Source of the DNA: Candidatus Latescibacterota bacterium | GTDB taxonomy: Bacteria > Latescibacterota > UBA2968 > GCA-2709665 | Reading direction: 5' to 3' | DNA length: 64,000 nucleotides | NCBI GenBank assembly: GCA_963662665.2 | Contig: CAXXJS010000010.1 | Location: forward strand, 96,001-160,000 | In this document: one piece after another, positions 1 through 64,000 of the stretch | Layout of the letters: each line of letters begins with the position of its first letter | How positions within the stretch are numbered: position 1 is the stretch's first letter | Made by a program: the position numbers and the translations under genes | The notes under the pieces: model-generated | Told to the model about the DNA's origin: nothing | Databases searched by the model: none | What the model saw: the letters and a program-made list of their open reading frames with translations, nothing else

Positions 1-1477
1 CGAGGAGGATGGTGGCAAAGGCAGTCCGTTCGGGCTCGGTCATAATCGGCTCTCCCCAGACAACGCCGCAGGCCGCCAGGTGATGCGCGAGCCGGTACCC
101 GAAACGCCCCACGAGATTGGGGCTGACGCCGTGGTCCAGGATCATGCGGAAGATTTCGGGATACACCGTGCGGTCGAAATCGCGGAATTTGCGGTTGGGG
201 TTGGTCCGCCAAAGGCGCAACGGCTGCTCCAGCAGGCTGAACCAGCGGCCGTCATCGGGTTCCCAATCGAGTTGCCGGAGGCACATCCCCACAATATTCG
301 GGTCGCCGCCGCACCCGGCCGCCCAGAGCATCTTCTCCGCGAGCGAAGGGTCGTTGTGGAGGGCAACGGCAGCGGCCGACGTCTCGGCTTCGAGTCCGGC
401 AGTGGTGTGATCCAGGATCCCGCCGTATCGAAACAGCAGTCCCTTCATCCGGTCGTCGCGGTTGTTGTACGCCGCGCCCACGGGATTGGCGCTGGCATAG
501 ATGCTGGCATTCGGATCCGCGCCGTTTTCGAGCAGGAGTTCGGCGATTTCATACCGGGAATTGCCCGCCGCATTGGACAGGGGCCCACCCCACGAATACG
601 GCCTGGATTCGTAGTGGTGCAACTGATGCCGGTCGTCCGGGTGCAGACCCAGGTCGAGCAGCAGGCGTACCATGTCGATATCGTCGTTCTGGACGGCGAT
701 CTGCAGAAGCCCGTCCCGCTCGCTGTCGTTGGACTGAAAGCGTTCGGGATGTTCCTTCGCGAACGCGCGAACGAAGTCGAAATCGCCAAGTGCGACCGCG
801 GACTCGATCGACTGCTCGCATCCCGCCTGCAGAAGGATGCCCGTGCAGATCAGACACCCTTCGTTGAGCGGCCTGTTGCGACCGCGCACATTAAGGACCG
901 CGCCGTCCAGGGGCGATTGGCCCTCGGGCGTGAGATGGGTGATATCGGCGCCCCGATCGAGCAGTTCGCGGACCAGCCGGTAACGGCCGTGCGACGCGGC
1001 CGCGTGAATCACGCTGCCGCCATTTCGATGACACGCATCCAGCAGTTCGGGCTGACGGTCCAGGATGTTGAGCGCGGCCTGCTCCCGCCCCTCCCGGACG
1101 GCCTCGAACAGCGCATCGTTCTCGTCGGTGATGGTGATATTCTTGCACGCGGCCAGCTTGCGCTTTTCGTCCTCCGCCCTGATCACGTGGACGATGTCGT
1201 CCAGGCCGCGTTCTCTCGCCATCGTAAACGCGCCGGTGGCGTCGCGGTGGGGATAGATGCCCGAGTTGTGGTCTGCACCGGCTTCCATGAGAACGCGAAC
1301 CGCATCGGCGTGCCGGTTCATCACCGCGTAGTGAATCGCGCGGTGTTCGTTGTTTTCAGCCATGTGTACGTTCACCAGATCGGGCTGCTCGTCAAGTATC
1401 TGCCTGATCCGCGAGACGTCGCCGCTGCCTGCCGCCTTACATAGATCCGCGACCCTGTAAGTTCCGTTGCCGGCCAT
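1..1477 (-). CDS. Ankyrin-repeat protein (3' end runs off the window)
   Basis: Not in the ORF track (no stop in window). Manual translation from ATG 1477: MAGNGTYRVADLCKAAGSGDVSRIRQILDEQPDLVN...AIHYAVMNRHADAVRVLMEAGAD...VIHAAASHGRYRLVRELLDRGAD...IAELLLENGADPN, i.e. repeated ankyrin motifs. GAAAGGAA SD upstream. Confidence 0.85.
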   Translation of the reverse strand, partial: MAGNGTYRVADLCKAAGSGDVSRIRQILDEQPDLVNVHMAENNEHRAIHYAVMNRHADAVRVLMEAGADHNSGIYPHRDATGAFTMARERGLDDIVHVIRAEDEKRKLAACKNITITDENDALFEAVREGREQAALNILDRQPELLDACHRNGGSVIHAAASHGRYRLVRELLDRGADITHLTPEGQSPLDGAVLNVRGRNRPLNEGCLICTGILLQAGCEQSIESAVALGDFDFVRAFAKEHPERFQSNDSERDGLLQIAVQNDDIDMVRLLLDLGLHPDDRHQLHHYESRPYSWGGPLSNAAGNSRYEIAELLLENGADPNASIYASANPVGAAYNNRDDRMKGLLFRYGGILDHTTAGLEAETSAAAVALHNDPSLAEKMLWAAGCGGDPNIVGMCLRQLDWEPDDGRWFSLLEQPLRLWRTNPNRKFRDFDRTVYPEIFRMILDHGVSPNLVGRFGYRLAHHLAACGVVWGEPIMTEPERTAFATILL

Positions 1478-1587
1478 TTCTGTTCCTTTCCGGGTTGCCC
1501 GTCATCCAATTTCGCCAGCGAAGCCTTCGCCGCCTGCGAAACACCTGAATTCGAACTGCAGAAACCGCAAGCCCCACCGAAAACAGC

Positions 1588-2145
1588 TCAAAGACCGTAC
1601 TCGAAGGTGAGTTCGCTCTTCACATCCGTTTTCTCGACACTCCCTTTGATATCCTCCATCATCTCCAGCCACCTGTGTTCCCTGAAATTCTCAAAGTCAA
1701 GGACGAATCCGGGTAGCGCTCTGCTCTCGATCCGGCCGGCCGGCTCCTGCCCCAGGACCTCGAACTTCCCGCCTCGAAGCTGGTACCACGTTGCCGGTTT
1801 GCCGTTCTCCACGAATAACGCCTCCTGGACGCCGGAAGCTTCGTAAACCTGGCGCTTCTTGCCCAGATCCGTAAATCCATGCTTGGATTCGATTTCAAGC
1901 ACGAAATTGGGCGGCCCCTCGTAGACCTGGTGATCGTGGTTCTTCTTGCAGATTTGTCGGGGACCGTTTCTTCGCACGATCACGCCTACGTTCGGATAAA
2001 CCATAACATCCGTCTTACCGGCATAGCTGAGCCGTACCGGTGGGAAGAGGACCACGTCCATACCTGTAGCAATCATCCGGTAGTAATTGATCACGGTAAG
2101 CACGTCCGTATGATATCGCGACACGTTCGCATCGGGTATCCACAT
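1588..2145 (-). CDS. Uma2/DUF820-family putative endonuclease
   Basis: GPPNFVLEIES...DLGKKRQVYEASGVQE...IESRALPGFVLD matches the Uma2 pattern; GGAGGGAGGA SD before ATG. Confidence 0.75.
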   Translation of the reverse strand: MWIPDANVSRYHTDVLTVINYYRMIATGMDVVLFPPVRLSYAGKTDVMVYPNVGVIVRRNGPRQICKKNHDHQVYEGPPNFVLEIESKHGFTDLGKKRQVYEASGVQEALFVENGKPATWYQLRGGKFEVLGQEPAGRIESRALPGFVLDFENFREHRWLEMMEDIKGSVEKTDVKSELTFEYGL

Positions 2146-2226
2146 GACTATCCTCCCTCCACGTCAATTCCGTTCGTAGTCATCCGGGTTCCTTTCTCAA
2201 TAAGCTCTCTATCCGGCTGGACGTTC

Positions 2227-4632
2227 TTATTCGTGGCGCAGAGCCTCGATGGGATTGGCGCTGGAGGCTCTATAGCACTGGAATCCGACAACCAGTAACG
2301 TGGCGAGAACAGATCCCAGTGCAGTGAAAGCAAAGGGAAAAAGGCCCATGTTTGCGCGATAGGCGAAATCCTGCAGCCATTCCTGCATGAGGACATAGGC
2401 AAACGGCCAGGCGATGAGATTGGCGATAAGCACCAGTTTTGTGAATTCGGCGCCCAACAGGACCGCGATTTCGCCGATGGATGCTCCGAAGACTTTGCGA
2501 ATGCCGATCTCTTTCCGGCGGCGTTCGCTCGTGTAGGCGGCAAGGCCAAGCAGGCCAATTGATGCGATGAGAAACGAGACTCCGAATCCAACCGCAAATA
2601 TGCGTTGGAAGCGCAGATATTTTCCGTAATTCACCTCCAGCCGGTCATCGAGAAACGCATACATGATTGGACGAACCGGGATAAAGGTCTTCCAGATTTC
2701 TTCGAGGCCCTGCATGGTTTCGCCGGCGTTTCCGGCGGCGAGCCGCAAGTTGACCACACGAAATGAACGTGGGCGCAAAACGAAGGCATTGGCGCGAAGT
2801 CTCTCGGTCAGCCGGCGCATGTGAAAGTCCTCTACAACGCCGATGATCCAGCCTTCATTATCGAGAAGCTTGAACGGTTTACCAACGGGATTCTCAAGTC
2901 CGAGTTTCTCCACCGCTGTTTCGTTGAGAATATATGCACTTTCAAAATCACTCCTGATGTCAGCGGAAAAATTGCGCCCCGCAACGAGATCAACCCCGAT
3001 CATGGGAAATAGATCCTCGTCAATGGCGTATTGCCGGATCTCGAAAGCAGCGCCCGATGGATCCAGGACCATTTTCCTTCTGCTTGTCCAGCCTTCGCCC
3101 GGAAGGCTGGCGGATGCGGTGGCAGCGAGCACGTCGGGGTGTTTGAGAAAGCGCTGTTTCACTTCGTTGTAAGTATTTCTCAGCGACCCGTCCACGTCAA
3201 AGATGCGGAGCGCGAGGATGTTCTCTTTCTTGAAACCAAGGTCTTTCTGCAGGACGTAGTCCAGTTGTACAAAGGCGACAAGGGCGACAAAAACAAGAAA
3301 GATGGAGATCGTAAACTGCAAAATCACGAGAACCCTGCGGGGGAATGATCCGCCGGATCCCGAGGCGGTTTGACTGTGCAACGCGGCAATGGGGGAAAAC
3401 CGGCTGAGGAGAAAGGCTGGATACATGCCGGAGAACAGACCGACCAGAACCGTTGCAGCCAGGAGTACAATCGCCATGTCCGGCTCTAGAAATATAGAGA
3501 GTGTACCCGTTTGTCCCACGATTTGTTGCCAGTAAGGCCGGGTTATGCCCGTGAGGATGAGGCACAAGGGCAGTGCGAGAAGGGTGAGCAAAACAGACTC
3601 GAGGAGGAATTGGAATGCCAATTGCCGTTGTCCCGCGCCAACGACCTTTCGCATACCCACTTCCTTGGCCCTCAGGGCCGCCCGCGCGGTAGAGAGATTG
3701 ACAAAGTTGATACAGGCGACGAACAAGACGAGCATGCCGATGGCTGCGAGGGCGCGAACCGCTTTGAGATCGCCGGCGCCAATGCCGGTACCCGGACCGC
3801 CGATGCCTTCGGGAAAATCTTCACGGCCATAGAGACGCGTACGCAAGAGTGATTGCAGGCGATGGCTGGTTGTGTTTTCCGGGTTTTCTTCGGGTATGAC
3901 CAGCGCACGCAATTTCTGCTCGGCTCGTTCCGGGTCCGCATCCTTGCGCAGACGGACAAAGGTTTGCACCCACCGAAATGAGGTGCGGAGTTCCCAGTCG
4001 GACCAGGCGCCCCGGACGCTTGCCGGCAGGGTTGCGGTTACAAAGTGGGGATTAAAATGCGTGTTTCGAGGCTGCTCGTCTAAAATTCCAGTAACAATGT
4101 AATCGCCCCACTGACCTTTGAGCACTTTGCCCATGGGGTCTACCCCGTTCGGGAAGAATTCGGCAACGGCTTCTTGCGAAATGACCACGCCGCCGGGGTG
4201 TGTGAGAGCCTTGTGGAGATCGCCGCGCGCTAAATTGATCCCCCAGAATACGAGATAGTTGGGATCGGCGTACCAGAAGGAACGGCGTTGCGCAAACTGG
4301 CGATATTGCACCCACCGATGGCCGGGACGGATGCGGTTGGCAGATTCAATTTCGGCAATGGATTCGATCATTCTCGGGGTGAGCGCACCGTGAGAATCGA
4401 TCTGATAATCCATTTTGTAGGGGGTGGTCAATTGCCGCAATACCCGATAGGTGCGATCGGCCCCGGGGCGGAACGTGTCGAAGCTGGTTTCGTGGGCAAC
4501 GTAGAGCCACGTGAGGAGCATGCACGTGAGACCGACGCTCAGGCCGAGGAGATTGGCCAGAATATACCATCGCTGGCGGATAATTTGCCGGACGGCGACT
4601 TTGAGAAAGTTGTATAGGATGGTTGAACTCAA
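2227..4632 (-). CDS. MacB/FtsX-type duplicated ABC transporter permease (ADOP-like, no adjacent ATPase)
   Basis: ACINFVNLSTARAALRAKEVGMRKVVGA and RRRKEIGIRKVFGAS motifs; C-terminal ANPIEALRHE; 801 aa. Start codon uncertain. Confidence 0.9.
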   Translation of the reverse strand: MSSTILYNFLKVAVRQIIRQRWYILANLLGLSVGLTCMLLTWLYVAHETSFDTFRPGADRTYRVLRQLTTPYKMDYQIDSHGALTPRMIESIAEIESANRIRPGHRWVQYRQFAQRRSFWYADPNYLVFWGINLARGDLHKALTHPGGVVISQEAVAEFFPNGVDPMGKVLKGQWGDYIVTGILDEQPRNTHFNPHFVTATLPASVRGAWSDWELRTSFRWVQTFVRLRKDADPERAEQKLRALVIPEENPENTTSHRLQSLLRTRLYGREDFPEGIGGPGTGIGAGDLKAVRALAAIGMLVLFVACINFVNLSTARAALRAKEVGMRKVVGAGQRQLAFQFLLESVLLTLLALPLCLILTGITRPYWQQIVGQTGTLSIFLEPDMAIVLLAATVLVGLFSGMYPAFLLSRFSPIAALHSQTASGSGGSFPRRVLVILQFTISIFLVFVALVAFVQLDYVLQKDLGFKKENILALRIFDVDGSLRNTYNEVKQRFLKHPDVLAATASASLPGEGWTSRRKMVLDPSGAAFEIRQYAIDEDLFPMIGVDLVAGRNFSADIRSDFESAYILNETAVEKLGLENPVGKPFKLLDNEGWIIGVVEDFHMRRLTERLRANAFVLRPRSFRVVNLRLAAGNAGETMQGLEEIWKTFIPVRPIMYAFLDDRLEVNYGKYLRFQRIFAVGFGVSFLIASIGLLGLAAYTSERRRKEIGIRKVFGASIGEIAVLLGAEFTKLVLIANLIAWPFAYVLMQEWLQDFAYRANMGLFPFAFTALGSVLATLLVVGFQCYRASSANPIEALRHE

Positions 4633-4706
4633 TGTTGGGCGTTGAGGACCCGTTTAACGACAAGATACGGAGTGACGGTGTGGTATCCCGCGGGGGCTGG
4701 TGACAT
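4629..4706 (-). pseudogene. 25-codon N-terminal remnant of a VOC/glyoxalase (PhnB-like) gene
   Basis: AAGGAGG SD, then MSPAPAGYHTVTPYLVVKRVLNAQH*. GYHTVTPYL is the typical N-terminus of PhnB-like VOC proteins. Confidence 0.6.
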
Positions 4707-4725
4707 GGTTCGCCTCCTTGTGCAT

Positions 4726-5514
4726 CTATGCATCCCAAACGTAGACTTTCTTGTGATAGACGGTCTCAAATCCATTGCGTTCGAGGTTGCCCAGAGATGT
4801 CTTCAGCACCTCCAGGGTCTCGCTACAGGCCACCCGGCATCCCAGTTCCGCGGCGCGATTCAGACGGGCTCTGATCAGCGCATTCTGGCCGCCCTTTCCT
4901 CTGTACGCCTCCGCGGTGCCGGCCCATCCGAGATAGGCGAAATCGCCATGGTGGACGAGTATCGCGGCGCTGACGGGCGTACCGCCGTCATATGCCACGA
5001 AGCGGTCGAATCCCTCACGATCGACACACTGGAAGAAAAACGAACATGGCCACGGCTCGAATATGCGTAGAATTGCATCCTTCCGGTTTTCGACCTCATG
5101 TCCGGAAACCCGGCGCACGGCCAGGTGGGTCGGGAACGGGGCCACGCTTTCGACGGGACGAATCAGCGTGGGATACGTGGTTCCTTTAAATGGTTTGAGA
5201 CCGCTGTCCCCCAGCCACACGATGATTTCCTCTTCCTGGGGGTTCGGACTCATCCAGAAGAAGAACCGTTGGACCTCCGACGCCTCGAATACGTTCAGTA
5301 TTTCCAATAAATCGGCCCTGGAAACCTTCCTCCCGCATCCGAAAAAATACACGCCGTTTCGATTTGCCGATGGAAAAGGCGATGCGGCGGACGTAGGATC
5401 CAGTGTGACGATGGCGCCTTCAATTGGTACCTGGATCTTCGAACCTGACGGAACGCAGTCGAGTTCCTTCTCCCTGATCGCCATCAATCGCCGCGCAACT
5501 TCATCCGGTCTCAT
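4726..5514 (-). CDS. GNAT family N-acetyltransferase
   Basis: Acetyl-CoA motif A: [25 protein letters not shown], followed by [10 protein letters not shown]. Confidence 0.85.
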
Positions 5515-5529
5515 GTCGGTGGGCGAAAC

Positions 5530-8400
<2,871 letters not shown>

Positions 8401-8446
8401 CAATGATCCAATCAGGAATACGAGGGAACGAAAGAACGGGATTACC

Positions 8447-8518
8447 CCTTTCCGTCTTCTCGTCTTCTCGCCTTTCCGTCTTCTCGTCTTCTCGCCTCTT
8501 CGTCTTCTCGTCTTCTCG
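8447..8518. repeat. Tandem repeat, 3 x 24 bp (CCTTTCCGTCTTCTCGTCTTCTCG) built from an 8-bp CGTCTTCT-like unit
   Basis: Directly visible; units at 8447-8470, 8471-8494 and 8495-8518 (third has 2 mismatches). Confidence 0.95.
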
Positions 8519-8519
8519 T

Positions 8520-9458
8520 CTACAGGAGTTCGACGCTGTCACCATCATAATAGTAGGCGGGTTCTTCAACTTCAATCCTGCTCTTCTCGGTCAGGTGGAC
8601 CGGACTCGACAGTTTCTGGATGATTTCCTGCCGGACAAGCCATTCACAGGCTGCCTCGAGGCCGCCGCCCTGGATCTTCTTTTGAAAATAGTCGCTGATT
8701 TCCGAAAATTTGCGCACTTCGGACGATTCCGCGAGGTAGTCCAGAAGAGGACGAAACAGGTCGCAGGTCTTTTTCTCAAGATAGTCGTTGACCAGATCGA
8801 GTACGCGTTTGACGGAGTCGCGAGTCTTGACCTGACTGACGAAATCCGTGTAGATAGCATTGAATAACTGCGGATTGTATTTGAGCGCCTGATGGACCAC
8901 CTCCCGGCCGGGCGCTTCGTTGTGCATGAGCACCTGGATCGATGCCAGTTCTCTGACGACCTGCATGAGCCACCAGAAGCTGTATTCGAAGTCTTTTTTC
9001 AGGTAAAAGTACTTCTCGGCTTTATTGAGCGACGGTATCAGGAAGGAAGCGTATCTCATCAGTTGAAATGCGCGGTCTCGCGTTCCAATGCGATCGAAGG
9101 CATGGTACCACTTCGCCACGGACTCGTCTCTTGTAAAGAGAAGGGTGCTATTCGAAAACGTAAAATCCAGCCATCCGCCGGCGAGGTCGCCCTCGATGCG
9201 GCGTTTGAAAACGCTGCGGGAAACCCGTTGCGCCTGGATATTGACGTCGTCTTCACAGAGTGTGACGTGTCCTTCTTTCACGCCATCCTGCATGATGATC
9301 CACAGGTCGATGTCCGAGTTCACCCAGACTTCGTCGTAGGACAGACTGCCGAACAGAATGGCAGCGAGTACCCACCGGTCATTCTCGAGCTTCGCGACCA
9401 GAGACGACAGCGCACTCCGGTAACGATTCTCGACAGATTCGCGTTCGGCGACGGGCAT
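8520..9458 (-). CDS. Pol-beta superfamily nucleotidyltransferase-domain protein
   Basis: [21 protein letters not shown] matches the hG[GS]x9-13DhD motif; GGAGA SD before ATG 9458. Confidence 0.8.
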
Positions 9459-9583
9459 GGATTCTCCACGTTTCGTATTAGTGAGGGGCAGAAGTCCATG
9501 TATAATCAGGTTCGAATCAGGTGTCAAGGTCAATTCCCTGAATTCGCCGTTCTCCCGTCGGATGCTTTCCGGCTTCCGTTCTC

Positions 9584-9612
9584 TTGACGAAACCGAACGT
9601 TTCCGGTATATT
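9584..9612 (+). promoter_or_regulatory. Sigma70-type promoter for the RAPP uORF / metal-uptake operon
   Basis: TTGACG-17 bp-TATATT. Confidence 0.65.
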
Positions 9613-9660
9613 TATAGGTGTAACCAGCTTTGGACTTGTACTCTCCCGGAGACGGTAGGG

Positions 9661-9939
9661 ATGTTTTCTTCCTCCAGACAGATTCATCCTCTTTTTTTGT
9701 TCGCTCTGGCGATATTCGCGGCCTACCTCGCGATATTTTTGCTCACCGCGTACCCCGAACACGACCACGACCAACAACAATGTACTGTCTGCGCCTGGTT
9801 GAATAGCTTGAGCGTCGTTTTGCCGGCAGTACTGGCGGTTCAATTCTGCTTTCTGCACTTCCGTCAATTGTTCTCCTCGCGCCGCGTACTTCGCACTTCC
9901 TTCCTTCTTCCCGACGGACGCGCACCTCCCGTGTCCTGA
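9661..9939 (+). CDS. DUF2946-like (CruR/CutF-like) leader protein with CxxC and C-terminal RAPP arrest motif
   Basis: 92 aa: N-terminal hydrophobic segment, HDHDQQQCTVC, C-terminal DGRAPPVS*; lies upstream of a TonB-dependent receptor operon. Confidence 0.8.
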   Translation: MFSSSRQIHPLFLFALAIFAAYLAIFLLTAYPEHDHDQQQCTVCAWLNSLSVVLPAVLAVQFCFLHFRQLFSSRRVLRTSFLLPDGRAPPVS

Positions 9940-10246
9940 TCCATCCTCCCGTGTCGTCAAGACACGCCTTTCGACGTTTCAAAATATATTCCAACTTAAG
10001 TAACTCCGGCTCGGGCCTTTGCCCGAATCTGCACATGCGGGAACCCGGGATTATCCTGCGTTCGGGTGGACGTTAGTCCGCCGACCGGCATTGTGCCATC
10101 CCCGCCTCTCTCCGGAGGTCGTCCGCCGCCTGAGGCATCGGCCTGTCGCCAGTATGTCGACAGATACGAATCATGCCAACCAGGGAGGGCGGACGTCCAC
10201 GCGAGGTTCGCGACAGAATGAAATACTGGCATATAGGAGAACATTG

Positions 10247-11497
10247 ATGTTCAGCACGCTGAAAATGCAACAATCCCCTCTGTTAATCGCAGCGGCGGCG
10301 GTAGCGGTAATCCTGGCCGGTTGCGGAAAAGACGACCCCATTACGCCACAGGAAGAACATTACGAAGCCGAAGGCCTCGTCCTCCTCGACTCCGGCCAGC
10401 GGTTCTTCCGATATTTCCAGGGCAGGATAGACTCGGGCGACGGCCGGGCGGAAGCCCTGGAAGTCACTCACGGCGAAGTCACCGGCAAGTGGAGCATCCG
10501 CTTCCTGGACAGGGACGGAAACGAAATGGCCCCGCCCACCGGCGAGGGCTTCACGTTCACGTGGGAAATTGCGGACAAGTCAATTGTGGAAGTCGTCCAG
10601 GACGCGGCGGAAGCGGGCCAATTCGTCTTCGCCCTGCGCGGCCTCGAAGATGGCGAAACCACCATCAGGCTTCAGATTTCGCACGAAGGGCACGTGGACT
10701 TTACCACGCTGCCAATCCCGGTGCACGTGGTAGGAGAGTTTGAGGCCGAAGGGATTGTTATCATCGAGTCCGGCGTTCGATTCTTCCGTTATTTCCAGGG
10801 CGAGATCGACTCAAACGAAGGTCGGGTATCGGAACTCTCGGCCCCAATCGGCCTGACGCCCCACTGGCGCATCGCGTTTCTGGATGAACACGGCGAAGAA
10901 ATAGATCCCCCGGACGATCCCGAATTCTCGTTCGCCTGGATCATTGCCGACTCCGACATCCTCGAAGTCCACCAGGACGAGGGCGACGAGGGTTCGTTCG
11001 ACTTCCACCTGCGCGGCTTGCAGGAGGGCGAAACCACCATTGTATTTGGAGTCAGACACGAAGGTCACATCGACTACCGCACCCTACCCATTCCCGTACA
11101 CGTGGAGTCACAGGAGGGCCAGCACGGCGAACCCGTGGGCGTGCGGCTTAAGGAAGAAGACAGCGGCGAAGTGCTGGTGGAGGCGCCCGTGGCGGGCGAA
11201 GGCACAGCCAGCGATGCGCTGTCGGTAGCCGTTGGCGATACAACCGACCACATCGCCACGTTCTTCTTTGATGAACACGACGTGGAATTCCAGCCGGAAG
11301 CACCCGACGAGACGCTGGGTATTGCGGTGGGCGACACCTCGTTGCTCGCCATCGATCCGCCTGTCGCGCCCGAATACTGGGCCTTCAGACTCATCGGCAA
11401 AAAGGCCGGCACGACCACCATAACCCTTTCCACTCTCCACGACGGTGAGGCGGAAGACACGTTCGCGCCAATTTCGGTGGAGATCACCGCACCGTAG
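10247..11497 (+). CDS. Acidic lipoprotein with tandem ~126-aa repeats and HEGH motifs (putative metal-binding surface lipoprotein)
   Basis: AGGAGA SD; lipobox ILAG-C; two repeats (EAEG..RFFRYFQG..HEGH..TLPIPVHV) plus a degenerate third. Confidence 0.8.
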   Translation: MFSTLKMQQSPLLIAAAAVAVILAGCGKDDPITPQEEHYEAEGLVLLDSGQRFFRYFQGRIDSGDGRAEALEVTHGEVTGKWSIRFLDRDGNEMAPPTGEGFTFTWEIADKSIVEVVQDAAEAGQFVFALRGLEDGETTIRLQISHEGHVDFTTLPIPVHVVGEFEAEGIVIIESGVRFFRYFQGEIDSNEGRVSELSAPIGLTPHWRIAFLDEHGEEIDPPDDPEFSFAWIIADSDILEVHQDEGDEGSFDFHLRGLQEGETTIVFGVRHEGHIDYRTLPIPVHVESQEGQHGEPVGVRLKEEDSGEVLVEAPVAGEGTASDALSVAVGDTTDHIATFFFDEHDVEFQPEAPDETLGIAVGDTSLLAIDPPVAPEYWAFRLIGKKAGTTTITLSTLHDGEAEDTFAPISVEITAP

Positions 11498-11562
11498 CAG
11501 GAAGCGCGGCGGGAGGGTGGTTCTTGCCCTCCCGCCGGCTGCAACGCGGGAGTACAATCCAG

Positions 11563-13839
11563 ATGGCTGATTTACACAGGATAAATCGTCTGCACCCGGG
11601 TGGCGGCTCCAGCTACCGTTCCACCATCCGGCTGCACTTTATCCGGGCGGCGCTCGCGTTGCTGTCCGTGGCGTGTCTTGCGGGTATCAGCTCGGCAACT
11701 CAGGCCGTGTTGATCGAAGGGTACGTCTTCGACAGCGAAACCGGACTGCCCGTCGGGAACGTGAACGTCCGGCCCGCAGATCATGCCGCAGTCGCGTCTA
11801 CGGACGAAAAAGGCCGGTTCGTGCTTCACCTGTCTCCTAGTGACTATCGGCTGTTACTTACGCACGTCGGCTATGAGGAAACGCGCCACGAACTGAACAT
11901 CTCGGGTGCGAAGCATCCCGTTGTCTATCTGGAACTGGCGCGACTGGATCTCAAGCTGGACCCCCTGGACGTTGTGGCCAAACGCGCTGAAACCCGGTTT
12001 GAAGAACTGCATGAAGCCACCCGTGTGCTTTCGGGCGACGAACTCAGGAAGAAATACAGCATCACATTGGCCGAGACCATGAAGAACGAACTCGGCGTTG
12101 CCATCCAGAGCATGGGTCCGGCGCCGGCCCGACCCGTTATCCGTGGGCTCAGCGGCGACCGTGTACAGATCAACGTCGACGGCATTCAGTCACAGGACCT
12201 CTCCGCAACATCGGCCGATCATGCGGTAACCGTCGAGACCTTCAACGCGGAACGCCTGGAAATCATCCGCGGGCCCCGCACGCTCCTGCACACGTCCACG
12301 GCCGGCGGCGGCGTCATCAACGTCGTCAAGCACAAGATCCCCGAAACCCGGCCGGAGCGCTTGTTCGGAAGCGTGGGCGCCTACGGGGAAACGGCGAACC
12401 GTGGTTATTTCTCATCCGCCGCCCTTACAGCGCCCGTGGGGCCGCTCGCGTTGCATGCCGAGTCAACCTACCGGGATACCAGGGACATCCAGACCCCGGT
12501 CGGCCGGCTTGCCAATACGCCCATCAACACCCACACATATACCTTGGGCATGTCCTACGCGGGCGACCGGGGATACGTTGGCGCTTCTTTCGATCAGTTC
12601 AACACTCAGTACGGCATTCCGGGCGGATTCATCGGCGCGCACCCAAACGGCGCGGACCTCGATATCATCCGTCGGGTTTTCGACGGGAAGGCAGTATACA
12701 GGCCCGACAGCCAGATCATCGACAGAGTGGAGGCGGGATTCACAAAAGCCTATTACTATCATCTCGAGTTCGAATCCAGCGGCAGAATCGGATCCGAGTT
12801 CCTTTTTCATGACTACAGCGGCGACCTCAAACTCTACCTGAACACGGGAAACAAGGAGCAAAACACCGTTCTCACAACCGGCTTTGAACACCGCAATCTC
12901 AAGCTGGGCGCTTATGTCTTCACCCCGCCCACTAGAAAGCAGAACGTCAACCTCGGGTTGTATCATGAAACAGCCTATCGCAATATCGAACTGCAGGCCG
13001 CGGCCCGGTACACCTATGCGACCTTCGACCCGCGCCTCCAGGCGAACTCCAACAAGATCCTGGACGTAGATCGCACCTTCCATACATGGTCCGCGGCATT
13101 CAGCCCGCTCGTGCCCATCACGGACCAGCTTACAGCGGGCTTCAGCCTCAGCCGCTCCCAGCGCGCGCCTACCATCGAGGAACTCTATAACGAGGGCCCG
13201 CACCTTGCCGCTTACACCTTTGAGAAGGGCAACGTCGAACTCAATACCGAACGCAGTTTCGGCGCGGAGGCATTCATTCACTACCTGCAGCCGGGGTTCG
13301 ACCTGGTCTTCACGGGATTCTGGAACGAATTCGACGACTACATCGCGCCACGAAATACCGGAGAAATCAACTTTGCTCAACTACTTCCCATCTACGCCGC
13401 GGAGGGTATAGACGCGAGAATGATGGGCGTGGAAACCCACCTGAAATGGCGTCCGAACGCGCGACTGGAACTGGAGATGAATCTGAGTCACGTGCGCGGC
13501 GAAAACCGGGACGACCGAATGCCCCTGCCCGAAATGCCGCCGCTCAAGTTCGTCGGGAGCGCAACCTACAGGCACTCCTGGCTTACCGGGGGAGGAACCA
13601 TGGAGTGGGCCACGGGACAGAAACGCGTGGATACCTACGAAGACCCCACCGCCGGTTATTCCGTCTTCGGCGTTTACATTCAACGCGATATCCTTGCAAA
13701 TCGGGCCCGCCACAGCATTATTCTTTCCCTGGAGAATCTATTCGACACGGAATACCGCAACCACCTGTCGCGCATCCGATCGGTAATGCCCGAAACGGGA
13801 AGGAGTCTGAAGTTGAATTACAAGATGTATTTCTTTTAG
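11563..13839 (+). CDS. TonB-dependent receptor, ZnuD-like
   Basis: Signal peptide; N-terminal carboxypeptidase-regulatory-like domain; plug motif GPAPARPVIRGLSGDRV...SADHAV; RAPTIEELYNEGPH; terminal Phe. Confidence 0.9.
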   Translation: MADLHRINRLHPGGGSSYRSTIRLHFIRAALALLSVACLAGISSATQAVLIEGYVFDSETGLPVGNVNVRPADHAAVASTDEKGRFVLHLSPSDYRLLLTHVGYEETRHELNISGAKHPVVYLELARLDLKLDPLDVVAKRAETRFEELHEATRVLSGDELRKKYSITLAETMKNELGVAIQSMGPAPARPVIRGLSGDRVQINVDGIQSQDLSATSADHAVTVETFNAERLEIIRGPRTLLHTSTAGGGVINVVKHKIPETRPERLFGSVGAYGETANRGYFSSAALTAPVGPLALHAESTYRDTRDIQTPVGRLANTPINTHTYTLGMSYAGDRGYVGASFDQFNTQYGIPGGFIGAHPNGADLDIIRRVFDGKAVYRPDSQIIDRVEAGFTKAYYYHLEFESSGRIGSEFLFHDYSGDLKLYLNTGNKEQNTVLTTGFEHRNLKLGAYVFTPPTRKQNVNLGLYHETAYRNIELQAAARYTYATFDPRLQANSNKILDVDRTFHTWSAAFSPLVPITDQLTAGFSLSRSQRAPTIEELYNEGPHLAAYTFEKGNVELNTERSFGAEAFIHYLQPGFDLVFTGFWNEFDDYIAPRNTGEINFAQLLPIYAAEGIDARMMGVETHLKWRPNARLELEMNLSHVRGENRDDRMPLPEMPPLKFVGSATYRHSWLTGGGTMEWATGQKRVDTYEDPTAGYSVFGVYIQRDILANRARHSIILSLENLFDTEYRNHLSRIRSVMPETGRSLKLNYKMYFF

Positions 13840-13881
13840 TTTCCACCCGGAGTCGACGTCGAGGCGCCACCACTCCCTACC

Positions 13882-14628
13882 TCAATTCTCCCCCAACATC
13901 GCCCGCCGCATCACGCGTTCCACAATGCGTGGAAACCAGGTACCCAGAATAGCCGCCGTACGGTTTCCGAAACCTGGGACTACCAGACGTTTTCTCTTCC
14001 GGATGCCCCGAAGGATGGCCTCCGCCAGGTCTTCCGGCGCCATGCGTTTTTCCTCGCACGAGTTGTCAGGGCTGTACCGGCGGGCGTGGCCGGTTCGCGT
14101 GGGACCCGGAAAGACCGTCATGACGTGTATTCCGCGCGGGGCGAGCGCGACCGAAAGACTTCGCGCGTACGACGCCAGCCCGCTCTTTGTGGCCGCGTAC
14201 GTCGCGGCCCCCGGATAACTTACGTAGTGGGATAGTGAGGATACGAAAACGAGGGATCCGCCAGGGACAATGCGGCTGGCCTTCAGCAACTTCGCCGTTA
14301 ACGCCATGGGCGCGTAGAGATTAACGGCAATCACGCACTCCTGCAATGCCAGGCTCACTTCCGGAAAACGTCCGACGGCGTTGATGCCCGCGTTGTGAAT
14401 CAGCACGTCGATCCCATCCATATGTACCAATTGTTCGTGAACCCGCGCGATGCCCGCATCGGTACCCAGGTCTGCAACGACAAACCGCGCATTCAGTTCC
14501 CGCTCGAGATTGGCCGCACCCCCGGCATCCACGTCCACGCCGGTCACGGAATACCCTGAACGAACAAACCTTCGGGCGAGCGCCTCGCCAATACCATTGG
14601 CCGCGCCGGTAATGACCGCGTGTTTCAT
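13882..14628 (-). CDS. SDR family oxidoreductase
   Basis: MKHAVITGAANGIG, HNAG, YAATK; ATG overlaps the upstream stop (ATGA). Confidence 0.88.
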   Translation of the reverse strand: MKHAVITGAANGIGEALARRFVRSGYSVTGVDVDAGGAANLERELNARFVVADLGTDAGIARVHEQLVHMDGIDVLIHNAGINAVGRFPEVSLALQECVIAVNLYAPMALTAKLLKASRIVPGGSLVFVSSLSHYVSYPGAATYAATKSGLASYARSLSVALAPRGIHVMTVFPGPTRTGHARRYSPDNSCEEKRMAPEDLAEAILRGIRKRKRLVVPGFGNRTAAILGTWFPRIVERVMRRAMLGEN

Positions 14629-15368
14629 CGCGCCCGCCATCGCATCAGGGCTTCGATTACCCGATCGCAATAACGCCCGCAGAAGCGCAAGCCCTTGTTT
14701 CCCGGACCGATTGTCATGACAGATCGTCGCCCGTGGATCGCTCGCGCGATCCTCCCGGCGACCCGGGCCGCCGGGGGGAATGCTCTCGACTCCTCGTTGG
14801 TCCATCCCGCCTTTCGATGAATGCCCGTTTGCGTCGCTCCCGGGTGTATGACCTGGACGTTCACGTCGCCCTCAACGCGCAGATTACGCCCGAGAACATC
14901 CAGCGCCTCCTTGGTCGCCGCGTACACGGCGAAATCCGGACACGGAAACGCGTGAGCGATGGACCCAATTAGCACGTGTTTACCGTTCCTATTGTTCACG
15001 TACGGTATCAGCGCGTGCGTCAGGCGCAGCGGCGCCAGGAGATTGACGGCGACGATCTCTCGAATGTTTGCAACGTCCTGATCGGCCACGGGACCATAAT
15101 GTCCCGTGGCCGCGTTCTGAATCGACAGGTCCAATGAATCTATCTTCCTCGATTTCAGAAAAGAACAGACTTTGCCGGCGCAATCCTCCTCCGACAGGTC
15201 CACCTCACAATAGTCTTCTTCGCTGTAGAGCTCGCATTCGAGCGAATCCATGGCGCGCCTGCCCACGAGCACCAGCCGATCTTCACGCGCACGATAGATT
15301 TCGGCGAGCGCCCGGCCAATTCCATCCGTTGCACCCGTGATCAATACGGTCTTTCTCTCCCGAGCCAT
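14625..15368 (-). CDS. SDR family oxidoreductase
   Basis: VLITGATDGIG, QNAA, YAATK, HPGATQT. Confidence 0.88.
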   Translation of the reverse strand: MARERKTVLITGATDGIGRALAEIYRAREDRLVLVGRRAMDSLECELYSEEDYCEVDLSEEDCAGKVCSFLKSRKIDSLDLSIQNAATGHYGPVADQDVANIREIVAVNLLAPLRLTHALIPYVNNRNGKHVLIGSIAHAFPCPDFAVYAATKEALDVLGRNLRVEGDVNVQVIHPGATQTGIHRKAGWTNEESRAFPPAARVAGRIARAIHGRRSVMTIGPGNKGLRFCGRYCDRVIEALMRWRAR

Positions 15369-15737
15369 GACAGACACATCCTTCGTCGCGTCAGTACCTG
15401 ACACATACGCCAACCCGATGGGAACGTTCTGGCGGATACGCAAAGCACCGTATTGACCGTCCCATCCAGTGCTTGCTCTGCGACGGACCAGATCCTATCT
15501 TTCCTTGAGCCCTGGCTCACACAATGCCGGAACAGCAAATAGCGGCATGGGGAATCTCTAAACTCGATGGCTCGAATCGGTCATCGGAGGGACAATGCCA
15601 ATGTCGTTCACTTCGCCGGTCCTGACAACCCGACGTTCATTGCCGGCGAAAGTGATTTTGTCGATCGTGAGATTACGGCAAAAGGGCGCACCGAAAGCCA
15701 ACAAGTAAGGGTCGACTTGCAGTGACGAGACAAAACA

Positions 15738-16697
15738 ATGCATGATGCGCAGGTGTTGACCGAAGGCGTTACCGACGAGCGGGCCTGGCGGACGAACAGC
15801 ATCGATGATTCCGCAGCCTGGTACTACCCGTTGTCCGAGGATTTTCTCTCCAGCTCCAGGCGCATCATCGACGATGCGCGGGATAATCACCTGCCCATTA
15901 CGGATATTACCCGCCAGGGAGCTTCGTTCAATTGCGCCGGTGAATGCCTTCAACCGGTTCGTGACGCTCTCGGATCGGGGCGTGGATTTGCCATTGTCAA
16001 TCGCGTGCCGACTGAAGGATTTGCAATTGAAGAAGCGCTGTCGATGTACTGGCTGATTGGCCTAAACCTTGGTACGCCCGTGGAGCAGAATATCGAGGGA
16101 ACGCTGTTGTACGACGTCCGCGATACGGGCAAGAACGTGGCGCAAGGTGCGCGGTTTTCAGTGACCAATGCGGAGAGCACGTTTCACAACGACAATGCCT
16201 TCGGCGAACCGCTGCCCGACATTGTGGGACTGCTCTGCTTGCGTTCGGCGATATCCGGTGGAGAGAGTCAGCTTATCAGCGGCTACGCCCTCCACAATGA
16301 ACTTCTGGAAAATCACCCCGATGTCCTCGAAACCCTCTATAAGATGTTCTATTTTGATCGTCGAGGACAGTTCAAGGCCGGGGAGTCGCCGACGTCTCAA
16401 TTCCCGATCTTTCAGTGGCGCCGGTGTGAATTGAAGCTCCGATACCTGTACTATTACATCCAGGTGGGTCACAAGCGCGCCGGCAAACCGCTGACCGCCG
16501 AACGGAAAGCCGCACTGGAAGTTGTGGAAGCGTTGCTTCGTCGCCCGGATTTCAGAGTGGAGTTCAGTCTGCAACCCGGACAGATGCTATTTACGAACAA
16601 CCGCTGGATACTTCACAACCGCACCGCATTTGAGGACGATGCCGACCCTGCATGCCGGCGGCATTATGTGCGACTCTGGTTGCGGCGCCAGGGCTGA
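15738..16697 (+). CDS. TauD/TfdA-family Fe(II)/2-oxoglutarate dioxygenase
   Basis: HxD motif (FHND), GLLCLR..GGES, NNRWILHNRTAF, RHYVRLWL. Confidence 0.88.
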   Translation: MHDAQVLTEGVTDERAWRTNSIDDSAAWYYPLSEDFLSSSRRIIDDARDNHLPITDITRQGASFNCAGECLQPVRDALGSGRGFAIVNRVPTEGFAIEEALSMYWLIGLNLGTPVEQNIEGTLLYDVRDTGKNVAQGARFSVTNAESTFHNDNAFGEPLPDIVGLLCLRSAISGGESQLISGYALHNELLENHPDVLETLYKMFYFDRRGQFKAGESPTSQFPIFQWRRCELKLRYLYYYIQVGHKRAGKPLTAERKAALEVVEALLRRPDFRVEFSLQPGQMLFTNNRWILHNRTAFEDDADPACRRHYVRLWLRRQG

Positions 16698-16812
16698 AGG
16701 ATCGAATTCGCAAAGAATATCTCAGGCGAAGCCGGTGACCGGAAGTGACCATCCTGCAGGATCCTGACCCACTTCCCGCAAACGGTCGCTCATTTCTACC
16801 ACGTATTCACGG

Positions 16813-17268
16813 CTAATCCACAATCTCGTAAACGCCTGAATTATTCATGTTCTCGCGAGTCTCCACCCTGTAAACCCAGCAACGCCCGTCCGTCTCCTCG
16901 CGTATCATCCTGTCGGCATGATCAAACACGAATTTTGAGGAGGCCTCCATCCCCACGTTGGGTATCACGCGCAAGTCCACAATTCTCCTGCGGTGCATCT
17001 CCTCGAACAACTTCCGCTCCGGGTCGTTTTCGTTGATCAGCATCGTGTGGTCAAACATGTGGTCCAGCCAGGCCCTCAGCTCCTTGAGCTTGCCGAAATC
17101 CACCACAAAGTGATTCTCATCCAACTCGTCGCACGTAAAATGAAACGTAATGTCCCGGTTGTATCCGTGGATAAACTGACAGTGCCCGTCGTGATGCGCC
17201 TGCCGGTGTGAACATGGCAGATTATGAAATGTCTTGGTGGATGAAAACCGTCCTTTTCCGCTGGACAT
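16813..17268 (-). CDS. queD: 6-carboxytetrahydropterin synthase (PTPS/QueD family)
   Basis: SHRQ..HDGHCQFIHGY, VVDFG, FDHTML, terminal RE..NNSG. Confidence 0.82.
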   Translation of the reverse strand: MSSGKGRFSSTKTFHNLPCSHRQAHHDGHCQFIHGYNRDITFHFTCDELDENHFVVDFGKLKELRAWLDHMFDHTMLINENDPERKLFEEMHRRRIVDLRVIPNVGMEASSKFVFDHADRMIREETDGRCWVYRVETRENMNNSGVYEIVD

Positions 17269-17378
17269 AAGCCCTTCTCTCTTGCGTATCGATTCCTGGC
17301 TGGTGAGTAAGATAGAAAATACGGATCTCTTCATCTCTGTCAAGGCTACCGCATCCGAAAAATACAAGGAGCGCGCCG

Positions 17379-18215
17379 ATGATTATCGACACCCATACCC
17401 ATTTCTACGATCCCCAACGCCCCGAAGGGGTACCGTGGCCGCCGCCCGACAACGCCCTGCTCTATCGCCGCGTATTTCCTGAAGACTACAAAGCTGTGGC
17501 CGTTCCCGAAGGCGTTAACGGCACCGTGGTTGTGGAAGCCAGTGAATGGGTTGAAGACAACCGCTGGATTCTGGATCTGGCAGAAAAAGAGCCCTTCATC
17601 GTGGGCTTTGTAGGCAACCTAGACCCGGAATCGGACGCCTTTGAAAGCCATCTTATCGAACTTTCGGAAAACCCCCTCTTCCGCGGCATCCGGCTTCACA
17701 GGAACGAGGTCCATTCCGTCAGCGACTCGCTGCTTTCCAAACTCGAACTGCTTGCGCGGAACGATCTCTCCCTCGACCTCCTTGTCGACGTTGCGCAGCT
17801 TCACTCCGCGGTTCATATTGCCGCCCGGCTGCCGGAACTGCGTATCGTGCTCAACCACGTTATCCATGTACCCATCGACGGCAAGACGCCCGACCCCGAA
17901 TGGATCGACGGCCTGCACAACGTTTCGCAGCACCCGAACATCTACTGCAAGGTTTCCGGCCTTGTGGAAACCGCGCGAGAAAAACCGGCGCCACCCGAGT
18001 TGATCTATTACGCGCCGACCCTGGACCACCTTTGGGAAATCCTTGGCGTAAACCGCCTCATCTACGCCAGCAACTGGCCCGTGTGCGAACACGGCGCCGA
18101 TTATGCCACCGTACAGCGCATCCCTATGGAATACTTCGAGGCCATTGGAGAAGAAGCAGTCGAAAGGGTATTCTGGAAGAACGCGAAGGCTGCATACAAG
18201 TGGCCCGACCGCTAA
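17379..18215 (+). CDS. Amidohydrolase_2 family protein (L-fuconolactonase-like)
   Basis: IIDTHTHF, FRGIR, VLNH, CKVSGL, YASNWPV. Confidence 0.85.
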   Translation: MIIDTHTHFYDPQRPEGVPWPPPDNALLYRRVFPEDYKAVAVPEGVNGTVVVEASEWVEDNRWILDLAEKEPFIVGFVGNLDPESDAFESHLIELSENPLFRGIRLHRNEVHSVSDSLLSKLELLARNDLSLDLLVDVAQLHSAVHIAARLPELRIVLNHVIHVPIDGKTPDPEWIDGLHNVSQHPNIYCKVSGLVETAREKPAPPELIYYAPTLDHLWEILGVNRLIYASNWPVCEHGADYATVQRIPMEYFEAIGEEAVERVFWKNAKAAYKWPDR

Positions 18216-18277
18216 AAGCCCGATGAGAACGCACCACCCGGAGACAGTTTCGTATCCGGCCGGATCGCGGACCAGGT

Positions 18278-18634
18278 TTATCTCTGCGGTGTGAGCATGG
18301 GCCCGAGCGGCCTGCCGCCAATCAGATGCATGTGCAGGTGGTAGACCTCCTGTCCCCCGTGGACCCGGCAATTCACGATCAACCGGTACCCGTCCTCGGC
18401 AAGGCCCTCCTCCTTTGCAAGCCGTGCAGCCACCGTAAATAACCGGCCGAGCGCGGCTTCATCTTCAGACGACACATCGCTGACGGTTGGAATCACGTAA
18501 TTGGGAACGATCAACATATGCGTTGGCGCCTGGGGATTGATATCTCGAAACGCCGTCACCAGTTCATCCTGGTACGTTATTTCCGATGGTATCTCTTTCC
18601 TGATTATCTTGCTGAAGATCGTTTCTTCCGCCAT
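18278..18634 (-). CDS. hinT: HIT-family nucleotide hydrolase
   Basis: [35 protein letters not shown]. Confidence 0.95.
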
Positions 18635-18763
18635 GGATTCTCCTTTCGGCAATCATCCCTTTTTGCTATCTTCTCCAGCCGGCAGCGGTCCGGTATCAAA
18701 AAAACATACCGACATCTGCAAATCAAGCCAATCCTGATCCTGTCCGTGAGAGAACGCGAAAAC

Positions 18764-19027
18764 ATGCTTCACTCCATCGACCGCCTTATGGCCGCTTTAT
18801 CGATCGTCCTTCTGCGGATCTACCGGTTGCTGATCTCTCCTTTCTTGCAGGTCGTGTTCGGCTCCGTCAGCGGGTGCAGGTTTCACCCCACGTGCTCCCG
18901 GTACGCCCGCGATTGCTTTCGGCATCACCCATTTCTTATCGCTCTCTTTCTATCGTTCTCGCGAATTCTCAAATGTCATCCCTACCATTCCGGCGGATAT
19001 GATCCGGTCCCGCCACAACGTCGTTAG
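18764..19027 (+). CDS. yidD: Membrane protein insertion efficiency factor
   Basis: YRLLISP, CRFHPTCSRY, RILKCHPYHSGGYDPVP. Confidence 0.92.
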   Translation: MLHSIDRLMAALSIVLLRIYRLLISPFLQVVFGSVSGCRFHPTCSRYARDCFRHHPFLIALFLSFSRILKCHPYHSGGYDPVPPQRR

Positions 19028-19038
19028 ACCACACATCC

Positions 19039-19824
19039 ATGTTTGGAATCGCCCAGATCCATTGGAGTGCCGACCCCGAGATATTCCGTATCGGCCCCGT
19101 CGTCCTGCGCTGGTACAGCCTGTGCTTTCTGATCAGCTTCACCCTCGGCTACTTCATTATGCGCCGAATGTTCAGGTTCGAGGAAAAATCGACAAGGGAC
19201 CTGGACAGCCTGGTAAACCACATGGTGCTGGGCACCCTCATCGGCGCGCGCCTGGGACACTGTCTGTTTTACGACCCCGTATTCTACATCTCGAACCCGA
19301 TCGAAATCTTCAAAATCTGGCGAGGCGGCCTTGCCAGCCACGGCGCCGCCATCGGCATCTTTACCGCCCTCTATCTGTACGCCCGGAACCGGCCGGATCA
19401 GTCCTATCTCTGGATTCTCGACCGCGTTGTCGTTACGGTTGCCCTCGGCGGATGTTTCATCCGCATTGGAAACTTCTTCAATTCCGAAATCTATGGCACG
19501 CCTTCAGATCTGCCATGGGCCGTTGTCTTTTCACACGTCGATGCCGTTCCGAGGCATCCGGCGCAATTGTACGAGTCTCTCGCCTACGGACTGATCTTCC
19601 TCCTTCTCTATACCGTCTATTCAAGACTACGCGCCCGGACACCCTCCGGATTGCTTCTGGGCCTCTTCCTCGTTTCCGTGTTCGCGTTCCGGTTGGTTGT
19701 TGAATTCGTAAAAGTTCGTCAGGCCGCTTACGGCCACAGTCTACCCCTCAACGTGGGACAATGGCTCAGTATTCCGCTGATTGTAATCGGCATCATCCTG
19801 CTGGTAAACGCGTCGAGAAAATGA
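19039..19824 (+). CDS. lgt: Prolipoprotein diacylglyceryl transferase
   Basis: RWYS, GARLGHCLFY, GGLASHG, RIGNFFNSE, RHPAQLYE. Confidence 0.95.
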   Translation: MFGIAQIHWSADPEIFRIGPVVLRWYSLCFLISFTLGYFIMRRMFRFEEKSTRDLDSLVNHMVLGTLIGARLGHCLFYDPVFYISNPIEIFKIWRGGLASHGAAIGIFTALYLYARNRPDQSYLWILDRVVVTVALGGCFIRIGNFFNSEIYGTPSDLPWAVVFSHVDAVPRHPAQLYESLAYGLIFLLLYTVYSRLRARTPSGLLLGLFLVSVFAFRLVVEFVKVRQAAYGHSLPLNVGQWLSIPLIVIGIILLVNASRK

Positions 19825-19904
19825 GGGGCCCGCAGCTCAGAGGTCGATAGAAACCGATCGCCATAGACAGCGGCCCTCAGACGACAACAGAAAGGTGGAT
19901 TCCC

Positions 19905-20660
19905 ATGAACTCGTACACGACCATTGCCGGAACGCTGCAGAGATCCCTGGACCTTGTCCTGCCTCCAATTGCCGTCTGCATCTCGGACGACGTTCCCGAA
20001 GGCGTACCGGACTACGATGGACGGGCGCCTGCCGGTTGTCTGTTCTGGCAGGAGGCTGAGAAGGGCCCCTTTGCCACCCGCACGTCCCACCACGAACTTT
20101 GCGCCATCGGCGTCCACACGCACCATATGGCCGGACCGCCGGCCTCGTACGAAGCCGAACTTGGCGACGTTCTGAAAACGATGGCCGCCATGGACTACGT
20201 TCGCGAACAGGAGGTTATGGAGATCCCGGTGCTGGAGAAGGAAACAAAGCACGTGATTTACGCCCCGCTGGACGAAACCCCTCTTGAACCGACCGTGGTC
20301 CTCCTGTTCGCGCATTCACGGCAGAGCCTGATCATTACCGAAGCCGTCCAGCAGGTCGAACCGGCCGCGCCGCCCGCAATGGGCAGGCCCGCCTGCGCCG
20401 TGGTTCCGCAGTCCGTGAGAACCGGACGGGCCGCCCTCAGCCTGGGATGTTGCGGCGCGCGGGCCTACCTGGATACGCTCACGGACGACGTTGCCATATG
20501 GGCGTTGCCGGGCGACAAGGTAAGTGCGTACGCAAACCGCATCGATATTCTTGCCAGGGCCAACGCTGTCCTGGGTGAATTTCATTCCCTGCGGCGGAGA
20601 GACGTCGAAGCCGGACTTGAACCCACCGTTGCGGAGTCTCTCTCAAGGCTGGGAAACTGA
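19905..20660 (+). CDS. DUF169-family protein
   Basis: GCLFW, CAIG, VIYAPL..PTVVLL, GRPACAVVP, SLGCCGAR pattern. Confidence 0.75.
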   Translation: MNSYTTIAGTLQRSLDLVLPPIAVCISDDVPEGVPDYDGRAPAGCLFWQEAEKGPFATRTSHHELCAIGVHTHHMAGPPASYEAELGDVLKTMAAMDYVREQEVMEIPVLEKETKHVIYAPLDETPLEPTVVLLFAHSRQSLIITEAVQQVEPAAPPAMGRPACAVVPQSVRTGRAALSLGCCGARAYLDTLTDDVAIWALPGDKVSAYANRIDILARANAVLGEFHSLRRRDVEAGLEPTVAESLSRLGN

Positions 20661-20800
20661 CCCGGCGCCCGCAGCTTTGCTACGCGTGGGCCCGCCGCGC
20701 CCCCGGGCGGCCATCTTTCGCTTGAAACAGCACCGATCCATTGTATATTGTGGAAAAACCCTCGCTGGCAGGCCCACTTTCACGTCAAACGGAAACCGCG

Positions 20801-21517
20801 ATGCGTGCCACGGAAGAAACTCTGGACCTGCGTGAAAAAGGCAAATCGATCAATGGACAGGTTCAGGCCAGCAACAGGCGGCTGTTTATGCAGTTGCACG
20901 TCTTTGGCAACTGCAGGAGCACGGACGTTGTGGCCGCCGCTCTCCGCGAATCCCGTGTCGACGCCGTCCTGTACGTCGACCTGAACGATCCACACGGCAT
21001 TGCCATTCTCGTCATGTCCGAATATCCGGACACGTTCGTGGGGGAAATCCGCACATTACTTAACAGCCGGCCCTTCACCGGGCTTCTGCGCAATCCCGAC
21101 CTCACCATGGTAGGAAGAACCTACGCCCACGGATACGAACCCGATCTCGAGGAAACCCTGTTACGCAAACCACGCCGGAAGGTCCTCAACCCGGACTGGC
21201 CCTGGGCTGTCTGGTATCCTCTGCGACGCAAGCCCGGATTCGGTCTGTTATCGGGGGACGATCTTCGCGGAATTCTGGGAGAACACGCCAGAATCGGGCG
21301 CGCATATGCCGAAGCCGGATTTGCCCAGGACATCCGCCTGGCGTGTTACGGCATGGACAGGAACGACAACGACTTCGTCATCGGGCTGCTGGGGCCAGAG
21401 TTGCACCCGCTTTCACACGTCGTCCAGGAAATGCGGAAGACCCGGCAGACCGCGCAATACGTGCAATCCCTCGGGCCGTTTTTCGTTGGCAAAGCCATTT
21501 GGCAAACGCCATTATAA
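20801..21517 (+). CDS. Chlorite dismutase family / coproheme decarboxylase (ChdC/HemQ-like)
   Basis: WAVWYPLRRK, proximal His in EHARIG, YGMDRNDNDF, MRKT, GPFFVG. Confidence 0.85.
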   Translation: MRATEETLDLREKGKSINGQVQASNRRLFMQLHVFGNCRSTDVVAAALRESRVDAVLYVDLNDPHGIAILVMSEYPDTFVGEIRTLLNSRPFTGLLRNPDLTMVGRTYAHGYEPDLEETLLRKPRRKVLNPDWPWAVWYPLRRKPGFGLLSGDDLRGILGEHARIGRAYAEAGFAQDIRLACYGMDRNDNDFVIGLLGPELHPLSHVVQEMRKTRQTAQYVQSLGPFFVGKAIWQTPL

Positions 21518-21566
21518 CACTGGCGAAAAGGCACAACGAGGTCGCTTCCACTCACGGCACGTCGAA

Positions 21567-22820
21567 ATGATCCTTAAAATCGAAGCCCTGCGGTACCGCT
21601 GTCTGCGATTCATCAGCCGGCCGCTTGACGCGTTTCACATTCTGGTTGGGCCGAACGCCAGCGGGAAAACCACCCTGCTGGATGCCATCGCGTTCCTCGG
21701 CGACCTCGTTTCGGTCGGCCTGGAGGAGGCCGTTGAAAAACGCACGGCCGACCTTCGCGATCTGGTCTGGCGACGGACGTTCGACCCGTTCGAACTGGCT
21801 ATCGAACTGAGCATTCCCGTTCAGAAAACCGACCTATTCGAAAACCGCGAATACAATCGATGCCGTTACGAAATCGCCATCGGACCGTCGGCCGAAACAG
21901 GAGAGACCTCCATTCTCGCCGAACGGGTTCTGCTTCTTCCCAACGTGCTCCAGGACAAGGTCGAGTGCGAACAGCAGACACTTTTCCCAATCGACCGCCC
22001 ATTGCCCGGCACGCTTGCCCTGCCCCGGGTCAGGGGCGCCAGAACCATTGTACACAAGGTCCACGGCAGTAACGATAATTTCTACTACGAAACCGGCGCC
22101 GGATGGGACCACTCATTCAAGCTGGGTCCAAGGCGGTCGGCTCTTGCCAATTTGCCGGAAGACGAAGGCAGATATCCCGTTGCCACCTGGCTGAAGGGGA
22201 TACTCAACGACGGAATCCAGCGCCTGGTCCTGAACAGCGCCGGGATGCGCCGTCCCAGCCCGCCCGGTCGACCCACCCGATTCAGGCCCGACGGTTCCAA
22301 TCTGCCCTGGGTTGTCTCCACCATGCATTCCAGCTCACCCGACCGATTCGCCGCCTGGATCCGCTGCCTGCAAACCGTCCTTCCCGACCTGAAAACCATT
22401 CGCACAATAGAACGTCCTGAGGACCGTCACTGCTATCTGGTTTTCCAGGATAGAAACGGTCTTGAAGCGCCATCCTGGACGATTTCAGACGGAACCCTTC
22501 GTCTTCTGGCCCTTACACTCCCTGCCTACCTGCCGGACTTCGGGGGCGCTTATCTCGTTGAAGAACCCGAAAACGGGATACACCCCCGGGCAGTAGAAAC
22601 GGTGTTTCGAGCGCTCTCATCCATAGAAAACGTCCAGGTCCTCTTAACCACACACTCTCCCGTAATTGTGGGCCTGGCGGAAGGCAGTGAGGTCATCTGT
22701 TTCTCCAGGACCGAAACCGGCGCCACCGATATGGTTCTCAGTACCGAAAATCCCGCGCTACGCGAATGGCAGGGCGAAGCAGATCTCGGTTCTCTGTTTG
22801 CCGACGGTGTTCTGGGTTAA
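21567..22820 (+). CDS. AAA_21-type ABC ATPase (resembles MAD3-like defence ATPases)
   Basis: LVGPNASGKTT Walker A, SDGTLRLLAL signature, EEPENGIHP Walker B/D-loop, TTHSP. Confidence 0.8.
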   Translation: MILKIEALRYRCLRFISRPLDAFHILVGPNASGKTTLLDAIAFLGDLVSVGLEEAVEKRTADLRDLVWRRTFDPFELAIELSIPVQKTDLFENREYNRCRYEIAIGPSAETGETSILAERVLLLPNVLQDKVECEQQTLFPIDRPLPGTLALPRVRGARTIVHKVHGSNDNFYYETGAGWDHSFKLGPRRSALANLPEDEGRYPVATWLKGILNDGIQRLVLNSAGMRRPSPPGRPTRFRPDGSNLPWVVSTMHSSSPDRFAAWIRCLQTVLPDLKTIRTIERPEDRHCYLVFQDRNGLEAPSWTISDGTLRLLALTLPAYLPDFGGAYLVEEPENGIHPRAVETVFRALSSIENVQVLLTTHSPVIVGLAEGSEVICFSRTETGATDMVLSTENPALREWQGEADLGSLFADGVLG

Positions 22821-22967
22821 GACCGTGAGCTCCGGTGCTGCGCGGAAAACCGCGGGATGACGCGCCGATGACCCGACGGCCGGCCGGGCAGTTATCCCTA
22901 ATCGCCCGGGCTATTGTCTACCCGCTACACCCAGGTTGAATCCTGAAGAAATTCGAGGACAGTCCCG

Positions 22968-24137
22968 ATGGTTGAACTCGGCCTGAAATACGGATGCAAC
23001 CCACACCAGAAGCCCGCGAGAATATACAACAGGCACGGTACCCTGCCCTTCAGCGTGCTGAACGGCGCGCCTGGCTATATCAACCTGCTCGATGCGCTCA
23101 ATTCCTGGCAACTTGTAAAGGAACTGAGGCAGACGCTGACCGCACCCGCCGCCGCTTCCTTTAAACACGTCAGCCCCGCCGGAGCCGCGGTGGCGGTTCC
23201 CTTGAACGAAGACCTGAAGAAAGCCTATTTTGTCGAAGATCTTGATCTCTCTCCCCTGGCGACGGCGTACGCCCGGGCACGTGGCGCCGACCGCCTTTCT
23301 TCATATGGCGATTGGGCTGCCCTTAGCGACACGGTGGACGTCGCCACCGCCAGACTCCTGCACCGCGAGGTTTCCGACGGCGTGATCGCGCCAGGATATG
23401 AACCGGACGCCCTGGACATATTGAAGCGGAAAAAGGGAGGCGCCTACCCGGTTCTTCAAATCGATCCGGATTACAATCCCGTGGAAATGGAGCGCCGGGA
23501 GGTGTTCGGGCTTACCTTCGAGCAGCGATGCAACACCCGGGTCGCCGGTCCTGAGATCATGAAAAACACCGTTACTCGCAGACGGGACATCCCGCCGGAC
23601 AAAGCCCGCGATATGCTGGTGGCCACCATTACGCTCAAGTTCACACAGTCCAACTCCATATGCTTCGCATTGCAGGGCCAGGCCGTCGGCGTAGGCGCAG
23701 GCCAGCAAAACCGCCTTGCATGTACGGTTCTCGCTGCAAACAAAGCCGAAGCATGGTTTCTTCGCCAGCACCCGGCAGTTCTCGGTCTGAAGTTCAGAAA
23801 AGGCGCCAGGCGGCACGAAAAGATAAACGCCATCGAACTCTATCTCAATGGGGACATGACACCCGAAGAACTAAGCGCCTGGCGGTCTTCATTCCGCAAG
23901 GCGCCGCCCCCCTTCTGCGATACCGCGAGGAGGGAGTGGTTGCAGCGTCTCAAGGGCGTCATAATGGGCTCCGACGCGTATATTCCATTCCGCGACAATA
24001 TCGACCGCGCCGCTCGAACGGGTGTCGAATACGTTATCCAGACCGGTGGTTCCGTACAGGACGATGCCGTGACCGCCGCCGCGGATGAATACGGCATGGT
24101 TATGGTCAATACCGGCACCAGGCTCTTTCATCATTAG
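22968..24137 (+). CDS. AICAR formyltransferase (stand-alone PurH C-terminal domain)
   Basis: LKYGCNPHQ, GYINLLDALNSW, SFKHVSPAG, KFTQSNS, GTRLFHH; no N-terminal IMP cyclohydrolase domain. Confidence 0.92.
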   Translation: MVELGLKYGCNPHQKPARIYNRHGTLPFSVLNGAPGYINLLDALNSWQLVKELRQTLTAPAAASFKHVSPAGAAVAVPLNEDLKKAYFVEDLDLSPLATAYARARGADRLSSYGDWAALSDTVDVATARLLHREVSDGVIAPGYEPDALDILKRKKGGAYPVLQIDPDYNPVEMERREVFGLTFEQRCNTRVAGPEIMKNTVTRRRDIPPDKARDMLVATITLKFTQSNSICFALQGQAVGVGAGQQNRLACTVLAANKAEAWFLRQHPAVLGLKFRKGARRHEKINAIELYLNGDMTPEELSAWRSSFRKAPPPFCDTARREWLQRLKGVIMGSDAYIPFRDNIDRAARTGVEYVIQTGGSVQDDAVTAAADEYGMVMVNTGTRLFHH

Positions 24138-24283
24138 TGTTCCTTACCGGAGATAAGTTGCCGGGCAGCCATTTTTCGTGTAAAACTGTTTTCTGTTTCC
24201 TGGCGCCGGACGGAAACAGGTCAAGCCGAAAACGACATCATCGTAATATCCTCAATCTGTCGCAATAAGCTACGATTTTTCCG

Positions 24284-24312
24284 TTGACGGCCGCGCGACC
24301 GGGCGTTATATT
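24284..24312 (+). promoter_or_regulatory. Sigma70-type promoter of the sigma factor gene
   Basis: TTGACG-17 bp-TATATT. Confidence 0.6.
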
Positions 24313-25085
24313 AACCGCTCGACGCAGTTGATTCAAACTAAATTGTAGGCGTCTGTTTCGTGGTCTCCTCGCGTCGAAAACCATCGACAGGCTTCCTGAT
24401 AAATGGACGGGTGTACCTGAAGCATACACCAATGTATATGGAGGTTTCCAGACATGCAATCCAGGGGTTTGGAAGGCGACACCAACATTTATCTGCGCGA
24501 TATCCGGAAATTCACACCGCTCAGCAAAGAAGACGAGGCCGGTGTGATCGCAGACGCTCAGAAGGGCAACCGTCGAGCCCTCGACCGTCTCATCACTGCG
24601 AACCTGCGATTTGTGGTCCGTATCGCGCGTGAGTATAGCGGACGGGGCTTACCCCTGTCCGACCTTATTGCCGAGGGCAACCTGGGTCTGATCCGGGCCA
24701 CGCGGACGTTCGATCTTGCTCGCGGGCACAAATTCATCACTTACGCGGTCTGGTGGATCCGGCAGGCCATACTGTCGGCTCTCAACCGGTACACCCACCC
24801 GGTGGTATTTCCGGTAAATCAGATTGACGACCTCGACGTAATCAACAGGACAAAGAACGCCCTTTCGCAATCGCTGGGCCGACTTCCTGATCTGGGCGAA
24901 CTCGTTGAGAAGACAGGCATGCCGCTAAGAAGGCTGCGCCGCGCTCTCGAAGCCAACCGGACGACCGTATCGCTCGACAGCCCCACTCACGACGGATCCT
25001 CTGGCGTATACGCGGATACGCTTCCGTCCCAGGACTCCCGACCGGACGAACAGTTCGAGGACGCCCGGATCAAAAAACTCCTTAA

Positions 25086-26783
25086 TCTGAATAATTCACA
25101 AAAAAGGTAGTTTCCTTACCCAAGTCATTGTATTATATTATGGTTACGCGAATAACCTGATAACAATGAACCGGGAGGAAACTACCGTGGCAGGTCAAGA
25201 TAAACAACAAAGGATGTCTTTCGCAAGTGTTTCTGGCAAACGGGTAGAAGCCGCCTTCGACGGGGGCATGCTGACCAGCGACACCGGGGCGATGCTGCTT
25301 CGAGAGGTGGAATCCAAAATCGGCATTTTGTGTCGGATCGTCGAGGCGATAACAGATCGTCGGCATCCAAGTTACGTGGATCACCCGTCGGTGGACCTGC
25401 TCCGTCAGCGTGTCTTTCAGATGGCGTGTGGGTATGAAGATGCGAACGACTGCAATACGTTGCGTAGCGACCCCGGCTTCAAGGCGGCCTGCGATCGGTT
25501 GCCGGTCACCGGTGCCAACCTGGCCAGTCAACCCACGATGAGTCGGTTCGAGAACCGGATCACCAGAGGTGATTTATATCGGATCGCGACGGCCTTTGCC
25601 GATGCGTTTATCGCCTCGTATAAGCACCCCCCCGAAGCCATCCTGTTGGATATCGATGACACGGAAGACAAGGTGTATGGATCCCAGCAGTTGTCGTTAT
25701 TCAATGCGTATTTCAAGGGCTATTGCTACCAACCCCTGCATATCTATGAAGGGCAAACCGGCAAGTTGATCACGACGGTCTTGCGTCCGGGCCGCCGACC
25801 CACGGGCAAAGAGATCGTGTCGATTCTCAAACGGGTGATCGCCTACCTGCGTCACGCATGGCCCGATGTCAAGATCCTGTTGCGTGGCGATTCACACTTT
25901 TCGTGTCCGGAAGTACACACGATGTGTGACGAAAACGATGTGTTTTTTATCCTCGGACAAAGCGGAAACGCGGTGCTGCTGCGGTTGGCACAGCCCTTGA
26001 TGGACCAGGCCAAAGCGCTGTATGCCGATGGGGGAAAACCTGTGCGCCTGTATCGCTGTTGGGACTATCAGGCCGGCAGCTGGTCTTCCCCACGCCGCAT
26101 CATCTGCAAGGCAGAAGTCAACCCGCAAGGTCACAATGTCCGATTCGTGGTCACCAACCTGAACGGCGCACAACCGTCATTCATCTACAAAACCGCTTAT
26201 TGCTCACGCGGCAGGATGGAAAACTTCATCAAGAATCACAAGACCTTTCTGCATTCCGATCGCACCTCTTGCCACACCTTCCATGCCAATCACTTCCGGC
26301 TCTTTCTCCACAGCGCCGCCTATGTGTTGGTACACGCCCTGGCCCATATCGGGTTGCGCGGCACCACGTGGACGAACGCCCAGTTTAATACGCTGCAAAA
26401 CCGCATCTTGAAAGTCGCCGGGCGCGTTTGTGAACTGAAAACCAAAATCACGTTCCATCTGCCAACGGCGTTTCCACTCAAACACCTCTATCGAACCATG
26501 CTCTACAATCTGGGAACCGCCATGCCATAACGTTTCCATCTGGACCAGGCCGCCTTCACGTCTTGATTGCTACCATCAAAAGCCATGGAGAAGTCTGTGC
26601 TCTTGGCAGTCACAGCAGGGTCATCCTGACGCCTCCACCCGACCCTGCTACAAAAACACACCCTGAAATCGCTTGAAAACGCCAGTTCCGCACAGCCAGC
26701 TTTCTCCTGCGTTCTTAGACTCACTCGAAAGCTGCTTCTGCTGCACGAATCTGCAATCCCTGACGATTCATGAATAGGTCAGG
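25086..26783 (+). mobile_element. IS1380-family insertion sequence, 1698 bp, TTAA target duplication
   Basis: Imperfect terminal IRs TCTGAATAATTCAC / ATGAATAGGTCAGG; TTAA at 25082-25085 and 26784-26787; removing the element restores the host ORF. Confidence 0.93.
25166..26530 (+). CDS. IS1380-family DDE transposase
   Basis: FDGGMLTSDTG, GYEDANDC, LASQPTMSRFEN, LDIDDT, RGDSHF, YCSRGRMENFIK; ORF intact. Confidence 0.93.
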   Translation: MNREETTVAGQDKQQRMSFASVSGKRVEAAFDGGMLTSDTGAMLLREVESKIGILCRIVEAITDRRHPSYVDHPSVDLLRQRVFQMACGYEDANDCNTLRSDPGFKAACDRLPVTGANLASQPTMSRFENRITRGDLYRIATAFADAFIASYKHPPEAILLDIDDTEDKVYGSQQLSLFNAYFKGYCYQPLHIYEGQTGKLITTVLRPGRRPTGKEIVSILKRVIAYLRHAWPDVKILLRGDSHFSCPEVHTMCDENDVFFILGQSGNAVLLRLAQPLMDQAKALYADGGKPVRLYRCWDYQAGSWSSPRRIICKAEVNPQGHNVRFVVTNLNGAQPSFIYKTAYCSRGRMENFIKNHKTFLHSDRTSCHTFHANHFRLFLHSAAYVLVHALAHIGLRGTTWTNAQFNTLQNRILKVAGRVCELKTKITFHLPTAFPLKHLYRTMLYNLGTAMP

Positions 26784-27003
26784 TTAAGGAATGCCTGAAT
26801 CGGCTGCCCCGGCGCGAAGCTCGAATCCTGAGTCTTTATTTCGGCCTGGACTCGGACAAGCCCGAGCCACTCGAACGGATTGGCAAACGCCTGCAGATCA
26901 GCAGGGAGAGGGTCCGGCAACTCAAAGACAGGGCGCTCAACAGGCTCCGACTCAATTTCGTACAGGAGAATTTGATTTCGTAGACAGAATGATGCACACC
27001 CAC

Positions 27004-27040
27004 AACAAAGCGGGCGGCCACTTGGGCCGCCCGCTTTGTT
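27004..27040. terminator. Bidirectional intrinsic terminator
   Basis: AACAAAGCGGGCGGCC-ACTTG-GGCCGCCCGCTTTGTT, a perfect 16-bp stem between convergent genes. Confidence 0.85.
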
Positions 27041-27079
27041 TGTATAGATATCACCGGCTTGCTGCCCGGAAATACCCGT

Positions 27080-28258
27080 TCATTTCTTGATCGTTTGCTG
27101 CTTCAACAACTGTATTTCCCGTTGGAGTCGGAGGAATTCCCGATACAGCGCCTGGTTGCCCTGCTGCATAGAAAGCTGCGACGAAACCGAAAATGCGTCA
27201 ATGCCGGCAGGTGGGAATTCACTGGATTCCACCGAGAGCTCGCCCACCTCAACGCGAGGAGTGTCCGGTTGTTCACCTCGTTTGACCTTCATTCGGACCT
27301 CGGTTCCCGGCGTTGTGGAAAGCACCAGGCTCTGTAAATGTTCGGCGCTTTCCACCTGCTGCTCCTGGAACGACATAATCAGATCGCCACGCACGATACC
27401 ACTCATCGCCGCAGGGCCGTTGGGCGCAATGCTATCTACGCGCACGCCGTGGTATTCGGGATCGTATTCTCCAGTAACCCCCAGCCATCCGTAGACTGTC
27501 TGTGAACCATTCAGGAGGCGCTGCGCAATTCGAATCGCACGGTTGATCGGCACCACGAATACGGTGGTAGGAATCTCCTGCACCATTCGGGCTCCCGGAG
27601 CCCCTTCCGGAAGAATACCGGACCACGGATCGGGCGGCAACGCCCAAACCAGGCCCAGAATCTCCCCGGAACTGCAGAATACCGGTGCGCCGCCAAAACT
27701 GAGGTCTACCGGTGCGGCAACATAAATAAGGTCCTGCGCACGGTCGACATTGTAAACATGACCGAACGACGGCTTCAGGTTTCCAAAGTTGTTGCCCAGG
27801 ATAAACGCAAAGTGGCCGATACGGACCCGATCGGAATTCCCGATTGCAATTGGCTGCAGGCCCTCGGCTTCAACGTGGATAACCGCAACTTCCGAAACCG
27901 GATCCGATGCCACGAAACGGGCCTGAAGTCGACGCCCCGTCCCCAGGGTCACCCAGATTTCCTCGGCGTCTTTTACGGCACGATGGACGGTAATGATCGT
28001 GCCTTTGGAATCCAGAACAAATCCGGTGCCGTGCATGTATCCCTTGCCGTACTGCAGCCCTTCCACCGCCCCCATCTGGGAATAGCTGGCATGAATTCGG
28101 ACGACCCCGGTCCGGTTCCTTTCCAGAATCTCTGCTCTCTCTTCTTCGATTCCCTTGAGCACGCTACCGGCGCGGCAATCTGTCGCACCTGAAACGGCCA
28201 ACAGTAACCCCATCACTATGGGTACCGTCCATAGGGATCTGCACCGTCGTGTTTTCAT
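27080..28258 (-). CDS. HtrA/DegP-like trypsin + PDZ protein with degenerate catalytic residues
   Basis: Signal peptide; GTGFVLDSKG, IGNSDRVRIG; PDZ (GWLGV..GPAAMSGIVRGDLI); GNSGG replaced by LSFGG. Confidence 0.85.
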   Translation of the reverse strand: MKTRRCRSLWTVPIVMGLLLAVSGATDCRAGSVLKGIEEERAEILERNRTGVVRIHASYSQMGAVEGLQYGKGYMHGTGFVLDSKGTIITVHRAVKDAEEIWVTLGTGRRLQARFVASDPVSEVAVIHVEAEGLQPIAIGNSDRVRIGHFAFILGNNFGNLKPSFGHVYNVDRAQDLIYVAAPVDLSFGGAPVFCSSGEILGLVWALPPDPWSGILPEGAPGARMVQEIPTTVFVVPINRAIRIAQRLLNGSQTVYGWLGVTGEYDPEYHGVRVDSIAPNGPAAMSGIVRGDLIMSFQEQQVESAEHLQSLVLSTTPGTEVRMKVKRGEQPDTPRVEVGELSVESSEFPPAGIDAFSVSSQLSMQQGNQALYREFLRLQREIQLLKQQTIKK

Positions 28259-28291
28259 TGTCAGTGTAGACTTTCTCTCCCTGAGGTTTCG

Positions 28292-28903
28292 CTAAAAGGA
28301 CACCCGACGTACGTTGGCCAGGTGCCTGCCCGGCCTCATACGCACGATTGACGCGGCTTTTGAGGCCTTTGCAGAATCCGCACGGCCGGCCTGATAACCC
28401 TTTTCTGAAGTGGTAATAGGTGCTTTCTGTGGCAACATCTTCAGCGCCCCGCGCCGGTCCGCTGCGGGAAACGGCGAAAACACGGGCGCAACCAACGTCA
28501 TCTGATGGACACGGTCCGTTGTGGCCCCTCGTGTCTCCGGCATTTCATCCAGTGCCGTGGTCATGCCGAGCGCCATCAGCACAACCGCCGCGGCCGATGC
28601 AAGCGCCCTCGGCACGGTTGGGAACAACAGGTCGGGCAGCCTGTTCCAGACCGAAGTTTTCCTGGCCGCCTCCATCATCAGCCGGCTCCGAAGCGCAAAG
28701 TCAAATCCGGCGGAAGGCCGCACACGCGACATCCGGGCCAGCCGCCGGGTCAGGTTCCTGACGCCTTCAAGGGAACTGGCGCAGATGGGGCATTCATCCA
28801 CGTGGAGATCCATCTGCGTCCGCTTTGCGCCTGCTACATCGCCTTCAATATAGGCCGATAATCGGGCCGCAAACTCGCCGCAAGTTATGTGACCCTCACT
28901 CAT
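28292..28903 (-). CDS. Zinc-binding anti-sigma factor (ZAS, zf-HC2) with transmembrane helix
   Basis: C..F..RLSAYIEGD...HVDECPIC, then a TM segment; directly downstream of the ECF sigma. Confidence 0.88.
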   Translation of the reverse strand: MSEGHITCGEFAARLSAYIEGDVAGAKRTQMDLHVDECPICASSLEGVRNLTRRLARMSRVRPSAGFDFALRSRLMMEAARKTSVWNRLPDLLFPTVPRALASAAAVVLMALGMTTALDEMPETRGATTDRVHQMTLVAPVFSPFPAADRRGALKMLPQKAPITTSEKGYQAGRADSAKASKAASIVRMRPGRHLANVRRVSF

Positions 28904-28969
28904 GTAATTCCTCCAATGGTCCTGTGCGATTACGAATGTTCTTGCGGTTCGGCAGACGGCGTCACGCAG

Positions 28970-29575
28970 TCAGACCGCCAACCCCACGTCCCTTCCCTCA
29001 TTCTTCAGCTTCTGCTGCAATTTCAGGCGAGCCCTGTTCACGCGAGACTTGACCGTGCCCACCGGACACCGGCTGATTTCCGCAATCTCCTGATAGGACA
29101 TCCCCTCCACGTCCCGAAGCAGGATGACCTGCCGGTAGTTTTCCGACAACGACATGATGGCCCTATGAATCTGCACGTCCGCGATTGAAGATTCGGTGAT
29201 TCGATCGGGCCGGTAGGACTCGTCGGGCAATTCCATTCCCGTCTCGTTCTCGTCGTCCCGGTGAAGCGGAAACAGCCGCCAACGTTTTCGACGTCTCAAC
29301 TCGCTTTTTGCCAGGTTGCCTGCAATTGTAAACAACCATGTGGAGAAATTCGCTATCGCCCGATATTCGTTTCGCTTGCGATACGCCCTGAGAAAGGCCT
29401 CCTGAACAATATCCTCGGCTGTCTCCCGGTCTCCGACGAATCGAAAAACAAAGTTGTAGAGCCGTCCCCTGTAACGATTTACAATCTTTCCATACGCCTC
29501 GATATCGCCATTCGCAACATCCGTGAGAATATCAACATCCGAAACCGTTCCGTTATCCGTGTTTACCATGAGCAT
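28970..29575 (-). CDS. ECF sigma factor (RpoE/SigW-like)
   Basis: GDIEAY, AEDIVQEAFLRAY, FSTWLFTIA, GMSYQEIA..GTVKSRVNRAR. Confidence 0.92.
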   Translation of the reverse strand: MLMVNTDNGTVSDVDILTDVANGDIEAYGKIVNRYRGRLYNFVFRFVGDRETAEDIVQEAFLRAYRKRNEYRAIANFSTWLFTIAGNLAKSELRRRKRWRLFPLHRDDENETGMELPDESYRPDRITESSIADVQIHRAIMSLSENYRQVILLRDVEGMSYQEIAEISRCPVGTVKSRVNRARLKLQQKLKNEGRDVGLAV

Positions 29576-29840
29576 CGACTTTCCCCCCTTTCGCCTGCAA
29601 CATCCTCGGGAATGGGGCATTCAGAACCCTCAACCCAGACGATCGTCGAACAATTATTAAACCCTCCGGCATGATAAAGGTTCCCGAAAAGCGAAAAATC
29701 AAGACGGGGAAAAAACACCGGCGGCAAATCTCGCCGGCAAGACCCGCCCGGGACCGGACTGGAAGAAAAACCGTTCAGACGACCGGAAAATCTCGGGAAA
29801 AAACAGCTGAATATCCAGGCTTTCGGGCCGGTTTCTCCGC

Positions 29841-29868
29841 TTGACATCGGCCCGGGATGTGGTATAAT
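29841..29868 (+). promoter_or_regulatory. Consensus sigma70 promoter of acs
   Basis: TTGACA-16 bp-TATAAT with TG extended -10. Confidence 0.8.
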
Positions 29869-29959
29869 TATAGCCGTTCCATTCAGGAATTGCAAGACCT
29901 GTTTCACCGACTTCAAATCTGCCGTTCCAACCGTTTAAAACCGAAAGAAGGGGTCTTCA

Positions 29960-31960
29960 ATGGCGGCACATCCAGACCGGATTCTCGAACAGGGCGGACG
30001 ATATTTCCCGCCTCAAGATCTCACTGGCCGGGCCCATGTCGATAGTTTCGAAGAATACCAGAGGCGTTATCAGGAATCCATCAGGGACGTCGAGGCATTC
30101 TGGGCTGACGTGGCAGAGGAATTCCATTGGTTCAGAAAATGGGATAACGTACGCGCATACAACTATAACGTCGACCGGGGACCGGTCGACATCAGATGGT
30201 TTGAAGGTGCGAAGACCAGTATTGCCTACAATTGCCTCGACCGCCACCTGGAAACACGGGGAGATCAGGCTGCGATTATCTGGGAAGGCAACGAGCCGGG
30301 TGAAGACGGCAGGCTGACGTACCGGGAACTCCACCGGCAGGTCTGCAAATTCGCTAACGTGCTCAAATCTCGCGGCGTGAGAAAGGGAGACCGCGTTTCC
30401 ATATATATGCCAATGATCCCCGAACTGGCTATCGCGATGCTCGCATGCGCCAGGATCGGCGCCGTACACTCGATCGTTTTCGGCGGCTTTTCCGCGGATG
30501 CTCTTGCCGACCGCATTGTCGATTCCACATGCCAGGTGGTCGTTACAACCGACGGTATGTTTCGAGGCGACAGACCCATGGAGCGTAAGGCGTTCGCCGA
30601 CCACGCCATCGCCAATGCCGACGGACGGATGAGCGGCAAAACCGTAGATACTTGCATTGTCGTCCAACGCGTGGGCGAACACGCCGGTATTTCCTGCCCC
30701 ATGAAGGAGGGCAGAGACATCTGGTGGCACGAAGCCATGGAAACCGCCAGCCAGGATTGTCCGTGTGAAGAAATGGACGCGGAAGACCCGCTTTACATTC
30801 TGTATACTTCAGGGTCGACAGGCAAACCCAAGGGCGTGCAGCACAATGTAGGCGGATATATGGTATACACCGCCTACACCCACAAAAACATCTTCGACTA
30901 TCACGATGGCGACATTTATTTCTGCGCCGCCGATATCGGCTGGGTTACCGGACACTCTTATATCATCTACGGTCCATTGGCGAACGGCGCCACGTCGGTC
31001 ATGTTCGAAAGCACTCCCCTTTATCCCGATCCGGGAAGATACTGGCAGGTGATCGACAAATACGAAGTCAATCAGTTTTATACGGCGCCCACGGCGATCC
31101 GGGCGGTTGCCAAAGAGGGCGAAGCGTGGCCGGCCAAATACGACCTCTCCTCCCTGAATCTCCTGGGGACCGTCGGCGAGCCAATCAACCCGGAAGCCTG
31201 GCTCTGGTACCACAACAACGTGGGCCGGGGCCGGTGTCCAATTGTTGACACCTGGTGGCAAACCGAAACCGGCGGCATTCTCATTACCCCGCTCCCGGGG
31301 GCAACCGCCACGAAACCCGGTTCCGCAACCTTTCCCTTCTTCGGCATCAAACCGGTCGTACTCGACCCGGAATCGGGCAGTGAACTCGAGGGTAACGACG
31401 TCCGGGGCGTCCTCGCTATCGCGGAACCCTGGCCGGGGCAGATGCGCACCGTCTACGGCGACCACAAACGCTTCGAGGAAACTTACTTCCAACAATACAA
31501 GGGTTATTATTTCACCGGCGACGGCTGCCGCAGGGACGAAGACGGCTACTACTGGATTACCGGCCGGGTGGATGACGTCATCAACATATCCGGGCACCGA
31601 ATGGGTACGGCCGAGGTCGAATCCGCGCTGGTCTCCCACGAGGGCGTGGCTGAAGCGGCTGTGGTGGGTTTCCCCCACGAAATCAAGGGTCAGGGTATCT
31701 ATGCCTACGTAACCCTGAACGTCGGCGTCGAATACGTCGATGTTCTAAAGGACGAACTGAAGGCATGGGTCCGAAAGGAGATCGGTCCCATCGCCACGCC
31801 CGACGTGATCCATTGGGCGCCGGGATTGCCCAAAACCCGATCGGGAAAAATAATGCGCCGCATCCTGCGCAAAATTGCCGACGACGACACCAGTGATATG
31901 GGCGACACGTCCACGCTTGCAGAACCGGCGGTTGTGGATCAACTCCTGGAGAATCGGTAG
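29960..31960 (+). CDS. acs: Acetyl-CoA synthetase
   Basis: [36 protein letters not shown]. Confidence 0.97.
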
Positions 31961-31982
31961 GAAAATTGCTAATTCGCGCTCA

Positions 31983-32014
31983 GTCAAGAGGGAGCCATCC
32001 GGCTCCCTCTTGAC
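31983..32014 (+). terminator. Hairpin after acs (terminator or mRNA-stabilising stem)
   Basis: GTCAAGAGGGAGCC-ATCC-GGCTCCCTCTTGAC, a perfect 14-bp stem without a clear U-tract. Confidence 0.6.
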
Positions 32015-32042
32015 GTCTATATGAAAAAGGTCCGGCCCCGGA

Positions 32043-32750
32043 ATGAACCCCTTGCCCCGGAAATCCCTGCTCCTGCTCTCCGGCGGCATGGATTCCACGA
32101 CCCTGCTGTGGTGGATGCGAGACCGTGGTATTTCCGAGATCCACACTGTCTCGATCGACTACGGCCAGCGCCACGCCATCGAACTCGAATCCAGCGCAAC
32201 GCTGTCCCGGATGGCGGGCGCAACGTCCCACCGCTGCCTTAAAATCGACCTGCGGCAGATCGGCGGAAATCCGCTCACGGACGTCGGGCGTCCTGTTCCC
32301 GCCGCTCACGAGGATCGGCAGGCGCTAACCGTTGTCCCTTTCCGCAACATGCTCTTCGTCACGCTGGCTGCCGCATGGGCAGAGGTGAAGGGATGCAAGG
32401 ATCTCTATCTCTCGCCCGTACGCGACGACTTTGACATCTACCGGGACTGCCGTCGCGAATTTTACGATATGCTGGAGAGGGCCCTGCGCCTGGGCGCCAC
32501 ACGGCAGGCCGACTACCGTATCGTTACCCCATTTGTGGAGAAGTGGAAGGACGAAGTTGTAAGCACGGGTCTGAACCTGGGCGTACCCTACGCCGACACC
32601 CATACGTGCTACGAAGGCAAACGCCCCGCCTGCGGCCGTTGCGACGCCTGCGTGGAACGCATCGCCGCCTTTCGCGCCAATCGCACCGTCGATCCGCTGG
32701 CCTACCAAATCGAAGTCGAATGGGACATATCAACCGCGCCACGTCCATAG
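32043..32750 (+). CDS. queC: 7-cyano-7-deazaguanine synthase
   Basis: LSGGMDST, DYGQRH, VPFRN, YRDCR, CYEG..ACGRCDAC. Confidence 0.93.
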   Translation: MNPLPRKSLLLLSGGMDSTTLLWWMRDRGISEIHTVSIDYGQRHAIELESSATLSRMAGATSHRCLKIDLRQIGGNPLTDVGRPVPAAHEDRQALTVVPFRNMLFVTLAAAWAEVKGCKDLYLSPVRDDFDIYRDCRREFYDMLERALRLGATRQADYRIVTPFVEKWKDEVVSTGLNLGVPYADTHTCYEGKRPACGRCDACVERIAAFRANRTVDPLAYQIEVEWDISTAPRP

Positions 32751-32801
32751 ATAATTCCGCGCGACGTTTCATGGGACCCAACCACTGTCCCGGCCCGGAA
32801 A

Positions 32802-33836
32802 TCAGGCGTTTTTCAATGCTGTCACGGCGTCGATCAGACGCCGGTCCGCATTGGACCGCAGTTGGAGAATCTCAACGAGTTTTTCCGGACTGACGTCCCC
32901 GGCCGTTAATCGGTGGACATCGATTCTATCCGCCAGCGCGTTCATTACCATGTCGAGCAGGATGAGGTCCGAGGCCTCGTCCTCGACCATACACTCATCC
33001 GCAAGCACACGACGAACGACCTTCAGGCGGTCCCGCAACGCCTCCTCGTCTATCTCCTCGACCTTTTCCCGACTGACAAGCGGGGTGGAAAGCGTCGCCA
33101 GAAATCCTTCGCTCAGATATTTGCGGGCTTTCTCTTCGGTCCAGTTGTCCGTCAGAATTTCCACTACGGACTGCGGGACCCGCTCAGCCCGCTCGCGGCT
33201 TTCAGCGGTACCGCCGCCTTCATTCTGCCGGCGCGACGGCCGGCGCCTTCTTGTTCGGCGATGTTCCTGCGAGGCGCCCCGCGTGGGGGACTCCTGCGTC
33301 GTTTCCGCAGGGGTCTCCACGGGAGCGGCCGCTACAACATCCGGGGGTGGCGTCGCCGCAGCCTCAGCGGTCTCCGATGAAGGCTCTGCAGCGGACTCCC
33401 CGGTATTCGCCGGTTCAGGGGGTGCCGCTTCCGCCGTTCCCGCGGTGGGCTCAGCCTCTTTCTCGGATTGGTTCTCCTTCTTGTCCGCCGCCTTCCCGCG
33501 TGTCGTGCGCTTCGTGGACTTCGTCGAACCCCGCACCCGTTTCGCCGGCCGCCGCGATATCACGCGCTTCTCCGGAACTTCCGCCGCTTTCTGGGCAGAC
33601 TGACCTGCATCTTCCGGGGTGTCTGTTTCGGTCTTCTCCCCCTTCTCCTCGTCCGGCGCGGTTCGGGTGCGAGTTGTCCTCTTCGGCTTTTTGCTGACGC
33701 TTCGGGTACGCTTGGCCGGCCGCCGAGACACCACCCGCCTTTCAGAATCCTTGGCGTCATCCTTCTTCTCCCCGTCCTGGGCTTCCGACGGGGATTGATC
33801 ATTCTTCCCGGCTGGGGAATCCAAAATATCGTCCAT
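32802..33836 (-). CDS. Hypothetical protein: long charged low-complexity N-terminus plus helical C-terminal domain
   Basis: GAAGGGAGG SD; duplicated RV[VI]SRRPAKR..KRTTR motif; Ala/Glu/Pro/Thr linker. Confidence 0.7.
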   Translation of the reverse strand: MDDILDSPAGKNDQSPSEAQDGEKKDDAKDSERRVVSRRPAKRTRSVSKKPKRTTRTRTAPDEEKGEKTETDTPEDAGQSAQKAAEVPEKRVISRRPAKRVRGSTKSTKRTTRGKAADKKENQSEKEAEPTAGTAEAAPPEPANTGESAAEPSSETAEAAATPPPDVVAAAPVETPAETTQESPTRGASQEHRRTRRRRPSRRQNEGGGTAESRERAERVPQSVVEILTDNWTEEKARKYLSEGFLATLSTPLVSREKVEEIDEEALRDRLKVVRRVLADECMVEDEASDLILLDMVMNALADRIDVHRLTAGDVSPEKLVEILQLRSNADRRLIDAVTALKNA

Positions 33837-33967
33837 ATACCTCCCTTCGAGCTGTAGACGACACACAACAGTCCATTTCGTCTCCAACCCTCTACAATGT
33901 TGAACATGTTCGAAGACATCAACCCGTCGTACCAATATAAGCAAATATTATCGTCGTTCACCAGACG

Positions 33968-33998
33968 AAAAAAGGCCGGCCAATATCGGCCGACCCTT
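33968..33998 (-). terminator. Intrinsic terminator of groESL
   Basis: Minus strand AAGGGTCGGCCG-ATAT-TGGCCGGCC-TTTTTT just after the groEL stop. Confidence 0.75.
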
Positions 33999-34023
33999 GA
34001 ACGCTTCACGTATATTGCAGACA

Positions 34024-35655
34024 CTAATAGTGATCGTGACCGTGGCCGTGGCCAGGCGGCTCCTTTTCCTCTTCCGGAACTTCCGTTATCAGCGTTTCCG
34101 TTGTCAACAGGAGGCCGGCAATACTGGCCGCATTCTCAACCGCGGAACGCACAACCTTGGTGGGATCCGCCACGCCGGATTCGATCAGGTCTTCGTAGGT
34201 TTCGGTAAGCGCGTTGAATCCGAAGGCACCGTCTCCCTCCTTCACACGCTGCACAACCAGGCTGCCCTCGTGGCCAGCATTGTCGGCAATCTTTCTCAGG
34301 GGCGCTTCCAGCGCCTTGCTTAAAAGATCCACACCCGTCTTCTGGTCCCCACGAACCCGGCTGCGCACCGTGTCCAGCGACGAAATACATCTCACGAGCG
34401 CTACGCCTCCGCCGGGCACGATTCCTTCCTCTACAGCCGCCCTGGTCGCGTGCAGGGCATCTTCCACCCTTGCCTTCTTTTCTTTCATTTCGGTTTCGGT
34501 CGCGGCGCCGACGTTCACCACTGCCACACCGCCGGCGAGCTTTGCGAGCCGCTCCTGGAGTTTCTCCCGGTCGTAGTCCGATGTGGTTTCCTCGATCTGC
34601 ATGCGAATCTGGCTGACGCGTCCCTGGATGTCGTCGGTTGCCCCGGCCCCTTCCACGATTGTCGTATTGTCCTTGTCTATAACGATCCGCTTGGCCTGTC
34701 CCAGATCGTCGAGCTGGATATTCTCCAGTTTAATGCCCAGATCTTCGGAAATGACTCGACCACCGGTGAGAATGGAAATGTCTTCAAGCATCTCCTTCCG
34801 ACGGTCGCCGTAACCGGGTGCCTTGACCGCCGCCGCTTTAATGGTCCCACGGACTTTGTTCACGACAAACGTCGCCAGCGCTTCACCCTCAACGTCTTCG
34901 GCAATCACCAGAAGCGGCTTGCCCGTCTGTGCCGTTTTCTCCAGCAAAGGAAGAAGATCTTTCATATTGGACAGCTTTTTCTCGTGGATCAGCAGATAGG
35001 CATCCTCCAGAACCGCTTCCATGTCGTCCTGGTCGGTCACAAAATACGGGGAAATATAACCCCGGTCGAACTGCATGCCCTCCACTACGTCCAGCGTCGT
35101 TTCGATCGACTTTGCTTCCTCTACCGTTATTGTGCCGTCTTTGCCCACCTTCTCCATGGAATCGGCGATTATTTCTCCGATGCTGTTGTCGTTATTGGCG
35201 GAGACCGTGGCCACTTGCGCAATTTCCTTTCGGCCTTTTACATCCTGGGACTGTGCTTTCAAGGCATCGGTCACGGCCCCGACGCCCTCGTCGATGCCCC
35301 GCTTGATATCCATCGGGTTGGCGCCGGCCGTCACATTCTTGAGCCCCTCGCGATAGACGGCTTCAGCAAGGACTGTGGCGGTGGTGGTGCCGTCACCTGC
35401 GACGTCGGATGTCTTGGAAGCCACTTCCTTCACCATCTGGGCGCCCATATTTTCGTATGGATCGGGCAGTTCGATTTCTTTGGCTACCGTAACGCCGTCT
35501 TTGGTTACCGTAGGCGAACCCCACTTCTTTCCCAGAACGATGTTCCGTCCGCGTGGTCCCAGTGTTGCCTTTACGGCTTTGCTCAGGATGTCCACGCCGT
35601 CCAGAACCTTCGACCGGGCGTCTATCCCGTAGCTTAATTGTTTGGCTGGCATCAT
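34024..35655 (-). CDS. groL: Chaperonin GroEL with His-rich C-terminal tail
   Basis: [42 protein letters not shown]; ends [11 protein letters not shown]. Confidence 0.98.
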
Positions 35656-35795
35656 GACCCTCCTGTTTTCTCGGTATGTTCGAAACCGGTAACGAATCGG
35701 AACCGGAAAACCTGCTACCGGTCTCCTTTCAAACTTTCCGCCATCGCCCGGCGCGACTCGGAACCTGCCTGAATGCAGTTTCCGTTATGGTCGGG

Positions 35796-36086
35796 TTATT
35801 CCAGGATGCCCAGAATATCGTCTTCCGACGCGATTACAAGCTCCTCTCCACCCACCTCCACCTCGGTACCGGCATACTGGCCAATGAGGACGCGGTTGCC
35901 AATTCCCACCGAAACCGGCACCGGATCGCCGGTTTTATCGTTGACTTTCCCCGGACCGACCGCGACAACCTCGGCTTCGAGTGGTTTTTCTTTTGCCGTA
36001 TCCGGTATAATGATACCGCCCTTCACCTGTTCATCGGCTTCAATCCGCCGGAGAAGTACCCGGTCGGCCATTGGCTTCACCGTCAT
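35796..36086 (-). CDS. groS: Co-chaperonin GroES
   Basis: KPMADRVL, GGIIIPDTAKEKP, VVAVGPG. Confidence 0.97.
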   Translation of the reverse strand: MTVKPMADRVLLRRIEADEQVKGGIIIPDTAKEKPLEAEVVAVGPGKVNDKTGDPVPVSVGIGNRVLIGQYAGTEVEVGGEELVIASEDDILGILE

Positions 36087-36152
36087 CAGCTCCTCCTTCG
36101 AAAGAATAACGTTTATGTTAACTCATTTAATTACAACTATTTTCTGAAATTA

Positions 36153-36179
36153 TTAGCACTCAATAAGCTCGAGTGCTAA
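36153..36179. promoter_or_regulatory. CIRCE element (HrcA operator)
   Basis: Perfect TTAGCACTC-N9-GAGTGCTAA upstream of groES. Confidence 0.97.
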
Positions 36180-36186
36180 TAGAACA

Positions 36187-36215
36187 AATATACAAGCTTT
36201 GATTTCGTGACGCAA
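36187..36215 (-). promoter_or_regulatory. groESL promoter
   Basis: Minus strand TTGCGT-17 bp-TATATT immediately upstream of CIRCE. Confidence 0.7.
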
Positions 36216-36236
36216 GGACAAATTCCCTGACAAAAC

Positions 36237-36267
36237 AAAAAAGCGCATTACCGCATGTAATGCGCTT
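36237..36267 (-). terminator. Intrinsic terminator after secA-rhodanese
   Basis: AAGCGCATTAC/GTAATGCGCTT stem followed by a T-run on the minus strand. Confidence 0.8.
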
Positions 36268-36314
36268 CGACCGAATTCCGCCGGCTCGTCCCATGTCATT
36301 CCGTGATAGTCCGC

Positions 36315-36791
36315 TTAATTGGTCGAACTCCTCAGCAGCTCCTTCTTCCGCGCAATCCGTTTCTCGAGGTGTTCTATTTCAGCGGCCAACAACTCTGGGC
36401 GATCCGAATCGTCGCCTTCTTCGGGCGGCGGCGGCTGTTCCGCCGGAAGGGCGGCATCGGCCCAGTCTTCGTACCCGCCCGACATCGAAATCACACGTTC
36501 ATAACCCAGTTCCTTCAAAGACTCCGCGGCCAGCAGGGATCGTACACCGCCAGCGCAATACACCACCACTTCCCGGGACTTGTCCGGAATAGTGGATTCC
36601 GCCTCCGCTTCCAGCCGCCCGCGAGGAATGTGAACGGCCCCCCGCAAGTGTCCAGACTCCCACTCTTCCAGGGCGCGCACATCCAACAGGACCGGGCTCT
36701 CGCCGCTTTCCAGATGGCTGTGCACTTCCTGTACGCTCATCTCCGGAATCACCCTGCGGGCTTCACTTAACAACTCATCTCGGGATTTCAT
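36315..36791 (-). CDS. Rhodanese-like domain protein
   Basis: LLDVRALEEWESGHLRGA, VVYCAGGVRS, MSGGYEDW. Confidence 0.88.
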   Translation of the reverse strand: MKSRDELLSEARRVIPEMSVQEVHSHLESGESPVLLDVRALEEWESGHLRGAVHIPRGRLEAEAESTIPDKSREVVVYCAGGVRSLLAAESLKELGYERVISMSGGYEDWADAALPAEQPPPPEEGDDSDRPELLAAEIEHLEKRIARKKELLRSSTN

Positions 36792-36864
36792 TGCCTCGGA
36801 GCTCCTATCGTCCTGTCCCAATAATATCCGACCATTCCGCCGCCTGTCACGCTGCGTTGGTTCT

Positions 36865-39800
36865 TCATGCAGGCACCCGGCCCGCCTGACCATGGCATTT
36901 CTTGTATTTTTTACCGCTTCCACAGGGACACGGGTCGTTTCTGCCCACCTTCTGCACCCGTACCGGACGCTGCCTGGGCGGACCGCCTTCGGAAGCACTG
37001 GTGGCTGTATCCGACGTCGGCGACGCCTCGGCTCCAGGGGCAAATCCCATTCCCGTTGCATCCTGATGCATGAGGGAGACCTGTTGAGGCTGGCGGCGTC
37101 CGGGCCTTGTCAGCTCCTCTTCAACGGGGATGCGAAACAGTGTTTTCAGTGTTTCACGGTTGATCTCGTCCAGGAGATCGACGAACATCTGAAACCCTTC
37201 ACGTTTGTATTCGATCAGAGGGTCCTTTTGTCCGTATCCGCGCAGACCGATGCCCTCCTTGAGGTCGTCCATCTCCCGGAGGTGGTCCTTCCACTTTTCG
37301 TCGGTTACCCCCAGATAGACCATCCGCTCGATGTCCCGCATCCTTCCAGCGCCAATAAGACTTTCCCGGCGCCTGTAGGTTGCCCTGATCCCATCGAACA
37401 GTTTTTCGCGGAATCCATCTTCTTTAAGCTCGGGCAACGCCTCCGGAGGCACTTCCGGGACCTGAAGGAATATCTGGCGCAGATCGCGATAGAGTCGGTC
37501 CAGGTCCCACTCTTGCTGGGTGCCTTCATCCGGAAGATGGTTCCCGAACGAAGCGTTTACTACCTCCTCCATCTCTTCCTCGATCTGTTCGTAGATATTG
37601 TGTTGCTCCAGCGCGTGGCGGCGCCGGTCGTATACGACCTCCCGCTGCTGGTTCATCACATCGTCGTACTCAAGCAGATGTTTGCGCACCTCGAAGTTCC
37701 GGCCTTCCACGCGTTTCTGCGCCCGCTCGATAGATCGGGTCACCATCCGGTGTTCAATCACTTCACCCTCTTCGGCTCCCAGCCGGTCCATAATGCGGGC
37801 AATCCTTTCGGATCCGAAGAGCCGCATCAGATCGTCTTCCAACGAGATGAAAAATCGGGAATTTCCGGGATCGCCCTGTCGGCCGGCGCGTCCCCGGAGC
37901 TGCCGGTCTATCCGCCTCGCCTCGTGTCGTTCGGTGCCGATTATATGCAATCCGCAGGGCAACTCCTCCCGGCACCGGTACTCTTCCAGATGGGGACACA
38001 ACGGTTGACTGCCATTGGCGCCGGGTATCAATGCGCATTGATGGCCACCCGGTGCTTTGACCACGCCCTCACCCAGCTTGATATCCGTGCCGCGCCCCGC
38101 CATATTCGTGGCAATGGTCACGGCTGCCGGCTGTCCTGCTCTGGCAACGATCTGGGCTTCCTGCTGGTTGTGGCGGGCGTTGAGCACCGAATGTTTTATT
38201 CCCTTCCGCTTTAACATGCGTGATAACAGCTCCGACACTTCGACGCTGATCGTACCGACGAGTACCGGCAGGTTCTTGTGGTTCAATCGCTCAATATCAT
38301 CCACGATGGCGTTATATTTCTCCCGTTTGGTTCTGAAGATCAGATCCTCCGAATCAACCCGCCGCACCGGCTCGTTCGTAGGCATCACCACGACATCCAG
38401 CTTGTAGATCTGAAGCAGTTCGGCCGCTTCAGTTTCGGCGGTTCCCGTCATGCCCGCCAGTTTGTGGTATAACCGGAAGTAGTTCTGCAAGGTAATCGTG
38501 GCGATCGTCTGTGTATCGCGTTCCACCTTGACCCGTTCTTTCGCCTCGAGAGCCTGGTGCAGCCCGTCGGCAAATCGCCGACCCGGCTGGGGGCGCCCGG
38601 TGAACTCGTCTACAATAATCACCTGGCCGCCATCCACAATATACCTTACATCCTTTTCATATAGCGTAAAGGCTACCAGAAGTTGCTGCACACTGTGAAT
38701 CGCCTCGCTCTTTCTGGCGTAGTCCTGGTAGGCGTCGTCCTGCGATCTGGCTTTCTCGTCCGGCGCCAGTGAATCATCCGCTTCGATTCCGTGCAGCACT
38801 TCATCCAGGTCCGGCAGCACAAAGTCGTCCGGCTTTCTGCTGATCTCTACGCGCCCCTTGTCAGTCAGGTCAATAACATGACCCTTCTCGTCCACGCTGA
38901 AGTAGAGGTCTTCGTCGATCTCGCCCATTCGCTTGTCGCGCATGTAGTCCGCCTCGACACGGCCAATAAGGCGTTTGATTCCCTCCTCCTGTACCAACTT
39001 CATGAACCGACGGTTTTTGGGCATGCCCCGCTGGACCTGAAGCAGTCGGATCCCCGCCTCGTATTCCTCATTGTCGAGAAGTTCCTCCGCTTCGTTCAAG
39101 GTCCCGGTCACCACCCGCGTCTGCGTTCTGACCAACCGCTCCACCAGTGGCCGCATCTCATCGTACCGCTGGTTATCGGCCTCGGCCACCGCGCCGGAAA
39201 TGATCAGCGGCGTCCTGGCTTCGTCTATCAGTATGCTGTCCGCCTCGTCGATAATTGCGAAATAGTGTTCGCGCTGCATCAGATCATCCGGTCGAACCGT
39301 CATATTGTCGTATAGATAGTCGAATCCGAACTGGTCCTTCGTGCCATAGATAATATCGGCCCGATAGGCCTCCTGATGTTCGCACTCCCGCAGGAGGTAT
39401 CCGCCCCGGCCATCCTCCTCCATGCGATACGCCTCCGCCTCCATGGACCGGTCCTGGATAATGCCAACGCTCATCCCGAGAGAGATATACACGGGCCCGA
39501 GCCACATGGCGTCTCGCTTTGCCAGGTAGGAGTTCACCGTCACCAGGTGTACGCCCCGTCCCGTCAATCCGTTCAGATAGAGCGGCATTCCAGCCACCAG
39601 CGTCTTGCCTTCGCCAGTGGCCATCTCGGCTATTTTTCCCTGGTGCAGCACAATGCCGCCGAGCAGCTGCACATCGTAAGGCACCATATCCCAGACAATG
39701 GATTCTCCTGCGCGCTCCCACTGCTTTCCCTCGGCCTTGAAACGGCGGCAAGTCTCCTTGTAAACCGCATATGCCTCCGGTAGTATCCCCTCCAAAGCCT

Positions 39801-40095
39801 CCGTCTCAAGTTGCCTGGCCTCGCCCTCCAATTCCGAGATTTCGTCCAGCAGCGAGGAACGATCCACTTCGTCCTCACTCTTCAGCTCCAACCGCAACCG
39901 ATCCACCTGTTCCGTACATTCCTCCGTCACGTCGCGAAGTCTTTGCCTGAACTCTGCTGTCTTCTCGCGCAAACCCGCGTCGGATAGTCCGGAGAACGAC
40001 TCGCAAAGCCCATTGATTCTGTCGACCGTCGGCCAGAGTTTCTTCAGATCCCGATCGTATTTGGTCCCGAAGACTTTTTTTATTACATCAATCAT
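36865..40095 (-). CDS. secA: Preprotein translocase ATPase SecA
   Basis: [58 protein letters not shown]. Confidence 0.98.
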
Positions 40096-40112
40096 AAGCG
40101 GTTATCCATTGT

Positions 40113-40547
40113 CTAACGACAATCCATGGGTTCTGCGATGACTCCCTGCTTCCTGGCCAGCGCATCCAGAATTCCGTTTATAAACATTGGCGCCTTCTCA
40201 ACGCTGTACCGCTTCGCGAGTTCAATGGCTTCATTCATCGAGACCCTGACCGGGATATTGTCGAATGCCAGCATTTCGGTAAGCGCCATCCACAGGAGGA
40301 TCCGATCGACTCTCGAGATGCGTTCCAATGCCCAGTTTCTGGAAATCCCCTCAACCATACGGTTAAGTTCGTCTCTCCGCGTCCAGGTTTCCCGACCCAA
40401 CGCCTGTGCGAATTCGGCCGCATCTTCGGAAAGCTCTGCACGAAGCGCCATGGACTGGAGCGTCTGATGCACGGGGTCCCCCGAACTCTCGCTCCAATAC
40501 AACGCCTGCAGTGTAACTTCACGGGCTTTTCGACGCGAATCCGTCAT
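40113..40547 (-). CDS. nusB: Transcription antitermination factor NusB
   Basis: [30 protein letters not shown]. Confidence 0.95.
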
Positions 40548-41023
40548 GCCTCGTGTTCTTTCCAGGACGCCAGAAGATTCGCCATCTCGACGGCGCCCAG
40601 GGCAACTTCCCATCCTTTGTTGCCGGCCTTGGTTCCCGCCCTTTCGATTGCCTGTTCGATAGTATCGGTTGTCAGCACGCCGAACAGGCACGGAATACCT
40701 GTTTCCAGCCCTACCGACGCAATGCCCTTGGAGACCTCGTTGGCCACGTAATCGAAATGGGGTGTACTCCCGCGAATCACGGCGCCCAGACAGATCACCG
40801 CGTCGTAACTCCCGCTGCACGCCATTCTCCGAGCCATCAGCGGGATCTCGAACGAACCCGGAACCCAGGCCACGTCCACGTTCTCCGGTTCGCTTCCATG
40901 CCGCTTCAGACAATCCTCGGCGCCTTCCAGCAACTGCTTGCTAACCAGCGCGTTGAATCGACTTACCACTATACCGAAGCGTTTGCCGTTCGCATACAAT
41001 CCACCTTCAAACACTCTGGCCAT
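40544..41023 (-). CDS. ribH: 6,7-dimethyl-8-ribityllumazine synthase
   Basis: [30 protein letters not shown]. Confidence 0.97.
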
Positions 41024-42281
41024 ACGTTCCCTCCGGGGCGCCATCGACCAACTTCAAATCTTCTTCGTCAAACAAATGTCCCATCTTCTTCTGTTTGGTG
41101 CGCAAATACCGGATATTCCATGGCGTTGGAACAATCTTGACAGGAACCCGTTCGACGATCTCGATTCCATATGCCTCCAGCCCTACACGCTTTGCCGGGT
41201 TGTTGGTGATCAGTCGCGCCCTTCTGATACCCAGGTCCAAAAGAATCTGCGCACCGATACCGTAATCCCGCTCGTCCATCTTGAATCCAAGCTTCAAATT
41301 TGCCTCGACCGTATCGTATCCCTTTTCCTGAAGCTGGTAGGCGTGTATCTTTTCACGAAGGCCGATACCGCGCCCCTCCTGCCGCATGTATACAATCGCG
41401 CCTCGCCCCTCCCGTTCAATCATCTCGATCGCTGAATGGAGGTTCGTGCTGCAGTCGCACCTGAGCGACCCAAAGGTGTCGCCGGTCAGACACTCGGAGT
41501 GCATCCGGACCAGCACGGGATGACCCGTAGAGAGTTCTCCCTTGGTCAGTGCCACGTGTTCCCGCTGGTCGACTTCGCTATCATACAGGTGCAGCTTGAA
41601 CTCCCCGAACCGGGTGGGGAGGCGCACGGTTTCAACGCATCCTACCAGCTTTTCCGATCGACGGCGATATGAAATCAGATCGCGAATTGTAATAATCTTC
41701 AGGTTGAACTGTCGCGCCATTTCCATCAGCTGGGGCAGCCGGGCCATTGTCCCGTCCGGATTCAAAATTTCGCAAAGGACACCCGCCGGATAGAGTCCCG
41801 CGAGGCGCGCCAGGTCCACCGTTGCCTCCGTGTGCCCCGCCCTTCGCAATACACCTCCCGGTCGGGCACACAGTGGAAAGACGTGTCCGGGTCTGGCAAA
41901 ATCGGGCGGCCGGGCGGCCGGATCCACGAATTGCCGTATAGTCACCGCCCGATCCTGCGCCGAAATCCCGGTGGTAGTGCCCTCTACCGCGTCGATGCTG
42001 ACCGTGAACGGTGTTCCGTGCAACGCTGTGTTTCTGCCCACCATCATCTCCAGTTCCAACTCCTGCAGTCGCTCCTCCGTTGCCGGCAGGCATACCAGCC
42101 CCCGCCCGTGAAGGGCCATGAAATTGATAATTTCAGGCGTGACTTTTTCCGCCGCTGTGATCAGGTCCCCTTCGTTTTCCCGGTCCTCATCGTCCACGAC
42201 GATAACCAATTTGCCCGCCCGGATGTCATCCAGCGCCTCTTCGATGGAGGCACCGCTGAACCCGTTGTCGATTTCAGACAT
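41007..42281 (-). CDS. ribBA: Bifunctional DHBP synthase / GTP cyclohydrolase II
   Basis: [43 protein letters not shown]. Confidence 0.97.
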
Positions 42282-42325
42282 GAAATGTCGCTCCCGGCAA
42301 AGTGACGTTGAGATACGCGCAAATC

Positions 42326-43003
42326 TCAACCCGTTCGAATCTCATTGAAGCCCCTGTCTTTCATACCCGTACTTGATGTCCCTCGCCGCCGGTTATTCCC
42401 ATCCCCGTTCGCCGGATAGCGGCCTGCCAACCTGTCCAGATACCGCGCCACCATGTCCACCTCCAGATTCACAGAGTCGCCCACCCGGCGTTCACCGATC
42501 GTCGTCGCTTCAATCGTATGCGGAATCACCGTCACCGTAAAGTCGCGCATCCCTGCTGACACAACCGTCAGGCTGATCCCGTCGACGGCTATCGATCCCT
42601 TATCAGCCACGAACGGGGCGAGTTCGGCCGGCATTCCTATCCGGAACACGACGTTGTCCGTCCATCGCCGCCGCTCGAGTACCCGGCCCATCCCGTCCAC
42701 GTGCCCGGCGACCAGATGGCCGCCCAGGCGATCCGACAGCCTGAGAGATCGTTCCAGATTCACCCTGTCACCCGTTTTCAACTTTCCCAGAGTCGTCCGC
42801 TCCAGGGTCTCCGATACGGACTCGAACGAAAACTCCTGCCGCCCCACGTCGACAACGGTGTGGCAGGCGCCATCGATTGAGATGCTATCGCCAATCGCGA
42901 CGTCCGTGAGTACGAGCTTCGCTTCCAGTGTCGTTCGCTGATAACCCGTCCGCCGGTGAACCGTACGCACCAGTCCTACGTCCTCGACAATTCCGGTAAA
43001 CAT
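42326..43003 (-). CDS. ribE: Riboflavin synthase
   Basis: [46 protein letters not shown]. Confidence 0.95.
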
Positions 43004-43079
43004 CAGGCCCATCCTTTCGCGGGCAACGGCGCTCACAAAGTCAGAGACACACGGGACAACGGGTCCGGATTTGCCATTC

Positions 43080-44180
43080 TTATGGCGTCCGTGCCGGACT
43101 TGGATTGTCGTTTACACGCGCCGTATAGAATAAATCGGGACCTGTCCATTCCACGTCGACCTCATCAAGACGAACCGCATCGGCCATCCTTTTAATCCCC
43201 AGATCGTCCACAGAGGCTATCCCTTTACCCAGAATCGAGGGGGCGATGAACACCATCAGACGGTCGATCAACCGGTCCCGAATCGCCGAGGCCGCCAGGG
43301 CGCCCCCACCTTCGATCAACACATGGGTGATTCCTTCGTTCCCCGCGCGGGAAAGCACGTCTCGAAGCAATGGCCTTCCATCAAACTGCGAACAGACCCA
43401 AACGCGAGCGCCACACTTTTCCATCGCTTCGACTTTTTTTTTTGAGACACCCTCCGCCGCGGCAAGAATCAGAGGCGCCCCGCCGAAAACCCTCGCTCTA
43501 CTTGAAATCACAAGGCGACTGTCCAGCACGATTTTTACCGGATCGACACCCTCCAGATGCCGGACCGAAAGCGCCGGATCGTCCGCTTCGACCGTCCCCC
43601 GCCCAACCATAACCGCCGTCGCTTCGGCGCGCAGCCGATGCGCCCGTGTTCGGGACACATCCGAGGAAATCCATTTCGATTCACCCGAAGCGGTCGCAAT
43701 CCGGCCGTCAAGGGTCTGGGCCAGCTTCAGGGTGACAAAAGGGAAACCCGTCGTCCTGTGTTTTATAAAGGCCTCGTTGAGTCGCCGCACCTCTTTTGCG
43801 AGTACACCGATCTCCACCCGAATGCCCGCTTCGCGCAACCGGTCGATACCCCGGCCCGAAACCCGTTTATCCGGATCCACCATTCCGCACACGACCCGCG
43901 CAACCCCTCTTTTTATAATTAAATCGACACACGGCGGGGTCCGGCCGGTATGGACACACGGTTCTAGCGTCACGTAGAGCGTGACGTCCGGCGTTCCGTC
44001 CGCCACGCCGTCGAGCGCATAGACCTCGGCGTGTGGCTTTCCGGATTCAGGATAATAACCCTTTCCGACAATTTGTCCGTTCCGGACCGCCACCGCGCCC
44101 ACCAGCGCACCGTCCCGTACCCGGCCGCGTCCTTTTTCAGCCAAAGACAACGCCAGCCGCATATTGTCCACGTCCGTCAT
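43080..44180 (-). CDS. ribD: Riboflavin biosynthesis deaminase/reductase
   Basis: HAE, TLEPCVHTGRTPPC, KLAQTLDGRIA, SKWI, EGG. Confidence 0.96.
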   Translation of the reverse strand: MTDVDNMRLALSLAEKGRGRVRDGALVGAVAVRNGQIVGKGYYPESGKPHAEVYALDGVADGTPDVTLYVTLEPCVHTGRTPPCVDLIIKRGVARVVCGMVDPDKRVSGRGIDRLREAGIRVEIGVLAKEVRRLNEAFIKHRTTGFPFVTLKLAQTLDGRIATASGESKWISSDVSRTRAHRLRAEATAVMVGRGTVEADDPALSVRHLEGVDPVKIVLDSRLVISSRARVFGGAPLILAAAEGVSKKKVEAMEKCGARVWVCSQFDGRPLLRDVLSRAGNEGITHVLIEGGGALAASAIRDRLIDRLMVFIAPSILGKGIASVDDLGIKRMADAVRLDEVDVEWTGPDLFYTARVNDNPSPARTP

Positions 44181-44229
44181 ATACCACCCGGTGTCGCCGG
44201 GACCGGAAATCCCGAAATGCGGAAGGTCT

Positions 44230-46314
44230 CTACTCCACGTCCACAGAAGCCTTGCCAACCCCCACGTTACCCAGTGCATCGGTCGTGCGGACGACCACCG
44301 TGTATTCTCCCGCAGTGAGATCTGGGATCTCAAAACGCAAGGTCTCGGTCCTGGAATCGAATATCTGATCTACAGGAAAAACCACCTTCCAGTCTCCGGA
44401 ATTTACCGCATAGTCCGCCTTCCATAGCGGGCTCGCAGCGTCGTTCAGCGATCCCTCGACGACGATGGACCCGCCCGAAGCCGCCCGTATCTGAAGTGCC
44501 ACGGAGGGTGGCGTGTGGTCAAGATCGAACGGCTCGCTTACCTTTTCGCCAACCAGCGCGAGTTCCTCGGGATTGGCGAGCCGGTCCGACGCCACCACCC
44601 TGACAAGCATCGTACCTTCAGGGGCAGACTCGGTTTGCCAGTCGTAGGAAGTGGCAAGCAGGTTCTCCTCCAGGAGTTTCCACTCTTTCTCGGAGCGACC
44701 CCGATAATACAACGCGTATAGGAGTCGGTCGTCGTTAGCGTCTGCGGCATTCCAGGAGATTCTCCAGACGCCCCTCGCGTTACCGGGTGCCTGCCTTCCC
44801 TTTCCGGCGTCCTGAGGCGCAGTTCCGTTACCCTGGGCATCAAGGGGCGAGACGACGAGTGCAAGCACCTGCGGACCCATGTTTTCCTGGAGGCCCACCA
44901 GACTCACTACTCGAATCATCGGTGTGGCCGCGCCCGTTACCGAACTCAACTCCGCCCTATACTGCAGGAAACGGGCAGGCGGACTGGAGATCTGGCCACC
45001 CTGAGCAACTGACGACCATTCGCTCCAGGTATTGTCCGGTTTTTCGCTGTTTCCCGACCGCGTCCGGAATTGGATCGACGCATCCCGGGCGGATTCAGAA
45101 TCCCACCTGATCTTACCCCACCTGGAGACCTGGAAGAAATCTTTCACCCTGGATTCCAACCTGCCTTCACGCGTGTAAGCCTTTCCCAACCGGTACACTT
45201 TGCCAGCACCCGCGGTTCCAATCCAGATCTCTCCGGAACCGGACCTGCAGAATGCCCACGGTTGCACGTCTTTCAGACGAGTCAACAGGGTTGCCCGACC
45301 ATTCAGGTCAACGCGATAGATGCTTCCACTGTCTCCCGTCAGCGCGGTAATTTCCCGATCGTCGACGTCCAATGCCAGAAGCATCGGCTCATCCACCTGC
45401 CAGAGACGAACCGTCGCACCCGATGGCCGTATGGCATACAACACGGAAGCATGTTGCGATGACGAGGACCCCTGACCCTTGGCGGCCGGCTGTGATCCGC
45501 CCTTTCCACTCCCCTTGGAACGCTTGGACATCGCACCCGCGAACAGAACTCCTCGGGGGCCCATCGCAAGCGCATGAATTTCAGCTTCCGCCGCATCGTA
45601 CAGCACTTCAACTCGTCCCGTTGCATTGACCCGGTAGACGAGACCGCTCTGATCCGTACCAGCGTACACCTGGCCGTCGGCGTCCCGAATCATCGAAACC
45701 ACGTTGTGGTCTTCGCTCTTATAGACCTCGTCGACCCTTCCGGCCGCGGAAATACGCAGGATGCGTCCGTGTCTGCCGCCGGTGGCCGCGTACAGGCCTC
45801 CCTGTCCATCCAACTCCAATGCCCAGACGTGTTCGTCTCCTGTTCGACAAAACGTCTCGGGATCTTTCCCCGGAACAACTCTGTATACAATCCCGTCCGG
45901 GGAGGAGCCGGCATAGAGCGTCCCGGCCGGTCCAACGGCGAGACTGAAGATGGACAACTCGGGGGTATCGAAGAGAAGCTCCGGTTCGCCAGCGCCGTCA
46001 TACGCGAAGATCTTTCCGCTGTTGCCCGTAGCAATATACAATCGGCCACCGCGCCCCTCAGCGAGCGCCCACACGAATTCTTCGCCCGTATCCGCTGCGG
46101 CTTGCAGCTCCGGCGCCAGCAACACCATGCCCTCTCTGGTGATCGAGACGCCGTCGGCTTCACCCCTGGCAAACGCTTTCTGGGAATGGTCGCGCCAAAC
46201 GATCGGCTGGACGCCGTCTGACGAACCCGGCAGGCAGTTCAGAACGAAACAAAGGCCGAAAAACAAAACGCGATGCGCCGCATGTCCGTTTTCGTTATCC
46301 AACAGCCTCATCAC
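44230..46314 (-). CDS. Secreted beta-propeller protein with C-terminal FN3/Ig-like domains
   Basis: Signal peptide; repeated blades (LYxATG..GKIF, YAGSSPDGIVY, YAGTDQSGLVY); C-terminal beta-sandwich-like segments. Confidence 0.7.
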   Translation of the reverse strand: MMRLLDNENGHAAHRVLFFGLCFVLNCLPGSSDGVQPIVWRDHSQKAFARGEADGVSITREGMVLLAPELQAAADTGEEFVWALAEGRGGRLYIATGNSGKIFAYDGAGEPELLFDTPELSIFSLAVGPAGTLYAGSSPDGIVYRVVPGKDPETFCRTGDEHVWALELDGQGGLYAATGGRHGRILRISAAGRVDEVYKSEDHNVVSMIRDADGQVYAGTDQSGLVYRVNATGRVEVLYDAAEAEIHALAMGPRGVLFAGAMSKRSKGSGKGGSQPAAKGQGSSSSQHASVLYAIRPSGATVRLWQVDEPMLLALDVDDREITALTGDSGSIYRVDLNGRATLLTRLKDVQPWAFCRSGSGEIWIGTAGAGKVYRLGKAYTREGRLESRVKDFFQVSRWGKIRWDSESARDASIQFRTRSGNSEKPDNTWSEWSSVAQGGQISSPPARFLQYRAELSSVTGAATPMIRVVSLVGLQENMGPQVLALVVSPLDAQGNGTAPQDAGKGRQAPGNARGVWRISWNAADANDDRLLYALYYRGRSEKEWKLLEENLLATSYDWQTESAPEGTMLVRVVASDRLANPEELALVGEKVSEPFDLDHTPPSVALQIRAASGGSIVVEGSLNDAASPLWKADYAVNSGDWKVVFPVDQIFDSRTETLRFEIPDLTAGEYTVVVRTTDALGNVGVGKASVDVE

Positions 46315-46446
46315 CCATCCTTAAATGTATCGTCGTTTCTTTTTCGGTTTCCCACGCCAGGCAGCGTGCGGTCCAACGGTTGCGGGCGCGCCAATGGGGT
46401 GCGCGACGCCTTCGTTACGGGATACGTCTGGCGATCACGGGGTTCG

Positions 46447-48252
46447 CTATTTCCCTTTACCGCCAGCGCTTCCACCCTCCGCAAAGATGACGCCGTTCCG
46501 TTTCCTGTTGACGTTCAGTACGACGACCTGACTCCCGGAAAGCACATAGTCCGTGAGAATTCGAGCCCGTTGCACGACCGTCTGCCGAACCTGTTTTACC
46601 GCGTCCGACGAACGGGAAAACTGAAGTACGGAAAGCACCGAGGACGGCAGCCTTGACACCTCCCGTCCCTCAATCGTCACTCCACGGGCGCCGGACAGCA
46701 GCTCAACGACCATCTCATTGTTCCGGCCCTCCCGTCCCAACAGGCGGATAAGATGGTCCAGGTCTCTGGCGTCGTATTCACCCGGCGCTCGCTTGGCCTC
46801 CTGTTTACCGTGCGCGGATGCGCTTGAAACCCTGAGAATCAGCCTGCCGCCCGGTGTCTTATTCGGAATGACCAGCGCTTCCTGCACGTCCTCCAGCCCG
46901 CCCCAATAGGGCCTTAAAGAAACTGTGACGCGAACCGTATCGCCAGGCTGGAAGGATGTCTTCTGCAAACCAATTGACTTGATGTGGGCGGTGTGCGCGC
47001 GCTCGGCTTCAACATCCAGGTCGAAGGTCACCCGTTTGATCTGAATCGGCTCAAATGGATTCCGGATCAGCCTTGCAAGCGGCGTGGTGACCCCCAGCAC
47101 GGCATTACCCAGCCCCAGCGGGCCGGCATAGACGTTATCGATCTCCACCGTTGGACGTCCGTTCAGGTCAATTTGCACACGGGACTTCACCGTTACCTCT
47201 CCCGACAGCTTCTCGGACGATATCATCGCGCTGAATACAGCCATTCTCAACAGAGTGGGGCTGAGATCGCGGTTTCGCAGGACCTCCATCCGGAACTGTG
47301 CCTGTTTGCCCGGAGAACGCAAATTGATCTTCGCAGGCATCATGTCCACGTCGAGGCCGATGGCACCGGCTATCCCGGGCGCGCGGTCCTGAACGATGGC
47401 GCCCATGGTTTTCCCGGCCACACCCAGCTTGAACGACGCAAATTGACTGGGCAGCACTTCGTGAATATAGGCTGCCGTCATCGGCAACGCCGTGGCGCCG
47501 CCGAAAATCATTGAATGCCCGAAACCGACAACGCGGGCTCCGTCGCGGTGGGTCAGCGTCCCGATTCCGGTAACGCTGAGATCACCACGTACCAGTTGCA
47601 CACCCAGGGCGGCCCCCGGTTCGAACGCACCCGAAGGCAGACCAGGATCCATTACACCACCGCCCTGAACCGGCGTCCATCCCATCCTTGAAAATTCCTG
47701 CCGGAATTCAGCCACGGCCTGTCGTGCGAATCCGGAGATCACGACAGGCAGGCTGACCGGCGTCAACTCAGCCGCATTCATCCCCGTCAGATCGCCCAGA
47801 CGACGCACGCCGGCTTCCGTCAGTCGGGCCGCCGAGCTGACGCCCTGAGGTGCGGACGGCCGGTTGAACAGGTCGACCATTGCCGCAATTGGCGTTATCC
47901 CCGCGATGGGCTCTTTGGCAAAGGCGCCGACTCGATACGATACCGCACCTACCAGCCTGCCATCGATATAAACCGGGCTGCCGCTCATCCCCAGAATCAC
48001 CCCTGTATTCGACAGGGGACCGCCGGACAGCCGTGCGAGTATCAGGTCGCTGTGCGGCCCGATCGCGTTGTGGAGCACACCCAGGATTTCGACCTGAAAC
48101 GTGTCGATCCGCGTGCCCTGGAAGACCGTCCGGCCGATACCGCGCATGCCTCTCCTGAGCTCTTCGACGGGCATGGTCGGCACCGTCCCCCACGAACTTC
48201 CGGCGATTGTGACCCACAGGAAAGCGGGGAGCGTTATTTTCAGCAGGCGCAT
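46447..48252 (-). CDS. SpoIVB peptidase S55 domain-containing secreted protein
   Basis: GMRGIGRTVFQG, catalytic GVILGMSGSPVYIDGRLVGAVSY, GFGH. Confidence 0.85.
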   Translation of the reverse strand: MRLLKITLPAFLWVTIAGSSWGTVPTMPVEELRRGMRGIGRTVFQGTRIDTFQVEILGVLHNAIGPHSDLILARLSGGPLSNTGVILGMSGSPVYIDGRLVGAVSYRVGAFAKEPIAGITPIAAMVDLFNRPSAPQGVSSAARLTEAGVRRLGDLTGMNAAELTPVSLPVVISGFARQAVAEFRQEFSRMGWTPVQGGGVMDPGLPSGAFEPGAALGVQLVRGDLSVTGIGTLTHRDGARVVGFGHSMIFGGATALPMTAAYIHEVLPSQFASFKLGVAGKTMGAIVQDRAPGIAGAIGLDVDMMPAKINLRSPGKQAQFRMEVLRNRDLSPTLLRMAVFSAMISSEKLSGEVTVKSRVQIDLNGRPTVEIDNVYAGPLGLGNAVLGVTTPLARLIRNPFEPIQIKRVTFDLDVEAERAHTAHIKSIGLQKTSFQPGDTVRVTVSLRPYWGGLEDVQEALVIPNKTPGGRLILRVSSASAHGKQEAKRAPGEYDARDLDHLIRLLGREGRNNEMVVELLSGARGVTIEGREVSRLPSSVLSVLQFSRSSDAVKQVRQTVVQRARILTDYVLSGSQVVVLNVNRKRNGVIFAEGGSAGGKGK

Positions 48253-48458
48253 CACGACACAGACCCTTTCTCGCAAGACGGTATCGGAGCCACGAAATCT
48301 ACGGCGCACCCACAAAAAAGTCAAGCATAGCAACTTTCTAATGTTTTGTCCCGGAAATAGATTGCCGAAATCCGGTTGTTGACGCAGATAAAATACCCGT
48401 TTTGAGAGCGCGGAACAAGCCCCTTGTGTAAATCCGGTCTTATCCTTATCATAATCCC

Positions 48459-48929
48459 ATGCAGATCACGTTGCTGGCGGTTGGCAAATGCCGCAAACCT
48501 TACCTGCGAGAAGGCGTGTCGGACTATATCAATCGCATCCGGAGATACGCAAGCCTGGAGCACGTCGAACTGAAAGAGGAGCGAGCTTCGAGGACTGGCG
48601 CCACCCCTGGCGGCCTTGGCAGAGAAGGCGAACGCATCCTCCGCCGCCTGCCGGAAAACGCTTACCTTGTCGTCCTGGATCCGGCCGGAAATGAATGCAG
48701 TTCCGACGCCCTCGCCCAACGTATCCGCAGAATCGGAATTGAGGGCACCAGCCGAATCGCGTTTGCAATCGGCGGCCCCTCCGGCCTATCCTCCGATGTA
48801 ATCCGGCGTGCCGATTGGCGCCTTTCGCTTTCCTCCTTCACCTTTCCGCACGAGATTGCACGTCTGGTACTCCTTGAACAGATTTACAGGGCATTTAAGA
48901 TCAGCCGCGGCGAACCGTATCACAGATAG
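48459..48929 (+). CDS. rlmH: 23S rRNA (pseudouridine1915-N3)-methyltransferase
   Basis: LLAVGK, FAIGGPSGL, LSLSSFTFPHEIARLVLLEQIYRA..GEPYHR. Confidence 0.96.
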   Translation: MQITLLAVGKCRKPYLREGVSDYINRIRRYASLEHVELKEERASRTGATPGGLGREGERILRRLPENAYLVVLDPAGNECSSDALAQRIRRIGIEGTSRIAFAIGGPSGLSSDVIRRADWRLSLSSFTFPHEIARLVLLEQIYRAFKISRGEPYHR

Positions 48930-49000
48930 TCGCCACCACCAACGGATCCGTAACGACGCGCAAGGAATTCAGACCCGAAATTTGCCGCGGTATGAAGAGC

Positions 49001-49240
49001 AAAAAAGCCCGGAAAACAGGTTCATCCGACAGCCGTGGAGAGGTGATTCCGCCACTGGAATCCGGCTGCCGCGAACGTCTCCTGTTTCCGGGCTTTTTAA
49101 ACGGACCGAAACGCCTGAATATACAGTTTCGGGGGGACGGAAGGAATCCGGATCCGACAAACTCGGACAACGGCCGCTGGGGTATCGGCCCGAGAGAAGC
49201 CGGAAGAAGGGTTGTCTCAAACGAATGCCTGCTGAAAGCA
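49001..49240 (-). ncRNA. Candidate orphan small RNA (~240 nt) of unknown family
   Basis: Minus-strand promoter TTGACT-17-TATCTT (49274-49246); several short stems; ends in a ~98-nt compound hairpin with a U6 tract; no credible ORF. Confidence 0.45.
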
Positions 49241-49633
49241 ATTGAAAGATAAGCCATTGTCTTTTTTTAGTCAAGGGTAAGTTTGTCCTAATATACTGTT
49301 TTACATTATCTTGTGGTCTTTCGGTTGAGTTATACCTTATATAGATTCGCAGTTGGCAAACCCTCGAAAAACGCAATATCGCGGCGCTCGCCGCGAAGGG
49401 ATTCCCGGTATCGAGAGACCCCTCCCCCCAAAACCCATATTACCATGATCTCGTAAGAATGACCATGTTGAATATCGCCATGCGCAGCGGAGAAGGCGGA
49501 CGTTCCAACCTCCTGCGTCGGTGGAAATTTCTGGACAGGTTTCCGATTCAGAGCTATCTTCGACGTTCGGCGAAAGGAATCGGGTCCGTCTGAGTATAAC
49601 TTACCCGCTTTTCAATCTATATGCAATTTACCC

Positions 49634-50986
49634 ATGCCGCATACCCTTACCATAACGCAGGCCGCAGCGGAAATCAGGGCGGGCCGTCTTTCTCCCCTGG
49701 AGCTTCTGCACGCCTGTTTTTCGCAGATCGACGCCCTCGACAACCGCCTGCGCGCCTGGGTCAACGTCGACCGGGAGGGGGCCGAGCATCGCGCACGGCG
49801 TCTTCAGGAGGAACTCGCCCGCGGCCGGTACCGCGGTCTCCTGCACGGAATTCCGGTGGGGATTAAGGACATCATCAACACGAAGGGCTTGCCCACCGCC
49901 GCCGGAGCAAGACACCTTTACAACGTGGCGCCGAAGGAAGACGCAACCGTGGTTGCCCGTTTGCGCCGCTCCGGGGCGGTCATCCCCGGCAAAACGGTTA
50001 CCACGCCCTTTGCATGTTTCGATCCGGCGGAAACCAGGAACCCATGGAACCCCGATCATACCCCCGGCGGCTCCAGCAGCGGTTCCGCCGCCGCTGTCGC
50101 GGCCCGTATGTGTCCCGCAGCCCTGGGTTCCCAGACCGGCGGATCCATCAGTCGTCCCGCCGCGTACTGCGGCCTCGTGGGTCTCAAACCCACCTTTGGC
50201 CGGATCAGTCTTTACGGGATCCTGCCCGTCAGCTATGAACTGGATCATCCGGGGCCGTTCACACGCTCAGTCGCCGATGCAGCCGTCATTCTGGAGTGCC
50301 TGGCCGGCAAAGATCCATTGGATCCACTCTGCGCCGACGTTCCTGCCGGTGAATTCCGCATCGACCCGTTGACGCGTCCGCCCCGAATCGGCATTATCCG
50401 TACATACTTTCCTGAATACACCGACGAAATTATGCGTGCGGCGACGGACGACGCCGTAGGGCGCCTGGCCTCCGCGGGCGCTGAATTCACCCAAGTGCAA
50501 ATGCCCGGATCCTTTGAGGATTTGCACGAGAATCACGCGCTGCTGCTCGCCGTTGGCGCGGCAAGCGTCCACGGGGAGCGATACGACGCCCACCGGGACG
50601 CCTTCCCGCCCGGCCTTTGCGAAATCATGGAAAGGGGACGCGCCGCAAGCGCAGTCGACTACGCCAGGGCGAGACGCCACCAGATTGCGTTCAAGTCGGA
50701 GATCCTCGCTACGTTCGAAGGCGTGGACCTGCTCCTCACCCCTGCTACGCCAACGCCGGCGCCTTCGGGTCTGACATCCACTGGCAACCCTGCCTTCAAC
50801 AGCCCCTGGAGCTACGCCGGCCTTCCCACGACCGTCCTGCCGGCCTTCTGTACGCTCGACGGGCTGCCCGCCGGCATCCAACTCGTCGCTCGCCCCTTCG
50901 CCGAAGTCCGCCTGCTCTCTATCTCCGCCTGGTGCGAATCCCATCTTGAGTGGACCCGCACCCCATCGATTCTCTCCGGCGATTAA
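49634..50986 (+). CDS. Amidase signature family protein (GatA-like)
   Basis: LHGIPVGIKD, TPGGSSSGSAAAVA, GSQTGGSISRPAAYCG. Confidence 0.92.
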   Translation: MPHTLTITQAAAEIRAGRLSPLELLHACFSQIDALDNRLRAWVNVDREGAEHRARRLQEELARGRYRGLLHGIPVGIKDIINTKGLPTAAGARHLYNVAPKEDATVVARLRRSGAVIPGKTVTTPFACFDPAETRNPWNPDHTPGGSSSGSAAAVAARMCPAALGSQTGGSISRPAAYCGLVGLKPTFGRISLYGILPVSYELDHPGPFTRSVADAAVILECLAGKDPLDPLCADVPAGEFRIDPLTRPPRIGIIRTYFPEYTDEIMRAATDDAVGRLASAGAEFTQVQMPGSFEDLHENHALLLAVGAASVHGERYDAHRDAFPPGLCEIMERGRAASAVDYARARRHQIAFKSEILATFEGVDLLLTPATPTPAPSGLTSTGNPAFNSPWSYAGLPTTVLPAFCTLDGLPAGIQLVARPFAEVRLLSISAWCESHLEWTRTPSILSGD

Positions 50987-50990
50987 CGCC

Positions 50991-52208
50991 ATGTTTCCGC
51001 GCCTGATCCTTATAATTCTGACATGGACAATGCTCTTTCCCGGTCTTTACGGCATCGTCCACGCTTCCCGCGTGCATACCCCCAGGCAGAATGCCGTCCG
51101 CAAGGGTATCGACTATATGCTCGACGAACGCTATGCCCTCTCCCACGCCATATTCGATTCACTCATCTCCGTGGAGCCTGAACGCCCCGAGGGCTATCTG
51201 GGCAAGGCACTTTCGTACTGGAACGAAAGCATGCTTCTGGCAAACGGCGAACGGTTTGTCGATTCCGTCGACCATCTGACCGGACGCGCCATCAAACTCT
51301 CCGAACGTGCTCTCAAGAATGACAACAACGATGCGGAGATGGTCTTCCTTCTTGGAAAGGCCTATGGCCTGCGCGCGGGCCTGGCGCTCATCCACGGCAG
51401 TCCCATAGACGGCGTACTCCACGGCCTGAAATCCCGGGACTTCCTCAAGGAAACCATCCGTTTGAATCCAAACCTCGCTGACGCCCATTTCGGACTGGGC
51501 CTCGCAGAGTACGTGGCCGCCCGCCAGCCCCGTTTCCTAAGGATGGTAAGCCGGCTCCTTTCGTTGCCCGACGGCGACCGGAAACGCGGGCTCGAACGCC
51601 TGGAGCGGGTTGCCCGTGAGGGCATCTACACCCAGCGGCATGCCGTATCCAGCCGTGCCTACATCGCCCTCTATTACGAGAAGGACTATGGAGACGCCCG
51701 GTGTCGTTTTGCAGATCTGCACCTGCGCTACCCCCACAGCCTGGACTACCGTATCCGTTACCTGGACGCGCTCTTCGGGCTCACTGTCCAGGGCAGGCAG
51801 GATCACCGCCGGGCTCTGATCGATTCCGCGCGATCGATCCGTCTCCTGGCTGAAGAGCGAGACTGGAACCTGAACCGCTGGTCGCGTACCAAACTGGACT
51901 TTATCGAAGGCTTTGGTCACTATCTCACCGGCAACGCGGACACGGCAATCGAACGTCTGGAAATCTATACCGCGGATGCCACAAGAAAGAGCTGGCTGCT
52001 TGGCCCCGCACATCTCATTCTGGGCAAACTGGCCGACCTGCGTAACGACCGGGAAAACGCAGTCCGCCATTACCGCCGCGTGCGAAAATATGAAAACGTA
52101 TGGGGCGTGCACGACGAAGCCGACTCCTATCTTCGACACCCGTTCAACGGAGATGAACCCGTCAGGCGTCCTCTGGACACGGTAAGGCGTTATCCTGAAA
52201 AACCTTGA
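50991..52208 (+). CDS. TPR-like secreted protein
   Basis: Signal peptide; TPR-like helices (LNPNLADAHFGLG, AHLILGKLADL..AVRHY). Confidence 0.75.
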   Translation: MFPRLILIILTWTMLFPGLYGIVHASRVHTPRQNAVRKGIDYMLDERYALSHAIFDSLISVEPERPEGYLGKALSYWNESMLLANGERFVDSVDHLTGRAIKLSERALKNDNNDAEMVFLLGKAYGLRAGLALIHGSPIDGVLHGLKSRDFLKETIRLNPNLADAHFGLGLAEYVAARQPRFLRMVSRLLSLPDGDRKRGLERLERVAREGIYTQRHAVSSRAYIALYYEKDYGDARCRFADLHLRYPHSLDYRIRYLDALFGLTVQGRQDHRRALIDSARSIRLLAEERDWNLNRWSRTKLDFIEGFGHYLTGNADTAIERLEIYTADATRKSWLLGPAHLILGKLADLRNDRENAVRHYRRVRKYENVWGVHDEADSYLRHPFNGDEPVRRPLDTVRRYPEKP

Positions 52209-52368
52209 AGCGAGTCGCAGGCGTCGATGAGTTAAAATCGCCGCAGTTTAATGATCGCTTGCCACCGTCCGCTGTCCGGCCGGTAAAGCCGGTTGCGGGA
52301 TCACGATCAAGTCCGTATATTTCGTCATGCGCGATCAACGGCGCGCTTGTTCGCGAAGCCAACGCTAA

Positions 52369-52487
52369 CAGCCCGTTGAAAAAGTCCATCCGGGCTGCCT
52401 GCCTGTGTGTACGCACGCGGACAGGCGTCTGGCCCTTGTGGCCGAATGACTCGGCCTCGCCTGCAGAGCGACTTTATCAACGGACTG
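52369..52487. mobile_element. MITE-like element (copy A), 119 bp, CTAA target duplication
   Basis: TIRs CAGCCCGTTGAAAAAGTC / GACTTTATCAACGGACTG flanked by CTAA at 52365-52368 and 52488-52491. Confidence 0.75.
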
Positions 52488-52513
52488 CTAACCGTTCGTT
52501 CGAGTGCGGAATA

Positions 52514-52786
52514 ATGGCCGAATCGACAGATCCTCAATCTGCTCCTGCCCCGGACAACACCCATTGGGGAGTCGCCTATCTGCGCGAAGATCTGCAGGAC
52601 CTGCGCCTCCAGCTGCGTGAAGACGTCAAAGACCTCCGCCAGCAGATCGCCGAGAACAATAAGCGCATTGACGAAACCAATAAGCGCATTGACCGGACAA
52701 ATGAACTCATTGGATCCCGTTTCACCTGGCTTATTACGACGATGGTGGCGCTGGCGGGCATTCTCGCCGCTCTGATCAAGCTGTGA
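52514..52786 (+). CDS. Small coiled-coil protein with C-terminal transmembrane anchor (DUF1640/CCDC90-like architecture)
   Basis: Heptads LREDLQDLR..NNKRIDETNKRIDRTN, then FTWLITTMVALAGILAALIKL. Confidence 0.7.
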   Translation: MAESTDPQSAPAPDNTHWGVAYLREDLQDLRLQLREDVKDLRQQIAENNKRIDETNKRIDRTNELIGSRFTWLITTMVALAGILAALIKL

Positions 52787-53101
52787 GACCCGCCCATACC
52801 GGGCGCCTGCATGCTCGCCGGGCACCCCTCTAAACCGACGGTCCTGAAGATTTCATTGCCCGCGTCTCCATGCCGGTTACTTCCGACCTGTCTGGCTGGA
52901 GCGACAATTGTCAGGTGGGATTCCCACCGACTGAAAATCCGCGCCTTTTACGGCTCACTGAAATATTCAGACCAATGCACAAGTGTGATATTTCTCATAC
53001 GGGGCGGACCGAGGAAGCACGGCCAATCGCGGGAAAGAAAGAATATCCCGGTCGTATTCCGTACACGCATACGCCGGGATTTATTCTCTTGAGAAATCGG
53101 T

Positions 53102-53908
53102 ATGGCGTTCGCGTCCTTCAACTCCCTGCGCCGTCAAAGGCTCGGGTTTTTCCAGGAGCGTATTCACTACCCCCCTCCGTTGTCACCCCCGTGGATCGCC
53201 CCGTTCACTGTGCGCACCAAGAGTCCCGATGTTGACCTCAAGCGCCGCTATCCAAAGACCTTTGGCGTTTCGGTTGTCCTCTCCTCAATTCTCCTCGCCG
53301 TTCTGTGCCTCGTCTTTCCGAAATATGAATTTCGCAGCAAGTCATCCTACACGGCGCCTGTTATCATTACATTGGAAGACATCCCCGAGACCTCTCAGGC
53401 CCCAAAACCCGAAGCCGAAGAAGTGATCCTGGGCGCAGGTGACCCGGACGGCGTGGCCGTCGTTGACACCGTGGAAGACGAGAAGTCGGACATTGACTTT
53501 CTCGCCAACCTTCAAGTCGATGATACGCTGGGCGATCCGGACCGGAAGCTGGACGAGGAAGCTGTAGATTTCTGGGCCGTCTCGAAAGAACCCGTACTGG
53601 TGCGCGAGGTCCTGCCCATCTACCCCGGAAACGCCCACGAGGCCGGACTCGAAGGGGTTGTGTTTGTCAAATTCGCCGTTGGTACGGACGGACGGGTCAA
53701 AGAGGCCTCGATCTTGAAAGGCCCCCGGATATTTCACGCGTCCGCGCTGGAAGCCGTCTACCGGTTTGTCTTCAGACCTGCCCTTCAGAACGACAAGCCC
53801 GTCGCGGTCTGGATGACGCGCCCCATACGCTTTCGCATTGTGGACAACTTGCTTGAAGCGCGGCCCGCCCAACAAGCCCAGACGCCGCCGGCCCCCCTCG
53901 CACGATAG
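53102..53908 (+). CDS. Energy transducer TonB family protein
   Basis: TM helix, acidic linker, TonB_C motif PIYPGNAHEAGLEGVVFVKFAVGTDG..FRPALQNDKPV; start uncertain. Confidence 0.85.
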   Translation: MAFASFNSLRRQRLGFFQERIHYPPPLSPPWIAPFTVRTKSPDVDLKRRYPKTFGVSVVLSSILLAVLCLVFPKYEFRSKSSYTAPVIITLEDIPETSQAPKPEAEEVILGAGDPDGVAVVDTVEDEKSDIDFLANLQVDDTLGDPDRKLDEEAVDFWAVSKEPVLVREVLPIYPGNAHEAGLEGVVFVKFAVGTDGRVKEASILKGPRIFHASALEAVYRFVFRPALQNDKPVAVWMTRPIRFRIVDNLLEARPAQQAQTPPAPLAR

Positions 53909-53921
53909 GGACAGCTTTTCC

Positions 53922-54926
53922 TCAATTTTCCCGATCGCGACCAACGGCTCCTCCGGAATAAATCACTTCCATTAAGCGATCCTGTTCGTCCAGCCGGACC
54001 CGCAGGGTAAATGCTCTCCTTTCCAGAAACGCCGGATTGTGATCCAGCGCCATCCGCAAGGCAAGCGATCCCAGCCAGCCCAGGCCGTCGGCCCGAATCC
54101 CGAACCGCAAATCGTGAATCAAAAACGTGCGGCCGTTCTCACCGGACGCCGACACCGCCGGGAAACGCGCGAACCAGCGATAAATCTGCCCGTCCCGCCG
54201 GTCCCACAAGCGCTCCAGACGAGGCTCGTCAAGCGCCGAACGAAACGTCTCCGGCGTCCCGGTTACCCCTGAAAACAGTGACACGGGCACCTCGTGCCAT
54301 TCTCCCTCTCCGAATGCGATTCCTCGCCGGTGCAGCGGTGAAAAAGGCACTGGAACGGCGGCTATGGCCGTCAAGCCCCTTTCGGTTGCCCAGCGGTCCA
54401 TGTAAAGGAAGGCGGTAGCCGAAATGGCGATATTGATCGCCATATAGGCGGCAAGCGCCGCCGTGCCCAGGCGGTACCCCCGTTCTCCCCATCCCTTCCA
54501 GCCGAGAACCAGGCCGGCGATCAGAATCAGATCCAGGTACGGGTCGATAATGAACAGTACGTCAAACAGCGCCCGATACCTGGAAAATGGCATGAAGATC
54601 ATTGTCCCGTAGGAGGTGACCAGATCGAACAGAATATGCAGCGACAGGCCGGAAAGTGCGACGGCGTAGAGCTTGAGAAACGGTACATCCTTGAGTATGA
54701 ATCGCCGGACAACCCACGCCACGGCGAGGGCGCCGATTGCAGCACCGAAAAACGAATGTGTCATCCCCCGGTGCGTCTGCAGGCTGTCGAGGGCGCTGCC
54801 GGACAGGAACACGTCCACGTCGGGCAATACACTGGTGACGGTAACCAGATTCACAAGGCCCCGGTCCTTCGGCCATACGGATCGTGCAACCAGACGGCCA
54901 ACCAGGCCGTGCGTTGGAGTGTCCAT
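53922..54926 (-). CDS. Membrane-bound metal-dependent hydrolase (YdjM/DUF457-like)
   Basis: MDTPTHGL, LPDVD, HRGMTHS, HILFDLVTSYGT, FIIDP. Confidence 0.88.
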   Translation of the reverse strand: MDTPTHGLVGRLVARSVWPKDRGLVNLVTVTSVLPDVDVFLSGSALDSLQTHRGMTHSFFGAAIGALAVAWVVRRFILKDVPFLKLYAVALSGLSLHILFDLVTSYGTMIFMPFSRYRALFDVLFIIDPYLDLILIAGLVLGWKGWGERGYRLGTAALAAYMAINIAISATAFLYMDRWATERGLTAIAAVPVPFSPLHRRGIAFGEGEWHEVPVSLFSGVTGTPETFRSALDEPRLERLWDRRDGQIYRWFARFPAVSASGENGRTFLIHDLRFGIRADGLGWLGSLALRMALDHNPAFLERRAFTLRVRLDEQDRLMEVIYSGGAVGRDREN

Positions 54927-55123
54927 CCTGTTTGCCTCTGCTTAGCAGCCCGTTGAAACGAGTGAAACGGCGATCGGAGGCGGCGTTCATTCAACCAAAG
55001 ACCCACCTGCCGGACGCCACTGCAGTTGGTCGTTACACGCCGGGATTGCGCGTCGGTCTTTGATTCGACGTCACACAGAATATACCCAATGCCCCGGCTG
55101 AATCAACCCGCTACAGACGCCAC

Positions 55124-55153
55124 TTGACAGCCCGCGTGCCGCCAATGTAACAT
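55124..55153 (+). promoter_or_regulatory. Sigma70-type promoter of the SDR gene
   Basis: TTGACA-18 bp-TAACAT. Confidence 0.5.
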
Positions 55154-55227
55154 ATGAGCGTATTTCCGGGACAGGACGCCAATTTTTCCTTCCTCACAGG
55201 TGAAGGGTTGCTGGGAGACTGAATGCA

Positions 55228-55959
55228 ATGACAAGACTCCAGGGTAAGGTCGCGCTGGTAACCGGCGGAAACCAGGGCATCGGAAAGGGCATCGCGCGGG
55301 CGCTGGCGAAAGAAGGCGCGGATCTTGTGATGACCGCCAGAACAATCGATAAGCTCGAATCTGCGGCGGAAGAGATCAGATCGGAGGGCGTGGAGGCGCT
55401 GGTCGCACCCGCCGACGTCACCGACGAATCGCAGGTGGAGGCCGTGTTTACCCAAACGATGGAACGGTTCGGGAGGGTGGATATTCTGGTCAACAACGCG
55501 GCGGCATTCGACGGGGGACCTATCGACGAACTTTCAGCATCCGCCTGGGATTGGGCAATGGCCGTAAATCTGCGCGGTCCCTTTTTGTGCACGCGGGCGG
55601 CGTTTCGCATTATGAAAAAACAGGGCGGTGGTCGGATCATCAATATAGGCAGCATTTCCGCTCAGCGGGTTCGTCCAGGTTCCGCTCCGTACAGCACGAG
55701 CAAATTCGGCATCACGGGCCTGACCCATGCCACGGCGCTGGACGGCCGGAACCACGGGATCGTCTGCTCCTGCCTGCACCCCGGCAATACCCTGGTGGAA
55801 CGTCGTGACGAATCCGACGCGCCAACGGACGATGAACCCATGATGACGGTGGATGAGCTGGCCCAGGCTGCGGTGACAATGGCCACGCTGCCGCTCCACG
55901 TCAACATGCTTGAGGCAATCGTTTTGCCCGTGGGGCAGTTGTACGTTGGGAGAGGGTGA
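55228..55959 (+). CDS. SDR family oxidoreductase
   Basis: GKVALVTGGNQGIG, VNNAA, YSTSK. Confidence 0.9.
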   Translation: MTRLQGKVALVTGGNQGIGKGIARALAKEGADLVMTARTIDKLESAAEEIRSEGVEALVAPADVTDESQVEAVFTQTMERFGRVDILVNNAAAFDGGPIDELSASAWDWAMAVNLRGPFLCTRAAFRIMKKQGGGRIINIGSISAQRVRPGSAPYSTSKFGITGLTHATALDGRNHGIVCSCLHPGNTLVERRDESDAPTDDEPMMTVDELAQAAVTMATLPLHVNMLEAIVLPVGQLYVGRG

Positions 55960-56124
55960 ACGGATACCGGTTTATTTTCGGCCATACCCGGATCCGGGAC
56001 CGGGTTCAGGCCAAAGACGTCCACGGGAATGAAAGGCGGCTTTACAGGGGCGGAAGATACGATCGCAAGGCCCGCATCGCAGATACTCAGGATTGACGGG
56101 TTTCTTTCTGCTTTCCGGATCTTA

Positions 56125-56287
56125 GAAGCTGTCTTAAAACCCCCAATGGTCTTCGCGCGGCTGCAAAAGCGCCGGTCGGCGTTGGTCAAATCCACCCTTA
56201 TCTTTAAGATAGGGGCGGATTTTCCCGCCTTGACCACCACTTTTTCGCTCGCGCTCGGGAACTCACCGGTAGTTTCAAAACAGCTTC
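56125..56287. mobile_element. Second MITE-like element (~163 bp)
   Basis: TIRs GAAGCTGTCTTAAAAC / GTTTCAAAACAGCTTC (14/16 match); internal hairpin GGTCAA-ATCC..CCCTTATCT/AGATAGGGG..TTGACC; flanked by TTA and CTA. Confidence 0.6.
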
Positions 56288-56344
56288 CTATCCTGCCCAT
56301 CCTGTTCATCCAGGTGTTTGAATTAATTCAGATTTGGAATTTTC

Positions 56345-56373
56345 TTGACACCCGCGATATGATTGTTTAATGT
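56345..56373 (+). promoter_or_regulatory. trp operon promoter
   Basis: TTGACA-17 bp-TAATGT. Confidence 0.7.
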
Positions 56374-56456
56374 TAAACGGTTCCTATTGCCGTTCGGCGT
56401 AAAGAGGCGTCTAAACGAAAACGGCTGGAACCTGGATCATGAGAGGAACGGAAGCG

Positions 56457-56561
56457 ATGGATCTCGGTCGGAACAGGTTTTCCCGGCGTGGATATTTTTA
56501 TCGCTCCTACCGGTGGTATTACCGGGAGGCTGCGGAACGTCATGTCTGCCCACGCGAGTAA
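56457..56561 (+). CDS. Attenuator leader peptide (Tyr/Phe/Trp-rich)
   Basis: MDLGRNRFSRRGYFYRSYRWYYREAAERHVCPRE*; GAGAGGA upstream; alternative in-frame ATG at 56439. Confidence 0.75.
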   Translation: MDLGRNRFSRRGYFYRSYRWYYREAAERHVCPRE

Positions 56562-56585
56562 ACCGTTGACAGAATCGGGAAATGC

Positions 56586-56615
56586 GCCGTGGGCATCTGC
56601 TCACGGTTTTTTTTT
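56586..56615 (+). terminator. Attenuator terminator
   Basis: CCGTGGGC-ATCT-GCTCACGG followed by T9; competing antiterminator TGCCCACG (56547-56554) pairs with CGTGGGCA (56588-56595). Confidence 0.85.
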
Positions 56616-56633
56616 ATCCATTCGAAACCTTAA

Positions 56634-56740
56634 CAGTCCGTTGATATAGTCGCTCTGCAGGCGAGGTGAGGTGTCCCGTCCCGGAAATATGTCACCATTC
56701 ATCCGCCGATTCATCCCGGATGGACGTTCTCAACGGACTG
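56634..56740. mobile_element. MITE-like element (copy B, inverted relative to copy A)
   Basis: First 33 nt are a 32/33 reverse complement of 52455-52487; the other end CCCGGATGGACGTTCTCAACGGACTG matches the left end of copy A; interior differs. Confidence 0.75.
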
Positions 56741-56856
56741 TTTGACCGTGATGCGATAGGGCGCCGGTCCTGGCCGGCTGGCTAGCAACCGCTCGTCCGG
56801 CGCAATGGAAAGCCGATTTCTGTTTGACGACTCCTGAAAATATCTTTGGCAGCCAG

Positions 56857-58347
56857 ATGAAACGCTTGAACACCCCCGATTTTAAAACTTTGAAACCGCT
56901 GGCCGAAGGCCGAGGCCTGGTCCCGATTTCCAGGGAAATCCTGGGAGATACGGAAACCCCGGTATCGGCCTACCTTAAACTCCGGCAGAGGAGTCCCTAC
57001 AGCTTTTTGTTTGAGAGCGTGGAGGGCGGAGAGAATATCGGGCGTTATTCTTTCCTGGGAGTGGAACCGTTTCTTGCGTTCAGGTCGTGGAAATCCAGGA
57101 TAGAGGTGGAGGATCTGAATCTGGGCGAGGTTCGTGTATATGAAGGGTCGCCAATTGCCGAACTCAGGCGTCTGCTGAAAAAATACCGATCAGCGCAATT
57201 GGAGGGACTTCCCAGATTTACCGGAGGGGCTGTGGGCTACGTGGGCTACGACGCAATCCGGCTGGTTGAGAATATTCCGGACAGCACGCGGGATGACCGC
57301 GGGCTACCTGACGTCGTATTGCTTTTCTACGATACGCTTCTTGGCTTCGACAACGTCCGGCAAAAGATCCATCTGATTTCAAACGTGCATACATCCGGGG
57401 ATATTGAAGAGAATTACCGGGAAGCGGAGGCGCGAATCGATGTTCTGGAACGGAACCTGCGCGGGCCGATTCCCGCGAACGGCGTTACTGAACGTGCGCC
57501 CCCACGAGGCGCGCGCGCGATCCGGTCGAACACGGAGCGGTCCGAATTCCTGGAAAAGGTGCGGCGATGCAAGGAATATATCGTGGCGGGCGATATCTTT
57601 CAGGTCGTACTTTCCCAGCGTTTCGAGACCGATATAACCGTAGGGTCACTGGACATCTACCGCGCGCTTCGCACGGTGAATCCGTCTCCATACATGTTCC
57701 ATCTGAACCTGAAAGAACTCCAGCTTATCGGCGCGTCGCCGGAACTACTGGTCAGGGTCGAGAATGGCGTCGTACAAGTGCGGCCAATTGCGGGCACCCG
57801 GTGGCGGGGGGCTACGGACGCGGAGGATTCCGCACTCGAGGCGGATTTGCTGGCAGACGAAAAAGAACGTGCCGAACACATTATGCTTCTAGACCTGGGC
57901 CGGAACGACGTGGGGCGGGTATCCCGTTACGATACGGTCCGGGTAACGGAACAGATGACGATCGAGCGTTATTCTCATGTGATGCATATTGTGTCCAATG
58001 TTCAAGGGTATCTTAAAGACGGCGTGGATGCCCTGGATGCGCTTTACGCCTGTTATCCGGCAGGTACGGTTTCCGGCGCGCCAAAAATCCGCGCCATGGA
58101 AATTATCGACGAACTTGAACCCACACGCCGTGGACCGTACTCGGGTGCGGTTGGCTATATCGACTTTTCGGGCAATATGGACACCTGCATTGCCATTCGT
58201 ACGATGGTATTGCAAGGCAGCAAAGCCTACGTCCAGGCCGGTGGAGGAATTGTATTCGATTCCGTGCCGGAGAACGAGCACCAGGAAACTGTGAATAAAG
58301 CAAGGGCGTTGTTTAAAGCCGTGGAATTGGCGGAAGGTGCTCTCTAG
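56857..58347 (+). CDS. trpE: Anthranilate synthase component I
   Basis: ETPVSAYLKL, FLFESVEGGE..GRYSF, NPSPYM, SPELLV, PIAGT, EHIMLLDLGRND, PAGTVSGAPK. Confidence 0.96.
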   Translation: MKRLNTPDFKTLKPLAEGRGLVPISREILGDTETPVSAYLKLRQRSPYSFLFESVEGGENIGRYSFLGVEPFLAFRSWKSRIEVEDLNLGEVRVYEGSPIAELRRLLKKYRSAQLEGLPRFTGGAVGYVGYDAIRLVENIPDSTRDDRGLPDVVLLFYDTLLGFDNVRQKIHLISNVHTSGDIEENYREAEARIDVLERNLRGPIPANGVTERAPPRGARAIRSNTERSEFLEKVRRCKEYIVAGDIFQVVLSQRFETDITVGSLDIYRALRTVNPSPYMFHLNLKELQLIGASPELLVRVENGVVQVRPIAGTRWRGATDAEDSALEADLLADEKERAEHIMLLDLGRNDVGRVSRYDTVRVTEQMTIERYSHVMHIVSNVQGYLKDGVDALDALYACYPAGTVSGAPKIRAMEIIDELEPTRRGPYSGAVGYIDFSGNMDTCIAIRTMVLQGSKAYVQAGGGIVFDSVPENEHQETVNKARALFKAVELAEGAL

Positions 58348-58435
58348 TGTCCTGTCCCAGAACGCTAGTTGCCAGATGAAAATGCCCATTCGGGCATTAT
58401 GATGCCATCCTTCAACGATCACGTTCAATTGACCT

Positions 58436-58999
58436 ATGATTCTGGTAATCGACAATTACGATTCGTTCACTTACAATCTGGTTCAGTACCTGGGCGAGTT
58501 GGGTGCTCGGATGGACGTGTTTCGAAACGATCAGATCGAATTGGACAGGGTCGACGCGTCGGAACCGGATAAGGTGGTAATTTCGCCTGGGCCGTGTACG
58601 CCGAACGAAGCAGGAATCTCCGTGGAATTGATCCGGAGGTTTACCGGGCAGATTCCAATGCTGGGTGTCTGTCTGGGGCATCAGTGCATCGGACAGGCCT
58701 TCGGCGGCGCCATCGTAAGGGCTCCGGCCATACTCCATGGGAAGGTATCCGAGATCTATCACGACGGACGTACGATTTTCAGTGATTTGCCACAGCCCTT
58801 CGTTGCGACGCGATACCATTCCCTGATGGTCGAACGCGAGAGCCTGCCGGACTGTCTCGAGGTGTCCGCGCAGACAGATGACGGCATTATCATGGGACTG
58901 CGGCATCGGAAATATCCGGTTGAGGGGGTGCAGTTTCATCCGGAGTCGATCCTGACGGCAGCGGGCAAATTGCTATTGAGGAACTTTCTGGAGGGATAA
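58436..58999 (+). CDS. trpG: Anthranilate synthase component II (glutamine amidotransferase)
   Basis: [31 protein letters not shown]. Confidence 0.95.
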
Positions 59000-59054
59000 A
59001 TCCGGGAAGAGGAAAGCTGGCCCGGTTCTCTGTTTGAAAGTTGGGGAGACGGCT

Positions 59055-60074
59055 ATGGCGATACAGGATACGATTGGAAGGCTGATTGAGGGTCGGGATC
59101 TGCCGCGTCACGAGATGACAGCAGTGATGAACCAGATCATGTCGGGTGATGCGACGGACGCGCAGATCGGCGCGTTTCTGGTGGCTCTGCGTGTCAAGGG
59201 GGAAACCGTTGAGGAGATCGCGGGCGCCGCCGGGGTGATGCGTGAGAAGGCGACCCGGGTCGTAACGCGACATGCCACGGTGGTTGATACCTGCGGCACG
59301 GGAGGCGATGGGTCCGGAACGTTCAATATATCGACGGCGGCGGCCTTTGTGGCGGCTGGCGCGGGGCTGTGCGTGGCCAAACATGGGAACCGTGCGGCGT
59401 CCAGCCTGTGTGGCAGTGCGGATGTTTTGAAGGAACTGGGAGTAAATATCGAAGCATCGCCCGAGACGGTGGTGCGGTGCCTGGATGAGTTGGGCATCGG
59501 GTTTCTGTTTGCTCCGGCTTTGCACGGCGCTATGAAATATGCGATCGGACCGAGACGCGAGGTCGGCGTGCGCACGGTTTTCAACGCTCTGGGGCCGCTG
59601 ACCAATCCTGCAGGCGCAACCCGGCACCTGATAGGGGTATATGGTCAATCGCTGACCGACACGCTGGCCGAGGTGTTGCGTACATTGGAATCGGAGCGGG
59701 CGTTTGTGGTACACGGGCTGGACGGACTGGACGAGATCACCACAACCGGACCAACGCGGGTGAGCGAGTTGAAAGACGGAACCGTGTCCACGTATCAAGT
59801 TACGCCCGAAGACATGGGCATCGCGAGGGCTTCGGCCGGCGATCTGGCAGGAGGCAACGCGGAGACCAACGCCGCGATCCTGCGCAGGGTGCTGCATGGT
59901 GAGCCCGGTCCGCGGCTGGACATTGTCCTGTTGAACGCTGCGGCCGCCATTGTAGCGGGAGGCGCCGCAAACGATCTGACGTCCGGTATGGAACTGGCCA
60001 GGGAGACCGTGGATTCGGGGCGTGCCATGGACAAACTGGAAAAATTGAAACTCGTCTCGGGAGAGGGCGATTGA
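59055..60074 (+). CDS. trpD: Anthranilate phosphoribosyltransferase
   Basis: DTCGTGGDGSGTFNIST, AKHGNR, GPLTNPA, DGLDE. Confidence 0.97.
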   Translation: MAIQDTIGRLIEGRDLPRHEMTAVMNQIMSGDATDAQIGAFLVALRVKGETVEEIAGAAGVMREKATRVVTRHATVVDTCGTGGDGSGTFNISTAAAFVAAGAGLCVAKHGNRAASSLCGSADVLKELGVNIEASPETVVRCLDELGIGFLFAPALHGAMKYAIGPRREVGVRTVFNALGPLTNPAGATRHLIGVYGQSLTDTLAEVLRTLESERAFVVHGLDGLDEITTTGPTRVSELKDGTVSTYQVTPEDMGIARASAGDLAGGNAETNAAILRRVLHGEPGPRLDIVLLNAAAAIVAGGAANDLTSGMELARETVDSGRAMDKLEKLKLVSGEGD

Positions 60075-60161
60075 TATCGGGCGATTTCGCCGGTCACGCC
60101 CTGAACGTACCCCTTGAACGAGATGGCCGGAGTTCTTCCGGCGTTAACAAAGACGAGAAGC

Positions 60162-60953
60162 ATGGCTACGATTCTGGATGAGATTATAGCATATAAACGG
60201 CGTGTCGTGGCCGAGGCAAAAAAAAAGATCTCACCCGAGGAGTTACAGACGCGGTCGGACCTGGCCCGTGACCCGGACTCGTTTCTGGACAGCCTGACAG
60301 CCGCGGAGGATATCGCGCTCATAGCCGAAATCAAAAAGGCATCTCCGTCAAAAGGAGTGATCAGAGATGATTTCGATCCCGTGGAAATCGGCCGGGCTTA
60401 CGAGGTGAACGGCGCGTCGGCGATTTCGGTGCTGACGGACGTGAAGTATTTCCAGGGCTCCAATGCCAGTCTGAAGGCAGTAAGCGAAGCCGTGGAATTG
60501 CCGCTGCTCCGAAAGGATTTCGTGGTTGATCCTTATCAGATTCATGAAGCCAGATCAATCGGAGCGTCTGCCGTACTGCTCATTGTATCGGCGCTCTCGC
60601 ACCGTAAACTGGCAGGGCTGCTCGCCGATTGCAGGGAGTCGAAATTGGGCGCACTCGTGGAAGTGCATACCAGAGACGAAGCGAAGATGGCGCTTGACGC
60701 GGGAGCGGAACTTGTGGGGGTGAATAACCGCGACTTGAGGACCTTTACAACAGACCTGCAGACCACTTTCGACCTGATCGAACACCTGCCGGAAGACCTG
60801 GTAATTGTAAGCGAGAGTGGTATCGAGACCAGAGACCACGTGGTCCGATTGAGGGATGCCGGCGTGGATGCGGTACTGGTCGGGGAACATCTGATGCGAC
60901 ACCCCGACGTCGGCCGGAAGCTTCGAATGCTGTTGGGAAAGGAAGGCGGCTGA
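60162..60953 (+). CDS. trpC: Indole-3-glycerol phosphate synthase
   Basis: IAEIKKASPSKG, ISVLTD, LRKDF, GVNNRDL, SESGI. Confidence 0.97.
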   Translation: MATILDEIIAYKRRVVAEAKKKISPEELQTRSDLARDPDSFLDSLTAAEDIALIAEIKKASPSKGVIRDDFDPVEIGRAYEVNGASAISVLTDVKYFQGSNASLKAVSEAVELPLLRKDFVVDPYQIHEARSIGASAVLLIVSALSHRKLAGLLADCRESKLGALVEVHTRDEAKMALDAGAELVGVNNRDLRTFTTDLQTTFDLIEHLPEDLVIVSESGIETRDHVVRLRDAGVDAVLVGEHLMRHPDVGRKLRMLLGKEGG

Positions 60954-60961
60954 TTCAACCC

Positions 60962-61582
60962 ATGGTTCGGGTGAAGATCTGTGGCATCACGAATCCGGAG
61001 GATGCGCTCTTTGCGGCAGCACAGGGCGCGGACGCCCTGGGGTTCATATTTTATGAGCCCAGCCCGCGTTACGTGCATCCGGACCGTGTGGGCGAAATTG
61101 TGTCGGAGTTGCCGCCGTTCGTGATGCCCGTAGGGGTTTTCGTGAACGAGGCCAGGGAAGAAATCCTGAGTATCGTGCGGTCGACGGGAATCCGGGCGGT
61201 CCAGTTGCACGGCGACGAGACGCCGGCCGATTGTCTGGGATATCCGTTTCCGGTTATCCGGGCATTGCGGGTCGGCGACGGATTCGACCCTGCGTCCCTG
61301 AGTCACTATGCGGTAAACGCGTTTCTGCTGGATACGGCCAAAAAGGGATTGTACGGCGGCACCGGAGAGACATTTGACTGGCGGGTCGCCAGGGCGGCCT
61401 CGGCCCACGGTCGGATCATTCTGTCTGGAGGGATCGATCCGAAAAACGTGGCGGAAGCGGTCCGAATGGTGAATCCGTATGCCGTGGACTGCGGCAGCGG
61501 CGTTGAGGCCGCGCCTGGCAGGAAGGACCACAACAGAATCGCTGAATTCTTCGGGGCACTCTGCTTTGCAAACGTGAGATAG
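60962..61582 (+). CDS. trpF: Phosphoribosylanthranilate isomerase
   Basis: VKICGIT, QLHGDE, GGTGETFDW, LSGG, SGVE. Confidence 0.96.
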   Translation: MVRVKICGITNPEDALFAAAQGADALGFIFYEPSPRYVHPDRVGEIVSELPPFVMPVGVFVNEAREEILSIVRSTGIRAVQLHGDETPADCLGYPFPVIRALRVGDGFDPASLSHYAVNAFLLDTAKKGLYGGTGETFDWRVARAASAHGRIILSGGIDPKNVAEAVRMVNPYAVDCGSGVEAAPGRKDHNRIAEFFGALCFANVR

Positions 61583-61650
61583 ATTGCAGAAATCTGCGGC
61601 AATCAGCGAATTTTCGCTACATCAATCGAATCGATCCGGAGCCAAACATA

Positions 61651-62913
61651 GTGGACATATTGAAAGATCTGAACTTCCAGGGATATGTTTTTCAGGTAAC
61701 GGACGCCAACGGACTCAAGGCGTTGCTCGCCCGTGGACCGGTTTCGCTCTATTCCGGATTCGACCCCACGGCGGACAGCCTTCACGTCGGCAACCTGATA
61801 CCCATTCTGGGACTGCGGCGGTTTCAGTTGGCCGGACACCATGCAATCGGCCTCATCGGGGGAGGAACCGGCCTGATTGGCGATCCGAGCGGCAGCAAGG
61901 AGGAACGCAGTCTGAATCCACCCGACGTGATCGCGGCATATACGGAGAAACTGACTGAACAGCTGACAAGGTTCCTGGATTTCGAAACGGCAACCAATCC
62001 CGCGCAGGTAGTCAGCAATATGGGCTGGCTTTCCGAACTCAAGGCGATCGACTTCCTGAGGGACACGGGCAAGCATTTCTCAATGGGCTATATGCTGGCG
62101 AAAGAGTCCGTGGCTTCCCGGCTGGATTCCGGAATATCGTTCACCGAATTCAGCTATATGGTCATTCAGGCATACGATTTTATGGAGTTGTTTCGGACGC
62201 GCGGATGCAAGCTGCAAATTGGCGGGAGCGATCAATGGGGTAATATCACGGCGGGAATCGAGCTGATCCGTCGTCGACTGGGCGGGCAGGCTTACGGGCT
62301 GACGTTTCCACTGTTGGAGAAAGCCGACGGGTCCAAGTTCGGCAAGACGGCATCCGGTACCGTCTGGCTGGACGCGAGACGAACAACGCCCTATCAGTTC
62401 TATCAGCACTGGATTAATTCGGATGACCGGGACGTCGTGAAGTTTCTGAAGCTGTTTACGTTTCTCCCGGAGGGTGCGATTCGAAATCTGGAAATGGAGG
62501 TGGAACAACATCCGGAGAGGCGCGAAGCGCAGCGGGTGTTGGCCGAGGAGGTGACCACGTTCGTACACGACAGGTCCGCCACCGGCAGGGCGCGGCGGAT
62601 TTCCGAGGCCCTGTTTTATGGGGACCTGCGAAATCTGAGTGCGCAAGAGATAGAGGAAGGGTTCAGCGACGTGCCATCTCATTCGCTCAACGGCATTCCG
62701 GGAGTGGGCCTGGTGAATCTACTGGTAGACGTCCGCATTTCAACTTCCATGCGCCAGGCGCGGGAAGACATCAGATCCGGCGCGATTCATGTCAATGGCC
62801 GGCGTTGCACCGATATGGGCCGGATCCTTGAACCCTCAGACAGACTCGCCGGAAAATACCTGATCGTTCGCCGGGGCAAACGCCGCTACTTTCTGGTGCA
62901 CTGGAACAGTTGA
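61651..62913 (+). CDS. tyrS: Tyrosine--tRNA ligase
   Basis: GFDPTADSLHVGN (HIGH), QIGGSDQWGNI, KFGKT (KMSKS), C-terminal S4 domain. Confidence 0.97.
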   Translation: MDILKDLNFQGYVFQVTDANGLKALLARGPVSLYSGFDPTADSLHVGNLIPILGLRRFQLAGHHAIGLIGGGTGLIGDPSGSKEERSLNPPDVIAAYTEKLTEQLTRFLDFETATNPAQVVSNMGWLSELKAIDFLRDTGKHFSMGYMLAKESVASRLDSGISFTEFSYMVIQAYDFMELFRTRGCKLQIGGSDQWGNITAGIELIRRRLGGQAYGLTFPLLEKADGSKFGKTASGTVWLDARRTTPYQFYQHWINSDDRDVVKFLKLFTFLPEGAIRNLEMEVEQHPERREAQRVLAEEVTTFVHDRSATGRARRISEALFYGDLRNLSAQEIEEGFSDVPSHSLNGIPGVGLVNLLVDVRISTSMRQAREDIRSGAIHVNGRRCTDMGRILEPSDRLAGKYLIVRRGKRRYFLVHWNS

Positions 62914-63003
62914 CGGGCGGGTGTGCGGCCGCTTACGGGTATCGGAATGCAAATCAGGACACGCGGGACTCAGCTGGAAAACCAAGAGAGAGGATTCCTT
63001 ATC

Positions 63004-63981
63004 ATGAAAGCACCCTGGATTACGTATCGGCCGGAACTCAAGGTACTGGACTGTACAATTCGAGACGGCGGATTGATGAATGACCATCATTTCGCAGATG
63101 ATTTCGTGAAGGCCGTTTACGAAACCTGCGTTGAAGCAGGGGTCGACTATATGGAAATCGGGTACCGAAACTCCAAGAAATTGTTTCCCACGGGGAAATT
63201 CGGGGCCTTCCGACACAGCGACGAAGAAGATATCCGCAAGATAACGGGCGATCACGACCCTGAAACCACCGGCCTGAAGCTCGCGATTATGGCCGATGCC
63301 GGCAAGAGCGATTGGGCAGAAGACATCCTGCCGGCCAGCGAGAGCGTGGTTAGCATGGTACGCGTAGCCTGCTATGTCGAGCAGATCCCTGAAACCGTTG
63401 AAATGCTCTGCGACGCCCATGAGAAAGGCTATGAAACCAGTTGTAACATTATGGCCATATCGACGGTGCAGGAGGTTGAAATCGATCAGGCGCTCGACGT
63501 CCTGATACAGACGCCGGTTGGAACAATATGCGTTGTAGACAGTTTCGGCGCGCTGTACCGTGAACAGGTGGATATGCTCATTCGGAAATATATGGAAGCC
63601 GTCAGTGGAACGGGCAAGGAAGTGGGCATTCACGCGCACAACAACCAGCAACTGGCGTTCGCCAATACCCTGGAAGCGCTCATTCTGGGCGCCAACCGCG
63701 TTGATGCCACGGTGGACGGACTTGGACGGGGCGCGGGTAATTGCCCGCTTGAACTGCTGCTCGGTTTTCTGCGCAATCCCAAGTTCAAGATTCGACCCGT
63801 CTACAAGCTGCTGGAAGACCATTTTGTCAAATTGCGCGGTGAATTGACGTGGGGGGCCCTCGTTCCTTACAACATTACGGGCCAGCACAACCAGCATCCC
63901 CGCTCGGCAATGGCGCTCCTGGACGGTGACGACCGCAATCGCTATCTGGCGTTCTACGATCAGGTTATGCGGGATATCTAG
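63004..63981 (+). CDS. DRE-TIM metallolyase (4-hydroxy-2-oxovalerate aldolase-like catalytic domain)
   Basis: LDCTIRDGG, VDSFG, HAHNNQQLA, GRGAGN. Confidence 0.85.
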   Translation: MKAPWITYRPELKVLDCTIRDGGLMNDHHFADDFVKAVYETCVEAGVDYMEIGYRNSKKLFPTGKFGAFRHSDEEDIRKITGDHDPETTGLKLAIMADAGKSDWAEDILPASESVVSMVRVACYVEQIPETVEMLCDAHEKGYETSCNIMAISTVQEVEIDQALDVLIQTPVGTICVVDSFGALYREQVDMLIRKYMEAVSGTGKEVGIHAHNNQQLAFANTLEALILGANRVDATVDGLGRGAGNCPLELLLGFLRNPKFKIRPVYKLLEDHFVKLRGELTWGALVPYNITGQHNQHPRSAMALLDGDDRNRYLAFYDQVMRDI

Positions 63982-64000
63982 CAGACCGGATGGACTTTTT

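Follow-up and report, generated by a model that had tools for sequence, protein, structure and literature searches.

A putative metal-sensing arrest-peptide leader ahead of lipoprotein and ZnuD-like receptor genes in a Latescibacterota-labelled genome

DUF2946 proteins with CXXC and RAPP motifs serve metal genes as cis-acting arrest-peptide leaders, as described for CruR (Bp2923) of Bordetella pertussis (PMC9426467). In that account, the gene for CruR heads an operon that includes a TonB-dependent transporter. The protein has an export signal and a CXXC. RAPP lies 2–3 residues before the stop codon, at a fixed distance from the CXXC, and the next gene follows after a long spacer. The regulated genes resemble an uptake system. 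Arrest by CruR was demonstrated in vitro, with a toeprint, and RSPP is partly arrest-competent (PMC12992588). An earlier note on the DNA analysed here had stated that RAPP-type motifs stall ribosomes; the CruR arrest agrees with this. The structural mechanism of RAPP arrest has been described, and reports from across Gram-negative phyla already place RAPP uORFs ahead of TonB receptors (PMC10951233, PMC12992588).

CutF of Rhodobacter capsulatus is an exported protein that acts as a sensor while still nascent: when its synthesis arrests, the Shine-Dalgarno sequence of the following gene is unmasked (PMC9973294; bioRxiv 10.1101/2025.02.05.636593). According to the same sources, it has a CxxxC, a PPP motif and a Sec signal that is cleaved; its target is a detoxifying oxidase, and the stall is induced by copper. 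The earlier note had cited both proteins as CxxC and RAPP precedents; this holds for CruR (PMC9426467) but not for the motifs of CutF. Members of the wider CutF-like family have Cys and/or His motifs and, according to the authors, are not all copper-specific (bioRxiv 10.1101/2025.02.05.636593). ApdA, ApdP and SecM are small exported or membrane peptides with an R-A-P-P core near the C-terminus, encoded 5' of a regulated gene. As described, they monitor protein export and lie upstream of sec or yidC genes (PMC10951233, PMC12992588).

We focused on a locus that shares the listed features of CruR and the general layout of CutF and the ApdA, ApdP and SecM peptides. It lies in a 64,000-nucleotide stretch of contig CAXXJS010000010.1 from a Candidatus Latescibacterota bacterium, hereafter the window. 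The gene order is leader uORF, lipoprotein, TonB-dependent receptor, all on the + strand.

9584..9612, + strand: sigma-70-like promoter (-35 TTGACG at 9584-9589, 17-nt spacer, -10 TATATT at 9607-9612)
9648..9651, + strand: GGAG, putative Shine-Dalgarno sequence of the uORF, 9 nt 5' of its ATG
9661..9939, + strand: 92-aa leader ORF (uORF), ATG at 9661 to TGA ending at 9939; candidate divergent DUF2946/CutF-like arrest peptide
9688..9750, + strand: first hydrophobic segment of the uORF by hydropathy, residues about 10-30
9754..9792, + strand: acidic His-rich loop and CxxC, PEHDHDQQQCTVC, residues 32-44; putative metal-sensing site
9787..9858, + strand: second hydrophobic segment of the uORF by hydropathy, residues about 43-66
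9862..9877, + strand: anti-RBS, uORF codons R68-S73, CGTCAATTGTTCTCCT, complementary to the lipoprotein ribosome-binding site (RBS) and start codon
9919..9930, + strand: arrest motif codons R87-A88-P89-P90, followed by Val-Ser-stop at 9931-9939
9940..10246, + strand: leader-to-gene spacer of 307 nt; first 80 nt C-rich and G-poor, a rut-like candidate
9950..9966, + strand: conserved hairpin CGTGTC-GTCAA-GACACG, 11 nt 3' of the uORF stop
10235..10249, + strand: RBS of the lipoprotein gene (AGGAG, spacer, ATG), GGAG invariant
10247..11497, + strand: lipoprotein, 416 aa, lipobox LAGC (Cys26), three Ig-like beta-sandwich domains
11563..13839, + strand: ZnuD-like TonB-dependent receptor, 758 aa, with N-terminal CarboxypepD_reg-like, Plug and barrel domains

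The main elements of this layout had been claimed beforehand from the letters alone, and they are present: the promoter, the 92-aa ORF with its signal/TM segment and HDHDQQQCTVC (residues 34-44), the lipoprotein with HEGH motifs and the receptor. The RAPP, described then as terminal, is found at residues 87-90 but is followed by Val-Ser, so is not strictly terminal.

The promoter matches consensus at 10/12 positions. A scan of 9300-14100 returned 3 promoter-like sites, compared with 1.4 +/- 1.3 in shuffles. CTTGAC and most of TATATT are invariant in 16/16 aligned loci; the flanks diverge and the sequence farther upstream is unalignable. Judged from the alignment, the promoter at 9584-9612 is conserved and drives the 92-aa leader. 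The GGAG at 9648..9651 is likely to be the Shine-Dalgarno sequence of the uORF, and the block around it, CTCTTCCGGAGACGGTAGGGATG, is conserved among aligned loci.

Hydropathy of the leader reaches Kyte-Doolittle 15-residue means of 2.7 in the first hydrophobic segment and 2.1 in the second. The first, preceded by Arg6, would be a signal-anchor or export signal; topology was assigned by the positive-inside rule. The tail after the second segment (residues 68-92) has 5 Arg/Lys and 1 acidic residue. Ribosomes are predicted to stall at RAPP. Such an ending is rare by chance: among 923 stop-to-stop segments of 40 aa or longer in the six frames of the window, four have R[AS]PP no more than 12 residues from the stop, and a single one of these also has CxxC/H 36-48 residues earlier.

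Of 27 assessable related loci, 24 have an intact uORF directly 5' of the lipoprotein gene; L016, which lacks upstream sequence, is not counted. The three exceptions are a degraded copy (L012), an absent one (L013) and a locus disrupted by IS elements (L026). Lack of uORF conservation upstream of orthologous receptors had been named in advance as an outcome that would count against a leader; the uORF is instead kept in nearly all relatives. The receptor gene is downstream in 26/27 assessable loci and missing in L007; L008 ends too early to assess and lies outside this count. All related loci come from MAGs labelled Latescibacterota or Gemmatimonadota, in line with the non-proteobacterial lineage proposed earlier.

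The uORF is conserved as a protein. Among 16 diverse members, residues C41, R87, P89 and P90 do not vary, and C44 and W46 are nearly invariant. The CxxC and R-x-P-P are 42 residues apart in every RAPP-type copy and 42-44 overall, with R-[A/S]-P-P 2-7 codons before the stop; distant loci have RSPP instead of RAPP. Each of the 31 family uORFs examined has 2-8 His adjoining the CxxC. Where a relative differs in length from the window's peptide, the difference lies in the His-rich loop or after R-x-P-P. Across these alignments, strong conservation of the leader is limited to the N-terminal membrane/export segment, the His-rich loop ending in CxxC-x-W, and R-[A/S]-P-P.

Relationship to DUF2946 was assessed with PF11162, as the earlier note had proposed, and the outcome was divided. 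The window's peptide stays below the Pfam cut-off of 23.7 bits (16.5 bits, E 0.015); the match spans uORF residues 32-90 and profile positions 55-117 of 117. Most relatives do match DUF2946 (7/16 diverse relatives and 11/13 further relatives), and all matches reach profile position 117. Using a profile of the uORF family, we searched a library of 1.84 billion proteins. Six matches had E <= 1e-3, two of them unrelated repeat proteins. The search recovered a relative, P0063 (E 2.6e-5), which passes the DUF2946 cut-off (25.5 vs 23.7 bits) and, counted on its sequence, has CruR's spacing of 45 residues between CxxC and arrest motif; canonical DUF2946 proteins beyond P0063 were not reached. At 42 residues, the window's spacing falls 3 short of the 45 +/- 1-2 given for DUF2946 (PMC9426467). 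The uORF thus looks like a divergent CruR/CutF-like arrest-peptide leader, a distant cousin.

Compared with CruR as published, the leader is shorter (92 vs 145 aa), its spacing is 42 rather than 45 residues, it scores below the Pfam cut-off, and it has a His-rich loop before the CxxC. A lipoprotein gene intervenes between leader and receptor, the receptor is ZnuD-like and without Cys rather than copper-type, leader-RBS complementarity is strong, and the lineage is Latescibacterota-labelled, CruR's being Proteobacteria. Unlike the ApdA, ApdP and SecM peptides, as these are described, the leader has a conserved metal-ligand loop and precedes metal-uptake genes.

The downstream genes bear on which metal is sensed. 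The lipoprotein has HEGH motifs at residues 146-149 and 271-274, and conserved His clusters H38, H146/H149 and H271/H274/D276. The receptor's closest solved relative is ZnuD (E 4.5e-36 with the single protein, 4.8e-48 with a profile), with OprC second (1.3e-17). ZnuD is also its best NCBIfam match (202 bits vs 67 for the copper receptor), although 202 bits is far below the ZnuD equivalog cut-off of 950. ZnuD of Neisseria meningitidis (PDB 4RDR) binds zinc through Asp99/His100 in a plug loop, His499 in the barrel, and Glu340 (PMC4557270). Asp99/His100 and His499 align with receptor D219/H220 and H547, which are invariant in 14/14 orthologues; three of the four ligands are therefore kept, and Glu340 is not alignable. 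The receptor differs from ZnuD in its extra N-terminal CarboxypepD_reg-like domain and in the lipoprotein gene before it. ZnuD is transcriptionally Zur-regulated; a gene scan found no Zur gene near the window's operon. The mature receptor contains 0 Cys, so an OprC-type CxxxM-HxM copper site is impossible. One distant locus (L023) has a gene for a ZigA (zinc chaperone) equivalog upstream on the same strand (608.6 bits vs cut-off 600), and another (L024) has a CobW-family gene at the matching position. By gene description, Caulobacter crescentus CC2720 offers a parallel: a DUF2946 gene first in a zinc-related cluster (czrCBA), with a predicted Zur site (PMC4176598). However, czrCBA is an efflux system, not an uptake system, and that source, as far as it describes CC2720, does not treat it as an arrest peptide. 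Zinc is favoured as the likely metal, and the earlier suggestion of zinc rather than copper gains support from the ZnuD ligands, the lack of Cys in the mature receptor and ZigA.

In free mRNA, the lipoprotein RBS is predicted to be paired with probability 0.98. The anti-RBS at 9862-9877 is its best partner, rank 1 of 3,962 windows within +/-6 kb (-24.0 vs -17.6 kcal/mol for the next). The duplex has an energy of -24.6 kcal/mol, reached by 0/300 uORF shuffles. Across 23 loci, the best partner within +/-6 kb falls inside the uORF in 6, and the uORF partner is beaten by at most 5 windows in 13; GC-rich 30-mers have many equally strong pairing partners. In several loci the best uORF partner is distant from the arrest site. 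The uORF 3' end also pairs better with its own RBS (mean -14.1 kcal/mol) than with those of other loci (-11.6; permutation p = 3e-4, 17 loci). In four distant loci (L018, L019, L027, L028), the final uORF codons together with the stop codon form perfect helices of 8-12 bp with the RBS. The window's own 3'-end duplex is unremarkable (-10.9 kcal/mol, equalled by 348/1,968 background windows), and covariation in this helix did not exceed shuffled controls in the window's clade. The complementarity between RBS and uORF codons 68-73 fits CutF-like RBS masking. In CutF, as described, the masking stem-loop is in the spacer; here the anti-RBS is in leader coding sequence, about 370 nt 5' of the RBS.

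The uORF could be read as encoding a two-helix membrane protein that is stable and serves the uptake system, for example as a metal-binding accessory or chaperone; it would then be no regulatory leader, and RAPP would be incidental. Its two hydrophobic segments, charges compatible with a hairpin membrane topology, and metal-ligand residues would suit this role. However, beyond the hydrophobic segments only CxxC, R-x-P-P and their spacing are conserved, and proteomes reportedly show strong avoidance of RAPP-like motifs other than near the C-terminus of small regulatory peptides (PMC12992588). The uORF is always the first gene, with a spacer separating it from the next, and the cassette is duplicated before individual cistrons in several loci. 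We consider a stable protein improbable. Still harder to credit is a role like that of SecM, ApdA/ApdP or MifM, in which the peptide would monitor secretion or insertion and report Sec or YidC activity, not metal. RAPP, the export signal and a second hydrophobic segment placed so that membrane insertion could pull the nascent chain would serve such a device, but the genes downstream encode a lipoprotein and a TonB receptor, not Sec/YidC components, and the CxxC and His-rich loop are conserved. A sensor of the same kind might respond to copper, with the operon a copper uptake system. CxxC is a classic Cu(I) motif and is invariant in the uORF family; both studied relatives, CruR and CutF, are copper sensors; among solved relatives of the receptor, OprC ranks second, and the receptor falls far below the ZnuD equivalog cut-off. 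Against copper stand the conserved ZnuD-type ligands, a mature receptor in which lack of Cys excludes the OprC-type site, and the ZigA gene of L023. Furthermore, no copper genes (PCuAC, YcnI, CopC, multicopper oxidase) were seen in the window or in 8 distant loci scanned. We judge copper unlikely.

How arrest would be converted into output is a separate question. Rho-dependent transcription attenuation in the 307-nt spacer, as in CruR, might be the main route, with RBS complementarity secondary or fortuitous. The window's clade has a long untranslated spacer of about 300 nt, and in the window its first 80 nt have 26 C vs 13 G (C/G = 2.0); such a C-rich stretch would also permit control by Rho as in CruR. 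With a ribosome stalled at RAPP, the mRNA would be covered to about the stop codon, next to the C-rich stretch. The hairpin after the stop could serve as a pause site. Across 15 loci, 92.8% of its cells are paired and 2 pairs are changed on both sides. Its 5' arm lies within 9945-9955, which directly repeats the PPVS codons CCTCCCGTGTC (9925-9935). An Rfam family search of 9400-10400 gave no match. From the anti-RBS to the predicted stall P site downstream is about 50-60 nt; hence, a single stalled ribosome would leave the anti-RBS uncovered. Masking the footprint of one stalled ribosome left the window's predicted RBS pairing unchanged (0.98 to 0.98) and lowered pairing by >=0.3 in only 4/23 loci. 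Conversely, spacers in distant loci are only 49-164 nt, with the perfect anti-SD helices at the stop codon, and the window's anti-RBS ranks first of 3,962. Attenuation as the main output is a tentative possibility, and the two mechanisms are not exclusive.

We conclude that the three genes probably form an operon whose output is controlled by a cis-acting, metal-sensing arrest peptide of the CruR/CutF kind. With the ribosome at RAPP, the CxxC/His loop would be just out of the exit tunnel, or entering the membrane. Metal on this loop would change the ease of arrest release. Ribosomes stalled or queuing over the leader's 3' part would leave the anti-RBS (9862-9877) unable to pair with the RBS (10235-10249), and would also exclude Rho from the C-rich stretch after the stop. 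Lipoprotein and receptor would then be produced. Once the leader is read through and ribosomes are gone, the RBS would be masked and/or transcription terminated. Since the regulated genes resemble an uptake system, CruR-like logic is likely: metal would relieve arrest and switch uptake off.

The operon opens with a promoter and a short open reading frame (uORF, or leader), upstream of genes for a lipoprotein and a receptor.

9584-9612, + strand: sigma-70-like promoter, TTGACG-17-TATATT
9661-9939, + strand: 92-amino-acid ORF (the uORF)
between 9939 and 10247, + strand: spacer of 307 nt from uORF to lipoprotein gene
10247-11497, + strand: lipoprotein gene, 416 amino acids, lipobox LAGC
11563-13839, + strand: TonB-dependent receptor gene, 758 amino acids, with CarboxypepD_reg-like, Plug and barrel domains

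The earlier note described and placed these features correctly, except that RAPP, there called terminal, is followed by two more codons. The flanks are unrelated to the operon. Genes for a nucleotidyltransferase and UvrA lie upstream, and two short-chain dehydrogenase genes downstream, all on the other strand. A tandem repeat at 8447-8521 (a 24-nt unit x 3.0, or the 8-nt unit CGTCTTCT x 8.6) sits between the UvrA start and the nucleotidyltransferase gene end. Elsewhere in the window are an ankyrin-repeat protein gene at the edge (2-1477, - strand) and a DDE transposase gene (25166-26527; DDE_Tnp_1_4, 521 bits) that adjoins a sigma-70-type factor gene. A short GAAAC...GTTTC inverted repeat lies between the -35 and -10 elements. 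This is kept in the close clade only and hence is not claimed as an operator.

The leader begins M-FSSSRQIHP and continues into a hydrophobic segment (residues ~10-30). Its middle, PEHDHDQQQCTVCAW, precedes a second hydrophobic segment (residues ~43-66). The peptide ends in a tail with five Arg, then LLPDGRAPPVS-stop. In Bordetella pertussis, CruR is described as a DUF2946 uORF, with CXXC and RAPP 45 residues apart, at the head of an operon that includes a TonB-dependent transporter. Stalling at RAPP prevents Rho termination, and copper sensed via CXXC relieves the arrest (PMC9426467). The window peptide shares the family's export signal, judged by hydropathy alone (segment 10-30 with Arg6 before it), its CXXC (CTVC, residues 41-44) and its RAPP motif (residues 87-90, two-residue tail). 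Its place as first gene of the operon, with a long spacer before the lipoprotein and TonB receptor genes, is also that of CruR. The spacing from CxxC to R-x-P-P is as fixed as in the DUF2946/CruR family but 1-3 residues shorter: 42 in every RAPP-type copy, the window's included, and 42-44 overall. More broadly, the uORF fits the RAPP-type (ApdA/ApdP) arrest class, defined by R-A/G-P-P close to the C-terminal end of a small peptide, exported or in the membrane, whose ORF precedes the regulated gene (PMC10951233, PMC12992588).

Family models place the peptide near, but outside, the known group. Against Pfam PF11162 (DUF2946) it scores 16.5 bits (E 0.015), under the gathering cut-off of 23.7, with residues 32-90 on profile positions 55-117 of 117. 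DUF2946 is also the family matched by most uORF relatives (7 of 16, then 11 of 13 further ones, E <= 1), and their matches always extend to the very end of that profile. When 1.84 billion representative proteins were searched exhaustively with a profile of the uORF family, only six came back at E <= 1e-3, two of them unrelated repeat proteins. Hence, the uORF clade is narrow. One protein found in this way, P0063 (E 2.6e-5), is the only relative above the PF11162 cut-off (25.5 bits). Like CruR, it has 45 residues from CQIC to RAPP, counted manually, and a three-residue tail. The ESM Atlas ranked unnamed Acidobacteriota clusters (83-120 amino acids) first, and a cluster with 54% PF11162 members at rank 20; we take this ranking as a lead only. 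Given the sub-threshold match, the narrow clade and the single passing relative, we treat the uORF as a distant relative that probably works like CruR and CutF, not as a certified PF11162 member. The observation in the earlier note is real, and its reading of a CruR/CutF-like leader holds.

Conservation was assessed using an alignment of 16 diverse uORF peptides, down to 21% identity. Only C41, R87, P89 and P90 are invariant. C44 (15/16) and W46 are nearly so, and the leader of L027, one of the related loci, has CxxH in place of CxxC. Between 2 and 7 residues follow R-x-P-P. Distant loci (L018, L022, L023, L024, L028 and the second copy in L019) carry RSPP instead of RAPP; RSPP is reported to be partly arrest-competent (PMC12992588). 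The loop before CxxC always contains 2-8 His and is enlarged in some copies by extra H-D-H-x-x-C units. Two short motifs, a fixed ruler between them and an export segment are kept while all else varies, as would be expected of an arrest peptide acting in cis more than of a folded protein.

In a word-index search, the peptide had 10 close relatives, with identities of 61-92%. We also scanned one genome per species with an alignment of lipoprotein relatives, which identified 28 loci. Because the query was the lipoprotein and not the uORF, the scan fairly tests whether uORF and operon stay together. An intact uORF lies directly before the lipoprotein gene in 24 of 27 assessable loci (L016 was left out, since its sequence starts within the lipoprotein). 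The conservation upstream of orthologous genes on which the earlier note had staked its reading was therefore found. The loci without an intact upstream copy are L012, L013, which has no uORF upstream of its lipoprotein gene, and L026, the sole assessable locus with no recognisable copy at all. A receptor gene is downstream in 26 of 27 loci (none in L007; L008, which ends too early, was left out). All 16 aligned loci keep the promoter hexamers unchanged or almost so, while sequence further upstream cannot be aligned. Where the title of a locus names a phylum, it is Candidatus Latescibacterota/Latescibacteria or Gemmatimonadota/Gemmatimonadetes; the other titles read 'uncultured bacterium'.

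Several loci carry duplicated or disrupted parts. A second uORF cassette lies 3' of the lipoprotein gene in L002 (7343-7645), L009 (7577-7879), L010 (7132-7434), L011 (7571-7885), L012 (7633-7929) and L013 (~7573-7845). It precedes a second lipoprotein gene in L009 and L012, and the receptor gene in L002, L010, L011 and L013. Hence, some genomes have one leader per cistron. Receptors directly behind a leader start with a lipoprotein-like signal peptide, MFSTLK... (5' ends at ~8190 in L002, ~8230 in L010, ~8348 in L011 and ~8220 in L013), in which LSGRG stands in place of a lipobox with Cys. It appears that the leader, the spacer and the first codons were copied as one unit and fused to the receptor gene. 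Copies also decay. The first leader copy of L012 (5409-5693) reads ...EGRASRV and runs on in frame, with RAPP lost. In the second copy of L013 (7573-7845) a stop replaces the conserved Trp, and RAPR replaces RAPP. Both genomes have another intact operon, and several genomes carry two or three paralogous operons. L019 has two unlike leaders in series, a RAPP type (4862-5146) and then an RSPP type (5563-5859); between them, in an N-containing stretch, are ORF fragments like the MerC-family gene of L023. In L026, three transposase/integrase genes (Mutator family, rve, HTH_Tnp_1; 6763-9415) separate a truncated lipoprotein gene from the receptor. L007 has dehydrogenase genes directly 3' of the lipoprotein, and no receptor gene, at 6001-8323. 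The receptor match of L004 (7320-9592) lies in two frames, with the break near residue 424, owing perhaps to a frameshift or to faulty assembly.

Two routes of control, masking of a ribosome-binding site (RBS) and Rho control, are known for leaders of this kind, and sequence features for both are present. CutF of Rhodobacter capsulatus is described as acting through masking: the Shine-Dalgarno sequence of cutO is hidden in a stem-loop, which melts when copper induces stalling (PMC9973294; bioRxiv 10.1101/2025.02.05.636593). In the window, uORF codons R68-S73 (9862-9877, the anti-RBS) show complementarity to the RBS and start codon of the lipoprotein gene (10235-10249, AGGAGAACATTGATG). The anti-RBS is the best partner of the RBS among 3,962 windows within +/-6 kb (-24.0 kcal/mol, runner-up -17.6). 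The full duplex reaches -24.6 kcal/mol, matched by 0 of 300 uORF shuffles, and the predicted pairing probability of the RBS is 0.98. Of 23 loci, 6 have the best RBS partner within +/-6 kb in the uORF itself, and in 13 no more than five windows are better. In the distant loci L018, L019, L027 and L028, which have short spacers, the last uORF codons and the stop form perfect helices of 8-12 bp with the RBS. Over 17 loci, uORF 3' ends prefer their own RBS to those of other loci (permutation p = 3e-4).

Other results count against a simple version of masking. The window anti-RBS is 50-60 nt upstream of the predicted stall site, and hence could be covered by queued ribosomes only. When one stalled footprint was masked in folding, pairing of the window RBS stayed at 0.98 (0.98 before), so there is no clean switch, and of 23 loci only 4 showed a drop in pairing of at least 0.3. 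The duplex between the window uORF 3' end and the RBS is ordinary (matched by 348 of 1,968 background windows), and within the clade this helix has no covariation above shuffled controls. Partners of the uORF 3' end, sought without restriction within 1 kb downstream, were many, strong and GC-rich, and so uninformative. A relay (anti-anti-RBS) model for the window was dropped because stalled-footprint folding lent no support. For Rho control, the first 80 nt past the uORF stop contain 26 C and 13 G. By analogy, a ribosome held at RAPP would reach approximately to the stop codon. A conserved hairpin follows the stop (9950-9966; 92.8% of cells paired, with compensatory changes at two pairs). It has no adjoining U-tract, and no intrinsic terminator was found after the uORF; terminator-like sites on the + strand lie only within coding sequence (9716-9733 and 11904-11918). 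RNAalifold, run on spacers from 15 loci, gave little covariation (term -0.43 kcal/mol). An Rfam scan of 9400-10400 returned 0 matches at E <= 1, and hence no known riboswitch or leader in that interval. RBS masking and Rho control are both plausible and not mutually exclusive, and the masking element is a clear, testable candidate.

An exact 11-nt direct repeat, CCTCCCGTGTC, is found at 9925-9935 and 9945-9955. The first copy encodes Pro-Pro-Val-Ser of the leader and the second, 20 nt on, forms the 5' arm of the hairpin.

The lipoprotein has a signal peptide that ends in a lipobox with Cys (...AVILAGC26GKDD), with C26 invariant in 16/16 sequences. H38, H271, H274 and D276 are also invariant, and the HEGH domain is duplicated; shorter relatives have one His-bearing domain and the C-terminal domain. 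An AlphaFold model from a 16-row alignment (mean pLDDT 83.6, pTM 0.43) consists of a disordered lipid-anchored linker followed by three beta-sandwich domains. A PDB fold search with this model matched only generic tandem Ig-like proteins (S-layer proteins, invasin, filamin, cadherins) and so gave no functional lead. A profile search of PDB sequences found nothing meaningful, and Pfam at curated cut-offs no family. PF26181 is listed on relatives in the protein database. Sequence and language-model searches, including the ESM Atlas, found only unnamed families or clusters from related phyla. Complex prediction with receptor residues 135-758 and lipoprotein residues 165-416 scored 0.00 against a mark of 0.32, a result with no bearing on binding either way. 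Gene order and the conserved His and Asp residues suggest that the lipoprotein may be a metal-capturing partner of the receptor.

The receptor exceeds the Pfam cut-offs for Plug (54.7 bits) and barrel (79.2 bits). Its relationships to the zinc receptor ZnuD and the copper receptor OprC were judged from model and PDB scores. ZnuD is the best solved relative (E 4.5e-36; profile 4.8e-48) and OprC the next (1.3e-17). ZnuD is also the best of 28 NCBIfam families (NF038289), although its 202.1 bits are far below the equivalog cut-off of 950; the TonB-copper model gave 67 bits against a cut-off of 472. High-affinity zinc ligands reported for ZnuD are Asp99, His100, Glu340 and His499 (PMC4557270). Assuming a 14-residue offset between chain and paper numbering, itself inferred from the two matches, D219/H220 of the receptor align with Asp99/His100 and H547 with His499, while Glu340 falls in an unaligned stretch. 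All three residues are invariant in 14/14 orthologues. The only Cys, Cys38, is in the signal peptide. The mature receptor therefore has no Cys, which excludes a copper site of the OprC type (CxxxM-HxM). A TonB C-terminal-domain protein, encoded ~40 kb from the operon (53102-53905), is a possible energiser of the receptor.

Two loci have same-strand genes upstream of the uORF (L023, 287-5547; L024, 768-3838). The cluster encodes an ABC ATPase, a MacB-like permease, a ZigA-type GTPase, two unknown proteins, a small CxxC-pair protein and a MerC-family membrane protein whose C-terminus is rich in His. The L023 GTPase scores 608.6 bits for the zinc chaperone ZigA, above the equivalog cut-off of 600, and L024 likewise has CobW-family and MerC genes. 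Together these genes have the look of a larger cluster for acquiring metal (zinc).

The earlier note suggested that the metal sensed may be zinc (or Ni/Co) rather than copper. Against this, CxxC is a classic Cu(I) ligand pair, and both studied relatives, CruR and CutF, sense copper. No zinc regulator genes were seen within the window. A Zur-regulon table from Caulobacter lists a DUF2946 gene at the head of the czr efflux genes (PMC4176598). The word 'zinc' is absent from the main texts of PMC12992588 and PMC9973294, and a full-text search yielded no paper combining zinc, arrest peptide and TonB-dependent; supplementary tables could already list clade members. A shift to zinc is plausible, and we put its chance slightly above even.

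To our knowledge, nascent-peptide metal sensing on the ribosome has been shown to date for copper only, in two proteobacteria. Published work already covers the class, its connection with TonB receptors, its Gram-negative spread and possible non-copper members. CruR homologues are described as proteobacterial for the most part (PMC9426467). CruR arrest was demonstrated in vitro in 2025, and RAPP/RGPP uORFs before TonB receptors were reported across Gram-negative phyla (PMC12992588). A set of 5,334 CutF-like proteins with Cys and/or His motifs has TonB-like genes among its common neighbours; its authors state that not all are copper-specific and suggest Ni or Co (PMC9973294; bioRxiv 10.1101/2025.02.05.636593). 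Hence, the locus adds a variant and not a new kind. The uORF is related to a known regulatory class, but divergent and sub-threshold, and its phylum is one in which that class is unstudied.

The features also leave room for a more ambitious proposal. The His-rich/CxxC loop between two membrane segments would tune release of the RAPP arrest, and this release would set output of the ZnuD-like receptor and its partner lipoprotein. Sensor, spacer and anti-RBS would form a portable cassette, duplicated and put before individual cistrons. The leaders would belong to a CutF-like clade that Pfam's model does not capture, reaching possibly to Acidobacteriota. This would be the first zinc-responsive nascent-chain sensor. 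We offer the combination tentatively, thinking it less likely than not.

The locus is a compact, well-conserved and tractable candidate for nascent-peptide sensing in a distant uncultured phylum, probably tuned to zinc. Natural variation provides a mutational series: RAPP versus RSPP, CxxC versus CxxH, 2-8 loop His, an anti-RBS at varying leader positions, and duplicated and decayed copies. The locus also illustrates that searches with family models miss part of the arrest-leader class, and it points to an uncharacterised family of His-bearing Ig-like lipoproteins that accompanies ZnuD-like receptors.

Follow-up and report, generated by a model that had tools for sequence, protein, structure and literature searches.

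The window, i.e. the complete stretch of 64,000 nt of Candidatus Latescibacterota DNA that was analysed, contains a tryptophan operon which includes the gene for tyrosyl-tRNA synthetase. A small open reading frame rich in tyrosine codons lies ahead of it. This arrangement raises the question of how transcription of the operon is controlled and which amino acids are sensed. The following genes of the operon are found in the window.

56857..58347, plus strand: trpE, first structural gene (TIGR00564, 600.7 bits)
58436..61582, plus strand: trpG, trpD, trpC and trpF (NCBIfam matches)
61651..62913, plus strand: tyrS (TIGR00234, 386 bits), with GGAG 10 nt ahead of its GTG start
62923..63981, plus strand: HMGL-like gene (Pfam PF00682)

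The NCBIfam matches confirmed the names that the original prediction had given to trpE, trpG, trpD, trpC, trpF and tyrS. It had treated trpEGDCF-tyrS as the whole unit, which turned out to be too short. The operon runs beyond the end of the window through trpB, trpA, aroQ, aroG, tyrA, aroA, aroE and ubiE (locus L027). This gives a supraoperon of approximately 14 genes with the order trpEGDCF-tyrS-X-trpBA-aroQ-aroG-tyrA-aroA-aroE-ubiE, in which X is the HMGL-like gene. Its named functions include chorismate mutase (aroQ), DAHP synthase (aroG) and prephenate dehydrogenase (tyrA). No terminator was found in the 68-nt gap between trpF and tyrS, and the distal genes would be transcribed together with trpE. 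Among the sequencing runs searched, no RNA run contained the locus. The tyrS gene at 61651..62913 is the only one found in the genome. As this sole copy is presumably essential, some expression independent of an attenuator must exist. Promoter-like sites were enriched within the operon (10 compared to 3.6 ± 1.7 in shuffled sequences).

The region upstream of trpE carries the elements listed below.

56345..56373, plus strand: promoter P1 as read from the sequence, with TTGACA (56345-56350), a 17-nt spacer and TAATGT (56368-56373)
56442..56447, plus strand: Shine-Dalgarno sequence AGAGGA, 9 nt 5' of the leader ATG
56457..56561, plus strand: leader open reading frame of 34 codons and a stop codon (ATG at 56457, TAA at 56559-56561)
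56485..56491, plus strand: segment 1 (GGCGTGG), pairing with segment 2 in the free RNA
56493..56522, plus strand: cluster of aromatic codons in positions 13-22 (Y-F-Y-R-S-Y-R-W-Y-Y), where ribosomes are proposed to stall
56503..56530, plus strand: internal hairpin within the reading frame (codons 16-25)
56547..56556, plus strand: segment 2 (TGCCCACGCG), which forms the 5' arm of the antiterminator and stops 3 nt short of the stop codon
56585..56595, plus strand: segment 3, shared by the antiterminator (as its 3' arm) and the terminator (as its 5' arm)
56586..56615, plus strand: intrinsic terminator with a 9-bp stem (56586-56594/56599-56607), an ATCT loop and nine T residues (56607-56615)
56629..56718, no strand assigned: dispersed short repeat outside the attenuator, inserted between terminator and trpE only in the genome of the window

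The promoter, the reading frame, all three pairings, the terminator and the T-run were located where the original prediction had placed them. Both hexamers of P1 were kept in 15/15 sequences of the genus, and the pattern TTGACA-17-TA(A/T)TCT is also present in other genera. The Shine-Dalgarno sequence showed a duplex energy of -6.6 kcal/mol with the anti-Shine-Dalgarno sequence. Relatives carry GGAGGA ahead of a GTG start, one codon upstream of the position of the ATG in the window. The leader peptide (...MDLGRNRFSRRGYFYRSYRWYYREAAERHVCPRE*) contains five Tyr, two Phe and one Trp. Aromatic codons thus make up 8/34, compared to a background frequency of 0.065 taken from the proteins of the operon (binomial P = 1.3e-3, a value qualified by the fact that the frame was chosen partly by its aromatic content). 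The internal hairpin was present in both the minimum free energy (MFE) and the centroid structure, and its sequence is near-invariant in the genus. It is possibly a pause hairpin.

Three mutually competing pairings were observed. When the free leader was folded, both the MFE and the centroid structure contained the pairing of segments 1 and 2 (GCGTGG at 56486-91 with CCACGC at 56550-55), which a duplex search also recovered. The antiterminator pairs TGCCCACG (56547-54) with CGTGGGCA (56588-95), and this 8-bp Watson-Crick run was matched by 0.3% of 300 shuffles (p = 0.003). Folded alone, segments 2 and 3 yielded -21.2 kcal/mol, which is not exceptional (z = -1.67). The same holds for the folding energy of the whole leader (z = -1.55; 16/200 shuffles fold equally well). 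The terminator was recovered independently by a terminator scan. Among 47 distinct sequences 98.9% of the cells of its stem pair, compared to 26-50% with a slid partner, and compensatory changes on both sides were observed at three of its pairs.

The Watson-Crick run of the antiterminator reached p ≤ 0.05 in 22/22 genomes of the window's family and is short in family f2, where this level was reached in 3/28. Duplex energies of segments 2 and 3 calculated with RNAduplex were not better than those of shuffled sequences (median z -0.88; p ≤ 0.05 in 8/50). The TGCCC core of segment 2 adjoins the stop codon and is invariant across the order. It occurs in two reading phases, and in two genomes it is located beyond the stop codon. 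This suggests that the RNA, and not the peptide, is under constraint. Since this core never varies it yields no covariation, and just one flanking pair covaries. The covariation check suggested in the original prediction was positive for the terminator and nearly silent for the antiterminator.

The Watson-Crick run of segment 2 ends 5 nt before the stop codon, and 24 nt separate the end of the last sensing codon from segment 2. This geometry would suit masking of segment 2 by a ribosome at the stop codon and its release by a ribosome at the sensing codons. Folding with simulated ribosome footprints, the second proposed check, agreed only partly: the MFE structure lost the terminator at some codon in 14/50 leaders. 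In the window it was lost with A-site codons 8-14 and 20-27 and was kept with codons 15-19. The terminator of the E. coli trp operon is also more stable than its antiterminator, and for this reason the footprint result is not counted as a refutation.

Is the leader conserved as a translated element? The order comprises 53 genomes, three of which lack upstream DNA at this locus. A homologous leader reading frame and terminator precede trpE in 50/50 evaluable genomes and in 20/20 loci from two further families of the class. In all 70 class leaders tabulated the reading frame retains Shine-Dalgarno sequence, start and stop, despite strongly diverged nucleotides. The unit was found solely directly upstream of trpE. 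The 50 leaders of the order comprise 25-43 codons with 1-2 Trp, 2-6 Tyr and 1-5 Phe, and the stop codon lies 27-38 nt from segment 3 in 48 of them. Frame 0 contains on average 8.4 aromatic codons compared to 2.5 and 2.3 in the other frames and ranks highest in 68/70 leaders. Within the genus, where the leader region is 74-85% identical in 14/14 genomes, the six Tyr/Phe positions are aromatic in 72/72 cells, with changes solely between TAT and TAC or from Tyr to Phe. The suggested test for conserved Tyr and Phe codons was positive. Among the aromatic positions of the genus, that of the single Trp codon in the window's leader is conserved least (7/12 leaders). Trp codon 11, which is better conserved there, reads CGG in the window's leader. 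An excess of third-position changes was not seen within genera (10, 13 and 16 variable columns for codon positions 1, 2 and 3).

The most informative comparison was made with the synthetase genes. The tyrS gene lies inside the operon in 47/53 genomes of the order and in 2/2 of genus g13. Leaders of these operons are rich in Tyr, and tandem Trp codons occur in none of them (0/52). In contrast, sister operons with trpS or without a synthetase gene showed tandem Trp and few Tyr codons in 17/18 cases. In family f3, 17/18 genomes carry trpS within this operon, and the leaders of the family contain WW or WWW in 16/17 with 0-2 Tyr. In genus g16 the operon holds no synthetase gene and the leader reads WW without YY. 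Across these operons, the codon make-up of the leader follows the synthetase gene in the operon. As related genomes are not independent, this pattern amounts to about two or three independent contrasts. The exception is genome G034, whose leader retains YYY although its tyrS is located 1.85 Mb away. In the window's own genome, trpS is preceded by a separate promoter, a WWW leader and a terminator, and this unit is conserved in the genus.

These data are best described by a Tyr-dominated, classical ribosome-mediated leader-peptide attenuator with additional Phe codons and one Trp codon, to which we assign a probability of roughly 0.65. Transcription would start from P1 and a ribosome would translate the 34-codon leader. 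With ample aromatic aminoacyl-tRNAs the ribosome would reach the stop codon and cover segment 2 (56547-56556). Segment 3 could then pair with segment 4, and RNA polymerase would terminate at the T-run (56607-56615). When Tyr-tRNA, or also Phe-tRNA or Trp-tRNA, becomes scarce, the ribosome would stall in codons 13-22. It would then cover or abut segment 1 and leave segment 2 free to pair with segment 3, so that the polymerase reads on. Read-through would enter the supraoperon of approximately 14 genes with the Trp branch, common shikimate steps, chorismate mutase, prephenate dehydrogenase and the only tyrS. The original prediction, in which attenuation depends on ribosomes and the Tyr codons correspond to the tyrS of the operon, agrees with the leader, the Shine-Dalgarno sequence, the position of stop codon and segment 2, the terminator, all conserved in the order and beyond, and with the codons following the synthetase. 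The part assigned to Trp fared less well on account of the poorly conserved Trp codon.

An attenuator of this architecture might sense a single amino acid, Trp or Phe, with the Tyr codons carried along by constraint on RNA structure or by drift. Much of the aromatic cluster sits in the conserved internal hairpin, so a constraint on nucleotides could mimic codon conservation. Leaders of the family outside the order are of a Trp type (W-x-W or WW), and G034 shows that YYY can exist without a linked tyrS. The aroR leader of Corynebacterium glutamicum, with its Phe-Tyr-Phe codons, is described in a review as raising transcription upon Phe limitation only (PMC11802643). For the window, however, Trp as the single signal fits poorly with a Trp position that is kept in 7/12 of the genus leaders. 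The invariably aromatic Tyr/Phe positions with their synonymous TAT/TAC changes, the Tyr runs that occur with tyrS in the operon and are absent with trpS or no synthetase, and the presence of tyrA, chorismate mutase and DAHP synthase beside the trp genes also speak against sensing of Trp or Phe alone, which we consider unlikely.

Control without translation, exerted through a protein or small ligand bound to the leader RNA (as with TRAP, PyrR or riboswitches) and leaving the reading frame incidental, would account for the very high nucleotide conservation of 56486-56530 in the genus and for the missing third-position excess. It does not account for a reading frame with all translation signals in every class leader tabulated or for an aromatic excess confined to one frame. 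No Rfam family matched at E ≤ 1 in 55900-63200 or in locus L027, and the Trp_leader model was unmatched. Among nine related loci the sole Rfam match was to an unrelated sRNA family (E = 0.73). TRAP control was rejected for 56374-56860, which contains no array of at least five (G/U)AG triplets. A search of the 92% complete genome for the TRAP gene (mtrB, PF02081) gave no match, whereas the B. subtilis control was positive. Such translation-independent control appears improbable. We regard it as more improbable still that promoter, reading frame and terminator form an independent small gene for a peptide or small RNA, with the trp genes transcribed from a separate downstream promoter. A promoter-like element (CTTGACAA, a spacer of ~17 nt and a TATTA-like sequence) is indeed conserved between terminator and trpE in genera g2, g4, g5, g7, g8, g9 and g10 and in family f4, and the window has a promoter-like site with 9 of 12 matches at 56622-56650 that overlaps the dispersed repeat. 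But the distance from the T-run to trpE is 8-13 nt in 12/20 g6 genomes and does not exceed 61 nt in 10/15 of the window's genus, which leaves no room for a further promoter there. Moreover, the unit was restricted to the site ahead of trpE, and stop codon and segment 2 are positioned as in a classical attenuator; both observations argue against an independent gene.

The proposed Tyr-dominated attenuator can be compared to several known systems. The E. coli trpL attenuator consists of the same elements: a promoter, a short reading frame with sensing codons, 1:2, 2:3 and 3:4 pairings and an intrinsic terminator ahead of trpE. Its peptide carries W-W-R, as do the leaders of family f3. Unlike in trpL, the sensing codons in the window are mostly Tyr and Phe with one Trp, the reading frame of 34 codons holds segment 2 inside its 3' end, and the operon adds aro genes, tyrA and tyrS. 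The aromatic supraoperon of Bacillus subtilis, aroFBH-trpEDCFBA-hisC-tyrA-aroE, likewise joins trp, common-pathway and Tyr-branch genes in a single transcription unit. Its trp genes are under TRAP control and it has no synthetase gene; here no TRAP was found and a synthetase gene is included.

The original prediction had set the locus against Firmicute tyrS genes, which are controlled by a T-box. Both would respond to the charging of tRNA-Tyr and act by terminator read-through, but a T-box reads uncharged tRNA directly and without translation. T-box control (RF00230) was rejected, with no match in 55900-63200. The genome has one T-box match elsewhere (70.8 bits, below the cut-off), and the nearest titled TrpE loci belong to metagenome-assembled genomes of the FCB group. 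The Firmicute framing was therefore dropped.

The regulatory logic had also been put forward as not described before. In the literature searched as full text, within papers available without subscription, neither a leader with Tyr codons nor a tyrS under attenuation was found, and trp regulation in Latescibacteria was not covered. Precedents for the single components do exist. In C. glutamicum, the aroR leader that precedes aroF (Neshat et al. 2014) is described in a review as a mixed aromatic leader peptide controlling a DAHP synthase operon by ribosome stalling, with Tyr availability reportedly without effect on transcription and a response to Phe (PMC11802643). It has three aromatic codons without Trp and controls no synthetase or trp genes. 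It belongs to a different phylum. Synthetase genes under attenuation are represented by E. coli pheST and by Streptomyces trpS and leuS (PMC11802643, PMC1262725). Their leaders are rich in the enzyme's own amino acid, for which the WWW leader of trpS in the window's genome is a direct parallel, and the synthetase gene comes first after the leader, whereas tyrS of the window occupies the sixth position in a biosynthetic supraoperon.

Leader-peptide attenuation is textbook knowledge, and the described cases that we found sense one amino acid or the branched-chain set; the one mixed aromatic case is reportedly unresponsive to Tyr. The leader in the window is most likely a Tyr-dominated variant of this mechanism with neither an Rfam match nor a description in the literature searched. 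Such a leader would couple Trp, Tyr and common-pathway genes together with tyrS to the charging of aromatic tRNAs. We are slightly inclined to go further and regard it as the first natural tyrosine-sensing ribosomal attenuator, gating aromatic synthesis and the only tyrS. It would then belong to a phylum-wide family without Rfam match whose sensing codons were rewritten to match the captured synthetase gene, with Tyr runs accompanying tyrS and Trp runs accompanying trpS or no synthetase. If this is true, the family represents a natural codon-swap series. Leaders of the Tyr, Trp and W-x-W types on homologous scaffolds form a comparative series, which makes it testable how attenuator specificity evolves as operon content changes. 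The example comes from FCB-group lineages that are poorly studied, largely uncultured and nearly devoid of T-boxes, and it illustrates a possible mode of synthetase gene regulation outside Firmicutes. Inclusion of the leader family in RNA family libraries could improve the annotation of FCB-group genomes.

A crude genome-wide scan for a small reading frame followed by a terminator yielded 360 candidates, of which 15 had amino-acid runs. At the thresholds used, the scan did not detect leaders for His, Leu, Thr or Phe, which does not imply their absence. Candidates without an amino-acid-related gene downstream, as judged by eye from the first 70 residues, were rejected. Two candidates were convincing, the Tyr-rich trpE leader and the trpS leader.

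The promoter, small upstream ORF, mutually exclusive pairings and terminator of the original prediction are all present in the window sequence. The promoter and the Shine-Dalgarno site were read directly from the sequence, and the terminator hairpin was recovered independently by a terminator scan. The elements of the leader are the following.

56345-56350 and 56368-56373, + strand: promoter, TTGACA, 17 nt, TAATGT
56442-56447, + strand: Shine-Dalgarno site, AGAGGA
56457 (ATG) to 56559-56561 (TAA), + strand: leader ORF, product MDLGRNRFSRRGYFYRSYRWYYREAAERHVCPRE, with 5 Tyr, 2 Phe and 1 Trp
56486-56491, + strand: segment 1, GCGTGG, complementary to CCACGC at 56550-56555
56547-56554, + strand: segment 2, TGCCCACG, complementary to segment 3
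56588-56595, + strand: segment 3, CGTGGGCA, complementary to segment 2
56586-56594 with 56599-56607, + strand: terminator stem, followed by nine T

At the sequence level, the window contains all defining features of a leader-peptide attenuator. We regard classical ribosome-mediated attenuation as the probable mode of control, with a probability of roughly two in three. A ribosome at the stop codon would mask segment 2, the end of which lies 3-5 nt ahead of that codon, and the terminator would form. A ribosome stalled in codons 13-22 would cover or abut segment 1 and leave segment 2 free, which would allow formation of the antiterminator. The five Tyr codons of the leader are codons 13, 15, 18, 21 and 22. 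The chief input in this genome would be Tyr, with lesser inputs from Phe and from the single, poorly conserved Trp codon. The scheme is the same as that of trpL, pheL and hisL.

Alignment of the trpE upstream regions supported the leader throughout the order. An ORF of 25-43 codons and a terminator precede trpE in 50/50 evaluable genomes (53 were examined, three of which lacked upstream DNA because of contig ends). These ORFs contain 1-2 Trp, 2-6 Tyr and 1-5 Phe codons, and the spacing from stop codon to segment 3 is 27-38 nt in 48 of the 50. Within the genus, positions 56331-56628 are 74-85% identical in 14/14 genomes. In the alignment, promoter, reading frame, stop codon, segment 2 and terminator are all retained, as is a GGAGGA site; the start codon of the relatives is a GTG placed one codon before the ATG used in the window. 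The terminator lies 8-13 nt ahead of trpE in 12/20 genomes of genus g6; in the window's genus, the distance does not exceed 61 nt in 10/15 genomes. In these genomes trpE could only be reached via the terminator.

The mean number of aromatic codons per leader was 8.4 in frame 0, the leader ORF frame, and 2.5 and 2.3 in the other frames. Frame 0 was the richest in 68/70 leaders, a count in which the frame was partly chosen by the same measure. The expected conservation of aromatic codons held for Tyr and Phe: the six such positions were aromatic in 72/72 cells (individual codons across the aligned sequences) within the genus, with changes only between TAT and TAC or from Y to F. It did not hold for Trp, as only 7/12 genus leaders have W at the one Trp position of the window. 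Codon 11, where Trp is better conserved, reads CGG in the window. No third-position excess was observed among the variable leader columns (10, 13, 16), which fits a peptide that would not itself be under selection.

Base pairing was counted in 47 distinct sequences (alignment A1) with a slid partner as control. The terminator pairs in 98.9% of cells versus 26-50% with the slid partner, and the antiterminator in 76.9% versus 37-50%. The proposed covariation was found in the terminator, where three pairs show changes on both sides (in 21 cells), whereas the antiterminator covaries at one flanking pair only, because its 5-bp core does not vary. In segment 2, the TGCCC core occurs in two different reading phases and, in two genomes, 3' of the stop codon, which argues for its conservation at the RNA level. 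Segments 2 and 3 of the window form an uninterrupted Watson-Crick run of 8 bp (shuffle p = 0.003). Runs with p <= 0.05 were obtained for 22/22 genomes of the window's family and only 3/28 of its sister family. Folding with simulated ribosome footprints gave a divided result: in the window the terminator was dropped for A-site codons 8-14 and 20-27, but the minimum free energy structure loses it at some codon in only 14/50 leaders. The segment 2:3 duplex energies were no better than those of shuffles (median z = -0.88). The folding energy of the leader gave z = -1.55, and segments 2-3 alone -21.2 kcal/mol (z = -1.67). Since attenuation is a kinetic choice, the duplex, footprint and z-score energies were treated as uninformative rather than negative, and they give no support.

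Other modes of control were also considered. No Rfam family matched 55900-63200 at E <= 1, neither T-box nor known leader family, and the leader relatives likewise had no matching family. Control by TRAP was rejected, as the leader has no (G/U)AG array and the TRAP gene was not found. The T-box search of the whole genome returned a single match away from the leader (G000:C50:93564-93851, 70.8 bits, under the Rfam cut-off). The closest titled TrpE loci belong to Latescibacteria bacterium UBA2968 of the FCB group (L051, 72% identity) and to an uncultured Gemmatimonadaceae bacterium (L052, 60%). With no T-box at the locus, the lone match elsewhere below cut-off and these nearest TrpE loci, the Firmicute T-box frame is inapplicable.

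The identities of trpE, trpG, trpD, trpC, trpF and tyrS were confirmed by NCBIfam. The operon is longer than the predicted trpEGDCF-tyrS, as trpB follows just beyond the window end and the aromatic genes continue. The order of products past tyrS is HMGL-like, trpB, trpA, AroQ chorismate mutase, DAHP synthase, prephenate dehydrogenase, EPSP synthase, shikimate dehydrogenase and UbiE. Gene order is identical in 11/11 relatives fetched, which cover both families of the order. No strong coding-strand terminator stands out in the operon; terminator-like matches in the window and beyond it did not exceed shuffle numbers.

The only tyrS found in the genome is the operon copy, and each of the other 14 genus members has one tyrS as well. 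Because tyrS is the sole copy, some basal expression must get past the terminator; leaky termination or internal promoters could be its source. Ten promoter-like sites are located on the coding strand of the operon (58178-60172) versus 3.6 +/- 1.7 in shuffles, for example TCGACA-17-TACAAT at the trpG start (58449-58477). From such sites, tyrS and other distal genes could be expressed at a basal level. In this genome only, a dispersed short repeat (56629-56718) is inserted between terminator and trpE. It apparently consists of two sub-repeats and overlaps a 9-of-12 promoter-like site, so that control may be less tight in this strain. The repeat has 90 blastn matches in the genome, 7 of them of at least 75 nt, and every genome of the genus contains many copies.

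The central comparison was of leader codons with the synthetase gene that each operon carries; the genomes compared are related and do not count independently, which leaves roughly two or three contrasts. Of the 53 genomes of the order, 47 have tyrS 4-7.5 kb downstream of trpE, on the same strand. Four of the others are cut by contig ends, and one (82% complete) has no tyrS match. In the last, G034 of genus g6, the only tyrS match is 1.85 Mb from trpE and the leader is still YYY; it is a counter-example or possibly a recent rearrangement. The operon of family f3 in the same class is trpEGDC-trpS-tyrA-aroA-aroE, with trpS linked in 17/18 genomes and tyrS elsewhere. Its leaders are Trp-type (e.g., MTDNRTDNPRRWWWRFWSYE...), with tandem WW or WWW in 16/17 and 0-2 Y. 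In family f4, genus g13 carries an extra tyrS in the operon, besides a second one elsewhere, and leaders with YYY or YY plus a single W. The operon of genus g16 lacks a synthetase gene, and its leader has WW and no YY. Tandem Trp is absent from 52/52 leaders of tyrS-bearing operons and present in 17/18 leaders of trpS-bearing or synthetase-free operons of the class. In other classes of the phylum, W-x-W leaders without a synthetase gene within 9 kb were found at 7/16 trpE loci (two of the seven read by eye), and no leader was found ahead of trpE at the other 9/16.

The window's own genome also carries a trpS unit on contig C32 (L022:1284-1510). It consists of promoter TTGACA-17-TATCGT, leader MAARIDISGSWWWYDANRTGRLTAC and a 10-bp terminator hairpin with T-run, followed by the trpS Shine-Dalgarno site and ATG, and is kept at the DNA level in 14/14 same-genus genomes. 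One genome would thus pair a Trp-run leader with trpS and a Tyr-rich leader with the tyrS operon.

Leader-peptide control of synthetase genes is described for E. coli pheST and Streptomyces trpS and leuS (PMC11802643, PMC1262725). PMC11802643 also describes a mixed aromatic leader (Phe-Tyr-Phe), C. glutamicum aroR upstream of aroF, with a reported response to Phe, not Tyr. Full-text searches of literature available without subscription recovered neither a leader with Tyr codons nor a tyrS under attenuation. Because precedents exist, yet neither literature nor Rfam gave a match, we rank the Tyr-codon leader as a variation on a known scheme.

Two TyrRS types, about 28-33% identical, occupy the same post-trpF slot in different genera (L141:5023-6246, L144, L193 and L195 versus window 61651-62913). 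Both score >350 bits on TIGR00234, and the arrangement resembles in situ replacement by a non-orthologous gene. Between tyrS and trpB lies the HMGL-like gene (62923-63981, + strand), which was found only in genera g1 and g6. It is 87-95% identical between these genera across two families, with neighbour genes at about 60-75%, which would fit a recent transfer or strong constraint. The gene is overlapped by a 353-codon antisense ORF (62836-63897, - strand) that had no match in a Pfam search.

A second conserved promoter-like element lies between terminator and trpE at loci L042, L043, L044, L047, L048, L132, L134, L135, L148, L149, L156, L173 and L174. It reads CTTGACAA, about 17 nt, then a TATTA-like motif; the AT-rich sequence after it is partly palindromic (e.g., CTATCTTGATAAAATTTCGATAG). 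The element occurs in many other genera, is absent from the window's genus and g6, and may represent a repressor-controlled second promoter.
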